The notes beneath the pieces were generated by a model. That model saw nothing but the letters and a program-made list of their open reading frames with translations. It was not told where the DNA came from and ran no database searches. Positions 1-64,000 of a stretch of DNA of 64,000 nt are shown piece after piece; position 1 is the first letter of the stretch, and each line of letters opens with the position of its first letter. The stretch lies in the IMG/VR virus record IMGVR_UViG_2880378312_000006; one strand, written 5' to 3'. The stretch comes from a virus (Duplodnaviria; Heunggongvirae; Uroviricota; Caudoviricetes). A program made the position numbers and the translations under genes.

Positions 1-1
1 G

Positions 2-988
2 GTGGAAGAGGTGGCGCGTCACGCTGAGGAGGCGAAGAAGAATGCCGGAGAGGCGGAGACGTCAGCGAGGAATGCCGGCATATCAGCCAGTCAGGCAGAA
101 GAGAGCGCTGCAAATGCTGACACTTCAGCAGGGGATGCATCGGAGTCAGCCCGGCAGGCGGCAGAAAGTGCAGCCGCTGCAAAGCAGTCAGAGGAGGCGT
201 CCTCGTCCTCGGCCTCTGCGGCCGCTCAAAAAGCCAGTGAGTCATTACAAAGTGCAACAGATGCTGAGTTGTCAAAAAAGACGGCAGAAAGTGCAGCCGG
301 TAATGCAGCCAGGGATGCAACGACCGCAGCAGAAAAAGCCCGGGAGTCAGCAGAAAGCGCACAGTCAGCGGAACAAAGCAGGATAGCGGCGGAAGAAGCC
401 GTAAACCGAATCCCCACCGTGGTGGGGCCTCCCGGGCCAAAGGGGGAACCGGGGCCCGCGGGTCCTCAGGGGCCGAAGGGAGATAAAGGAGAGCGTGGAG
501 ACACCGGCCCGGCAGGGGCAACCGGCGAACGGGGACCGGCAGGTGATGCTGGTCCGGCAGGCCCGCAGGGGCCGAAAGGTGACAGGGGAGAGCGGGGAGA
601 GACCGGTCTGACGGGAAATGCAGGTCCACAGGGTCCAAAGGGAGACACCGGGGCAGCAGGCCCGGCAGGCCCACAGGGACCGAAAGGAGAAACAGGTGCG
701 GCTGGCCCGGTGGGGGCAACCGGACCTCAGGGACCGAAGGGCGACCCGGGGGAGACACAAATCCGTTTTCGTCTGGGGCCGGCGAGCATTATTGAGACAA
801 ACAGCCATGGCTGGTTCCCGGGTACAGATGGTGCGCTCATCACCGGACTGACCTTTCTTGCCCCCAAAGATACCACACGGGTTCAGGGTTTTTTTCAGCA
901 TTTGCAGGTCAGGTTTGGTGACGGGCCGTGGCAGGATGTTAAGGGGCTTGATGAAGTGGGCAGTGATACAGGCAGAACAGGAGAATGA
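2..988 (+). CDS. Tail fibre protein, C-terminal part (5' end lies outside the window); collagen-like Gly-X-Y repeat region plus C-terminal tip domain
   Basis: ORF open from the window edge; translation contains long GPxGxxG repeat runs; about 98 percent identical to the C-terminus of the complete tail fibre at 58483-59796. Confidence 0.85.
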
Positions 989-989
989 C

Positions 990-1259
990 ATGAACATACT
1001 AAAAAAACTTATGCAGCGTCTGTGCGGGCACGGAAAGCATGATGACCGTGAAGACGGGGAGTTACTTACAGCACAACTGCGTCTGGGGCCGGCAGACATC
1101 CTGGAGTCCGATGAGAATGGTATTATTCCGGAGCAGGACAGGGTAATCACGCAGGTGGTGATACTGGATGCGGATAAAAAGCAGATACAGTGCGTGGTAA
1201 GACCGCTGCAAATCCTGCGTGCTGACGGGACGTGGGAAAATATTGGCGGGATGAAGTAA
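990..1259 (+). CDS. Small conserved protein (89 aa) immediately downstream of the tail fibre; function unknown
   Basis: ATG 1 nt after the tail fibre stop; near-identical copy at 59798-60067; followed by a hairpin plus T-run. Confidence 0.55.
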   Translation: MNILKKLMQRLCGHGKHDDREDGELLTAQLRLGPADILESDENGIIPEQDRVITQVVILDADKKQIQCVVRPLQILRADGTWENIGGMK

Positions 1260-1274
1260 CCCGACAGCTTCACA

Positions 1275-1300
1275 AAACCGGAGTCCGGCTCCGGTTTTTG
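1275..1300 (+). terminator. Intrinsic terminator (hairpin ccggag/ctccgg plus T-run) after the tail fibre operon
   Basis: GC hairpin followed by ttttt; same structure after the duplicate copy near 60085-60110. Confidence 0.5.
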
Positions 1301-1371
1301 TTGTCATGTAAGGCAGATGTTTGTTAAAGCTATTTAAGTCTGGAGTTTAAATTAAAATAGGGAGTTTTATA

Positions 1372-1946
1372 ATGCCGTTAAATTCGGAGATTAGATCAAG
1401 CTCATTTTTAATGGATTGAATGTCCTTCGAGCTCAAGTAGCATCTAGCGGTCGAGGGGAGTTTACATTAGGTAATGAGACTGTCAGCATTGTATTTAATG
1501 AAACCGATGGGCGTTTTCTATCCAGCGGCAGTAGTGGGGGATTGCTTACTGAGTTATTCCTTTATGGGTTTAATAACGGCCCTGAAGCTCTTCGCGATAG
1601 GATGCTCAGTATGCTTTCGGACTCAGGTGAAGCACAATCGCAAGAGAGTATTCAGGACAAAATATCTCAATGTAAGTTTCCTGTTAGTTCAGGAAATTTC
1701 CAGTGCCCGCCAGAGTCTATTCAGTGTCCAATTACACTAGAGAGACCCGAAGAAGGAGTGTTTGTCAAAAATTCAGATAGTTCGGCAGTATGCTGCTTAT
1801 TTGATTTTGATGCATTTTCTCGTTTAGCTAGTGAAGGCTCATATCATCCACTGACCCGAGAACCAATAACGGCATCAATGATTATAAGTCCTGATAAATG
1901 TGTTTATGATCCTATCAAGGGAAACTTCATTATAAAAGATAGTTAA
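1372..1946 (+). pseudogene. nleG: nleG-family T3SS effector gene with an N-terminal frameshift
   Basis: ATG at 1372 gives MPLNSEIRSSSFLMD then a stop at 1417; the rest (ORF 1416-1946, no ATG) matches the intact homologue at 60181-60756 in another frame, including the conserved C-terminal CPITL...HPLTREPIT region. Confidence 0.7.
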
Positions 1947-2285
1947 AATATTTTTCTCTGAGAGAGTATTGGCTGTCAGTAATTTGTAAAAAAACGCCGC
2001 AGACATCCAGAATATAAGAAGGTGTCTGTGGTTGGCAGGTTTCAGATGACTTGAAGGCGTCTTTATGTAAATGCATTTTTCTGTGGAGATGTTGTCGGAA
2101 AATATTGGATTAAAAACATAATCCAAGTCAAATAGTAAGTTTGTTTTTTTTGAGATTAGGTGTGTGTATTTAGAATTTTTATGATGTGTTTATTTTGTGG
2201 GGTATTTTAGAAAAAATATATTAATCCTTATTAATAATAGCTGCCATCCATTTCAGCTATTATTTTAAAATAAACAAGTTAAAGC

Positions 2286-3611
2286 TTAGACTCTTGTTTC
2301 TTGGATTATATCAAAGATATCAACATGATTTGATGGATTATGATGTGGTAAGCCATTGCTTTCGATATCGATTACCACATCCTCTGGATTTGGATGCCGC
2401 TGTCCAACAGGGATACCTTCTTCCATTGCGCGTATATCAGCACCTGTGGCATGTTCAATATCTGCTTTATTGGGGAAAATAGCTCCTTCTCTTGCGTGCC
2501 ACCATATACGAGGATAGTCAGTGAATCTAGCTACTTCAAACTCGGCCTTGTTTAAATCGGCAGCCCCCAGTGTCGCACCAGCCCACCATAAAATAGTGTC
2601 TGGCTTTAATCCAGGGGTATTATACTGTATGGCATGCCCTGCTGCTTGCCCAACCATTGCACCGATATGAGGACTTAACATTGGATCTGTACTAGCAAAT
2701 CTGGATACTGCAAATCCCCCTAAAGCACCAAGCGCATTTGCGGCAGCATTGGTAAGAACGGCATATTTAGTATTAGGGTTATCTAAATCCCACTTGAAAT
2801 GTGCGCCAAACTCCAGCCCTAGAGTTGCCTGTAATGGAGATGCACCATATTTAAAATCTGCTTCTCCCGGTCTGATAACCCACTCCTCCGTGTAATTTGC
2901 TTTCGGCCCATCAGGAGTAAGTGGTGTTTCTCCAACAAGCTTCCATCCATTTTCAGTTTTGACTATAGGAAGTTCTACACCATGATTACGAACCACTTGA
3001 GCTGTTAATCCAAACCATGGTATTGGGTCTTTTGGCTCGGTGGTTACCGTCGAAGTAGTGGCTGATGTTCCAGTCGATGCAATAGTCGACACTGCAGTGG
3101 TTGATATATTACTGTTGCTTAATGCATTTTTTAACGGGCCAGGAAGGTCTTTAAAATTAAAACCTATTTCATCATGCAGAGGGAATATCTGTAAAAAATA
3201 ATTACCTGATGTAGGATGAATATCTGGTTTTACAATGTTTAGCTGGACACCATATTTACCAGAGATGCCTGAAACGGAACTAGGTATCTCTAATGCCATT
3301 TGGGTAACATTGAATAAACCAAACATATCCAATGTTTTTTTTCCTATGGATCCTTCTTCAAGGTGAGGAGCTATATATTCGTCTAGCCCTGAGAGCAGAC
3401 CTTTATCTTTTATCAAGCTCAGTAGAGCTGTTGTTTCACCGCATTCCGGTGCATGTTGCTGTATATCATCTGGAATATTAACAACAAATCCAGCTTGGCA
3501 TCCTAGAGGTAATTCGGATTGCGGTATTTGTGTAGAGGGTATTTGTTCTGTTTGATGATGTTGATTGTTTTGTGAGGTGATTCCAGATTGTATGGTCGGT
3601 TGAATGTTCAT
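2286..3611 (-). CDS. nleA: T3SS effector NleA (EspI), 441 aa
   Basis: 441-aa ORF starting MNIQPTIQSGITSQ and ending in the PDZ-binding motif ETRV; matches NleA from recollection; AT-rich upstream region. Confidence 0.85.
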   Translation of the reverse strand: MNIQPTIQSGITSQNNQHHQTEQIPSTQIPQSELPLGCQAGFVVNIPDDIQQHAPECGETTALLSLIKDKGLLSGLDEYIAPHLEEGSIGKKTLDMFGLFNVTQMALEIPSSVSGISGKYGVQLNIVKPDIHPTSGNYFLQIFPLHDEIGFNFKDLPGPLKNALSNSNISTTAVSTIASTGTSATTSTVTTEPKDPIPWFGLTAQVVRNHGVELPIVKTENGWKLVGETPLTPDGPKANYTEEWVIRPGEADFKYGASPLQATLGLEFGAHFKWDLDNPNTKYAVLTNAAANALGALGGFAVSRFASTDPMLSPHIGAMVGQAAGHAIQYNTPGLKPDTILWWAGATLGAADLNKAEFEVARFTDYPRIWWHAREGAIFPNKADIEHATGADIRAMEEGIPVGQRHPNPEDVVIDIESNGLPHHNPSNHVDIFDIIQETRV

Positions 3612-4001
3612 AATAAATCCTTATTACATGTTTATATCCATTAATAATATCAATCCATTGATACTATTAGTGTCACATATCCGATGTGGACAGCTTTAAT
3701 ATATAACTGTTTGAATGCTTGATTGATGTGACTTAGATCTCAAAATTAAGTTGTTAAATTTACCAGTTTATCGCTTGAACACTTAAAATAAATTATAAAT
3801 GTTTCTGTTATTGTTTTTTATAGTTTAAATTATTGTTGGTTGTATAAGCTGATTACATTTTTACTCTAAGTGTTATAAATATTTTATACTGATATTAGTC
3901 TTATTATATATTTTTTTAATGAAAATGAGCATAAAACTAAGACATATAATGCTTGGCAGCTTTATGCTCTTCTGATTGGCTGTATGTTTGATGACAAAAA
4001 A

Positions 4002-4036
4002 TTAGCGCAAGAGGACAAAAAATCACCTTGCGCTAA
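4002..4036. repeat. Perfect 10-bp inverted repeat (ttagcgcaag ... cttgcgctaa) with a 15-nt spacer; copy 1 of a roughly 170-bp diverged repeat
   Basis: Read directly; second copy at 6007-6041 with one arm substitution that keeps T-G (RNA G-U) pairing. Confidence 0.8.
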
Positions 4037-4271
4037 TGCTCTGTCTCAGGTCACTAATCACATCTAACTCATTGATTAATTGTGACTCTAAATGTAGTGT
4101 TTTGTCGCGTTTTGCAGTCTATCATTTAATCAATTGTATAAATAACATAATGATTTTTAATGTGTTTTTGTGATTTTATCCTCCTTCTGACATGGAAGTT
4201 GTTCGTTCAAAAATCTTATTAAATATCAAGTTGTTAAATCTGGTAAGTCATTATTGGTCAAAATAAAATCA

Positions 4272-5210
4272 TTATCCGATTTCAATTTTGTCCCACTCCC
4301 GCCCGCGACTGTCCCTATAATGCGCCGCCATTGAATCAGATTTATGTCCAAGAAGACGTTGTGCAAACTTGTAGCCAATCTGGTTCCGATATAGCCTCGC
4401 GGACAGACTACGTAGTTCATGAAATGTCGGTGGGTCTCCATCAAACGAGATCCCGGATGCATTTCGCGCCTTTGTTAAATACCGTGATACTGTGGCTGGA
4501 GAAAGTGGTTCGTGATAGGTTGATGCGATTATTGTTTCACTGCTGCTGGCCTCCCTGCATTTCTGTAGTGTATCAACCAGTGAGATGTCGAGTGCGTCAA
4601 TGGTTAGAGCCAGCGGAATGGCAATTTTGGCTCCTGTTTTACTCTGTCCAATGTGAAGATGACCATCGTTTATGTCTGACCACTTCATTCTGCACAAATC
4701 GCCCACTCTCTGCCCTGTAACGACAGCTAAATCCATTGACAGCCTCAGCCAGATGGGGAGGTGCTCAGCAGCATGGTAAATAGCGACATACTCATTAGCT
4801 GTCAGCCTTGAGCGCCTTACTTCTGACTTTGCTGCACGGGTTGTTGTTACTGGATTCGTTGCCACATGCCCCTCGGCTATTGCCCCTCGAAAAACGTCAA
4901 CAAGGGTTGACCTGATTACTCTTGCGGAAACCGCTTTACCTTCTGCGACGTAGGTGTTTAGCATTGCTGCCACCTCTTTCGTTGATATGTCAGTGAGCGG
5001 TTTGTCCGGCAATTTTCTTCGAATTGCCCTGATTTTGCTGGCGTAGTCGAGTAATGTTTTCGGCTTGCTCCCCCTCTAGCTGAGGATTGTTTCATATCGA
5101 TCAAGCCACGTATGAAGAGTGATTGAGTCAGTGCCTTTAACCCTGTCCAGCAATGATTCGTGCCCACTTTCGCTGAAAAGCTCAATGTTGGTGTGAATTC
5201 TACGAGCAAT
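4272..5210 (-). pseudogene. int: Lambda-type tyrosine integrase remnant (N-terminus replaced, internal amber stop)
   Basis: 246-aa ORF aligns with lambda Int from about residue 110 to the C-terminus (EGHVATNPV...HELRSLSARLY...GHKSDSMAAHYRD); the upstream frame reads ...TLHTWLDRYETILS-stop-RGSKPK where lambda has ILASRGIKQK; similarity ends near 5210. Confidence 0.8.
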
Positions 5211-5339
5211 GAAATGCCTCGTGGAAGGATGCAGTGATGATTTTAATCCTTTTGATATTATTAGGGTACCAGATCTTACTTACAACAAAGGATCTTTACA
5301 ATGTGGATGATTAGAGGCCTGTGAGCCTGTTTAGGATTC

Positions 5340-5991
5340 TGTGTAAATGCCTTTTCTTAAAAGTGACCGTCAAGACGGTCACCAAACTCGATAATAAAGC
5401 GGCTCATTGCCATTCGCCAGTCCCTTAACGGCATTGTCCATTTCTGTGACGCGGCCTGGATTGCCAGCCACACCACTTTTTTTACTGACTCGTCCGTCGG
5501 GAACACCTTGCGTTTCCTGATGGCATGCCGGATCACACTGTTCAGCGACTCGATGGCGTTCGTTGTGTAGATCACTTTGCGGATATCTGCCGGATAAGCG
5601 AAAAACGTCGCCAAGTTAGTCCAGTTTGACAGCTAGCACCGGCTTATCTGCGGATAGCGGCAGTCCCAGGCCGCAGCAAACGCTTCCAGTGCCTGCTGGC
5701 CTGCCTCTTCTGTGGGAGGCTAATCGCTTTCAGGTCGCGAGTGACGGCTTTGTATTCCTTCCATGACACGAAGCGCATGCTGTTGCGCACCATATGCACG
5801 ATGCATAACTGGATGCGGGCCTCCGGGAATTCTTTCAGGCCATACACACAGGCGATGAGGATATCGTTCAGACCGCGGTTTTTCAGTTCAGTCAGCACAT
5901 TGAACCAGAAATTCGCCCCTTCATTTTCGGCCAGCCGCATCCCCAGGAGCTCTTTCTGACCTGCGATATTGATGCCCAGTGCTAGGAACAT
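5340..5991 (-). mobile_element. IS256-family transposase remnant (frameshifted fragments)
   Basis: ORFs 5357-5614 and 5644-5991 carry IS256-family motifs (ILGINIAGQKELLG...LCIVHMVRNS...NAIESLNSVIRHAIRKRKVFPTDESVKK...WTMPLRDW); broken reading frame, no intact ends seen. Confidence 0.7.
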
Positions 5992-6006
5992 TTTTATGAT
6001 AAAAAA

Positions 6007-6041
6007 TTAGTGCAAGAAGACAAAGAATCGCCTTGCGCTAA
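6007..6041. repeat. Copy 2 of the inverted-repeat element (ttagtgcaag ... cttgcgctaa)
   Basis: Same orientation as copy 1; surrounding 170 bp about 75 percent identical to 3990-4160. Confidence 0.8.
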
Positions 6042-6275
6042 TGCTCTGAAACAGGTCACTAATATCATCTAAATAGTTGACTCATAGTGACAGCATGTGT
6101 TGTGTCTTGCAGTATTATATAGCCTATTATTTAGATTGAAGCCATCATAATCTATTGATGTTAATGGTTTTTTATTGTTTGTTGTTCGGCTTTTTATACT
6201 AATTTGAGCGAAACAAAAAGATAAAAAGTTGTTTTTCGGTAAGCGTACAGCGAGGGCCGTATTGACGGGGATGTG

Positions 6276-7814
6276 TTATTCAGCTGGCAGTGCTATGCGC
6301 CACGGAAGCAGTTCGCTGACCCGGTTGACCGGCCAGTCTGCTATGACGCCAAGCACATGGCGAAGGTAGCTTTCTGGATCCACGTCATTCAGTTTGCACG
6401 TCCCGATCAGGCTGTACAGTAGCGCTCCCCGCTCACCACCATGATCAGAGCCGAAGAACAGGAAGTTTTTACGACCCAGACTGACCGCCCGCAGGGCATT
6501 TTCAGCGATGTTGTTGTCGATTTCCACCCAGCCATCGTTCGCATAGTACGTCAGTGCCGGCCACTGGTTAAGTGCGTACGCGAACGCCTTCGCCAACTCT
6601 GAGTGTCGCGACAGGGTCTTCATCTTTTCACGCAACCAGCTTTCCAGGGATTTCAACAACGGTTTCGTTTTTCGCTGACGTTCAGCAAGCCGCTGCTCTG
6701 CCGGCATTCCCCTTATATCCGCCTCTATGGCGTACAACTGACCGATCTGCTCCAGGGCTTCTTCCGTCAGTGCTGACGGGATGCGGACGTGCACATCGTG
6801 GATCTTTCGGCGGGCATGAGCCCAGCAGGCAGCTTCCGTTATCCCACCATTGCGATACAGCTCGTTGAACCCGGCGTACGCATCCGCTTGCAGCACACCG
6901 CTGAAGCAGGCAAGATGAGTCTGCGGATGGATGCCTTTTCTGTCCGGGCTGTAAGCGAACCACACTGCAGGTGCCAACGCTGACCCTGCATTGCGGTCAT
7001 CACGAACATACGCCCACAACCGCCCGGTCTTCGTCTTCTTATTACCCGGCAGCAGTACCTGGACCGGGGTATCATCGGCATGGAGTTTGCCGTCAGTCAT
7101 GACATAGCCATGAAGCGCCTCTTCCAGCGGAGACAGCAGCCGGCAGCATGCATCCACCCAGCCCGACAGCAGTGAACGCCTCAGCTCCACACCTTGCCGG
7201 CCGTATATTTCTGACTGGCGATACAGCGGGGTGTGCTCTGCATACTTCGAGGTCAGCACGCGGGCCAGCAGCCCCGGTCCGGCGATACCCCGCTCGATGG
7301 GCCGCGAAGGTGCAGGTGCCTGCACGATGGCATCGCACTGAGTACAGGCATGTTTTTCCCGTACCGTCCGGATAACCCGGAAGGCGCTACGCATCAACTC
7401 CAGCTGTTCGGCGGTATCCTCGCCCAGATAGCTCAGTGAACCGCCGCAGTTCGGGCAGCACGGCGCCGCAGGCAACAGTCGCTTTTCGTCACGGGGTAGT
7501 GATTCAGGGAACGGCTTACGGGTGCGGGTCTGACGCAACGGACGCTGTACTGCCGGGTCATACACCCTACCAGTCAGCGTATCGCTCTCTTTCTGAAGCC
7601 GGTTCAGATCGGCTTCCATTTGTGCGATACGGCGGGAGACTTTTTCGGAACGACTGCCGAAGTTCATCCGGCGGAGTTTATCCAGCTGCGCCTGCAGATG
7701 GTCTATTTCGCGCTCCCGGTTGCTCAGCTTTTCCTGCAGGGCGTGGATCAGCGCTTCCTGTTCGGCCAGGCGCTGTTTCAGCAGGAAGATGTCGTCAGAA
7801 GAGATGTCGTTCAT
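6276..7814 (-). CDS. tnpC: IS66-family transposase (TnpC), 512 aa
   Basis: Full-length ORF with coiled-coil N-terminus and zinc-finger-like CPNCG motif, inside the IS. Confidence 0.85.
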
Positions 7815-7863
7815 AAGCCCGTATTTTACCGGGCTTATTCTGTGACAACCAGGATAAAGAGAT

Positions 7864-8211
7864 TTACAGCATGGTCAGGGAGGTCAGCAGCCGCTTAGGC
7901 TGTCGCCAGTCGATACCTTCCAGCAGCATCGCCAGCTGCGCCTGCGTAAGGAACACTTTGCCATCACGGGCTGACGGCCAGGCGAAGCGCCCACGCTCCA
8001 GCCGTTTGGTCAGGAGGCACAGTCCGTCACCGGTGGACCACAGCAGTTTAACCTGACTGCCGCTGCGGCCCCGGAAAATGAAAACATGGCCGGACATGGG
8101 ATCGTCTTTCAGCGCCGTTTGTACTTTCGCAGCCAGGCCGTTGAAGCCATTTCTCATATCGGTGATACCGGCAACCAGCCAAATTTTGGTCCCGGAAGGT
8201 AACGGGATCAT
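7864..8211 (-). CDS. tnpB: IS66 Orf2 (TnpB), 115 aa
   Basis: Conserved IS66 Orf2 size and position; overlaps the upstream gene by 4 nt. Confidence 0.8.
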
Positions 8212-8609
8212 CGCTTCAGTTCCTGTATCAGCAGAGTCAGGAGCTTTTCGCTGACATTGCCATTGAAGCGGAGCGTCCCGTGCCGGAACGTTACCTCACA
8301 GCTGATACTGAGGGTTTCCGGGTCCTCTGCGAGCGATTCTGGCTGTTCGGCAGCTGCATCGAGAGTCACAGGAAGTAGCTGGGGGCTCTCTGAAGAAGGT
8401 AATAGCAGCTTTCCCTCGCGCCATTGTTGTCGCCATTTGAACAACAGATTGGCGTTAATGCCATTTTCAAGAGCAAGTTTTGAGATGGATATCCCGGGTT
8501 CACAGGAGGCAGCAACGAGCTGCTGTTTAAATTCGGGAGGATAATTAGGGCAGCCTTTTCGCCTGCCGGGAGTCACATTTTTCTGCATATCTGATACTTT
8601 GGTTCCCAC
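8208..8609 (-). CDS. tnpA: IS66 Orf1 (TnpA), 133 aa
   Basis: First gene of the IS66 three-ORF set. Confidence 0.8.
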   Translation of the reverse strand: MGTKVSDMQKNVTPGRRKGCPNYPPEFKQQLVAASCEPGISISKLALENGINANLLFKWRQQWREGKLLLPSSESPQLLPVTLDAAAEQPESLAEDPETLSISCEVTFRHGTLRFNGNVSEKLLTLLIQELKR

Positions 8610-8892
8610 TACTTATTTGGTGGACACCACTTTGTCTAATTCGTCAGATTCTGACCAGACGGTTCAGGCTGTACGCTTACGTTTTTCGTGTCTTTAAGTG
8701 ATACCAGATGGTATTGCGCTAAATGTACCAATGGGTATACCAAGAGCACTAAAAACAAAGGGGCAACCACTTTGTAACCCCTTGATTATTTGCAGAAGCG
8801 CAGAAAATCGAACTCTGGAACCCTTTCGGGGCATCCTTTTTCAAGAATGAAGAAAAAAATAACTAAAAAATCAAGTTGTTAGGAAGTTATTC

Positions 8893-9162
8893 ATGGCTAG
8901 TGTACCAACTCTTTTCTGGGCTAATAGCTATGATTTGTTTGTATTATTTGTCTCTGTCTCTATTATTTTTGACATCCATGCGACTTCTGATATTGATAAC
9001 CTCAGTTGTGGAGTTCTGTCTGCGCTTCCGGGAGGACGCATATCAAAACTACAGGATCTTCTGTTAAACACTGTAAAGCCATCTACATTGCATGTTGTTG
9101 AGTCTAAGATACAATTTTTAGTAGATGATTTATCTGCTATAGGCCTAGATATTTCAGGTTGA
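8893..9162 (+). CDS. Hypothetical small protein (89 aa) in an AT-rich region next to ISEc8; possible effector-gene fragment
   Basis: ORF with aggaag RBS-like sequence upstream; no recognisable family. Confidence 0.25.
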   Translation: MASVPTLFWANSYDLFVLFVSVSIIFDIHATSDIDNLSCGVLSALPGGRISKLQDLLLNTVKPSTLHVVESKIQFLVDDLSAIGLDISG

Positions 9163-9419
9163 TGCCAAGTGTGTCCTGAAAAAATACTTTTTATTGAAAA
9201 TGGCATTTTTATCCTCACATTATGTCTTTCTCTTATAGTGCAATTTAATGTATTTAGAAACATTAAACTATGAATCTAAAAAGGCTACGCAGAGTACTGT
9301 TACACTTTAACAAATCATATTTACCACTCTGGAAATGGGATGGCTGGTTCATAAAATAATGAGTCTTTTTCAACGGTTGTTACATTGGTGTACTGATGAT
9401 TATGCCTTGTCGCTAAGAG

Positions 9420-9680
9420 CTACCATAACCGTACAGCGTGATTCATCCATGGCGAATAAATCGACTGATAAATCCCCCTGAGTTTCAGCTCTTGCTGTTG
9501 GACCTTGCCCGTTTCGCTATGGAACGCGTACCAGCTAGAGAATATTATTCGTTCTCCTCCAATGTTACGCAAGTTTTGTAAACGGTAACCAATCGTGATT
9601 AGTCCTGCATGTAACGGACATCAAGCTGTCTGGTTGATTTTTATTGCCAGTAGTTCGAGAGAGCAGACAACTGCGTCCGA
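9420..9680 (-). mobile_element. Internally deleted IS630-family remnant
   Basis: Segments match the ends of the larger IS630-like remnant at about 11700-12650 (for example 9600-9670 versus 12240-12310). Confidence 0.4.
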
Positions 9681-9916
9681 TGGAAAAATGGGCACGACAG
9701 GGTATTCAGGCAACCTCGCTGAGGAGGCTTATGGTACAGATTGTAATGTGAAGTATAAAACGTTAAAAATTCCATTTTAGAAACTAAATAGCTGTAATAT
9801 AAGTTCGATCTAATCTACTATTTTGACAGACAGATTGTATCAAGAATTAGGGAGTATGAAATAGATGGCAATAACTAGTAAAATTAATTTTGCAACATTT
9901 AAATCGAACCATACAG

Positions 9917-10564
9917 TCAAATTCTAGTGCATATATTTTGTGTGGCTAATATGCAAAAATATTGTTCTATTAGATTAAAATGGCATTCATCTTTGCTGAC
10001 AATCATTTCCGGAACAAAGGGTTCACGGCTGAGAGGGTGTGGAGCGTTGCGTCGGATAAGTTCAGTGAGTGCATTGTGGTCATATAATGAACATATTTCT
10101 GAGTTTTTTGCATTTCTGACAAAAACACCAGTTTCAGGAATGCATAATGTTATCGGGCAATTCAGGTGTTGTTCATGACAGGAAAAGTCTTGATGACTAA
10201 CAGTAAATGCATGAGAGTTAATTTTGTTTTGTATTGCACTACTGACGTTTTGGCGCGTACATGGGGTTGCACGGCTCTGTTCCATATATAAACGGAATGC
10301 CTGCAAAAAAGTATGGCCTCTGTTAAGCTGTATCTCCAGATTTTCTGCGAGAAGGCGATGCCCTCTTGCACTAAGGCGATCCAACAGTCCGCCGGAAACC
10401 GGTTCCACGCTAAAACTGTCCATAAATGAAATATGATGAAGTCTCATAGTGCGGCCTCTCACAACAAGCTGTTCACTCTGACTAACTCTTCCGACATGAC
10501 GTAAAGCCTCCAGTTCACTTTCAGACAATACTCTTTCACTCGAAAAGTTTAATATGACAGGCAT
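9917..10564 (-). CDS. nleG: NleG-family T3SS effector (U-box E3 ligase family), 215 aa
   Basis: Conserved C-terminal block CPITLCIPETGVFVRN...HPLSREPF shared with the other NleG paralogues in the window. Confidence 0.75.
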   Translation of the reverse strand: MPVILNFSSERVLSESELEALRHVGRVSQSEQLVVRGRTMRLHHISFMDSFSVEPVSGGLLDRLSARGHRLLAENLEIQLNRGHTFLQAFRLYMEQSRATPCTRQNVSSAIQNKINSHAFTVSHQDFSCHEQHLNCPITLCIPETGVFVRNAKNSEICSLYDHNALTELIRRNAPHPLSREPFVPEMIVSKDECHFNLIEQYFCILATQNICTRI

Positions 10565-10747
10565 ATTTTCTCCCTCTTTAGTCTATGTTATTGAACCATA
10601 TTGGTGACAGGAGTCAAGATACTAAATATGTGATAGGATTCAAACAAAAAATTAAATTTTGAACGAATGCTATTTACACATGTATTTTTTTAATTAAAAT
10701 GATTGTATACAATTTTTGTAAGCAAATTTTAATGAAAAGGATTTGTT

Positions 10748-20550: not shown

Positions 20551-20784
20551 TCAGTCAGTGTTTCTGGCTAACCAGCGACGCGCGCCAGCTTCAGTTTTAA
20601 ACGTTTTGCTTTTGGTATACGTCATCGCGGTGAACGTACCGTCCTGGTTGGGGAACACGCCACATACCAGAGATTCGTTGTTGCCAAGATTGAGCGTATC
20701 CATGTTGACCTCATTTCCCCTTAACGCCGGGGTAGCGGAACAAAAACCTGCTGCATAGTTATTAAAGTTGAACCCTGCCGTCAT
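20551..20784 (-). CDS. Hypothetical protein (77 aa), first gene downstream of cI
   Basis: ORF with GAGG-type RBS; translationally coupled to the 212-aa gene; occupies the rexA/ydfA position. Confidence 0.5.
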   Translation of the reverse strand: MTAGFNFNNYAAGFCSATPALRGNEVNMDTLNLGNNESLVCGVFPNQDGTFTAMTYTKSKTFKTEAGARRWLARNTD

Positions 20785-20995
20785 GTTCTTACGCCTCGGG
20801 CTGGCTACTTAACCCCTGACCACTGCCTGGTAACTCGAAGTATTGCCCTGCATTCTGTGGGGCGGGGTGAGGGAATGAATGAAGTTTAGAAAAACGAACA
20901 TTTAAGGTCAATGTTTTTTTATCAAAACATTTTAAGCAGGCAGCTGTTACGCCATCACTACGATGGCATACAGTTAATCAAATAGATGAGGTTGG

Positions 20996-21634
20996 TTAAA
21001 TATCTTGTTGAATTTTAAAGCATACTCCCAATATGCAAGATAGATCATCCAGCATAATTGAAGGGTAGCGAGGATTCGTGGGGACTAAAAGAATATCCGG
21101 CCCTTCTATCTCCAGTTTGCGAATGACAGGCGTTGTGGTCCCTTTGGGTAAGGCAAGGACAATATTTCCTGGTTGTACGATTCGATCGGGATCAACAAAA
21201 ACTGTTGAACCATTTGGGATGGAAACTCCACCACCAGATGTCGACATACTGTCACTCTCTAGAACAACAGCAAAGGTATTGGCCGGGATTTCTCCGACAA
21301 GCTGCACACAAGAGGTTATTGAGGAATTTTTCATATAATCACTCCAGCTTGCTGCCTGCTGAAGTGATAGTAGCGGAACCGTTTTTATCGGCGGTAAAGA
21401 TAGATCAAGCGAATCACCTGTATTTAACTCTCCTCCATTAAGAAGCCAATTTTCGTTTACTTTCAATATCTTTGCCAGTGAACTTATGTAACGCGAGGAC
21501 GGCGCTCCTCCACCGTTCATCCATTGACTTACGGAGCCTTTTGATGCGCCAGTGGCATTGACAAGGTCTTTGCCTTTCAAGTTTAGCGCATGCATACGTT
21601 GGGTTATGCGTTCAGATATTGTTTGCTTGTTCAT
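20996..21634 (-). CDS. cI: CI-like prophage repressor (XRE-type HTH plus S24 LexA-like peptidase domain), 212 aa
   Basis: N-terminal HTH (QRMHALNLKGKDLVNATGASKGSVSQW) and C-terminal S24 autopeptidase-like region; divergent from the cro-like gene. Confidence 0.85.
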   Translation of the reverse strand: MNKQTISERITQRMHALNLKGKDLVNATGASKGSVSQWMNGGGAPSSRYISSLAKILKVNENWLLNGGELNTGDSLDLSLPPIKTVPLLSLQQAASWSDYMKNSSITSCVQLVGEIPANTFAVVLESDSMSTSGGGVSIPNGSTVFVDPDRIVQPGNIVLALPKGTTTPVIRKLEIEGPDILLVPTNPRYPSIMLDDLSCILGVCFKIQQDI

Positions 21635-21725
21635 GTTTTGATTTTAAAACACAGATGGTTTTGTTTCTTGACTTTCTTTGGTTTTGATTATTAAACTTTT
21701 GGCGTTCAGTTTTATGGAGCGACTC
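21635..21725. promoter_or_regulatory. Divergent operator-promoter region between cI and cro (repeated TTTTGATT motifs, TTTTAAAA palindrome, TTGACT -35-like hexamer)
   Basis: 91-bp AT-rich intergenic region between divergent regulators; motifs read directly. Confidence 0.4.
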
Positions 21726-21968
21726 ATGAAAAAATCAGAAGTATTAGGCTATTTTGGCGGAGTTGTTAAAACAGCCGCCGCTCTAGGAACGTCAAAAACC
21801 ACAGTCAGCATGTGGGGGGAAGACGTTCCGTGGAAATGGGCGTTGCTAATTCAGGCAGTCACTGCCGGGGCGCTCAAATATGAGTTACACATACCGACGG
21901 TTGTCATTCCCGATTCTGATCATAATCCGCCTTCTAACCAAGGGGGGATTCATGAAAATCAAGCATGA
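21726..21968 (+). CDS. Cro-like / YdaS-family DNA-binding protein, 80 aa
   Basis: MKKSEVLGYFGGVVKTAAALGTSKTTVSMWGEDVPWKWALL is an HTH; GGAG RBS; divergent from cI. Confidence 0.7.
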   Translation: MKKSEVLGYFGGVVKTAAALGTSKTTVSMWGEDVPWKWALLIQAVTAGALKYELHIPTVVIPDSDHNPPSNQGGIHENQA

Positions 21969-22377
21969 ACACATCCGCATGGCGATGAATGCCTGGGCGC
22001 GTCCTGATGGCGAAAAAGTTCCGGCAGCTGGAATAACCCAGGCTTATTTTGAGTTGGGTATGACGTTTCCTGAACTGTACGACGACAGCCATCCGGAAGC
22101 CCTGGCTCGCAATACCCAGAAAATTTTCCGCTGGATAGAGAAAGACACCCCTGATGCAGTTGAAAAAATGCAGGCTCTGTTACCGGCGATCGAAAAGGCA
22201 ATGCCGCCTCTGCTGGTGGCCCGTATGCGCAGTCACAGCTCTGAATATTACCGTGAGATCGTCGAACGGAGGGATCGGCTGGTGAAAGATGTGGATGATT
22301 TTGTCGCAGCGGCGATCGCCTGGGGCACCCTGACTAACAGTGGGGGTCAGCCTGGTAATGCTGTTGTCGTGCATTGA
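21952..22377 (+). CDS. YdaT-like regulatory protein, 141 aa
   Basis: Follows the cro-like gene as ydaS-ydaT do in Rac; GGGGGG RBS before the ATG at 21952. Confidence 0.5.
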   Translation: MKIKHEHIRMAMNAWARPDGEKVPAAGITQAYFELGMTFPELYDDSHPEALARNTQKIFRWIEKDTPDAVEKMQALLPAIEKAMPPLLVARMRSHSSEYYREIVERRDRLVKDVDDFVAAAIAWGTLTNSGGQPGNAVVVH

Positions 22378-22445
22378 CCAACAATATTCATGCCGGATTT
22401 CTTCCGGATGTTCGAGGGTAAAGTTCGGTATCAGAAGAGGTGAGT

Positions 22446-23489
22446 ATGGCTAATGCCTGGCTCAGATTGTGGCATGACATGCCAAATGACCCCAAGTGGC
22501 GAACGATTGCCAGGGTATCAGGACAGCCAATCGCAACAGTGATGGCAGTGTATATCCATCTTCTGGTGAGCGCGTCACGAAATGTCACGACATGTCACGG
22601 CGTGTCACTACGTGGTCACATTGATGTCACGACGGAAGATTTAGCAAGTGCGCTTGATGTGACGGAAGACGTAATTGATTCAATTTTGCATGCAATGCAG
22701 GGGCGGGTTCTGGATGGTGACCTTATTTCCGGATGGGAAAAACGTCAGGTGCTGAAAGAGGACAATGGTAACGTTTCGCAAACGGCAAAATCCCCGGCAG
22801 AGCGCAAGAGAGCGCAGCGGGAGCGGGAAAAGCTGCGGAAACATAATGCTGATTGTCACGATGAGTCACGACGTGTCACGCATCTGTCACGACAAGTCAC
22901 GACAGATAAAGATACAGATAAAGATACAGATACAGAATTAAACCCCACACATAACGCGCGCGAGAGTATTCCGACCAGTGAGTCGAATGGTGCGCCGTTG
23001 CAGACAGCCGAACCTGAATACCTGGACGGCCTGAGCGAACCGATCGGGAAATTTTCGATGACTACTGTCTGGCAGCCGTCGCCGGATTTTCGACAACGGG
23101 CAGCAGTGTGGGGTATGGCTCTGCCTGAGCCGGAATTTACACCTGCTGAGCTTGCCGCATTCCGGGATTACTGGATGGCGGAGGGGAAGGTTTTCACGCA
23201 GGTTCAGTGGGAGCAGAAATTTGCCCGCCACGTGCAGCACGTCAGGGCACAGGTAAAACCAGTCAGCAAGGGGGGAAGCCATGCAGCATCAGGTGGCACG
23301 GCATCACGGGCAGTTCAGGAAATCCGGGCTGCACGCGAACAGTGGGAACGTGACAACGGATTTATCAGCAACGGAAACGGCCTGGAAGCTGTGGGAGCTC
23401 ATGGGGGAGGTGTATTCGAACCGCTGGACTCAGAAGAACGGGGCCGCACCTTCGAAGCTCTGGATTGCCCAGATTGGTGCGATGACTGA
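22446..23489 (+). CDS. Phage replication initiation protein (O-like), contains the iteron arrays
   Basis: Position after the immunity region; two 10-bp-phased TGTCACG arrays lie inside the coding sequence as lambda ori lies inside O; start could be GTG 22440 or ATG 22446. Confidence 0.55.
   Translation: MANAWLRLWHDMPNDPKWRTIARVSGQPIATVMAVYIHLLVSASRNVTTCHGVSLRGHIDVTTEDLASALDVTEDVIDSILHAMQGRVLDGDLISGWEKRQVLKEDNGNVSQTAKSPAERKRAQREREKLRKHNADCHDESRRVTHLSRQVTTDKDTDKDTDTELNPTHNARESIPTSESNGAPLQTAEPEYLDGLSEPIGKFSMTTVWQPSPDFRQRAAVWGMALPEPEFTPAELAAFRDYWMAEGKVFTQVQWEQKFARHVQHVRAQVKPVSKGGSHAASGGTASRAVQEIRAAREQWERDNGFISNGNGLEAVGAHGGGVFEPLDSEERGRTFEALDCPDWCDD
22574..22631. repeat. Iteron array 1: six copies of (T)GTCACG-like motif at 10-bp phasing
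   Basis: gtcacg at 22574, 22584, 22594, 22604 (gtcact), 22613 (ggtcac), 22626. Confidence 0.7.
22855..22935. repeat. Iteron array 2: five GTCACG copies at about 10-bp phasing followed by GATAAAGATACA direct repeats (AT-rich)
   Basis: gtcacg at 22855, 22865, 22875, 22886, 22896, then gataaagatacagataaagatacagatacag. Confidence 0.7.
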
Positions 23490-23943
23490 ACAGCAAATCC
23501 GTCTGGTGTGCCGTCAGTGCATGGACCGCTGCCGGGCGGGTGAAACGTGGCCCCCGGACCTGGCTGAGTTTGTTGCGCTGATTTCGGAGAGTGGGGCAAA
23601 TCCATTTGGTCTTACGGTGGATGCCGTGATGGAAGAGTACCGGCGCTGGCGCAATGAATCCTGGCGATACGACGGGAGTGATAAATACCCGTGGCCACAG
23701 CCTGTGCTGTACCACATCTGCCTCGAAATGCGTACCAGAGGGATTGAGCGCCAGATGACGCAAGGTGAGTTAAAACGACTTGCGGAACGGCAACTGACGA
23801 AATGGGCAAAGCATGTTGGTAACGGGATGAGTGTTCCGCCAGTGCGACGACAACTGGAAGGGGCGAAACACCCGCAAGGGCCAACGCCAATTGAACGGCT
23901 GAAACAGGAATACGAACGCCGGAAGGCAGCTGGTTTTATTTGA
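23401..23943 (+). CDS. Replication-module protein (second gene), start uncertain
   Basis: ORF 23281-23943 overlaps the end of the O-like gene in another frame; internal ATG at 23401 is a plausible start; no Walker motif seen. Confidence 0.35.
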   Translation: MGEVYSNRWTQKNGAAPSKLWIAQIGAMTEQQIRLVCRQCMDRCRAGETWPPDLAEFVALISESGANPFGLTVDAVMEEYRRWRNESWRYDGSDKYPWPQPVLYHICLEMRTRGIERQMTQGELKRLAERQLTKWAKHVGNGMSVPPVRRQLEGAKHPQGPTPIERLKQEYERRKAAGFI

Positions 23944-23958
23944 ATCTGAGAAACGATT

Positions 23959-24693
23959 TTGTCGGAGGAAATATTAATGGAAACCGTATTTGACGCACTG
24001 AAAGCACTGAAAAAAGCCTCTTCACAGGTAGTGGCATCGCGCCTTGGAATCAGCCGCGAAGATGCTGTCAACGAACTGTGGAAACTGAAGCGCCGTGGTG
24101 AAGCGGATAACAAGGGGTCGATGTGGTGGCTGACTCAGACTGGTGAAAGTGAACCAGTGTCACCGGTACCGAAAGTGACAGCGCAAATGCTGACTGAGGC
24201 GATTGAACATCATGGCCCACAAACGGCGGATGAGCTGGCACTGATGTTCGGGATTACCTCCCGCCGGGCGAATTCATCACTGGCCATGGCAATCAGCAAA
24301 GGGCGTCTGATTCGCGTGAATCAGGGCGGTAAATTTCGGTACTGCATACCGGGCGCTGATTTACCGGCAGAGCCGAAAGCCGCATCCATAACGGAAACGG
24401 ATGGTAAAGCCTTTCCTCAGCCAGCAGGTGTTGCGTTACCAGTCGGGGAAGCGGAAACACAGGAAGAAATAAAAACGGAAAGTGTGGCGGTCACAGTGCA
24501 GTCACAGCCGTCGTTCACCAGAAAGCATCCGGATGGTCTGATTTTACCATCGCTGCATGTGGCTAACCGCGAGCTGCGCCGGGCAAAAGGTCAGGTTCAG
24601 AAGTGGGAGCGAGTCTGCGCCGCGCTGCGGGAGCTGAACAAGTGCCGGGATATTCTCCGGGATATTACCGCCACCAGAGAACAGCAGCGGTGA
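23959..24693 (+). CDS. Conserved prophage protein, 244 aa (DUF1627-like by recollection)
   Basis: Intact ORF in the nin-like region. Confidence 0.4.
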
Positions 24694-24725
24694 GTGGGTG
24701 GAAGACGTGGTGCCGGGCGGAAATC

Positions 24726-25007
24726 ATGATACTCCGGCAGTGTGCGGGAACGATGAAGGTAAAAAGCGTTGGCGCACTTATCGGACGAACTGAAGCGGCA
24801 GTGAGAACGAAGGCACGGGAGCTGGGCATCAGCATGATGTTACGTGGTGATTTTCACCCGTCGGCAAAATATTCTCAGCGTGATATTGAGCTGGCGCGGC
24901 AACTGCATCAGAGAGGCATGCAAAGAAGGGAAATTGCCAGAAAATTAGGCATGCCGCTGCGCATAGTGAATAACTACGTTTATTTCGACAGGAGGGTGTC
25001 TGCGTGA
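24726..25007 (+). CDS. Hypothetical protein with C-terminal HTH-like region (about 93 aa; alternative GTG start at 24690)
   Basis: ORF 24603-25007; ATG at 24726; motif RREIARKLGMPLRIVNNY. Confidence 0.4.
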   Translation: MILRQCAGTMKVKSVGALIGRTEAAVRTKARELGISMMLRGDFHPSAKYSQRDIELARQLHQRGMQRREIARKLGMPLRIVNNYVYFDRRVSA

Positions 25008-25231
25008 AAATCCTGTATCAGGATTACGGCCCGGTGGGGCAGGTGGTTATCAGCAGTACTGTAATGGAGTTTCGGAAGCATAACCGTGTGGTGGATGCTG
25101 TGCTGTTAACCTGTCCGGGGATATCGGCGAGTCGTGCAGGTGTGTTTATTATGAAGACGAAATTATATGGCAGTAAGGCGTGGATAAAGAAGGCGTATCG
25201 TGTAGCGTTGCAGGAGGTTAACAGTGAGTGA
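25004..25231 (+). CDS. Hypothetical protein, 75 aa
   Basis: Start overlaps the upstream stop; part of a tightly packed same-strand block. Confidence 0.35.
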   Translation: MKILYQDYGPVGQVVISSTVMEFRKHNRVVDAVLLTCPGISASRAGVFIMKTKLYGSKAWIKKAYRVALQEVNSE

Positions 25232-25535
25232 AATTAAAGAAATGCCGGTAGTTCGTGACGGATATGGCTACTGGACACATCCTGAATATGAAAAATTCTG
25301 TGATGGTCGGGAATATATTTCAACGGAAGAGTTTAACGCCTGGATGGAGGAAAATAATCTTCAATACGTCCTCTGCTTCAGAGATGAAGGATGTGCTGAC
25401 CTTGATGCGTGTGATGCTGATATTTCTGCATGGGAACCGGAACGACCAGAGGGCGATGGCTGGTTTATTGGTTCCATTCATGATACGGAAGATGGCCCGG
25501 TTTGTGTCTGGTTGCGAAATAAGGCTGAAGCATAA
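25224..25535 (+). CDS. Hypothetical acidic protein, 103 aa
   Basis: Overlapping start and stop with the upstream gene. Confidence 0.4.
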   Translation: MSEIKEMPVVRDGYGYWTHPEYEKFCDGREYISTEEFNAWMEENNLQYVLCFRDEGCADLDACDADISAWEPERPEGDGWFIGSIHDTEDGPVCVWLRNKAEA

Positions 25536-25662
25536 AGGCGATAAACCAACTAACAACTAAATACTGAAGATTTAAATCAGAAACGATTTTTATTAAATCC
25601 TTAACCGGAGGGATTCCTGCACCCTCAGAACATCAGGAGGCCGCCCGAAAGGGCGGTAAGAA

Positions 25663-25881
25663 ATGAAACATTATTTAGAAAAAAATTACCCACGAAAGAG
25701 CAGAACAACAGAGTTTCTGTTTTTCATTCTGTTTATAGTGTTGATGATACCGATATCCCCGCTATTACTGGTCTGGATAATTGGAAGGACATTTGAACCA
25801 GTTATTGAGCTATATACCGATGTGACATGGGAATCATTCAGCGCACTGCACAATAAAATTAATCCGTATAAGGAAAACTGA
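25663..25881 (+). CDS. Small membrane protein, 72 aa
   Basis: Hydrophobic core FLFFILFIVLMIPISPLLLVWIIG. Confidence 0.4.
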   Translation: MKHYLEKNYPRKSRTTEFLFFILFIVLMIPISPLLLVWIIGRTFEPVIELYTDVTWESFSALHNKINPYKEN

Positions 25882-25882
25882 T

Positions 25883-26440
25883 ATGAGCACTATTACCAGA
25901 GAACGCGCGGAGATTAAATCATACATCACAGGCTTCCTGAGCGACTCGGCGCACGATAACAAGTCTTCAGACAGCCTGCTGGCTAATGTGTTTCGTATCG
26001 CGCTGGCATCACTGGAAGCAGAGCCGATAGCAATGGTAGTGCCTGATGAAATGGATTTGCTTACCTGCCATCTCGACGGTGTAACTAAAACATATGCTGA
26101 TGGCTGGAACGCCTGCCGCGTCGCCATGCTTCAGGCCGGAAACTTTCGGGAAAATAAGAATTCGTCAACCAACAATTTTCGGGAAATCTCGGAAACGTCA
26201 ACCAGATCTCCGATAACTCTGGATGGCTGGATAAGCTGTACTGAGCGAATGCCTGAAAAGAGCCAGAACGTGCTTATTTCGATGAATATCGATAGCGAGG
26301 CTGGGCCATTAATATATTCCGCACGCTATCTCGGAGGCACGTTCCGGCGCGGAGGTATAGCAGTTAGTCCGGGTAATGATCTTAGGCAAGCAACCCACTG
26401 GATGTCGCTACCAGAACCGCCGCAGGAGGTGAATCAATGA
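25883..26440 (+). CDS. Conserved prophage protein, 185 aa (DUF551-like by recollection)
   Basis: Intact ORF starting 2 nt after the upstream stop. Confidence 0.45.
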   Translation: MSTITRERAEIKSYITGFLSDSAHDNKSSDSLLANVFRIALASLEAEPIAMVVPDEMDLLTCHLDGVTKTYADGWNACRVAMLQAGNFRENKNSSTNNFREISETSTRSPITLDGWISCTERMPEKSQNVLISMNIDSEAGPLIYSARYLGGTFRRGGIAVSPGNDLRQATHWMSLPEPPQEVNQ

Positions 26441-26730
26441 CCTGGCCTGAAGCATTCACAACGGTAGGAATTGCGATGGCGGTGGCGCTGGTGGTGTATT
26501 CGATTTGCCGCTGGGGATAAAAACGGTTTGCGGGAAAAGGATAGTTAAGTAGAATTGCTGCGGGTGCTTGAGGCTATCTGCCTCGGGCATGAACACCAAC
26601 GGCAGATAGAGAAAAGCCCCAGTTAACATTACGCGTCCTGCAAGACGCTTAACATTAATCTGAGGCTCAATCCATGCTGAACACATGTAGGTTAGCCTCT
26701 TACGTGCCGAAAGGCAAGGAGAAGCAGGCT

Positions 26731-26886
26731 ATGAAGCAGCAAAAGGCGATGTTAATCGCCCTGATCGTCATCTGTTTAACCGTCATAGTGACGGCACTGG
26801 TAACGAGGAAAGACCTCTGCGAGGTGCGAATCCGAACCGGTCAGACGGAGGTCGCTGTCTTCGTAGACTACGAATCTGAGAAGTAA
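26731..26886 (+). CDS. hokD: Hok/Gef-family type I toxin, HokD-like, 51 aa
   Basis: MKQQKAMLIALIVICLTVIVTALVTRKDLCEVRIRTGQTEVAVF... matches K-12 HokD (RelF) as I recall it; overlapping mok-like frame from 26674; upstream inverted repeat ggctatctgcc/ggcagatagag and a downstream GC hairpin typical of hok mRNA. Confidence 0.85.
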   Translation: MKQQKAMLIALIVICLTVIVTALVTRKDLCEVRIRTGQTEVAVFVDYESEK

Positions 26887-27005
26887 GAGACCAGGCGGGG
26901 GAGTAATCTCCCGCCACCTCTGATGTGTCAGGCATCCTCAACGCACCCGCGCTTTACCATACTGAAAATGCTGTTTGAATGTTCATCTCTGAAAGAGGAC
27001 TATGA

Positions 27006-27350
27006 ATGAAAAAGGTATTGATTGCAGCACTTATTTCCGGTGTGTCTTTTGGCGCTTTTGCACAGCAGGGTGGTTTCCAGGGGCCAGAAGCAGAGCGTTC
27101 AACAGTAGCGCAGGCAAAAGAACTGAAGGATGATGCATGGGTTATCCTTGAAGGGAGCATCGTTAAAAAAGTGGGTGATGAACGTTATGAGTTTCGTGAC
27201 AATAGCGGGACAATTGTCACGGATATTGATGACAGCGTATGGGCCGGGCAGAATGTTTCTCCGAAAGACAAAGTAAGAATTGAGGGTGAAATTGATAAAG
27301 ACCTGAGCAGTGTTGAAGTTGATGTAAAGGCACTGAAATTATTAAAGTAA
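27006..27350 (+). CDS. YgiW/YdeI (BOF) family periplasmic OB-fold protein, 114 aa, signal peptide
   Basis: Signal peptide then GGFQGP...ILEGSIVKKVGDERYEFRDNSGTIVTDIDDSVW...EGEIDKD, the characteristic BOF pattern. Confidence 0.8.
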   Translation: MKKVLIAALISGVSFGAFAQQGGFQGPEAERSTVAQAKELKDDAWVILEGSIVKKVGDERYEFRDNSGTIVTDIDDSVWAGQNVSPKDKVRIEGEIDKDLSSVEVDVKALKLLK

Positions 27351-27471
27351 CCGCCCCTGCTTGTTAAGCCCGTCTTACTGACGGGTTTTCTGTTTGTACA
27401 TTCCGGCGTATTGCCTTACAATTCGCGCAGTCAGCCTGAACAACTGACACCTGCTGTCACCGGAGAATCCG

Positions 27472-27744
27472 ATGACACAACACATAAAATCCCACAATTC
27501 TGAAGCCGACCCGGAAATTAAGCAGGGGAGGCGTTTTCGTGCGCCTCAGTATGGCTGGTTTCACTATCTGTTCTGTACGATCGATGAGGCAGATATGCTT
27601 CAAGAGGCGTATCTGCGTCGCGGTGTCCGTGTGGAGCGGAGTCTGAACGCTGATCGTCTGACCTGGACCGTTTCTGTATATCTTCCTGTTCGTGCACATC
27701 TGCCACGGACACATGCCTGCTACCGTCAGCGCGTCTGGAGGTAA
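27472..27744 (+). CDS. Hypothetical protein, 90 aa (Rem-position gene)
   Basis: GGAGA RBS; sits where rem lies in Qin (between hokD and ydfU); no sequence-level identification. Confidence 0.3.
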   Translation: MTQHIKSHNSEADPEIKQGRRFRAPQYGWFHYLFCTIDEADMLQEAYLRRGVRVERSLNADRLTWTVSVYLPVRAHLPRTHACYRQRVWR

Positions 27745-28795
27745 TGTGCGGGTATTACTTCGACCTGTTCTGGTTCCGGAACTCGGGCTGGTGGTCCTTA
27801 AGCCCGGTCGTGAATCATTGCCAGTTTTTCATCGCGGCAGGGTGCTGGTGGAGCCGGAACCGAAAAACATGCGGGCGCTGCCATCTGGAGCGGTTCCTGC
27901 TGTTCGCCAGCCGCTGGCGGAAGATAAATCACTGCTGCCATTTTTCAGCGATGAGCGGGTGATTCGTGCAGCTGGCGGCGCTGGTGCACTGTCTGACTGG
28001 TTATTACGTCACGTGAAATCCTGCCAGTGGCCACACGGCGATTATCATCACAGCGAAACCGTTATTCACAGTTACGGTGCTGGCGCAATGGTGTTGTGCT
28101 GGCACTGCGACAACCAGCTGCGCGACCAGACCTCCGAATCACTTGAGCAACTTACTCAACAAAATCTGACAGCCTGGATGATTGACGTCATACGCCATGT
28201 AATGAATGGCACGCAGGAGCGGGAATTATCGCTGGCTGAATTATCCTGGTGGGCAGTCTGCAATCAGGTGGTGGACGCATTACCTGAGGCAGTATCGCGT
28301 CGCTCTCTGGGATTACCGGCGGAAAAAATCCGCTCCGTATACCGTGAAAGCGACATCATACCGGGAGAACAGACCGCCACCAGCATACTGAAGCAGCGCA
28401 CAAAAAATATTGCGCTACCGCCTCACACCCACCAGCAACAGAACCCACCACAGGAAAAGACGGTGGTCAGCATTGCCGTTGATCCGGAGTCTCCGGAATC
28501 CTTCATGAAACGACCTAAACGTCGCCGCTGGGTAAATGAGAAATACACACGCTGGGTAAAGACACAGCCGTGTGCGTGTTGTGGTAAGCCAGCGGACGAT
28601 CCTCATCATCTGATTGGTCATGGTCAGGGCGGAATGGGAACAAAATCCCACGATATTTTCACGCTACCGCTGTGTCGGGAGCATCACAACGAGCTTCATG
28701 CGGATCCGCTGGCGTTCGAAGAAAAGCATGGTTCCCAGGTTGATTTAATTTTTCGTTTTCTTGATCACGCCTTTGCAACCGGCGTGCTCGGGTAA
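27692..28795 (+). CDS. YdfU-like prophage protein (DUF968-type) with C-terminal HNH-like Cys/His motif; start uncertain
   Basis: C-terminal CACCGKPADDPHHLIGHGQGG...LCREHHNELH; position between hokD and rusA/Q mirrors Qin ydfU. Confidence 0.55.
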   Translation: MHICHGHMPATVSASGGNVRVLLRPVLVPELGLVVLKPGRESLPVFHRGRVLVEPEPKNMRALPSGAVPAVRQPLAEDKSLLPFFSDERVIRAAGGAGALSDWLLRHVKSCQWPHGDYHHSETVIHSYGAGAMVLCWHCDNQLRDQTSESLEQLTQQNLTAWMIDVIRHVMNGTQERELSLAELSWWAVCNQVVDALPEAVSRRSLGLPAEKIRSVYRESDIIPGEQTATSILKQRTKNIALPPHTHQQQNPPQEKTVVSIAVDPESPESFMKRPKRRRWVNEKYTRWVKTQPCACCGKPADDPHHLIGHGQGGMGTKSHDIFTLPLCREHHNELHADPLAFEEKHGSQVDLIFRFLDHAFATGVLG

Positions 28796-28807
28796 AAGAG
28801 GTTACTG

Positions 28808-29113
28808 ATGCGTATAGAGTTTGTTTTGCCTTACCCGCCGACGGTGAACACCTACTGGCGACGTCGTGGCAGCACATATTTTGTATCAAAAGCCGGTGAG
28901 CGTTATCGCCGGGATGTGGCACTTATTGTTCGCCAGCAGCGGCTGAAATTAAACCTGTCCGGAAGGCTGGCGATAAAGATTATTGCAGAGCCACCGGATA
29001 AGCGCCGTCGTGACCTGGACAATATCCTGAAAGCACCACTGGATGCGCTGACGCATGCCGGACTTCTCATAGACGACGAGCAGTTTGATGAAATCAATAT
29101 TGTGCGCGGCTAG
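28808..29113 (+). CDS. rusA: RusA-family Holliday junction resolvase, 101 aa
   Basis: MRIEFVLPYPPTVNTYW...RRRDLDNILKAPLDALTHAGLLIDD matches RusA motifs. Confidence 0.8.
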   Translation: MRIEFVLPYPPTVNTYWRRRGSTYFVSKAGERYRRDVALIVRQQRLKLNLSGRLAIKIIAEPPDKRRRDLDNILKAPLDALTHAGLLIDDEQFDEINIVRG

Positions 29114-29163
29114 CTCGTTTCTGGTGGGCGGCTGGGCGTGAAGATTTACAAAATTGAAAGTGA

Positions 29164-29730
29164 GTGAGCATAAATATGATATACCCGGAAATTACAGGCA
29201 AAAGCGGTGAGCATTTACGCCTGAAAACGCTGGAAAGTGTCTGGATCCAGGGGAAACTGCGTATGTGGGGGCGTTGGTCGTATATTGGCGACGGTAAGAC
29301 GGGAAATATGTTCAACCAATTACTGACCTCTAAAAAGCTGACAAAAACGGCAATTAACGAGGCGCTCCGGAGGATGAAAAAAGCGGGTCTGGACAAACCT
29401 GAACTTGAGGCTTTTTTGCGGGATATGATCAACGGCAATCAAAAAAGCTGGCTGGCACATTGTACCGATTCAGAGGCGTTAATAATCGATAGGGTTATTG
29501 GTGAAGTACTGGCAGGTTATCCCGGGCTGCTCAATGTTCTGAGTCAGCGTTATGTGGGGCGGGGGATGACTAAGCGCAAAATGGCTGAATTGCTGAATGA
29601 TGCACATCCGGAATGGAGTTTAAGAACCTGTGAAAGACGCATTGAGCATTGGCTAAAGGTGGCAGAATTTATTTTGTACAAACCAATGGTTATGGCTTTT
29701 GGTATAGAGAAAAAAGTTATTGCTTTTTGA
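29164..29730 (+). CDS. Q: Late antiterminator Q-like protein
   Basis: Gene immediately upstream of a short promoter-terminator unit and the tRNA/late-gene block; family assignment by position and recollection. Confidence 0.5.
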   Translation: MSINMIYPEITGKSGEHLRLKTLESVWIQGKLRMWGRWSYIGDGKTGNMFNQLLTSKKLTKTAINEALRRMKKAGLDKPELEAFLRDMINGNQKSWLAHCTDSEALIIDRVIGEVLAGYPGLLNVLSQRYVGRGMTKRKMAELLNDAHPEWSLRTCERRIEHWLKVAEFILYKPMVMAFGIEKKVIAF

Positions 29731-29808
29731 CGTAAAAACTGCTTCAATTCCGGTAAGCTTCGCAAAGCTGTACCGCGAGGCGAATAGCAGACATGGACAT
29801 TTGAAAGA

Positions 29809-29831
29809 GCCCGCTTTTTGCGGGTTTTTTT
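29809..29831 (+). terminator. Intrinsic terminator 79 nt downstream of Q; candidate tR' of the late promoter pR'
   Basis: gcccgc-ttttt-gcggg hairpin followed by seven T. Confidence 0.5.
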
Positions 29832-29954
29832 ATGACTGAAAAACGGCACGGGGCGTTAAACGCGCTGGTGGTTGCTAATACCGGTCTTTCAACTTGCTGG
29901 CTTTTTCGACAAGAGTTATTGGTATGTCACGTTAACCGGAAAAGGGAAAAAGAC

Positions 29955-30152
29955 ATGCTAAAACAGCAGGATATGACAGAAACCGCCAGAGTGGTGTTTA
30001 ATGAATTAAGCGTTACCGAACCGGCGACAGTCGGGGAGATTGCGCAGAATACTTACCTTTCACGCGAACGCTGCCAGTTAATACTGACCCAGCTGGTTAT
30101 GGCGGGTCTGGCAGACTATCAGTGCGGTTGTTACAGACGCATTCAGTCCTGA
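29955..30152 (+). CDS. Small hypothetical protein with winged-helix-like region (about 65 aa)
   Basis: ORF 29832-30152; the annotated ATG sits right after the terminator, so the internal ATG at 29955 with a purine-rich RBS is preferred. Confidence 0.3.
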   Translation: MLKQQDMTETARVVFNELSVTEPATVGEIAQNTYLSRERCQLILTQLVMAGLADYQCGCYRRIQS

Positions 30153-30287
30153 AGGCTTTTTATTTGTGGTAAATGGGCGGCTGGTGGGGGGGGCGGCACC
30201 TGTCAGTCCTTTGCTTATGTGTTGATGATAATTTACCTTTTGGGGCTATAATTGAGCTAACCAATTGCTAATGAAAGTAAAATTATA

Positions 30288-31001
30288 ATGGCTGTTGTCT
30301 GTTCAGTTATCATGGTTTGCTCCCCAATTAATATTTTTCTTGAAAAGGATACGTTGTCACTTAAGCCAGGCTCAGTCGTTCTGGCCACCAAATGCATCAG
30401 GGAGCTTTTCCTTATGCATTATGGCAAAGTTAAAATTGTCGATATAAGCGAATCCGTCGTAAGTCAATATCTGGAAAGTCAGCATAAGCTGACGAGGACT
30501 CGTCTGACTGACATTCCGCTTTACCTGTTGCTGGAACCCAACAATCCTGCGTTGGCTGCGGCTTTAATTACCAGCCAGGGATTTTCCGGAGAGGTCACGG
30601 ATATGTTTCTTATGATGGCCTGCCTGTCTCTGTTTGAAACAGATGAACGGATGTCATTGTTTTTAAGTGGATGTTTATCCAGCATAAGTGCCAAAGTCAG
30701 GGCGATAATTCAGACAGATATATCAGCAAGCTGGACGCTTGGTGCGATTGCTCTACAGTTGCATATGAGTGAGAGTTTGTTAAAGACAAAACTGAAAAAT
30801 GAAGGGGGCATGTTCAGTCGCTTGTTGCTGGAAGAGCGGATGCGTGTTGCTGTAAATATGTTATGTTCCCGGTATGGATATGGACAGGCTGTAGCAGAAA
30901 AATGTGGTTATTCAAGCCGGTCCTACTTTATTTCTGTATTTCACCGCTATTATGGCTTCCCGCCAGACAGATATGTATCCAGGCAAGGGCTTGATTATTG
31001 A
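30288..31001 (+). CDS. AraC/XylS-family transcriptional regulator, 237 aa
   Basis: C-terminal AraC-type HTH (...CGYSSRSYFISVFHRYYGFPPDRY); lies in the Q-dependent late region upstream of the tRNAs. Confidence 0.75.
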   Translation: MAVVCSVIMVCSPINIFLEKDTLSLKPGSVVLATKCIRELFLMHYGKVKIVDISESVVSQYLESQHKLTRTRLTDIPLYLLLEPNNPALAAALITSQGFSGEVTDMFLMMACLSLFETDERMSLFLSGCLSSISAKVRAIIQTDISASWTLGAIALQLHMSESLLKTKLKNEGGMFSRLLLEERMRVAVNMLCSRYGYGQAVAEKCGYSSRSYFISVFHRYYGFPPDRYVSRQGLDY

Positions 31002-31029
31002 TTTTCATCTGATTATTATTTTTTGGCTC

Positions 31030-31105
31030 GGCCCTTTAGCTCAGTGGTGAGAGCGAGCGACTCATAATCGCCAGGTCGCTGGTTCAAATCCAGCAAGGGC
31101 CACCA
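31030..31105 (+). tRNA. ileZ: tRNA with CAU anticodon, ileX/ileZ-like (tRNA-Ile lysidine type, or Met), 76 nt
   Basis: Cloverleaf folded by hand: 7-bp acceptor stem ggccctt/aagggcc, anticodon loop cuCAUaa, T-loop ggttcaaatcc, 3' CCA; near-identical to E. coli ileX from recollection. Confidence 0.85.
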
Positions 31106-31205
31106 TCACAAACCGCCATTAGCTTATCAGGAAGAGCAGACGACACCATAACAGGGTTGTTGGTGCGGGGCCGGGTCCCCGATGGCGGTCCATTATCGGT
31201 ATTCT

Positions 31206-31282
31206 GCGTTGTTAGCTCAGCCGGACAGAGCAATTGCCTTCTAAGCAATCGGTCAGTGGTTCGACTCCACTACAACGCGCCA
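31206..31282 (+). tRNA. argO: tRNA-Arg (anticodon UCU), 77 nt
   Basis: 7-bp acceptor stem gcgttgt/acaacgc, anticodon stem attgc/gcaat with loop cuUCUaa, T-arm agtgg-ttcgact-ccact, CCA end. Confidence 0.85.
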
Positions 31283-31451
31283 CACTTATTTTCCAGGCTC
31301 GCTTCGGCGGGCCTTTTTTGTATCTGCGCCACGCCCGGCGCATACCAACCACAGAGCCTTTCGGGGGTGAGCTTACGGAGTGGTCAGTGTGACTTTCTCT
31401 GTGGGCAGATCGCTCCCGGGCGTTGGCTCACCCACCCAAAGGAACGTCACG

Positions 31452-31883
31452 ATGTTTGGAATCTTCAAAAAGAAAACCCGCAGAGCGGCAACGGAAATTA
31501 AAAAGTTTGAAAAACGCGATCTGGCACAGGTGGTGATTAACGCCGCATACCTGGTGGCCTGTGCAGATGGTGAATGTGAGGCATCCGAGAAAGCGAAGAT
31601 CGAACAGGTACTGCGTAATCAGCCTGCGCTGTCCGCGTTTACGTCAGAAATTAATGCGATTAGCGCAACCATTATCGGTCAGCTGGATACGAACTTTAAA
31701 ACTGGTCGTCGTGCGGCGTTACGTGAGATTGAGGATGTGAAACACGATACGCGTGAAGCGGAAGATGTGCTGGATGTGGCGGTGGCCATTGCGGAGGCAG
31801 ACGGCGAAATTGAGCCGGAAGAGCGCAAGGTGCTGGAAGAGATTGCCGGTGTTCTGGGTCTTCGTCTGGAGAATCACCTGTGA
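31452..31883 (+). CDS. TerB-family (tellurite-resistance TerB-like) protein, 143 aa, in the position stx occupies in Stx phages
   Basis: Architecture parallels TerB: MFGIFKKK start, VACADGECEASEKAKI and VAIAEADGEIEPEERKVLEEIAGVLGL repeats of the ADG...E motif. Confidence 0.6.
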   Translation: MFGIFKKKTRRAATEIKKFEKRDLAQVVINAAYLVACADGECEASEKAKIEQVLRNQPALSAFTSEINAISATIIGQLDTNFKTGRRAALREIEDVKHDTREAEDVLDVAVAIAEADGEIEPEERKVLEEIAGVLGLRLENHL

Positions 31884-32047
31884 CGGTAAAACTGCGCCTG
31901 GCTGTGGCTGCACTCCTGCTGTTTCTGGTGGTGATGGTGGATTTCACCAGCAGAATCATGTCGGTGCTGGCGGATGGGGTGCTGGTCTGCGGCATTGTGG
32001 TATTGCTGTGGCCGGTGATAAAAAGAAACAGCCTGCATAATGCTTGA
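31880..32047 (+). CDS. Possible small two-TM membrane peptide (55 aa) coupled to the TerB-like gene
   Basis: GTG overlapping the upstream stop (cTGTGA); product VTVKLRLAVAALLLFLVVMVDF...VLVCGIVVLLWPVIKR; below the ORF-track size cutoff. Confidence 0.3.
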   Translation: MTVKLRLAVAALLLFLVVMVDFTSRIMSVLADGVLVCGIVVLLWPVIKRNSLHNA

Positions 32048-32360
32048 TTTTTTTGTTTGCTGTTTATTAAAAACACTTCTGCATGGTGAATCCCCCTGTG
32101 CGGAGGGGCGATCAGCAACCAGGTATATGGGATAATCGCGGATTCAGGTGCTGATACTGAATTCACCGGGAGGCACCCGGCACCATGCTTTGCCACAAAA
32201 GTGTTGTTTCTGTTTTTCTCAAACTATCATCGTTATCCCTTTATTTCCGGCTGCGCATGGCGCGGCTTTTTTTTACGACCAGCCACTGGCAGATGGTCAT
32301 CCTGTGATTTGATTCCGGTTCCGGCTTTTTAACTCTGTTCCTGTACACGGGAGAAATTCG

Positions 32361-34211
32361 ATGTCGATTAAACATTATGATGTTGTCAGGGCGGCGTCGC
32401 CGTCAGACCTTGCGGAAAAGCTGACACACAAACTGAAAGAGGGCTGGCAGCCGTTTGGTAGTCCGGTGGCCATAACCCCTTATACCCTGATGCAGGCGAT
32501 TACAGCAGAAGGTGATGTGGTGGTCAGTGGTGCAACTGAGCCGGATTGGTACTACGTCATCGTACTGGCCGGGCAGTCCAATGCCATGGCTTACGGTGAA
32601 GGGCTTCCGCTGCCGGATTCATACGATGCTCCGGATCCGCGCATTAAACAGCTGGCGCGCCGCAGTACAGTGACGCCGGGTGGGGCTGCCTGCAGATATA
32701 ACGATATTATTCCGGCCGACCACTGCCTGCATGATGTGCAGGATATGAGTACGCTGAATCATCCGAAGGCAGACCTGAGCAAAGGGCAGTACGGCTGTGT
32801 CGGCCAGGGGTTACATATTGCCAAAAAACTGCTCCCGTATATCCCGAATAACGCGGGGATCCTGCTGGTACCATGCTGTCGTGGTGGTTCGGCATTTACC
32901 CAGGGCGCGGAGGGGATATTCAGCGAGTCCACGGGGGCCAGCCAGGATTCGGCGCGCTGGGGTGTGGGTAAACCGTTATATCAGGACCTGATTGCGCGCA
33001 CCAAAGCTGCATTACAGAAGAACCCGAAAAATGTGTTGCTGGCGGTGTGCTGGATGCAGGGAGAGTTTGACATGAGCGCCGCCACCCACGCACAGCAACC
33101 TGCGCTGTTTACAGCCATGCTGACACAGTTTCGTGCTGACCTCTCCGTGTTTAACGCGCAGTGCCATGGTGGCAGTGCTGCAGATGTGCCGTGGATTTGT
33201 GGTGACACGACGTATTACTGGAAAAATACATACGCTACCCAGTACGACACCGTGTACGGCGGGTATAAAAACAGGGAGAGTGAGGGCGTTTATTTTGTGC
33301 CCTTCATGACAGACGGTAACGGCGTCAATACCGCCACTAACGCGCCGGCAGAAGATCCGGATATTCCGGCATCAGGATATTACGGTGCGGCATCGAGAAC
33401 GAATGGAAACCAGGTATCATCAAACCGCCCGACACATTTCAGTTCATGGGCGCGCAGGAGCATTATTCCGGATCGTCTGGCAACCGCTATTCTGAACGCA
33501 GCCGGGCGCACCTCAGCCTTCATCAGTGGTAAGGCACCGGAAATCAAACCCTCGCCCGGCGGCAACACGCCATCGGGTCCGTCTGCAGATACGTCCGTTC
33601 GCACAATCTCCCTGCTGCCGGCAGCCGGAGAGGCTGCTGCGCAGGGCTGGAGCATTAAGGATGGCGGAATTCAGTTGTCAGATGGTGTATTTAAGATCAC
33701 CAGGCAGAGCAATAAAACCTGGTCCCTGACGCATCCGGTGGATGACGCAATTACCCTGCTGACACAGGGCGGCAGACTGACCTGTAAGTTCCGCCTGTCA
33801 GGCGCACTGACCAACAATCAGTTCGGGCTGGGGATTTATCTGTATACGGACGCTCCCGTTCCTGATGGTGTGGCGATGACGGGTACCGGTAATCCGTTCC
33901 TGATGTCGTACTTCACTCAGACCACTGACGGCAGAGTGAATCTGATGCATCACAGGAAAGCCGGAAACACGAAGCTGGGGGAGTTCGGCGATTACGGTAA
34001 CGACTGGCAGACGCTGGAGCTGGTGTTCACCGCCGGCAGTGCCACGGTTACTCCGAAACTGAATGGAGTGGCTGGCCCGGCATTCCAGGTTATAAAAGAC
34101 AGTCTGACACTGGGACTGAATGCGCTGACGCTGACGGATGTTACAAAAAATGCAGCGTATGGCGTTGAGATAGAAAGTCTGATGCTGGAGATAAATGCAC
34201 CGGCAGCATAA
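32361..34211 (+). CDS. nanS-p: Prophage sialate O-acetylesterase NanS-p-like protein, 616 aa
   Basis: N-terminal DUF1737-like region MSIKHYDVVRAASPSDLAEKL and an SGNH/SASA esterase motif (LAGQSNAMAYGEG); position between the tRNA/stx locus and the holin as in Stx phages. Confidence 0.75.
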   Translation: MSIKHYDVVRAASPSDLAEKLTHKLKEGWQPFGSPVAITPYTLMQAITAEGDVVVSGATEPDWYYVIVLAGQSNAMAYGEGLPLPDSYDAPDPRIKQLARRSTVTPGGAACRYNDIIPADHCLHDVQDMSTLNHPKADLSKGQYGCVGQGLHIAKKLLPYIPNNAGILLVPCCRGGSAFTQGAEGIFSESTGASQDSARWGVGKPLYQDLIARTKAALQKNPKNVLLAVCWMQGEFDMSAATHAQQPALFTAMLTQFRADLSVFNAQCHGGSAADVPWICGDTTYYWKNTYATQYDTVYGGYKNRESEGVYFVPFMTDGNGVNTATNAPAEDPDIPASGYYGAASRTNGNQVSSNRPTHFSSWARRSIIPDRLATAILNAAGRTSAFISGKAPEIKPSPGGNTPSGPSADTSVRTISLLPAAGEAAAQGWSIKDGGIQLSDGVFKITRQSNKTWSLTHPVDDAITLLTQGGRLTCKFRLSGALTNNQFGLGIYLYTDAPVPDGVAMTGTGNPFLMSYFTQTTDGRVNLMHHRKAGNTKLGEFGDYGNDWQTLELVFTAGSATVTPKLNGVAGPAFQVIKDSLTLGLNALTLTDVTKNAAYGVEIESLMLEINAPAA

Positions 34212-34219
34212 TAAAAAAA

Positions 34220-34252
34220 GCCAGCGACTGACCTGAAAAAGAAGACGCTGGC
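34220..34252 (+). repeat. Hairpin 1 (gccagcg ... cgctggc) of a tandem diverged repeat unit of about 150 bp
   Basis: Read directly; paired with hairpin 2 at 34370-34402. Confidence 0.6.
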
Positions 34253-34369
34253 TAAAAGGCCTTATATGTTTGTAGAGACTTATTTTTCACAGACAGCAAT
34301 GATGCCTGTCAATATATTATCAATATGCGGATTGTTTCAGTTACAGATGCTTTATTAAGGAAAAAAACA

Positions 34370-34402
34370 GCCAGCACTGACTTTCGGTGGAGAGGTGCTG
34401 GC
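34370..34402 (+). repeat. Hairpin 2 (gccagcac ... gtgctggc) with compensatory substitutions relative to hairpin 1
   Basis: Stem preserved by paired changes (cg to ca with cg to tg); flanking sequence homologous to the hairpin 1 unit. Confidence 0.6.
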
Positions 34403-34578
34403 TCAGAAGGATAGTTGGATTTCACATGATACTTATGCCTGGCGGTATATTTTCTGACAGACAGTGACGGGTGTTGTCAAGATATTGTGTCATTTATAAC
34501 CTGAATCAGGGGGTGGCCGGAATGTTATCTGGCATTTTTAGCAGAGCCTGAATGCCATAATCACGGCTCCCGGCGTTG

Positions 34579-34609
34579 GCCGTCAGTGGGTGACACTGGC
34601 GGCTTTTTT
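34579..34609 (+). terminator. Strong intrinsic terminator about 50 nt upstream of the holin gene
   Basis: gccgtcagtg...cactggcggc hairpin followed by tttttt. Confidence 0.6.
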
Positions 34610-34659
34610 GTTTTTCTTTACTTTCATTTTCTGTCGGCGGTGACGGAGACATACATCAG

Positions 34660-34866
34660 ATGGAAAAAATCACAACAGGTGTGTCATACACCACGTCAGC
34701 GGTGGGGACGGGATACTGGTTACTGCAGCTGCTGGACAAAGTCTCTCCGTCCCAGTGGGTGGCGATAGGCGTGCTGGGGAGTCTGCTGTTTGGGCTGCTG
34801 ACATATCTGACGAACCTGTATTTCAAGATTAAAGAAGACCGGCGTAAGGCGGCGCGGGGAGAGTAA
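34660..34866 (+). CDS. S: Holin, phage 21 S-type pinholin, 68 aa
   Basis: [25 protein letters not shown]...[15 protein letters not shown] closely matches S21. Confidence 0.9.
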
Positions 34867-34867
34867 A

Positions 34868-35215
34868 GTGATGAAGAAAAAATACGAACTGGTTGTTAAA
34901 GGGATAAATAATTACCCGGATAAGATTACTGTTACTGTGGCACCGGAAATTGGTGGGTATCCGTCACTGTTGTTGCCAGATGTGGCGATTAGTCTTGACC
35001 GTACTGAAGGTGCCACGCTGGAGTTTTACGAAGCTGAGGCGAAAAAGCAGGCGAAGCAGTTTTTCATGGATGTTGCTGCCGGGTTATGTGAAGGGGATGG
35101 TCCGTTACCGGAAAAGCGTCCCGTAATTTTAGAGGCGCAGGATGTGTTGATAACCTACAGAGGAAAACTACCGGGAATAATTACGGGTTCTCTGAAGACT
35201 CCACCGCTGGCCTGA
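34868..35215 (+). CDS. Hypothetical soluble protein (115 aa) between holin and endolysin
   Basis: Start 2 nt after the holin stop; no family recognised. Confidence 0.5.
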   Translation: MMKKKYELVVKGINNYPDKITVTVAPEIGGYPSLLLPDVAISLDRTEGATLEFYEAEAKKQAKQFFMDVAAGLCEGDGPLPEKRPVILEAQDVLITYRGKLPGIITGSLKTPPLA

Positions 35216-35265
35216 AGACTTAACATATCCAGGGATTTGAAATCGATAAACCCTGATAAATATCC

Positions 35266-35799
35266 ATGAACGCAAAAATCAGATACGGCCTGTCGGCTGC
35301 CGTTCTGGCGCTGATTGGTGCAGGGGCGTCTGCGCCTGAAATCCTCGACCAGTTTCTGGATGAAAAGGAAGGTAACCACACCACAGCATACCGTGATGGT
35401 GCGGGTATCTGGACCATCTGCCGTGGAGCCACCCGGGGGGATGGTAAGCCTGTTATTCCTGGCATGAAGCTGTCGAAGGAAAAATGCGACCGGGTTAACG
35501 CCATTGAGCGTGATAAGGCGCTGGCATGGGTGGAGAAAAACATCAGAGTGCCGCTGACCGAACCCCAGAAAGCGGGGATCGCGTCATTCTGTCCGTACAA
35601 CATTGGCCCCGGTAAGTGTTTCCCGTCGACGTTTTACAGACGGATTAATGCAGGAGATCGAAAAGGTGCCTGCGAAGCGATTCGCTGGTGGATTAAGGAC
35701 GGTGGCAGGGACTGCCGTATTCGCTCAAATAACTGTTACGGTCAGGTATCCCGTCGTGACCAGGAGAGCGCGCTGGCGTGCTGGGGAATCGACAGATAA
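35266..35799 (+). CDS. R: SAR endolysin (lysozyme, phage 21 R-type), 177 aa
   Basis: N-terminal signal-anchor-release segment (YGLSAAVLALIGAGASAPEIL) followed by a lysozyme-type domain. Confidence 0.85.
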   Translation: MNAKIRYGLSAAVLALIGAGASAPEILDQFLDEKEGNHTTAYRDGAGIWTICRGATRGDGKPVIPGMKLSKEKCDRVNAIERDKALAWVEKNIRVPLTEPQKAGIASFCPYNIGPGKCFPSTFYRRINAGDRKGACEAIRWWIKDGGRDCRIRSNNCYGQVSRRDQESALACWGIDR

Positions 35800-36069
35800 G
35801 CAGAATATTTTGCTGAAAAATGAGGTTTGCTTATATGGACGGATAACACGAAATCCTGCAAATTGGCAAAATGTAAGTGAATAAAGTCAAAACAGTTGTT
35901 TAACACTCAGGCACCGTAATGATGCCTTTGTCATTTCTGCGCATCTCACGCGCATCTCACAACACAGAACCTTTCAGGATGACCCTTGAGGATACCGGTT
36001 TGGCTGTCGGTGCCTTTCTGTGGGCTGGATTCCTGTGAGACAAGGTTCATCACTAAAAGGAAATAACCG

Positions 36070-36639
36070 ATGAATATGATGGCCGTGCCGTTTCACGGCA
36101 ACTCTCTTTATGTAGTTAACCATAATGGCGAACCATACGTTCCCATGAAACCTGTCGTTGCGGGGATGGGGCTGGCCTGGCAATCACAGTTGGCTAAGTT
36201 AAGACAGCGTTTTGCGTCAACTATAACGGAAATCGTTATGGTTGCTGAGGATGGGAAACAACGCAATATGGTGTCCATGCCACTTCGAAAACTTGCCGGC
36301 TGGCTACAAACCATTAATCCCAACAAAGTAAAACCCGAAATCCGCGATAAGGTCATCCGGTATCAGGAAGAGTGCGACGATGTTCTTTACGAGTACTGGA
36401 CGAAGGGTTTTGTCGTTAATCCCCGTAAAATGAGCGTGATGGAAGAACTCAACCAGGCTTGTGCTGACATGAAACGGGATAAAAACATTGCCAGTGTGTT
36501 TGCTACCGGGCTGAATGAGTGGAAACAGGTTAAAGCCGCGCATGTATCAAAAATCCGTACGCTGGTAAATGAAGCGAATATGCTGATTGATTTTGTCCTG
36601 GCTGATACAGGCAAAGGGAAAATAACAAAGGCGGATTGA
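36070..36639 (+). CDS. ant: Phage antirepressor-like protein (AntA/Bro-N-type N-terminal domain), 189 aa
   Basis: N-terminal AVPFHGNSLYVVNHNGEPYVPMKPVVAGMGLAW pattern typical of phage antirepressors; located between R and Rz. Confidence 0.6.
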   Translation: MNMMAVPFHGNSLYVVNHNGEPYVPMKPVVAGMGLAWQSQLAKLRQRFASTITEIVMVAEDGKQRNMVSMPLRKLAGWLQTINPNKVKPEIRDKVIRYQEECDDVLYEYWTKGFVVNPRKMSVMEELNQACADMKRDKNIASVFATGLNEWKQVKAAHVSKIRTLVNEANMLIDFVLADTGKGKITKAD

Positions 36640-36781
36640 TGGGGTGGCTAATGATATCAGATAAACTCATAACGCTGGTGAAGAGCCTCTGTGTACTTGT
36701 CGGCATTTCATTTTCACTAATGCTGGTTGCTCTTTTTCTTTCCATGGCCTGGATGGCGTTGACTTCGGCAGGGCTGGTGGG

Positions 36782-37255
36782 GTGAGCATAAACCGAATGC
36801 TTTCCGCGTTTACCGTTATTCTGCTGGTGGTCTGTGGTGCGCTTAGTCTGGGGCTGAATCATTACCGCGATAACGCCATAACCTACAAAGAGCAGCGCGA
36901 TAAAAAAGTCAGTGAGCTGGAGCTGGCAAATGCAACCATTACTGATATGCAGCAGCGCCAGCGTGATGTTGCTGCACTTGATGCCAGATACTCGAGGGAA
37001 TTAGCTGATGCGAGAGCTGAAAATGAAACTCTGCGTGCTGATGTTGCCGCTGGTCGTAAGCGCCTGCGCATCAACGCCAACTGTCCAGGCTCCTTGCGTA
37101 AAGCCCCCATCACCTCCGGCGTGGATAATGCAACCGGTCCCCGACTGGCAGAAGCCGCTGAACGGGATTATTTCATCCTCAGAGAACGGCTGATGGCAAT
37201 GCAGAAGCAACTGGAAGGAGCACAGGAATATATCCGTACCCAGTGTATACCGTGA
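36782..37255 (+). CDS. Rz: Spanin inner-membrane subunit Rz, 157 aa
   Basis: High similarity to lambda Rz (NHYRDNAITYK...DVAAGRKRL...ERDYFILRERL). Confidence 0.9.
   Translation: MSINRMLSAFTVILLVVCGALSLGLNHYRDNAITYKEQRDKKVSELELANATITDMQQRQRDVAALDARYSRELADARAENETLRADVAAGRKRLRINANCPGSLRKAPITSGVDNATGPRLAEAAERDYFILRERLMAMQKQLEGAQEYIRTQCIP
37008..37193 (+). CDS. Rz1: Spanin outer-membrane lipoprotein Rz1, embedded in Rz in the +1 frame, 61 aa
   Basis: Lipobox LVVSAC; proline-rich; matches lambda Rz1 (CVKPP.PPAWIMQP.PDWQ.PLNGIIS). Confidence 0.85.
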   Translation: MRELKMKLCVLMLPLVVSACASTPTVQAPCVKPPSPPAWIMQPVPDWQKPLNGIISSSENG

Positions 37256-37718
37256 TGTTTTGTTACGAAGGTGTTACTGGTAACGTTAAGGTAATTTAAC
37301 AAAGAGTCAGTTCCGGACTTTATAGTGTGCTCAGTTCATGGCCAAAAACGATTTCTGTGATAAATATTTTGAATATTATTTACAGGTAAATGGAGTGGGG
37401 CACATGGATAGAAATATTACAATAGAGTATGAAGTATATGCCCGTATTGTATGGGCAGAGAAGGCAAAAACATGGTAATTCCGTGTGTTGCCATGATACC
37501 TGATTGGCAGAATTGTTGTTTGGTTTTGAGTATATAGTCAGCGTCTTTTGTTCGGTAATTGCTCTTTCAATTAAAATGCCAGATATGATTTGCTTTTCTT
37601 TGTTGTTTAGTTTTTTTGTATATTATTTTTATTGTTTTTATATAATTAGTTTTTTATTGTTGTCTTATTAAGGACGGTAAATTCAGGATGGCAGTCTGTA
37701 GATAAACGGAGGTTACTT

Positions 37719-38033
37719 ATGCTACATGATCACCTGGCAGAATGTCTGGAGAAAAAAGGACTGTACCGGAGAGCAGCTGAACGATGGGCAAAAGTGATGG
37801 TACAGCTAAGTGATGACCAGAAAAGAAAAGTGGCGGCACAGAAACGAGCAGAGTGTTTGCGTAAGGCGCGCCGGACTCCGGTTTCACCGGTGAACCTGAC
37901 CGAAATAAAACAAGCGGTCAACAGACTACATTCTGAGTTGGGAATGGGATTTGAAGAGCGGCGGGTATTCCGACGATATAAAGGGACAGGAGAACAGAAT
38001 ACGTCCGGAAACGCGCGGTCAAAAAAATGCTAA
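37719..38033 (+). CDS. pch: PerC-family transcriptional regulator (Pch-like), 104 aa
   Basis: Size and N-terminal motif (LAECLEKKGLYRRAAERWAKVM) resemble PerC/Pch; located between the lysis cassette and cos. Confidence 0.65.
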   Translation: MLHDHLAECLEKKGLYRRAAERWAKVMVQLSDDQKRKVAAQKRAECLRKARRTPVSPVNLTEIKQAVNRLHSELGMGFEERRVFRRYKGTGEQNTSGNARSKKC

Positions 38034-38114
38034 AAAATATCTGAGAGCGTTATTGCCTGTTACCATAAGAAAAAGCGACTTTAGTGGTCGCTTTTTGTGT
38101 CATATATAAGTCGT

Positions 38115-38339
38115 TTAAGTAAACCTGTCTGAACAGGTTCTCTGGTCGTGTTTGTCTTTGTTGGGTACAAATTGAGAATATTTTTCATTAATTAATCTTC
38201 TTCTGCAGGCTTCAATAACCCACGCTGAAAAATTTCCTGAACCTTTCAGATCAAGAGCGATGTTAATTTGTTCAATCATCTGGTTTGGAAATCGGATGTT
38301 GCGGGTTGTTGTTCTGCGGGTTCTGTTCTTTGATGACAT
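38115..38339 (-). CDS. Small basic protein with ribbon-helix-helix-like signature (74 aa), opposite strand to the flanking late genes
   Basis: RNIRFPNQMIEQINIALD...NFSAWVIEACRRRL resembles a beta-strand plus two helices (Arc/CopG-like). Confidence 0.4.
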   Translation of the reverse strand: MSSKNRTRRTTTRNIRFPNQMIEQINIALDLKGSGNFSAWVIEACRRRLINEKYSQFVPNKDKHDQRTCSDRFT

Positions 38340-38537
38340 AATGTTGCCCCATATTCAGTGTTGCTGATTTGTATTATCTGAAGTTGCTTTTACGTTAATT
38401 TGATGCAGATCAATTAATACGATACCTGCGTCATAATTGATTATTTGACGTGGTTTGATGGCGTAGATGCACGTTGTGACATGTAGATGATAATTATTAT
38501 CATTTTGCGGGTCCTTTCCGGCGATCCGACCGGTTAC

Positions 38538-38549
38538 GGGGCGGCGACC
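38538..38549 (+). other. cos: cosN: lambda 12-nt cohesive end GGGCGGCGACCT
   Basis: 38531-38580 reads cggttacGGGGCGGCGACCTcgcgggttttcgctatttatgaaaattttccgg, matching the lambda cos sequence; lies 176 bp upstream of Nu1. Confidence 0.9.
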
Positions 38550-38646
38550 TCGCGGGTTTTCGCTATTTATGAAAATTTTCCGGGGAAAATCATGTCGGTA
38601 CTTCTCGAACATAACTATTTGTTTTTTCTAATATCGAATCCGTAAA

Positions 38647-38701
38647 GGTCCGACATGAAAACGCCTGAAAAAGTCATTTTCGGGCACTTTCATGTCGGAC
38701 C
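38647..38701. repeat. 14-bp perfect inverted repeat (ggtccgacatgaaa / tttcatgtcggacc) between cosN and Nu1, with a third CATGTCGG copy at 38591; candidate cosB (terminase small subunit binding) elements
   Basis: Read directly. Confidence 0.6.
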
Positions 38702-38725
38702 CTGTATTTGTTGTGAGACTGTTTC

Positions 38726-39245
38726 ATGAAGGTTAATAAAAAGAAACTTGCCGAAATTTTCAACGTGGATCCGCGAACGATTGAACGCTGGCAGTCTCAG
38801 GGGCTCCCTTGCGTCTCCGGAGGTGGTAAGGGCGTTGAATCTGTATTTGATACCGCCACGGCAATTCAGTGGTATGCGCAGAGGGAAGCTGATATCGAAA
38901 ATGAAAAACTCCGTAAAGAGGTTGAGGATTACAGGGCTGCCAGCGAGGCAGATCTCCAGCCTGGGACTATTGAGTACGAACGCCATCGACTTACGCGTGC
39001 GCAGGCTGACGCCCAGGAGCTGAAGAATGCCAGAGACTCCGCAGAAGTGGTGGAAACCGCATTCTGTACTTTCGTGCTGTCACGGATCGCAGGTGAAATT
39101 GCCAGTATTCTTGACGGGATCCCTCTCTCAGTACAGCGGCGTTTTCCGGAACTGGAAAACCGACATGTTGATTTCCTGAAACGGGATATCATCAAAGCCA
39201 TGAACAAAGCAGCCGCGCTGGATGAACTGATACCGGGGTTGCTGA

Positions 39246-39271
<26 letters not shown>
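38726..39271 (+). CDS. nu1: Terminase small subunit Nu1, 181 aa
   Basis: C-terminal two thirds nearly identical to lambda Nu1; N-terminal DNA-binding region diverged. Confidence 0.95.
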
Positions 39272-42952
<3,681 letters not shown>

Positions 42953-42972
<20 letters not shown>

Positions 42973-44272
42973 TCTCCCGCATATTGCCAGCATGGCTTTT
43001 AATGAGCCGCTGATGCTTGAACCCGCCTATGCGCGGGTTTTCTTTTGTGCGCTTGCAGGCCAGCTTGGGATCAGCCGCCTGACGGATGCAGTATCCGGCG
43101 ACAGCCTGACTGCCGGAGAGGCACCCGCGGCGCTGGCGTTATCCGGTGATGATGACGGACCACGACAGGCCCGGAGTTATCAGGTCATGAACGGCATCGC
43201 CGTGCTGCCGGTGTCCGGTACGCTGGTCAGCCGGACGCGGGCGCTGCAGCCGTATTCGGGAATGACCGGTTACAACGGCATTATCGCCCGTCTGCAACAG
43301 GCTGCCAGCGATCCGATGGTGGACGGCATTCTGCTCGATATGGACACACCGGGCGGGATGGTGGCGGGAGCATTTGACTGTGCTGACATCATCGCCCGTG
43401 TGCGAGACATAAAACCGGTATGGGCGCTGGCCAACGACATGAACTGCAGTGCAGGTCAGCTGCTTGCCAGCGCCGCCTCCCGGCGTCTGGTCACGCAGAC
43501 CGCCCGGACAGGCTCCATCGGCGTCATGATGGCTCACAGTAATTACGGTGCTGCCCTGGAGAAACAGGGCGTGGAAATCACGCTGATTTACAGCGGCAGC
43601 CATAAGGTGGATGGCAACCCCTACAGCCATCTACCGGGTGATGTCCGGGAAACACTGCAGTCCCGGATGGATGCAACCCGCCGGATGTTTGCGCAGAAGG
43701 TGTCGGCATATACCGGCCTGTCCGTGCAGGCTGTGCTGGATACCGAGGCTGCAGTGTACAGCGGTCAGGAGGCCATTGATGCCGGACTGGCTGATGAACT
43801 TGTCAACAGCACCGATGCGATCACCGTTATGCGTGATGCACTGGATGCACGTAAATCCCGTCTCTCAGGAGGGCGAATGACCAAAGAGACTCAATCAACA
43901 ACTGTTTCAGCCACTGCTTCGCAGGCTGACGTTACTGGCGTGGTGCCAGCGACGGAGGGCGAAAACGCCAGCGCGGCGCAGCCGGACGTGAACGCGCAGA
44001 TCACCGCTGCGGTTGCGGCAGAAAACAGCCGCATTATGGGGATCCTCAACTGTGAGGAGGCTCACGGACGCGAAGAACAGGCCCGCGTGCTGGCAGAAAC
44101 CCCCGGTATGACCGTGGAAACGGCCCGCCGCATTCTGGCCGCAGCACCACAGAGTGCACAGGCGCGCAGTGATACTGCGCTGGATCGTCTGATGCAGGGG
44201 GCACCGGCACCGCTGGCTGCAGGTAACCCGGCATCTGATGCCGTTAACGATTTGCTGAACACACCAGTGTAA
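42953..44272 (+). CDS. C: Prohead protease / scaffold gpC (Nu3 in-frame within its 3' part), GTG start
   Basis: Translation from the GTG at 42953 (VTAELRNLPHIASMAFNEPLMLEPAYARVFF...) is near-identical to lambda gpC. Confidence 0.9.
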
Positions 44273-44281
44273 GGGATGTTT

Positions 44282-44614
44282 ATGACGAGCAAAGAAACCT
44301 TTACCCATTACCAGCCGCTGGGCAACAGTGACCCGGCTCATACCGCAACCGCGCCCGGCGGATTGAGTGCGAAAGCGCCTGCAATGACCCCGCTGATGCT
44401 GGACACCTCCAGCCGTAAGCTGGTTGCGTGGGATGGCACCACCGACGGTGCTGCCGTTGGCATTCTTGCGGTTGCTGCTGACCAGACCAGCACCACGCTG
44501 ACGTTCTACAAGTCCGGCACGTTCCGTTATGAGGATGTGCTCTGGCCGGAGGCTGCCAGCGACGAGACGAAAAAACGGACCGCGTTTGCCGGAACGGCAA
44601 TCAGCATCGTTTAA
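44282..44614 (+). CDS. D: Head decoration protein gpD, 110 aa
   Basis: [27 protein letters not shown]... near-identical to lambda gpD; terminator hairpin follows at 44636-44656. Confidence 0.95.
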
Positions 44615-44669
44615 CCTGACCCTTCATCACTAAAGGCCGCCTGTGCGGCTTTTTTTACGGGATTTTTTT

Positions 44670-45695
44670 ATGTCGATGTACACAACCGCCCAACTGCTGG
44701 CGGCAAATGAGCAGAAATTTAAGTTTGATCCGCTGTTTCTGCGTCTCTTTTTCCGTGAGAGCTATCCCTTCACCACGGAGAAAGTCTATCTCTCACAAAT
44801 TCCGGGACTGGTAAACATGGCGCTGTACGTTTCGCCGATTGTTTCTGGTGAGGTTATCCGTTCCCGTGGCGGCTCCACCTCTGAATTTACGCCGGGATAT
44901 GTCAAGCCGAAGCATGAAGTGAATCCGCAGATGACCCTGCGTCGCCTGCCGGATGAAGATCCGCAGAATCTGGCGGACCCGGCTTACCGCCGCCGTCGCA
45001 TCATCATGCAGAACATGCGTGACGAAGAGCTGGCCATTGCTCAGGTCGAAGAGATGCAGGCAGTTTCTGCCGTGCTCAAGGGCAAATACACCATGACCGG
45101 TGAAGCCTTCGATCCGGTTGAGGTGGATATGGGCCGCAGTGCGGCGAACAACATCACGCAGTCCGGCGGCACGGAGTGGAGCAAGCGTGACAAGTCCACG
45201 TATGACCCGACCGACGATATCGAAGCCTACGCGCTGAACGCCAGCGGCGTGGTGAATATCATCGTGTTTGACCCGAAAGGCTGGGCGCTGTTCCGTTCCT
45301 TCAAAGCCGTCAGGGAGAAGCTGGATACCCGTCGCGGCTCTCATTCCGAACTGGAGACAGCGGTAAAAGACCTGGGCAAAGCGGTGTCTTATAAGGGAAT
45401 GTATGGCGATGTGGCCATCGTCGTGTATTCCGGACAGTACGTGGAAAACGGCGTCAAAAAGAACTTCCTGCCGGACAACACGATGGTGCTGGGGAACACT
45501 CAGGCACGCGGTCTGCGCACCTATGGCTGCATTCAGGATGCGGACGCACAGCGCGAAGGCATTAACGCCTCTGCCCGTTACCCGAAAAACTGGGTGACCA
45601 CCGGCGATCCGGCGCGTGAGTTCACCATGATTCAGTCAGCACCGCTGATGCTGCTGGCTGCCCCTGATGAGTTCGTGTCCGTACAACTGGCGTAA
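44670..45695 (+). CDS. E: Major capsid protein gpE, 341 aa
   Basis: MSMYTTAQLLAANEQKFKFDPLFLR... near-identical to lambda gpE; hairpin plus T-run at 45698-45721. Confidence 0.95.
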   Translation: MSMYTTAQLLAANEQKFKFDPLFLRLFFRESYPFTTEKVYLSQIPGLVNMALYVSPIVSGEVIRSRGGSTSEFTPGYVKPKHEVNPQMTLRRLPDEDPQNLADPAYRRRRIIMQNMRDEELAIAQVEEMQAVSAVLKGKYTMTGEAFDPVEVDMGRSAANNITQSGGTEWSKRDKSTYDPTDDIEAYALNASGVVNIIVFDPKGWALFRSFKAVREKLDTRRGSHSELETAVKDLGKAVSYKGMYGDVAIVVYSGQYVENGVKKNFLPDNTMVLGNTQARGLRTYGCIQDADAQREGINASARYPKNWVTTGDPAREFTMIQSAPLMLLAAPDEFVSVQLA

Positions 45696-45736
45696 TCATG
45701 GCCCTTCGGGGCCATTGTTTTTCTGTGGAGGAGTCC

Positions 45737-46135
45737 ATGACGAAAGATGAACTGATTGCCCGTCTCCGCTCGCTGGGTGAACAACTGAACCGTGATGTCA
45801 GCCTGACGGGGACGAAAGAAGAACTGGCGCTCCGTGTGGCAGAGCTGGAAGAGGAGCTTGATGACACGGATGAAACTGCCGGTCAGGACACCCCTCTCAG
45901 CCGGGAAAATGTGCTGACCGGACATGAAAATGAGGTGGGATCAGCGCAGCCGGATACCGTGATTCTGGATACGTCTGAACTGGTCACGGTCGTGGCACTG
46001 GTGAAGCTGCATACTGATGCACTTCACGTCACGCGGGATGAACCTGTGGCATTTGTGCTGCCGGGAACGGCGTTTCGTGTCTCTGCCGGTGTGGCAGCCG
46101 AAATGACAGAGCGCGGCCTGGCCAGAATGCAATAA
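45737..46135 (+). CDS. FI: DNA packaging protein FI, 132 aa
   Basis: MTKDELIARLRSLGEQLNRDVSLTGTKEEL... near-identical to lambda FI. Confidence 0.9.
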   Translation: MTKDELIARLRSLGEQLNRDVSLTGTKEELALRVAELEEELDDTDETAGQDTPLSRENVLTGHENEVGSAQPDTVILDTSELVTVVALVKLHTDALHVTRDEPVAFVLPGTAFRVSAGVAAEMTERGLARMQ

Positions 46136-46146
46136 CGGGAGGCGCT

Positions 46147-46500
46147 GTGGCTGATTTCGATAACCTGTTCGATGCTGCCATTGCCCGCGCCGATGAAACG
46201 ATACGCGGGTACATGGGAACGTCAGCCACCATGACATCCGGTGAGCGGTCCGGCGCAGTAATACGTGGTGTTTTTGATGACCCTGAAAATATCAGCTATG
46301 CCGGACAGGGCGTGCGCGTTGAAGGCTCCAGCCCGTCCCTGTTTGTCCGGACTGATGATGTGCGGCAACTGCGGCGTGGTGACACGCTGACCATTAACGG
46401 CGAGATGTTCTGGGTGGACCGTGTTTCTCCGGATGACGGAGGGAGTTGTTATCTCTGGCTCAACCGTGGGCAACCACCGGCAGTTAACCGGCGACGATAA
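46147..46500 (+). CDS. FII: Head completion protein FII, 117 aa
   Basis: Near-identical to lambda FII. Confidence 0.9.
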   Translation: MADFDNLFDAAIARADETIRGYMGTSATMTSGERSGAVIRGVFDDPENISYAGQGVRVEGSSPSLFVRTDDVRQLRRGDTLTINGEMFWVDRVSPDDGGSCYLWLNRGQPPAVNRRR

Positions 46501-46514
46501 ACGCAGGGTGAATT

Positions 46515-47048
46515 ATGGCGATAAAAGGGCTTGATCAGGCGATTGAAAATCTGAGCCGGGTTCGTAAAAACGCCATTCCGGCGGCTTCAGCAATGGCCAT
46601 TAACCGCGTGGCCACAACGGCGATTAATCAGTCTTCATCACAGGTTGCCCGGGAGACAAAGGTACGCCGGAAACTGGTAAAGGAACGGTCCAGACTGAAA
46701 CGGGCCACGGTCAGAAATCCGAATGCCAGAATTATCGTTAAACGCGGTGATCTCCCTGTGATTAAGCTGGGGATCAGGATGCTGGGCCGTCGTCCGGACA
46801 GCATACTTAAAGCTGGTCAGCATCGGTATCAGCGGGCATTTATCCAGCGATTAAAAAATGGTCGCTGGCATGTCATGCAGCGTGTGGCCGGGAAAAACCG
46901 TTACCCCATTGATGTGGTGAAAATCCCGATGGCGGCCCCACTGAAACAGGCGTTTGATGAGAATATTGACCGTATCCGGCGTGAACGTCTGCCCGGAGAA
47001 CTGGCATACGCGCTGAAACAACAACTTAGGATTGCGATAAAACGATGA
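46515..47048 (+). CDS. Z: Tail completion protein gpZ, 177 aa
   Basis: Lambda order; gpZ-like N- and C-terminal regions. Confidence 0.85.
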   Translation: MAIKGLDQAIENLSRVRKNAIPAASAMAINRVATTAINQSSSQVARETKVRRKLVKERSRLKRATVRNPNARIIVKRGDLPVIKLGIRMLGRRPDSILKAGQHRYQRAFIQRLKNGRWHVMQRVAGKNRYPIDVVKIPMAAPLKQAFDENIDRIRRERLPGELAYALKQQLRIAIKR

Positions 47049-47440
47049 AACATACTGATATCCGTGCGGCAGTGCTGGATGCACTGGAGCTGCATGAACA
47101 CGGGGCGACGCTGTTTGATGGTCGCCCCGTTGTTTTTGACGAAGAGGATTTTCCGGCCGTCGCGGTTTATCTGACGGATGCAGAGTATACCGGTGAAGAG
47201 CTGGATGCAGATACCTGGCGGGCCACACTGCATATTGAGGTGTTTTTACCGGCACAGGTACCGGATTCGGAGCTTGATCAGTGGATGGAAAGCCGGATTT
47301 ATCCGGCGGTGACTGCGATCCCGGCACTGGCAGACCTGATTACGACGATGGTTACGCAGGGCTATGAGTATCGTCGTGATGACGATATGGCGTTATGGAG
47401 TTCTGCGGATCTGACTTATTCCATTACATACGAGATGTGA
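47045..47440 (+). CDS. U: Tail terminator gpU, 131 aa
   Basis: Lambda order and size. Confidence 0.85.
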
Positions 47441-47447
47441 GGACGAT

Positions 47448-48200
47448 ATGGCAACACCAAATCCCCTTGAGCCGGTAAAAGGTGCCGGTACCACTCTGTG
47501 GGTTTACAACGGCAAGGGTGATGCTTATGCAAACCCGTTGTCAGACGATGACTGGCAGCGACTGGCTAAGGTGAAGGATCTGACGCCGGGCGAGATGACG
47601 GCAGAACCCTACGATGATAACTACCTGGATGATGAAGACGCGGACTGGACCGCGACCGGGCAGGGGCAGAAGTCTGCAGGAGATACCAGTTTTACGCTGG
47701 CCTGGAAACCGGGAGAAGAAGGTCAGAAAGGGCTTATAGGCTGGTTTGAAAGCGGGGATGTGCGGGCCTATAAAATCCGTTTCCCAAATGGCACGGTGGA
47801 TGTGTTCCGTGGCTGGGTCAGCAGTATCGGTAAGGCCGTGACGGCGAAAGAAGTGATCACCCGCACGGTGAAAGTCACTAACGTGGGCAAACCTTCCGTG
47901 GCGGAAGAACGCAGCGAAATTACGCCGGCCACTGCAATTAAGGTGACACCGACATCCGGTACGGTGGCAAAAGGGAAAACAACCACCCTGACTGTTTCTT
48001 TTGAGCCGGAAAGTGCAACCGACAAGACGTTCAGAGCGGTTTCCGCCGATCCGTCGAAAGCCACCATTAGTGTGAAAGATATGACAATTACGGTAAACGG
48101 CGTGGCGACAGGTAAGGTGCAGATCCCTGTGGTGAGCGGAAATGGTCAGTTCGCCGCAGTGGCTGAAGTCACCGTTACTGAAGCGGGCGCTGCAGGGTAA
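47448..48200 (+). CDS. V: Major tail tube protein gpV, 250 aa
   Basis: Lambda order and size; C-terminal Ig-like region. Confidence 0.9.
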
Positions 48201-48213
48201 ACGGAGGTAATAC

Positions 48214-48636
48214 ATGTTTCTGAAAACAGAACAATTTGAATATAACGGTGTGTCCGTCACGCTTTCCGAATTGTCTGCGCTGCAGCGGTTTGATTATATA
48301 AAGTTTGTTTCAGACGCAGAACAACAGGAGACAACGAAGCATGATGTCGTGCACATTAACCAGCGATATCTGGAAACGGCATCCCTGCTTGTGGCGATGT
48401 CGCTATGGCATTCCCATTCCCTCAAAGGCACTCTGGCCTCTCCGGAGACAGAGATGCAGCAGATCCGCCGTGAAGTGATGCTGGGATGGCCTGCTGATGC
48501 ACTGAATCAGGCAACGAACCGGGTGCTTTATCTTTCAGGTATGCTGGATAACCGGCACGATGCCGATCCTGAACAAACCGGTAAAGCAGAAGCGACTGAG
48601 TCGGTAACATCAAAAAAGCATTCGAAGGCGAGCTGA
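48214..48636 (+). CDS. G: Tail assembly chaperone gpG, 140 aa
   Basis: MFLKTEQFEYNGVSVTLSELSALQR... matches lambda gpG. Confidence 0.9.
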   Translation: MFLKTEQFEYNGVSVTLSELSALQRFDYIKFVSDAEQQETTKHDVVHINQRYLETASLLVAMSLWHSHSLKGTLASPETEMQQIRREVMLGWPADALNQATNRVLYLSGMLDNRHDADPEQTGKAEATESVTSKKHSKAS

Positions 48637-49076
48637 ACTTTGTCCTGAAACTGGCGCGAGAGATGGGGAGACCCGACTGGCGCGCCATGCTTGCCGGGAT
48701 GACATCCACCGAATATGCCGACTGGCGACGTTTTTACTGCACGCATTATTTTCAGGATACCCAACTGGACGCTCATTTTTCCGGGCTGATGTACGCCGTA
48801 CTCAGCCTGTTTTTTGGCGATCCGGATATGCATCCGGCGGATTTCAGTCTGCTTGCTCCAGCGTGTGAGGAAGAGCAGACGGAGATGCCGGACGAGGAAG
48901 AAATGCTGATGCAGAAAGCGACAGGAGTTGCCGGAGGCGTCCGGTTCGGAGGGGACGGAGGGCGCGATATTTCACCTTCTGCGGATGTGGTGGATGTCAG
49001 CGAGGATGATGTTGCATTAATGATGGCTTCAGCGGGGATTTCCGGAGGTGTGAGATATGTCCCAGCCAGCGGGTGA
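48214..49076 (+). CDS. G-T: Tail assembly chaperone G-T fusion, made by programmed -1 ribosomal frameshift at the slippery heptamer AAAAAAG (48612-48618)
   Basis: The -1 frame after the heptamer continues as ...KAFEGELNFVLKLAREMGRPDWRAMLAGM..., matching lambda gpT; heptamer is in X XXY YYZ phase with the G frame. Confidence 0.8.
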
Positions 49077-51669
49077 TCTGGTTATTGATTTGAGTCTGGA
49101 TGCGGCCCGGTTTGATGAACAGATGGCCCGGGTACGCCGTCATTTTTCCAGTCTGGAGGCGGATGCCAGAAAAACCGCCAGTACTGTTGAACAGGGGCTG
49201 AGCCGACAGGCGCTGGCGGCACAAAAAGCCGGGATATCAGTCGGACAGTATAAGGCTGCCATGCGCACACTGCCCGCACAGTTCACGGATATTGTCACTC
49301 AGCTTGCCGGTGGTCAGAATCCCTTCCTTATCATGCTGCAGCAGGGGGGGCAGATCAGCGATTCATTCGGTGGACCGCTCAGCCTGCTTACCCTGCTGAA
49401 GGAGGAACTTCTCGGGATCAGGGATGCCTCTGAATCATCAGAGGAGTCGCTGTCAGATACGGCAAATGCACTGGCTGAAAATGCCCGGAATGCCGGTGAG
49501 CTGGGACGATTTATGTCGGTGGCCCGTGTGGCGGCAGGTGGCGGGGTTGCCGTACTGGCCGCGCTTGCTGCCGCCGCCTGGCAGGCAGAGCAGGCTGACC
49601 GGGCCTTATTGCGTTCACTGATCCTGACCGGAGGGGCGGCTGCCACCACAACGGCAGAATTGTGGAAAATGGCCGGGGTGATCAGCGATGAAGCCGGTGG
49701 TGGTATCAGACAGGCGGCAGAAAATCTGGCCCGTCTGGCAGAAAGCGGGAAATATACCGCCGGGCAGCTACGGATCATGGGGGAAACCTCTCAGAGATGG
49801 CTGCAGACGGTGGGGGACGATGCCGGGAAGGTGGAAAAAGCCTTTGAAGGGATTGCAGCAGATCCGGTGAAGGCGCTGGCCTCCCTGAATCAGCAGTATA
49901 ACTTCCTGAGCGTTTCCCAGTTACGCCATATTGATGAGCTTGAGCGCACGAAAGGTAAACAGGTTGCGGTGACGGAGGCGATGTCCCTGTTTGCGGATGT
50001 CATGAATGCACGTCTGGAGCAACTTGATAAAGCGGCCACGCCGGTGGAAAAAATCTGGGACGATGTTAAAACCTGGACTTCTGACGCATGGGCATGGATA
50101 GGTGATCATACACTGGGGGCACTCAGTCTGATCACTGACGTGGTGGCCGGAACCGTTGAACAAGTGAAGCTGCTGCTTGTGCAGGGGGATCTGGCGCTGG
50201 CTGAATTTATTCAGTCAGCCTGGGAAACGACAAAGAATGTGCCCGGCGTTGGTGCGTTGTTTGGTGAACTGGCAGAAGAGAACCGCGTATTTATTGAGAA
50301 AACAAAACGCGATGAACTGGCGCTGAGAAAATCCATTGCGGAACGGGATGCGCGTATACGCCAGGGGGAAATGGGGTACATCAACCGCTCGCGTGCAACA
50401 GGCGTCAGCAAAGGTCCGGGGCAGCAGGAAGCCGTCAGCCGTCTGGCTGAAGAGCTGACAGGTAAAAAGCATACATCACCGAAAACGCGCTCTGCCGGGG
50501 AGAGGGAAGAGGAGCAGGCAAGAGAGGCTCTGCTTGCCCTTGAAGCTGAGCTCAGGACGCTGGAAAAACACAGCGGTGCGAATGAGAAAATCAGCCGGCA
50601 GCGCCGTGATTTATGGAAGGCGGAAAGTCAGTATGCGGTCCTGAAAGAGGCTGCCACGAAACGACAGTTATCTGAGCAGGAAAAATCCCTGCTGGCGCAT
50701 AAAGACGAGACGCTGGAGTACAAACGCCAGCTGGCTGAGCTGGGCGACAAGGTTGAATACCAGAAACGCCTGAATGAGCTGGCACAGCAGGCGGTGCGGT
50801 TTGAAGAGCAGCAGAGCGCGAAGCAGGCCGCCATCAGCGCAAAAGCCCGCGGTCTCACTGACCGTCAGGCGCAGCGGGAGTCTGAAGCGCAGCGTCTTCG
50901 GGACGTGTACGGTGATAATCCGGCTGCGCTGGCGAAGGCCACATCGGCACTGAAGAACACCAGGTCTGCGGAGGAGCAGCTTCGTGGAAGCTGGATGGCC
51001 GGGCTGAAGTCCGGCTGGGGCGAGTGGGCGGAAAGTGCGACGGACAGTTTTTCGCAGGTTAAAAGTGCTGCCACGCAGACCTTTGACGGTATTGCACAGA
51101 ATATGGCGGCGATGCTGACCGGTGCAGAGGCAGACTGGCGGGGATTCACCCGTTCGGTGCTGTCCATGATGACAGAAATCCTGCTTAAACAGGCCATGGT
51201 GGGCATTGTCGGGCGTATCGGCAGCGCCATTGGCGGTGCTTTCGGTGGTGGTGCATCTGCTTCCTCGGGGACGGCCATTCAGGCTGCGGCGGCGAACTTC
51301 CATTTCGCGACCGGAGGATTTACGGGGACGGGCGGCAAATATGAGCCTGCGGGGATAGTTCACCGCGGGGAGTTTGTTTTCACGAAAGAGGCAACCAGCC
51401 GGATAGGTGTGGGGAATCTTTACCGTCTGATGCGCGGCTATGCGGAAGGTGGTTATGTGGGTGGTGCCGGAAGTCCGGCGCAGATGCGGCGGGCGGAAGG
51501 TATTAATTTTAATCAGAACAATCACGTGGTGATTCAGAACGACGGCACCAACGGACAGGCGGGGCCGCAGCTGATGAAGGCGGTGTATGACATGGCCCGC
51601 AAGGGGGCGCAGGATGAGCTCCGGCTGCAGTTGCGTGATGGCGGTATGTTATCGGGGAGCGGGCGATGA
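49057..51669 (+). CDS. H: Tail tape measure protein gpH, 870 aa
   Basis: Lambda order; long alpha-helical protein. Confidence 0.9.
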   Translation: MSQPAGDLVIDLSLDAARFDEQMARVRRHFSSLEADARKTASTVEQGLSRQALAAQKAGISVGQYKAAMRTLPAQFTDIVTQLAGGQNPFLIMLQQGGQISDSFGGPLSLLTLLKEELLGIRDASESSEESLSDTANALAENARNAGELGRFMSVARVAAGGGVAVLAALAAAAWQAEQADRALLRSLILTGGAAATTTAELWKMAGVISDEAGGGIRQAAENLARLAESGKYTAGQLRIMGETSQRWLQTVGDDAGKVEKAFEGIAADPVKALASLNQQYNFLSVSQLRHIDELERTKGKQVAVTEAMSLFADVMNARLEQLDKAATPVEKIWDDVKTWTSDAWAWIGDHTLGALSLITDVVAGTVEQVKLLLVQGDLALAEFIQSAWETTKNVPGVGALFGELAEENRVFIEKTKRDELALRKSIAERDARIRQGEMGYINRSRATGVSKGPGQQEAVSRLAEELTGKKHTSPKTRSAGEREEEQAREALLALEAELRTLEKHSGANEKISRQRRDLWKAESQYAVLKEAATKRQLSEQEKSLLAHKDETLEYKRQLAELGDKVEYQKRLNELAQQAVRFEEQQSAKQAAISAKARGLTDRQAQRESEAQRLRDVYGDNPAALAKATSALKNTRSAEEQLRGSWMAGLKSGWGEWAESATDSFSQVKSAATQTFDGIAQNMAAMLTGAEADWRGFTRSVLSMMTEILLKQAMVGIVGRIGSAIGGAFGGGASASSGTAIQAAAANFHFATGGFTGTGGKYEPAGIVHRGEFVFTKEATSRIGVGNLYRLMRGYAEGGYVGGAGSPAQMRRAEGINFNQNNHVVIQNDGTNGQAGPQLMKAVYDMARKGAQDELRLQLRDGGMLSGSGR

Positions 51670-51995
51670 AAACCTTTCGCTGGAAAGTGAAGCCGGATAT
51701 GGAGGTGAACTCGCAGCCATCGGTGCGTGAAGTGCGTTTTGGTGACGGGTACTCACAGCGTATGGCGGCAGGGCTGAATGCTGACCTGAAAACATACCGT
51801 GTGACGCTTTCCGTGACCCGGGAGGAGGCCCGGCATCTGGAAGCGTTCCTGGCAGAGCACGGAGGCTGGAAGGCATTTTTGTGGAAGCCACCCTATGCAT
51901 ACCGGCAGATAAAGGTGACCTGTGCCGGGTGGTCTGCGCGGGTCGGGATGTTGCGCGTTGAGTTCAGCGCGGAGTTTAAGCAGGTGGTGAACTGA
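51666..51995 (+). CDS. M: Tail tip protein gpM, 109 aa
   Basis: Lambda order and size. Confidence 0.9.
   Translation: MKTFRWKVKPDMEVNSQPSVREVRFGDGYSQRMAAGLNADLKTYRVTLSVTREEARHLEAFLAEHGGWKAFLWKPPYAYRQIKVTCAGWSARVGMLRVEFSAEFKQVVN

Positions 51996-64000: not shown

What the first reader, a model, noticed from the sequence alone, without database searches (positions are those of the whole stretch)
38531..38726. Lambda cosN conserved, but cosB and the Nu1 DNA-binding domain replaced
The 12-nt cohesive end and flanking sequence match lambda cos. The region between cosN and Nu1 instead carries a 14-bp perfect inverted repeat (ggtccgacatgaaa ... tttcatgtcggacc) plus a third CATGTCGG copy. In parallel, the N-terminal domain of Nu1 differs from lambda while the rest is near-identical. 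This looks like a specificity swap of the packaging-initiation module.
Basis: partly seen in the sequence, partly recalled or inferred. Interest (0 to 1): 0.35.

Follow-up and report, generated by a model that had tools for sequence, protein, structure and literature searches.

The report
Phage 21-type cosB/terminase packaging module
This is the DNA-packaging start site of a lambda-like prophage of E. coli O157:H7 that carries the long-known "phage 21" version of the terminase-binding repeats together with the matching DNA-binding domain of the small terminase, so it is real and correctly read but ordinary.

Summary
cosN (GGGCGGCGACCT) lies at 38539-38550 with lambda-like flanks. Three CATGTCGG boxes (+, -, +) lie between cosN and the small-terminase (TerS) start at 38726. 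Two of them form the only perfect 14-nt inverted repeat in the 64-kb window.

The region aligns without gaps through R1 to the GenBank-annotated R3-I1-R2-R1 cosB of phage 21 (M81255.1). TerS residues 13-27, including the recognition helix and specificity residues E20 and S24, are identical to phage 21 gp1. R3 bp 56 and 59 are G and G, as in phage 21.

The 21-like block covers only about 38584-38937: cosB plus roughly 65-72 codons, which is the winged-helix DNA-binding domain. cosQ, cosN, I2, the rest of TerS (98% identical to lambda Nu1) and TerL are lambda-type. This makes it a natural counterpart of the Feiss laboratory's viable, 21-specific lambda-21 hybrid hy51.

Helix type and box type co-occur without exception in 115 related loci. 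About 1,170 of 5,426 complete E. coli genomes carry the module. Binding was not tested here; the mechanism is inferred from phage 21 and lambda genetics. Novelty: already known. Interest: low.

The parts
38509..38515 (+). cosQ heptamer GGGTCCT (packaging-termination subsite; lies within the site annotated 'R4' in the phage 21 record)
   Evidence: Read directly from the sequence. It is invariant in the alignment with lambda, phage 21 and IdasGreatGrand. The phage 21 record annotates R4 at the homologous position. The literature states that the 7-bp cosQ is highly conserved (PMC4669245). The exact heptamer identity comes from my own knowledge of lambda bp 48473-48479.
38539..38550 (+). cosN cohesive-end sequence GGGCGGCGACCT (bp 1-12 of the virion left end)
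   Evidence: It is the only exact match in the window. It is identical in lambda and phage 21 and is annotated as the 'cos site' in phage DE3.
38551..38587 (+). Right flank of cosN plus the I2 region, lambda-type up to 38582; the first 21-type informative site is at 38584
   Evidence: Informative sites 38556, 38562, 38580 and 38582 agree with lambda. From 38584 onward they agree with phage 21. I2 is annotated at the homologous phage 21 position 196-210.
38588..38603 (+). R3 box (AATCATGTCGGTACTT), the principal TerS-binding site; core CATGTCGG at 38591-38598 is bp 53-60
   Evidence: It is homologous to phage 21 R3 (record positions 216-231), with 1 difference in 16. bp 56 (38594) and bp 59 (38597) are G and G as in phage 21, where lambda has T and C. 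These two positions are reported as critical for recognition (PMC4669245).
38610..38624 (-). [quoted passage not shown]
   Evidence: It is homologous to phage 21 I1 (238-252). AAACAAATAGTTA on the minus strand at 38612-38624 matches the IHF consensus WATCAANNNNTTR with 1 mismatch. It is the only such match in 38551-38760.
38645..38660 (-). R2 box (AAGGTCCGACATGAAA on the + strand), inverted relative to R3 and R1
   Evidence: It is identical 16/16 to phage 21 R2 (273-288).
38688..38703 (+). R1 box (TTTCATGTCGGACCCT)
   Evidence: It is homologous to phage 21 R1 (316-331), with 2 differences in 16 and an identical core 8-mer.
38726..38937 (+). TerS codons 1 to about 70: winged helix-turn-helix DNA-binding domain of phage 21 type. 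The junction with lambda-type sequence lies between about 38918 and 38940.
   Evidence: Residues 1-54 are 89% identical to phage 21 and 56% to lambda. Residues 13-27 are 100% identical to phage 21. The best PDB match is 7lwr, whose sequence equals phage 21 gp1 residues 1-54 (E = 5e-29). Informative sites place the junction. E. coli genomes of the authentic phage 21 lineage align only up to query position 336, which is window 38919.
38938..39271 (+). TerS codons about 72-181: lambda-type oligomerisation and TerL-binding part
   Evidence: Residues 73-181 are 98% identical to lambda Nu1 and 50% to phage 21 gp1. The whole protein matches Pfam Phage_Nu1 over 1-164/164, E = 4e-91.
39246..41171 (+). 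Large terminase subunit (TerL, gpA), lambda-type, matching the lambda-type TerS C-terminus
   Evidence: Residues 1-200 are 95.5% identical to lambda gpA and 65% (ungapped) to phage 21 gp2. Residues 1-60 are 88% versus 45%. The ORF is intact at 641 aa.

Best explanation
The region is the cos site of a lambdoid prophage of E. coli O157:H7. Its initiation subsite cosB and the matching TerS DNA-binding domain are of phage 21 packaging specificity. They are set in an otherwise lambda-type packaging apparatus (cosQ, cosN, I2, TerS C-terminal half, TerL).

Mechanism, inferred by homology to lambda and phage 21:
1. IHF bends the DNA at I1.
2. A dimer of the TerS winged-helix domains docks on the inverted R3 and R2 boxes across the bend. 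R1 is a third site.
3. The lambda-type TerS C-terminus holds the lambda-type TerL over cosN.
4. TerL makes the staggered nicks that create the 12-nt cohesive ends, and packaging proceeds rightward.

Because the recognition helix (E20, S24) and the R boxes (bp 56 and 59 = G, G) are of the 21 type, this terminase should start packaging on its own DNA and on other 21-type DNA but not on lambda-type cosB. It should still be able to terminate at any lambda-like cosQ-cosN.

The roughly 355-bp block is a recombinational cassette. One end is the conserved cosN/I2 sequence. The other lies at about TerS codons 65-72, just upstream of the stretch (codons about 74-103) that is highly conserved between lambda and phage 21.
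For: Shown here:
- The region aligns to phage 21 cos without gaps from cosN through R1. The three boxes and the IHF site fall on the sites annotated in M81255.1.
- Divergence between this lineage and phage 21 avoids the boxes. There are 3 differences in 48 box positions and 1 in 24 core positions, against 10/27 in the R2-R1 spacer and 8/23 between R1 and the ATG.
- TerS residues 13-27 are identical to phage 21 gp1. The DNA-binding domain is 89% identical to the solved phage 21 domain 7lwr, and wing-tip Lys35 is kept.
- The block has sharp mosaic boundaries.
- TerS C-terminus and TerL N-terminus are both lambda-type.
- Helix type and box type co-occur perfectly in 115 loci.
- The genes are intact. 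A free phage, IdasGreatGrand, isolated from swamp mud, has 99% identical cos and TerS, so this combination supports a viable phage.

From the literature:
- Lambda and 21 share cosQ and cosN but package self DNA more than 1000-fold better than each other's. Residues 20 and 24 and R3 bp 56 and 59 are the determinants.
- The lab hybrid lambda-21 hy51 (21 cosB plus the 5' part of gene 1 on a lambda backbone) is viable and 21-specific (PMC4669245).
- The chimeric TerS showed that the C-terminal half carries TerL-binding specificity (PMC9026076).
Against: No binding or packaging assay exists for this particular sequence.

The domain differs from phage 21 gp1 at 6 of 54 positions. Four of them (V30A, G32K, G34S, V37I) are in the wing, which contacts the minor groove. 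R3 has A where phage 21 has G at bp 54. A subtly shifted specificity therefore cannot be excluded.

The left 'boundary' rests on only four informative sites, because cosN and I2 are nearly identical in all these phages.

Whether this particular prophage is inducible is unknown. In one 100%-identical strain the tail gene J is frameshifted.
Confidence: 0.93

Rival explanations
1. The R2-spacer-R1 dyad works mainly as a nucleic-acid hairpin, not as protein-binding sites. It could be an RNA stem-loop in the late transcript just upstream of the TerS ribosome-binding site (controlling translation or stability) or a DNA cruciform.
For: The 25-nt arms are 88% complementary. The predicted RNA hairpin is -36.4 kcal/mol with z = -8.7. 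Phage 21 folds equally well (-35.5, z = -7.3) although its spacer differs at 10 of 27 positions.
Against: - The minus strand folds as well or better (-38.0), so there is no strand asymmetry pointing to an RNA.
- By my reading of the structures, the two paired double changes between the window and phage 21 switch mismatch to wobble on one strand and the reverse on the other, which looks like a decaying DNA palindrome.
- Across 12 diverse family members only the 10 R-box core pairs are kept and the spacer pairing is not conserved.
- R3 lies outside any hairpin and 100 bp away, yet it changes in concert with R2 and R1 and with the recognition helix. Only protein recognition explains that.
- No terminator-like T-run follows the stem.
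Confidence: 0.05
2. This is a third, new packaging specificity. The module descends from the phage 21 type, but its wing substitutions and altered R3 and R1 flanks make it functionally distinct from phage 21.
For: The wing sequence SGGGKGV differs from phage 21 SKGSKGI at four positions and resembles lambda's GGGKG. R3 bp 54 is A versus G, and the R1 flank is GGACC versus GGGCC. The lineage is only 84-88% identical to phage 21 in nucleotides over the module.
Against: - The recognition helix and the genetically defined discriminator residues 20 and 24 are identical to phage 21.
- bp 56 and 59 are also identical.
- R2 is 16/16 identical, and the core 8-mers of R2 and R1 are unchanged.
- Lys35 is conserved.
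- R1-flank variants GGACC and GGCCC coexist within the lineage with the same protein, so those positions look neutral.
Confidence: 0.04
3. This is a relic cos in a defective prophage. The repeats are inherited but no longer functional, and nothing is packaged from this site.
For: O157:H7 carries many defective lambdoid prophages (my own knowledge). In strain FRIK944, which is 100% identical over this region, the J gene is frameshifted and an adjacent recE is truncated.
Against: TerS and TerL are intact. cosQ, cosN and all three box cores are intact, and the cores are conserved in every one of the 19 distinct sequence variants found with this N-terminus. A free-living phage shares the module at 99% identity. 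A tail defect would not stop cos cleavage or packaging by a helper.
Confidence: 0.1

Closest known systems
Phage 21 cos and gene 1 (GenBank M81255.1; Feiss laboratory)
   Same: It has the same subsite order R3(+)-I1-R2(-)-R1(+) at the same distances from cosN. R2 is identical, and R3 and R1 are near-identical with the same core. The TerS recognition helix is identical, and the DNA-binding domain is 89% identical to PDB 7lwr.
   Different: Only the cosB and DNA-binding-domain block is 21-like (84-88% nucleotide identity). TerS residues 73-181 and TerL are lambda-type, 98% and about 95% identical to lambda against 50% and 65% to phage 21. R3 carries the consensus CATGTCGG, where phage 21 has CGTGTCGG.
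Laboratory hybrid phage lambda-21 hy51 (chimeric TerS; Frackman/Feiss work, as described in PMC4669245 and PMC9026076)
   Same: The design is the same: phage 21 cosB plus the 5' end of the 21 TerS gene (HTH domain) on lambda cosQ/cosN, lambda TerS C-terminus and lambda TerL. The hybrid is viable and 21-specific.
   Different: This one is natural. The replaced segment is shorter: the 21-type block ends about 400 bp from the cohesive end, at TerS codons about 65-72, against the roughly 600-bp left-end segment described for hy51. Its 21-like part is a diverged relative of phage 21, not phage 21 itself.
Lambda cosB and gpNu1
   Same: The architecture, spacing, IHF site, protein family (Pfam Phage_Nu1) and wHTH fold (PDB 1j9i, 6hn7) are the same. 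cosQ, cosN and I2 are near-identical, as are the TerS C-terminal half and TerL.
   Different: The R boxes are CATGTCGG-type, not CGTTTCC-type. The recognition helix is [11 protein letters not shown] versus SIRTIQNWQEQ. The literature reports more than 1000-fold mutual discrimination for the lambda/21 pair.
N15 / Monarch cosB and PICI Rpp-redirected packaging
   Same: These are further examples of changing packaging specificity by changing the wHTH:R-site pair while keeping cosQ/cosN and TerL (PMC4669245, PMC6739421, PMC9026076).
   Different: N15 has a single R site. PICIs use a separate Rpp protein that heterodimerises with TerS. Here there is a complete three-box cosB and an ordinary TerS.

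Membership tests
Lambda-like cos packaging site (cosQ-cosN-cosB) | 12-nt cohesive-end sequence with strong identity to lambda's, plus the conserved 7-bp cosQ about 30 bp upstream | tested here: met
   GGGCGGCGACCT is at 38539-38550, identical to lambda and phage 21. GGGTCCT is at 38509-38515.
Lambda-like cos packaging site (cosQ-cosN-cosB) | Complex cosB: three R sequences with R2 inverted relative to R3 and R1, and an IHF site between R3 and R2, lying between cosN and the TerS gene | tested here: met
   The boxes are at 38588-38603 (+), 38645-38660 (-) and 38688-38703 (+). An IHF-consensus match with 1 mismatch is at 38612-38624. The TerS ATG is at 38726.
Lambda-like cos packaging site (cosQ-cosN-cosB) | Actual cleavage at cosN giving 12-nt 5' cohesive ends | not testable with these tools
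   This needs end-sequencing of virion DNA or an in vitro cos-cleavage assay.
Nu1-family small terminase (Pfam PF07471) | Full-length match to the family profile above the curated threshold | tested here: met
   303 bits against a cut-off of 30, covering profile positions 1-164 of 164.
Nu1-family small terminase (Pfam PF07471) | [quoted passage not shown] | tested here: met
   At sequence level, residues 1-54, 1-68 and 1-70 align end to end with the solved domains 7lwr (E = 5e-29), 1j9i and 6hn7. No structure was predicted here.
Nu1-family small terminase (Pfam PF07471) | Encoded immediately upstream of, and overlapping, the large-subunit gene | tested here: met
   TerS is at 38726-39271 and TerL at 39246-41171. 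RefSeq annotates the same pair.
Phage 21 packaging-specificity class | Recognition-helix residues 20 and 24 of the 21 type (E20, S24, versus lambda Q20, E24) | tested here: met
   Residues 13-27, [15 protein letters not shown], are identical to phage 21 gp1. The role of residues 20 and 24 is from PMC4669245.
Phage 21 packaging-specificity class | R3 bp 56 and bp 59 of the 21 type (G, G, versus lambda T, C) | tested here: met
   Window positions 38594 and 38597 are both G, the same as phage 21 record positions 222 and 225.
Phage 21 packaging-specificity class | Co-inheritance of 21-type helix with 21-type R boxes in relatives | tested here: met
   28 of 28 loci with the 21-type helix have three C[AG]TGTCGG boxes and no lambda boxes. 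None of 87 loci with a lambda-type helix has a 21-type box. The 28 fall into two lineages with 19 sequence variants, so independent sampling is limited.
Phage 21 packaging-specificity class | Functional discrimination: packages 21-cosB DNA and not lambda-cosB DNA | not testable with these tools
   This needs helper-packaging or transduction assays.
Authentic phage 21 terminase (gp1 + gp2) | 21-type TerS C-terminal half and 21-type TerL | tested here: not met
   TerS residues 101-181 are 38% identical to phage 21 and 97.5% to lambda. TerL residues 1-60 are 45% versus 88%. The terminase is therefore a lambda/21 chimera and not a phage 21 terminase.

The most novel reading that the evidence does not exclude
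The natural chimera may define a minimal portable specificity cassette of about 355 bp: R3 through TerS codon about 70. This cassette would shuttle between lambdoid prophages that share one lambda-type TerL chassis, so that co-resident O157 prophages are partitioned into non-competing packaging groups. Its lambda-like wing (GGGKG) and consensus R3, or the unusually long R2-R1 hairpin, might give it properties that phage 21 itself does not have.
Probability: 0.08. Interest if true: 0.35.

Novelty: already known. Interest (0 to 1): 0.1.

Why it matters
It matters little for discovery. The lambda/21 packaging-specificity pair has been a model system since the 1980s, and the same hybrid architecture was built and characterised in the laboratory.

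Its practical value is in annotation and ecology. cos subsites are not annotated in the O157:H7 RefSeq record examined. Knowing that this prophage is 21-specific, while an Stx1 phage of the kind carried by O157-type strains is lambda-specific on an otherwise near-identical terminase chassis, predicts which prophages and cos-bearing elements can and cannot be cross-packaged. That bears on the mobilisation of defective prophages and virulence genes.

It is also a clean natural illustration that the TerS DNA-binding domain and cosB travel together as one recombinational unit.

Tried and rejected
1. RNA or DNA hairpin function for the R2-R1 dyad. The hairpin folds strongly. However, both strands fold equally well, the spacer pairing is not conserved in the wider family, and R3 co-varies although it lies outside the hairpin. 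I rejected this as the main function.

2. A fourth functional CATGTCGG copy inside TerS at 39160-39167. It lies in the lambda-type C-terminal part, which is 100% identical to lambda across this stretch, so lambda has it too although it does not use this box. I treated it as a chance match.

3. Other cos sites in the window. There are none; only matches with 2 mismatches, at the chance level.

4. Literature search for the PDB entries 7lwr, 7lxs and 7lw0. No primary paper turned up in the library. I identified 7lwr as phage 21 only from its sequence being identical to gp1 residues 1-54.

5. Listing the other TerS-like places in a single O157 genome to type each co-resident prophage. The search tool returns one row per record, so I examined one Stx1 phage from the phage collection instead.

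6. A first repeat-statistics script timed out. I rewrote it and it ran.

Full report
**What is there.** The window around 38200-39500 contains the lambda cohesive-end sequence GGGCGGCGACCT at 38539-38550. It is the only exact copy in the 64-kb window. The conserved cosQ heptamer GGGTCCT precedes it at 38509-38515. A 181-aa ORF follows at 38726-39271 and overlaps a 641-aa ORF at 39246-41171.

The 181-aa protein is a full-length member of Pfam Phage_Nu1 (303 bits, profile 1-164/164). Between cosN and its start codon lie three copies of CATGTCGG:
- 38591-38598 (+)
- 38650-38657 (-)
- 38691-38698 (+)

The last two sit in a perfect 14-nt inverted repeat (38647-38660 / 38688-38701) that extends to 25-nt arms at 88% complementarity.

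**Chance.** The 8-mer occurs 7 times in the window against 2.3 expected. Three copies within 110 bp has a window-wide probability of about 1e-5. The 14-nt perfect inverted repeat is the only one in the window with arms no more than 60 nt apart, against 0.025 expected.

**Identity of the repeats.** A megablast search of 38480-39280 against phage records gave two kinds of hit.
- Lambda-like phages matched in two pieces, skipping the middle of the query.
- Phage 21 (M81255.1) matched continuously across the middle at 84% identity.

The phage 21 record carries curated binding-site features: R4, the cosN region, I2, R3, I1, R2, R1 and I0. The window and phage 21 align without gaps from cosN through R1, at an offset of +38372. 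This places the window's sites as follows:

| Site | Window coordinates | Comparison with phage 21 |
|---|---|---|
| R3 | 38588-38603 | 1 difference in 16 |
| I1 | 38610-38624 | contains the only IHF-consensus match in the region (AAACAAATAGTTA, 1 mismatch) |
| R2 | 38645-38660 | 16/16 identical |
| R1 | 38688-38703 | 2 differences in 16, core identical |

The differences between this lineage and phage 21 are concentrated outside the boxes: 10 of 27 positions in the R2-R1 spacer and 8 of 23 between R1 and the ATG. That is the pattern expected for conserved binding sites.

**The protein.** TerS residues 1-54 are 89% identical to phage 21 gp1 and 56% to lambda Nu1. Residues 13-27, [15 protein letters not shown], include the recognition helix and are identical to phage 21. 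Residues 73-181 are 98% identical to lambda and 50% to phage 21.

The best solved-structure match is 7lwr, whose sequence equals phage 21 gp1 residues 1-54 (E = 5e-29). The lambda domains 1j9i and 6hn7 come next. The six differences from the phage 21 domain are K7R, V30A, G32K, G34S, V37I and T45M. None lies in the recognition helix, four lie in the wing, and wing-tip Lys35 is kept.

**Mosaic boundaries.** An informative-site analysis against lambda and phage 21 gave this picture:
- lambda-type sequence up to 38582
- 21-type sequence from 38584 to about 38937
- a short mixed zone at 38918-38940, which is codons about 65-72
- lambda-type sequence from there on

TerL is also lambda-type: 95.5% identical over 200 residues, and 88% versus 45% over the first 60. 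The swapped unit is therefore about 355 bp: cosB plus the DNA-binding domain. The TerS C-terminus stays matched to its lambda-type TerL partner.

An independent result agrees. E. coli genomes carrying the authentic phage 21 lineage align to this block only up to query position 336, which is window 38919.

**What the literature says.** Feiss and colleagues (PMC4669245) report the following:
- The difference lies in the TerS recognition helix (residues 20 and 24) and the R sites (R3 bp 56 and 59).
[quoted passage not shown] Murialdo and Feiss (PMC9026076) add three points. The chimeric TerS showed that the C-terminal half carries TerL-binding specificity. The general cosB layout is R3-I1-R2-R1 with R2 inverted. 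An IHF-induced bend lets a TerS dimer dock on R3 and R2.

In the window, residues 20 and 24 are E and S, and bp 56 and 59 (38594 and 38597) are G and G. All four are the phage 21 states. The window is therefore a natural equivalent of hy51, with a somewhat shorter replaced segment.

I collected 116 related loci from viral and genome collections. I classified the recognition helix and the upstream boxes in every locus where both could be read, together with the window and the reference loci already fetched; that gave 115.
- All 28 loci with the 21-type helix have three C[AG]TGTCGG boxes and no lambda-type box.
- All 87 loci with a lambda-type helix have no 21-type box.

The 28 loci are 19 distinct variants in two lineages: phage 21 itself, and the chimeric lineage with a lambda-type C-terminus. 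The test is clean, but the sampling is not deeply independent. All variants keep the three core 8-mers.

**How common, and where.** The 801-bp region is 100% identical in many O157:H7 chromosomes. There it lies in a lambdoid prophage between a lysis cassette, an antirepressor gene, a PerC-family gene and a YlcI/YnfO gene on one side and lambda-like head and tail genes on the other.

The 21-type block occurs in about 1,170 of 5,426 complete E. coli genomes. About 564 records match at 95% identity or better (this lineage) and about 806 at 80-90% (the authentic phage 21 lineage). The authentic phage 21 C-terminal half occurs in 663 genomes.

A free phage from swamp mud, IdasGreatGrand, has the same cos and TerS at 99% identity. 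An Stx1a-converting phage of the kind found in O157-type strains has lambda-type cosB and a lambda-type domain on an otherwise near-identical backbone. In O157 genomes the whole query hits 4 places but the 21-type block hits only 1.

**Rival: hairpin.** The R2-spacer-R1 region folds as RNA at -36.4 kcal/mol (z = -8.7), and phage 21 folds similarly. Three results argue against a hairpin as the main function.
- The minus strand folds as well or better.
- In an alignment of 12 diverse family members only the 10 box-core pairs are maintained.
- R3 cannot be part of the hairpin, yet it changes in concert with R2 and R1.

I therefore treat the extended dyad as residual palindromy around two inverted protein sites. 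A secondary role is not excluded.

**Verdict.** The thing is the phage 21 packaging-specificity module in a natural lambda/21 chimeric terminase. It is already known in kind and in mechanism, and it is common in E. coli. Binding, cleavage and discrimination by this exact sequence are inferred from homology and were not tested here.

Noticed in passing
Loci L089-L097, L109-L111, L113-L116, L118-L120: Lambda-type TerS/cos sequences appear in genome assemblies of unrelated organisms (Kitasatospora, Chromatium, Paenibacillus, Pseudomonas, Oceanobacillus, Shewanella, Bradyrhizobium, Limosilactobacillus and a Nanosynbacter MAG). They are often on tiny contigs or on contigs of about 48.4-48.5 kb. This is almost certainly lambda control-DNA contamination of those assemblies.
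   Followed up: no
window 38640-38710: The R2-spacer-R1 region forms an unusually long, stable predicted hairpin on either strand (-36 to -38 kcal/mol, z about -8). Phage 21 keeps a similar hairpin despite 10/27 spacer differences. The spacer pairing is not conserved in more distant relatives.
   Followed up: partly
window 37719-38033 (+) and 38115-38339 (-): A PerC-family transcriptional-activator homologue (Pfam PerC, E = 5e-44) and a YlcI/YnfO (DUF3950) gene sit between the lysis cassette and cos. This is moron-like cargo next to the packaging site, typical of O157 lambdoid prophages.
   Followed up: partly
window 38487-38645 (+); L002 2862-3140: ORFs run across cosN and cosB. The IdasGreatGrand record annotates a 'hypothetical protein' that starts upstream of cosN and runs across it into cosB. 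Such an ORF would be split in linear virion DNA and is probably a spurious call.
   Followed up: no
window 38813-38826 (TerS residues 30-34): Within the 21-type domain the wing loop reads SGGGKG, as in lambda (GGGKG), where phage 21 has SKGSKG. Informative sites 38814, 38819, 38820 and 38825 are lambda-like. This is either a tiny mosaic patch or lineage-specific drift in the minor-groove-contacting wing.
   Followed up: partly
O157:H7 genomes and L121: Each O157:H7 chromosome listed has 4-5 places matching the lambda-type TerS C-terminus/TerL junction, while the three O157-type records listed for the 21-type cosB/domain block have only one. The one Stx1a phage examined is lambda-type. Co-resident prophages therefore appear to share a terminase chassis but differ in initiation specificity.
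   Followed up: partly
window 39160-39167 (-): A fourth CATGTCGG copy lies inside the lambda-type part of the TerS gene. The stretch is 100% identical to lambda, so lambda has it too and it is judged a chance match.
   Followed up: yes
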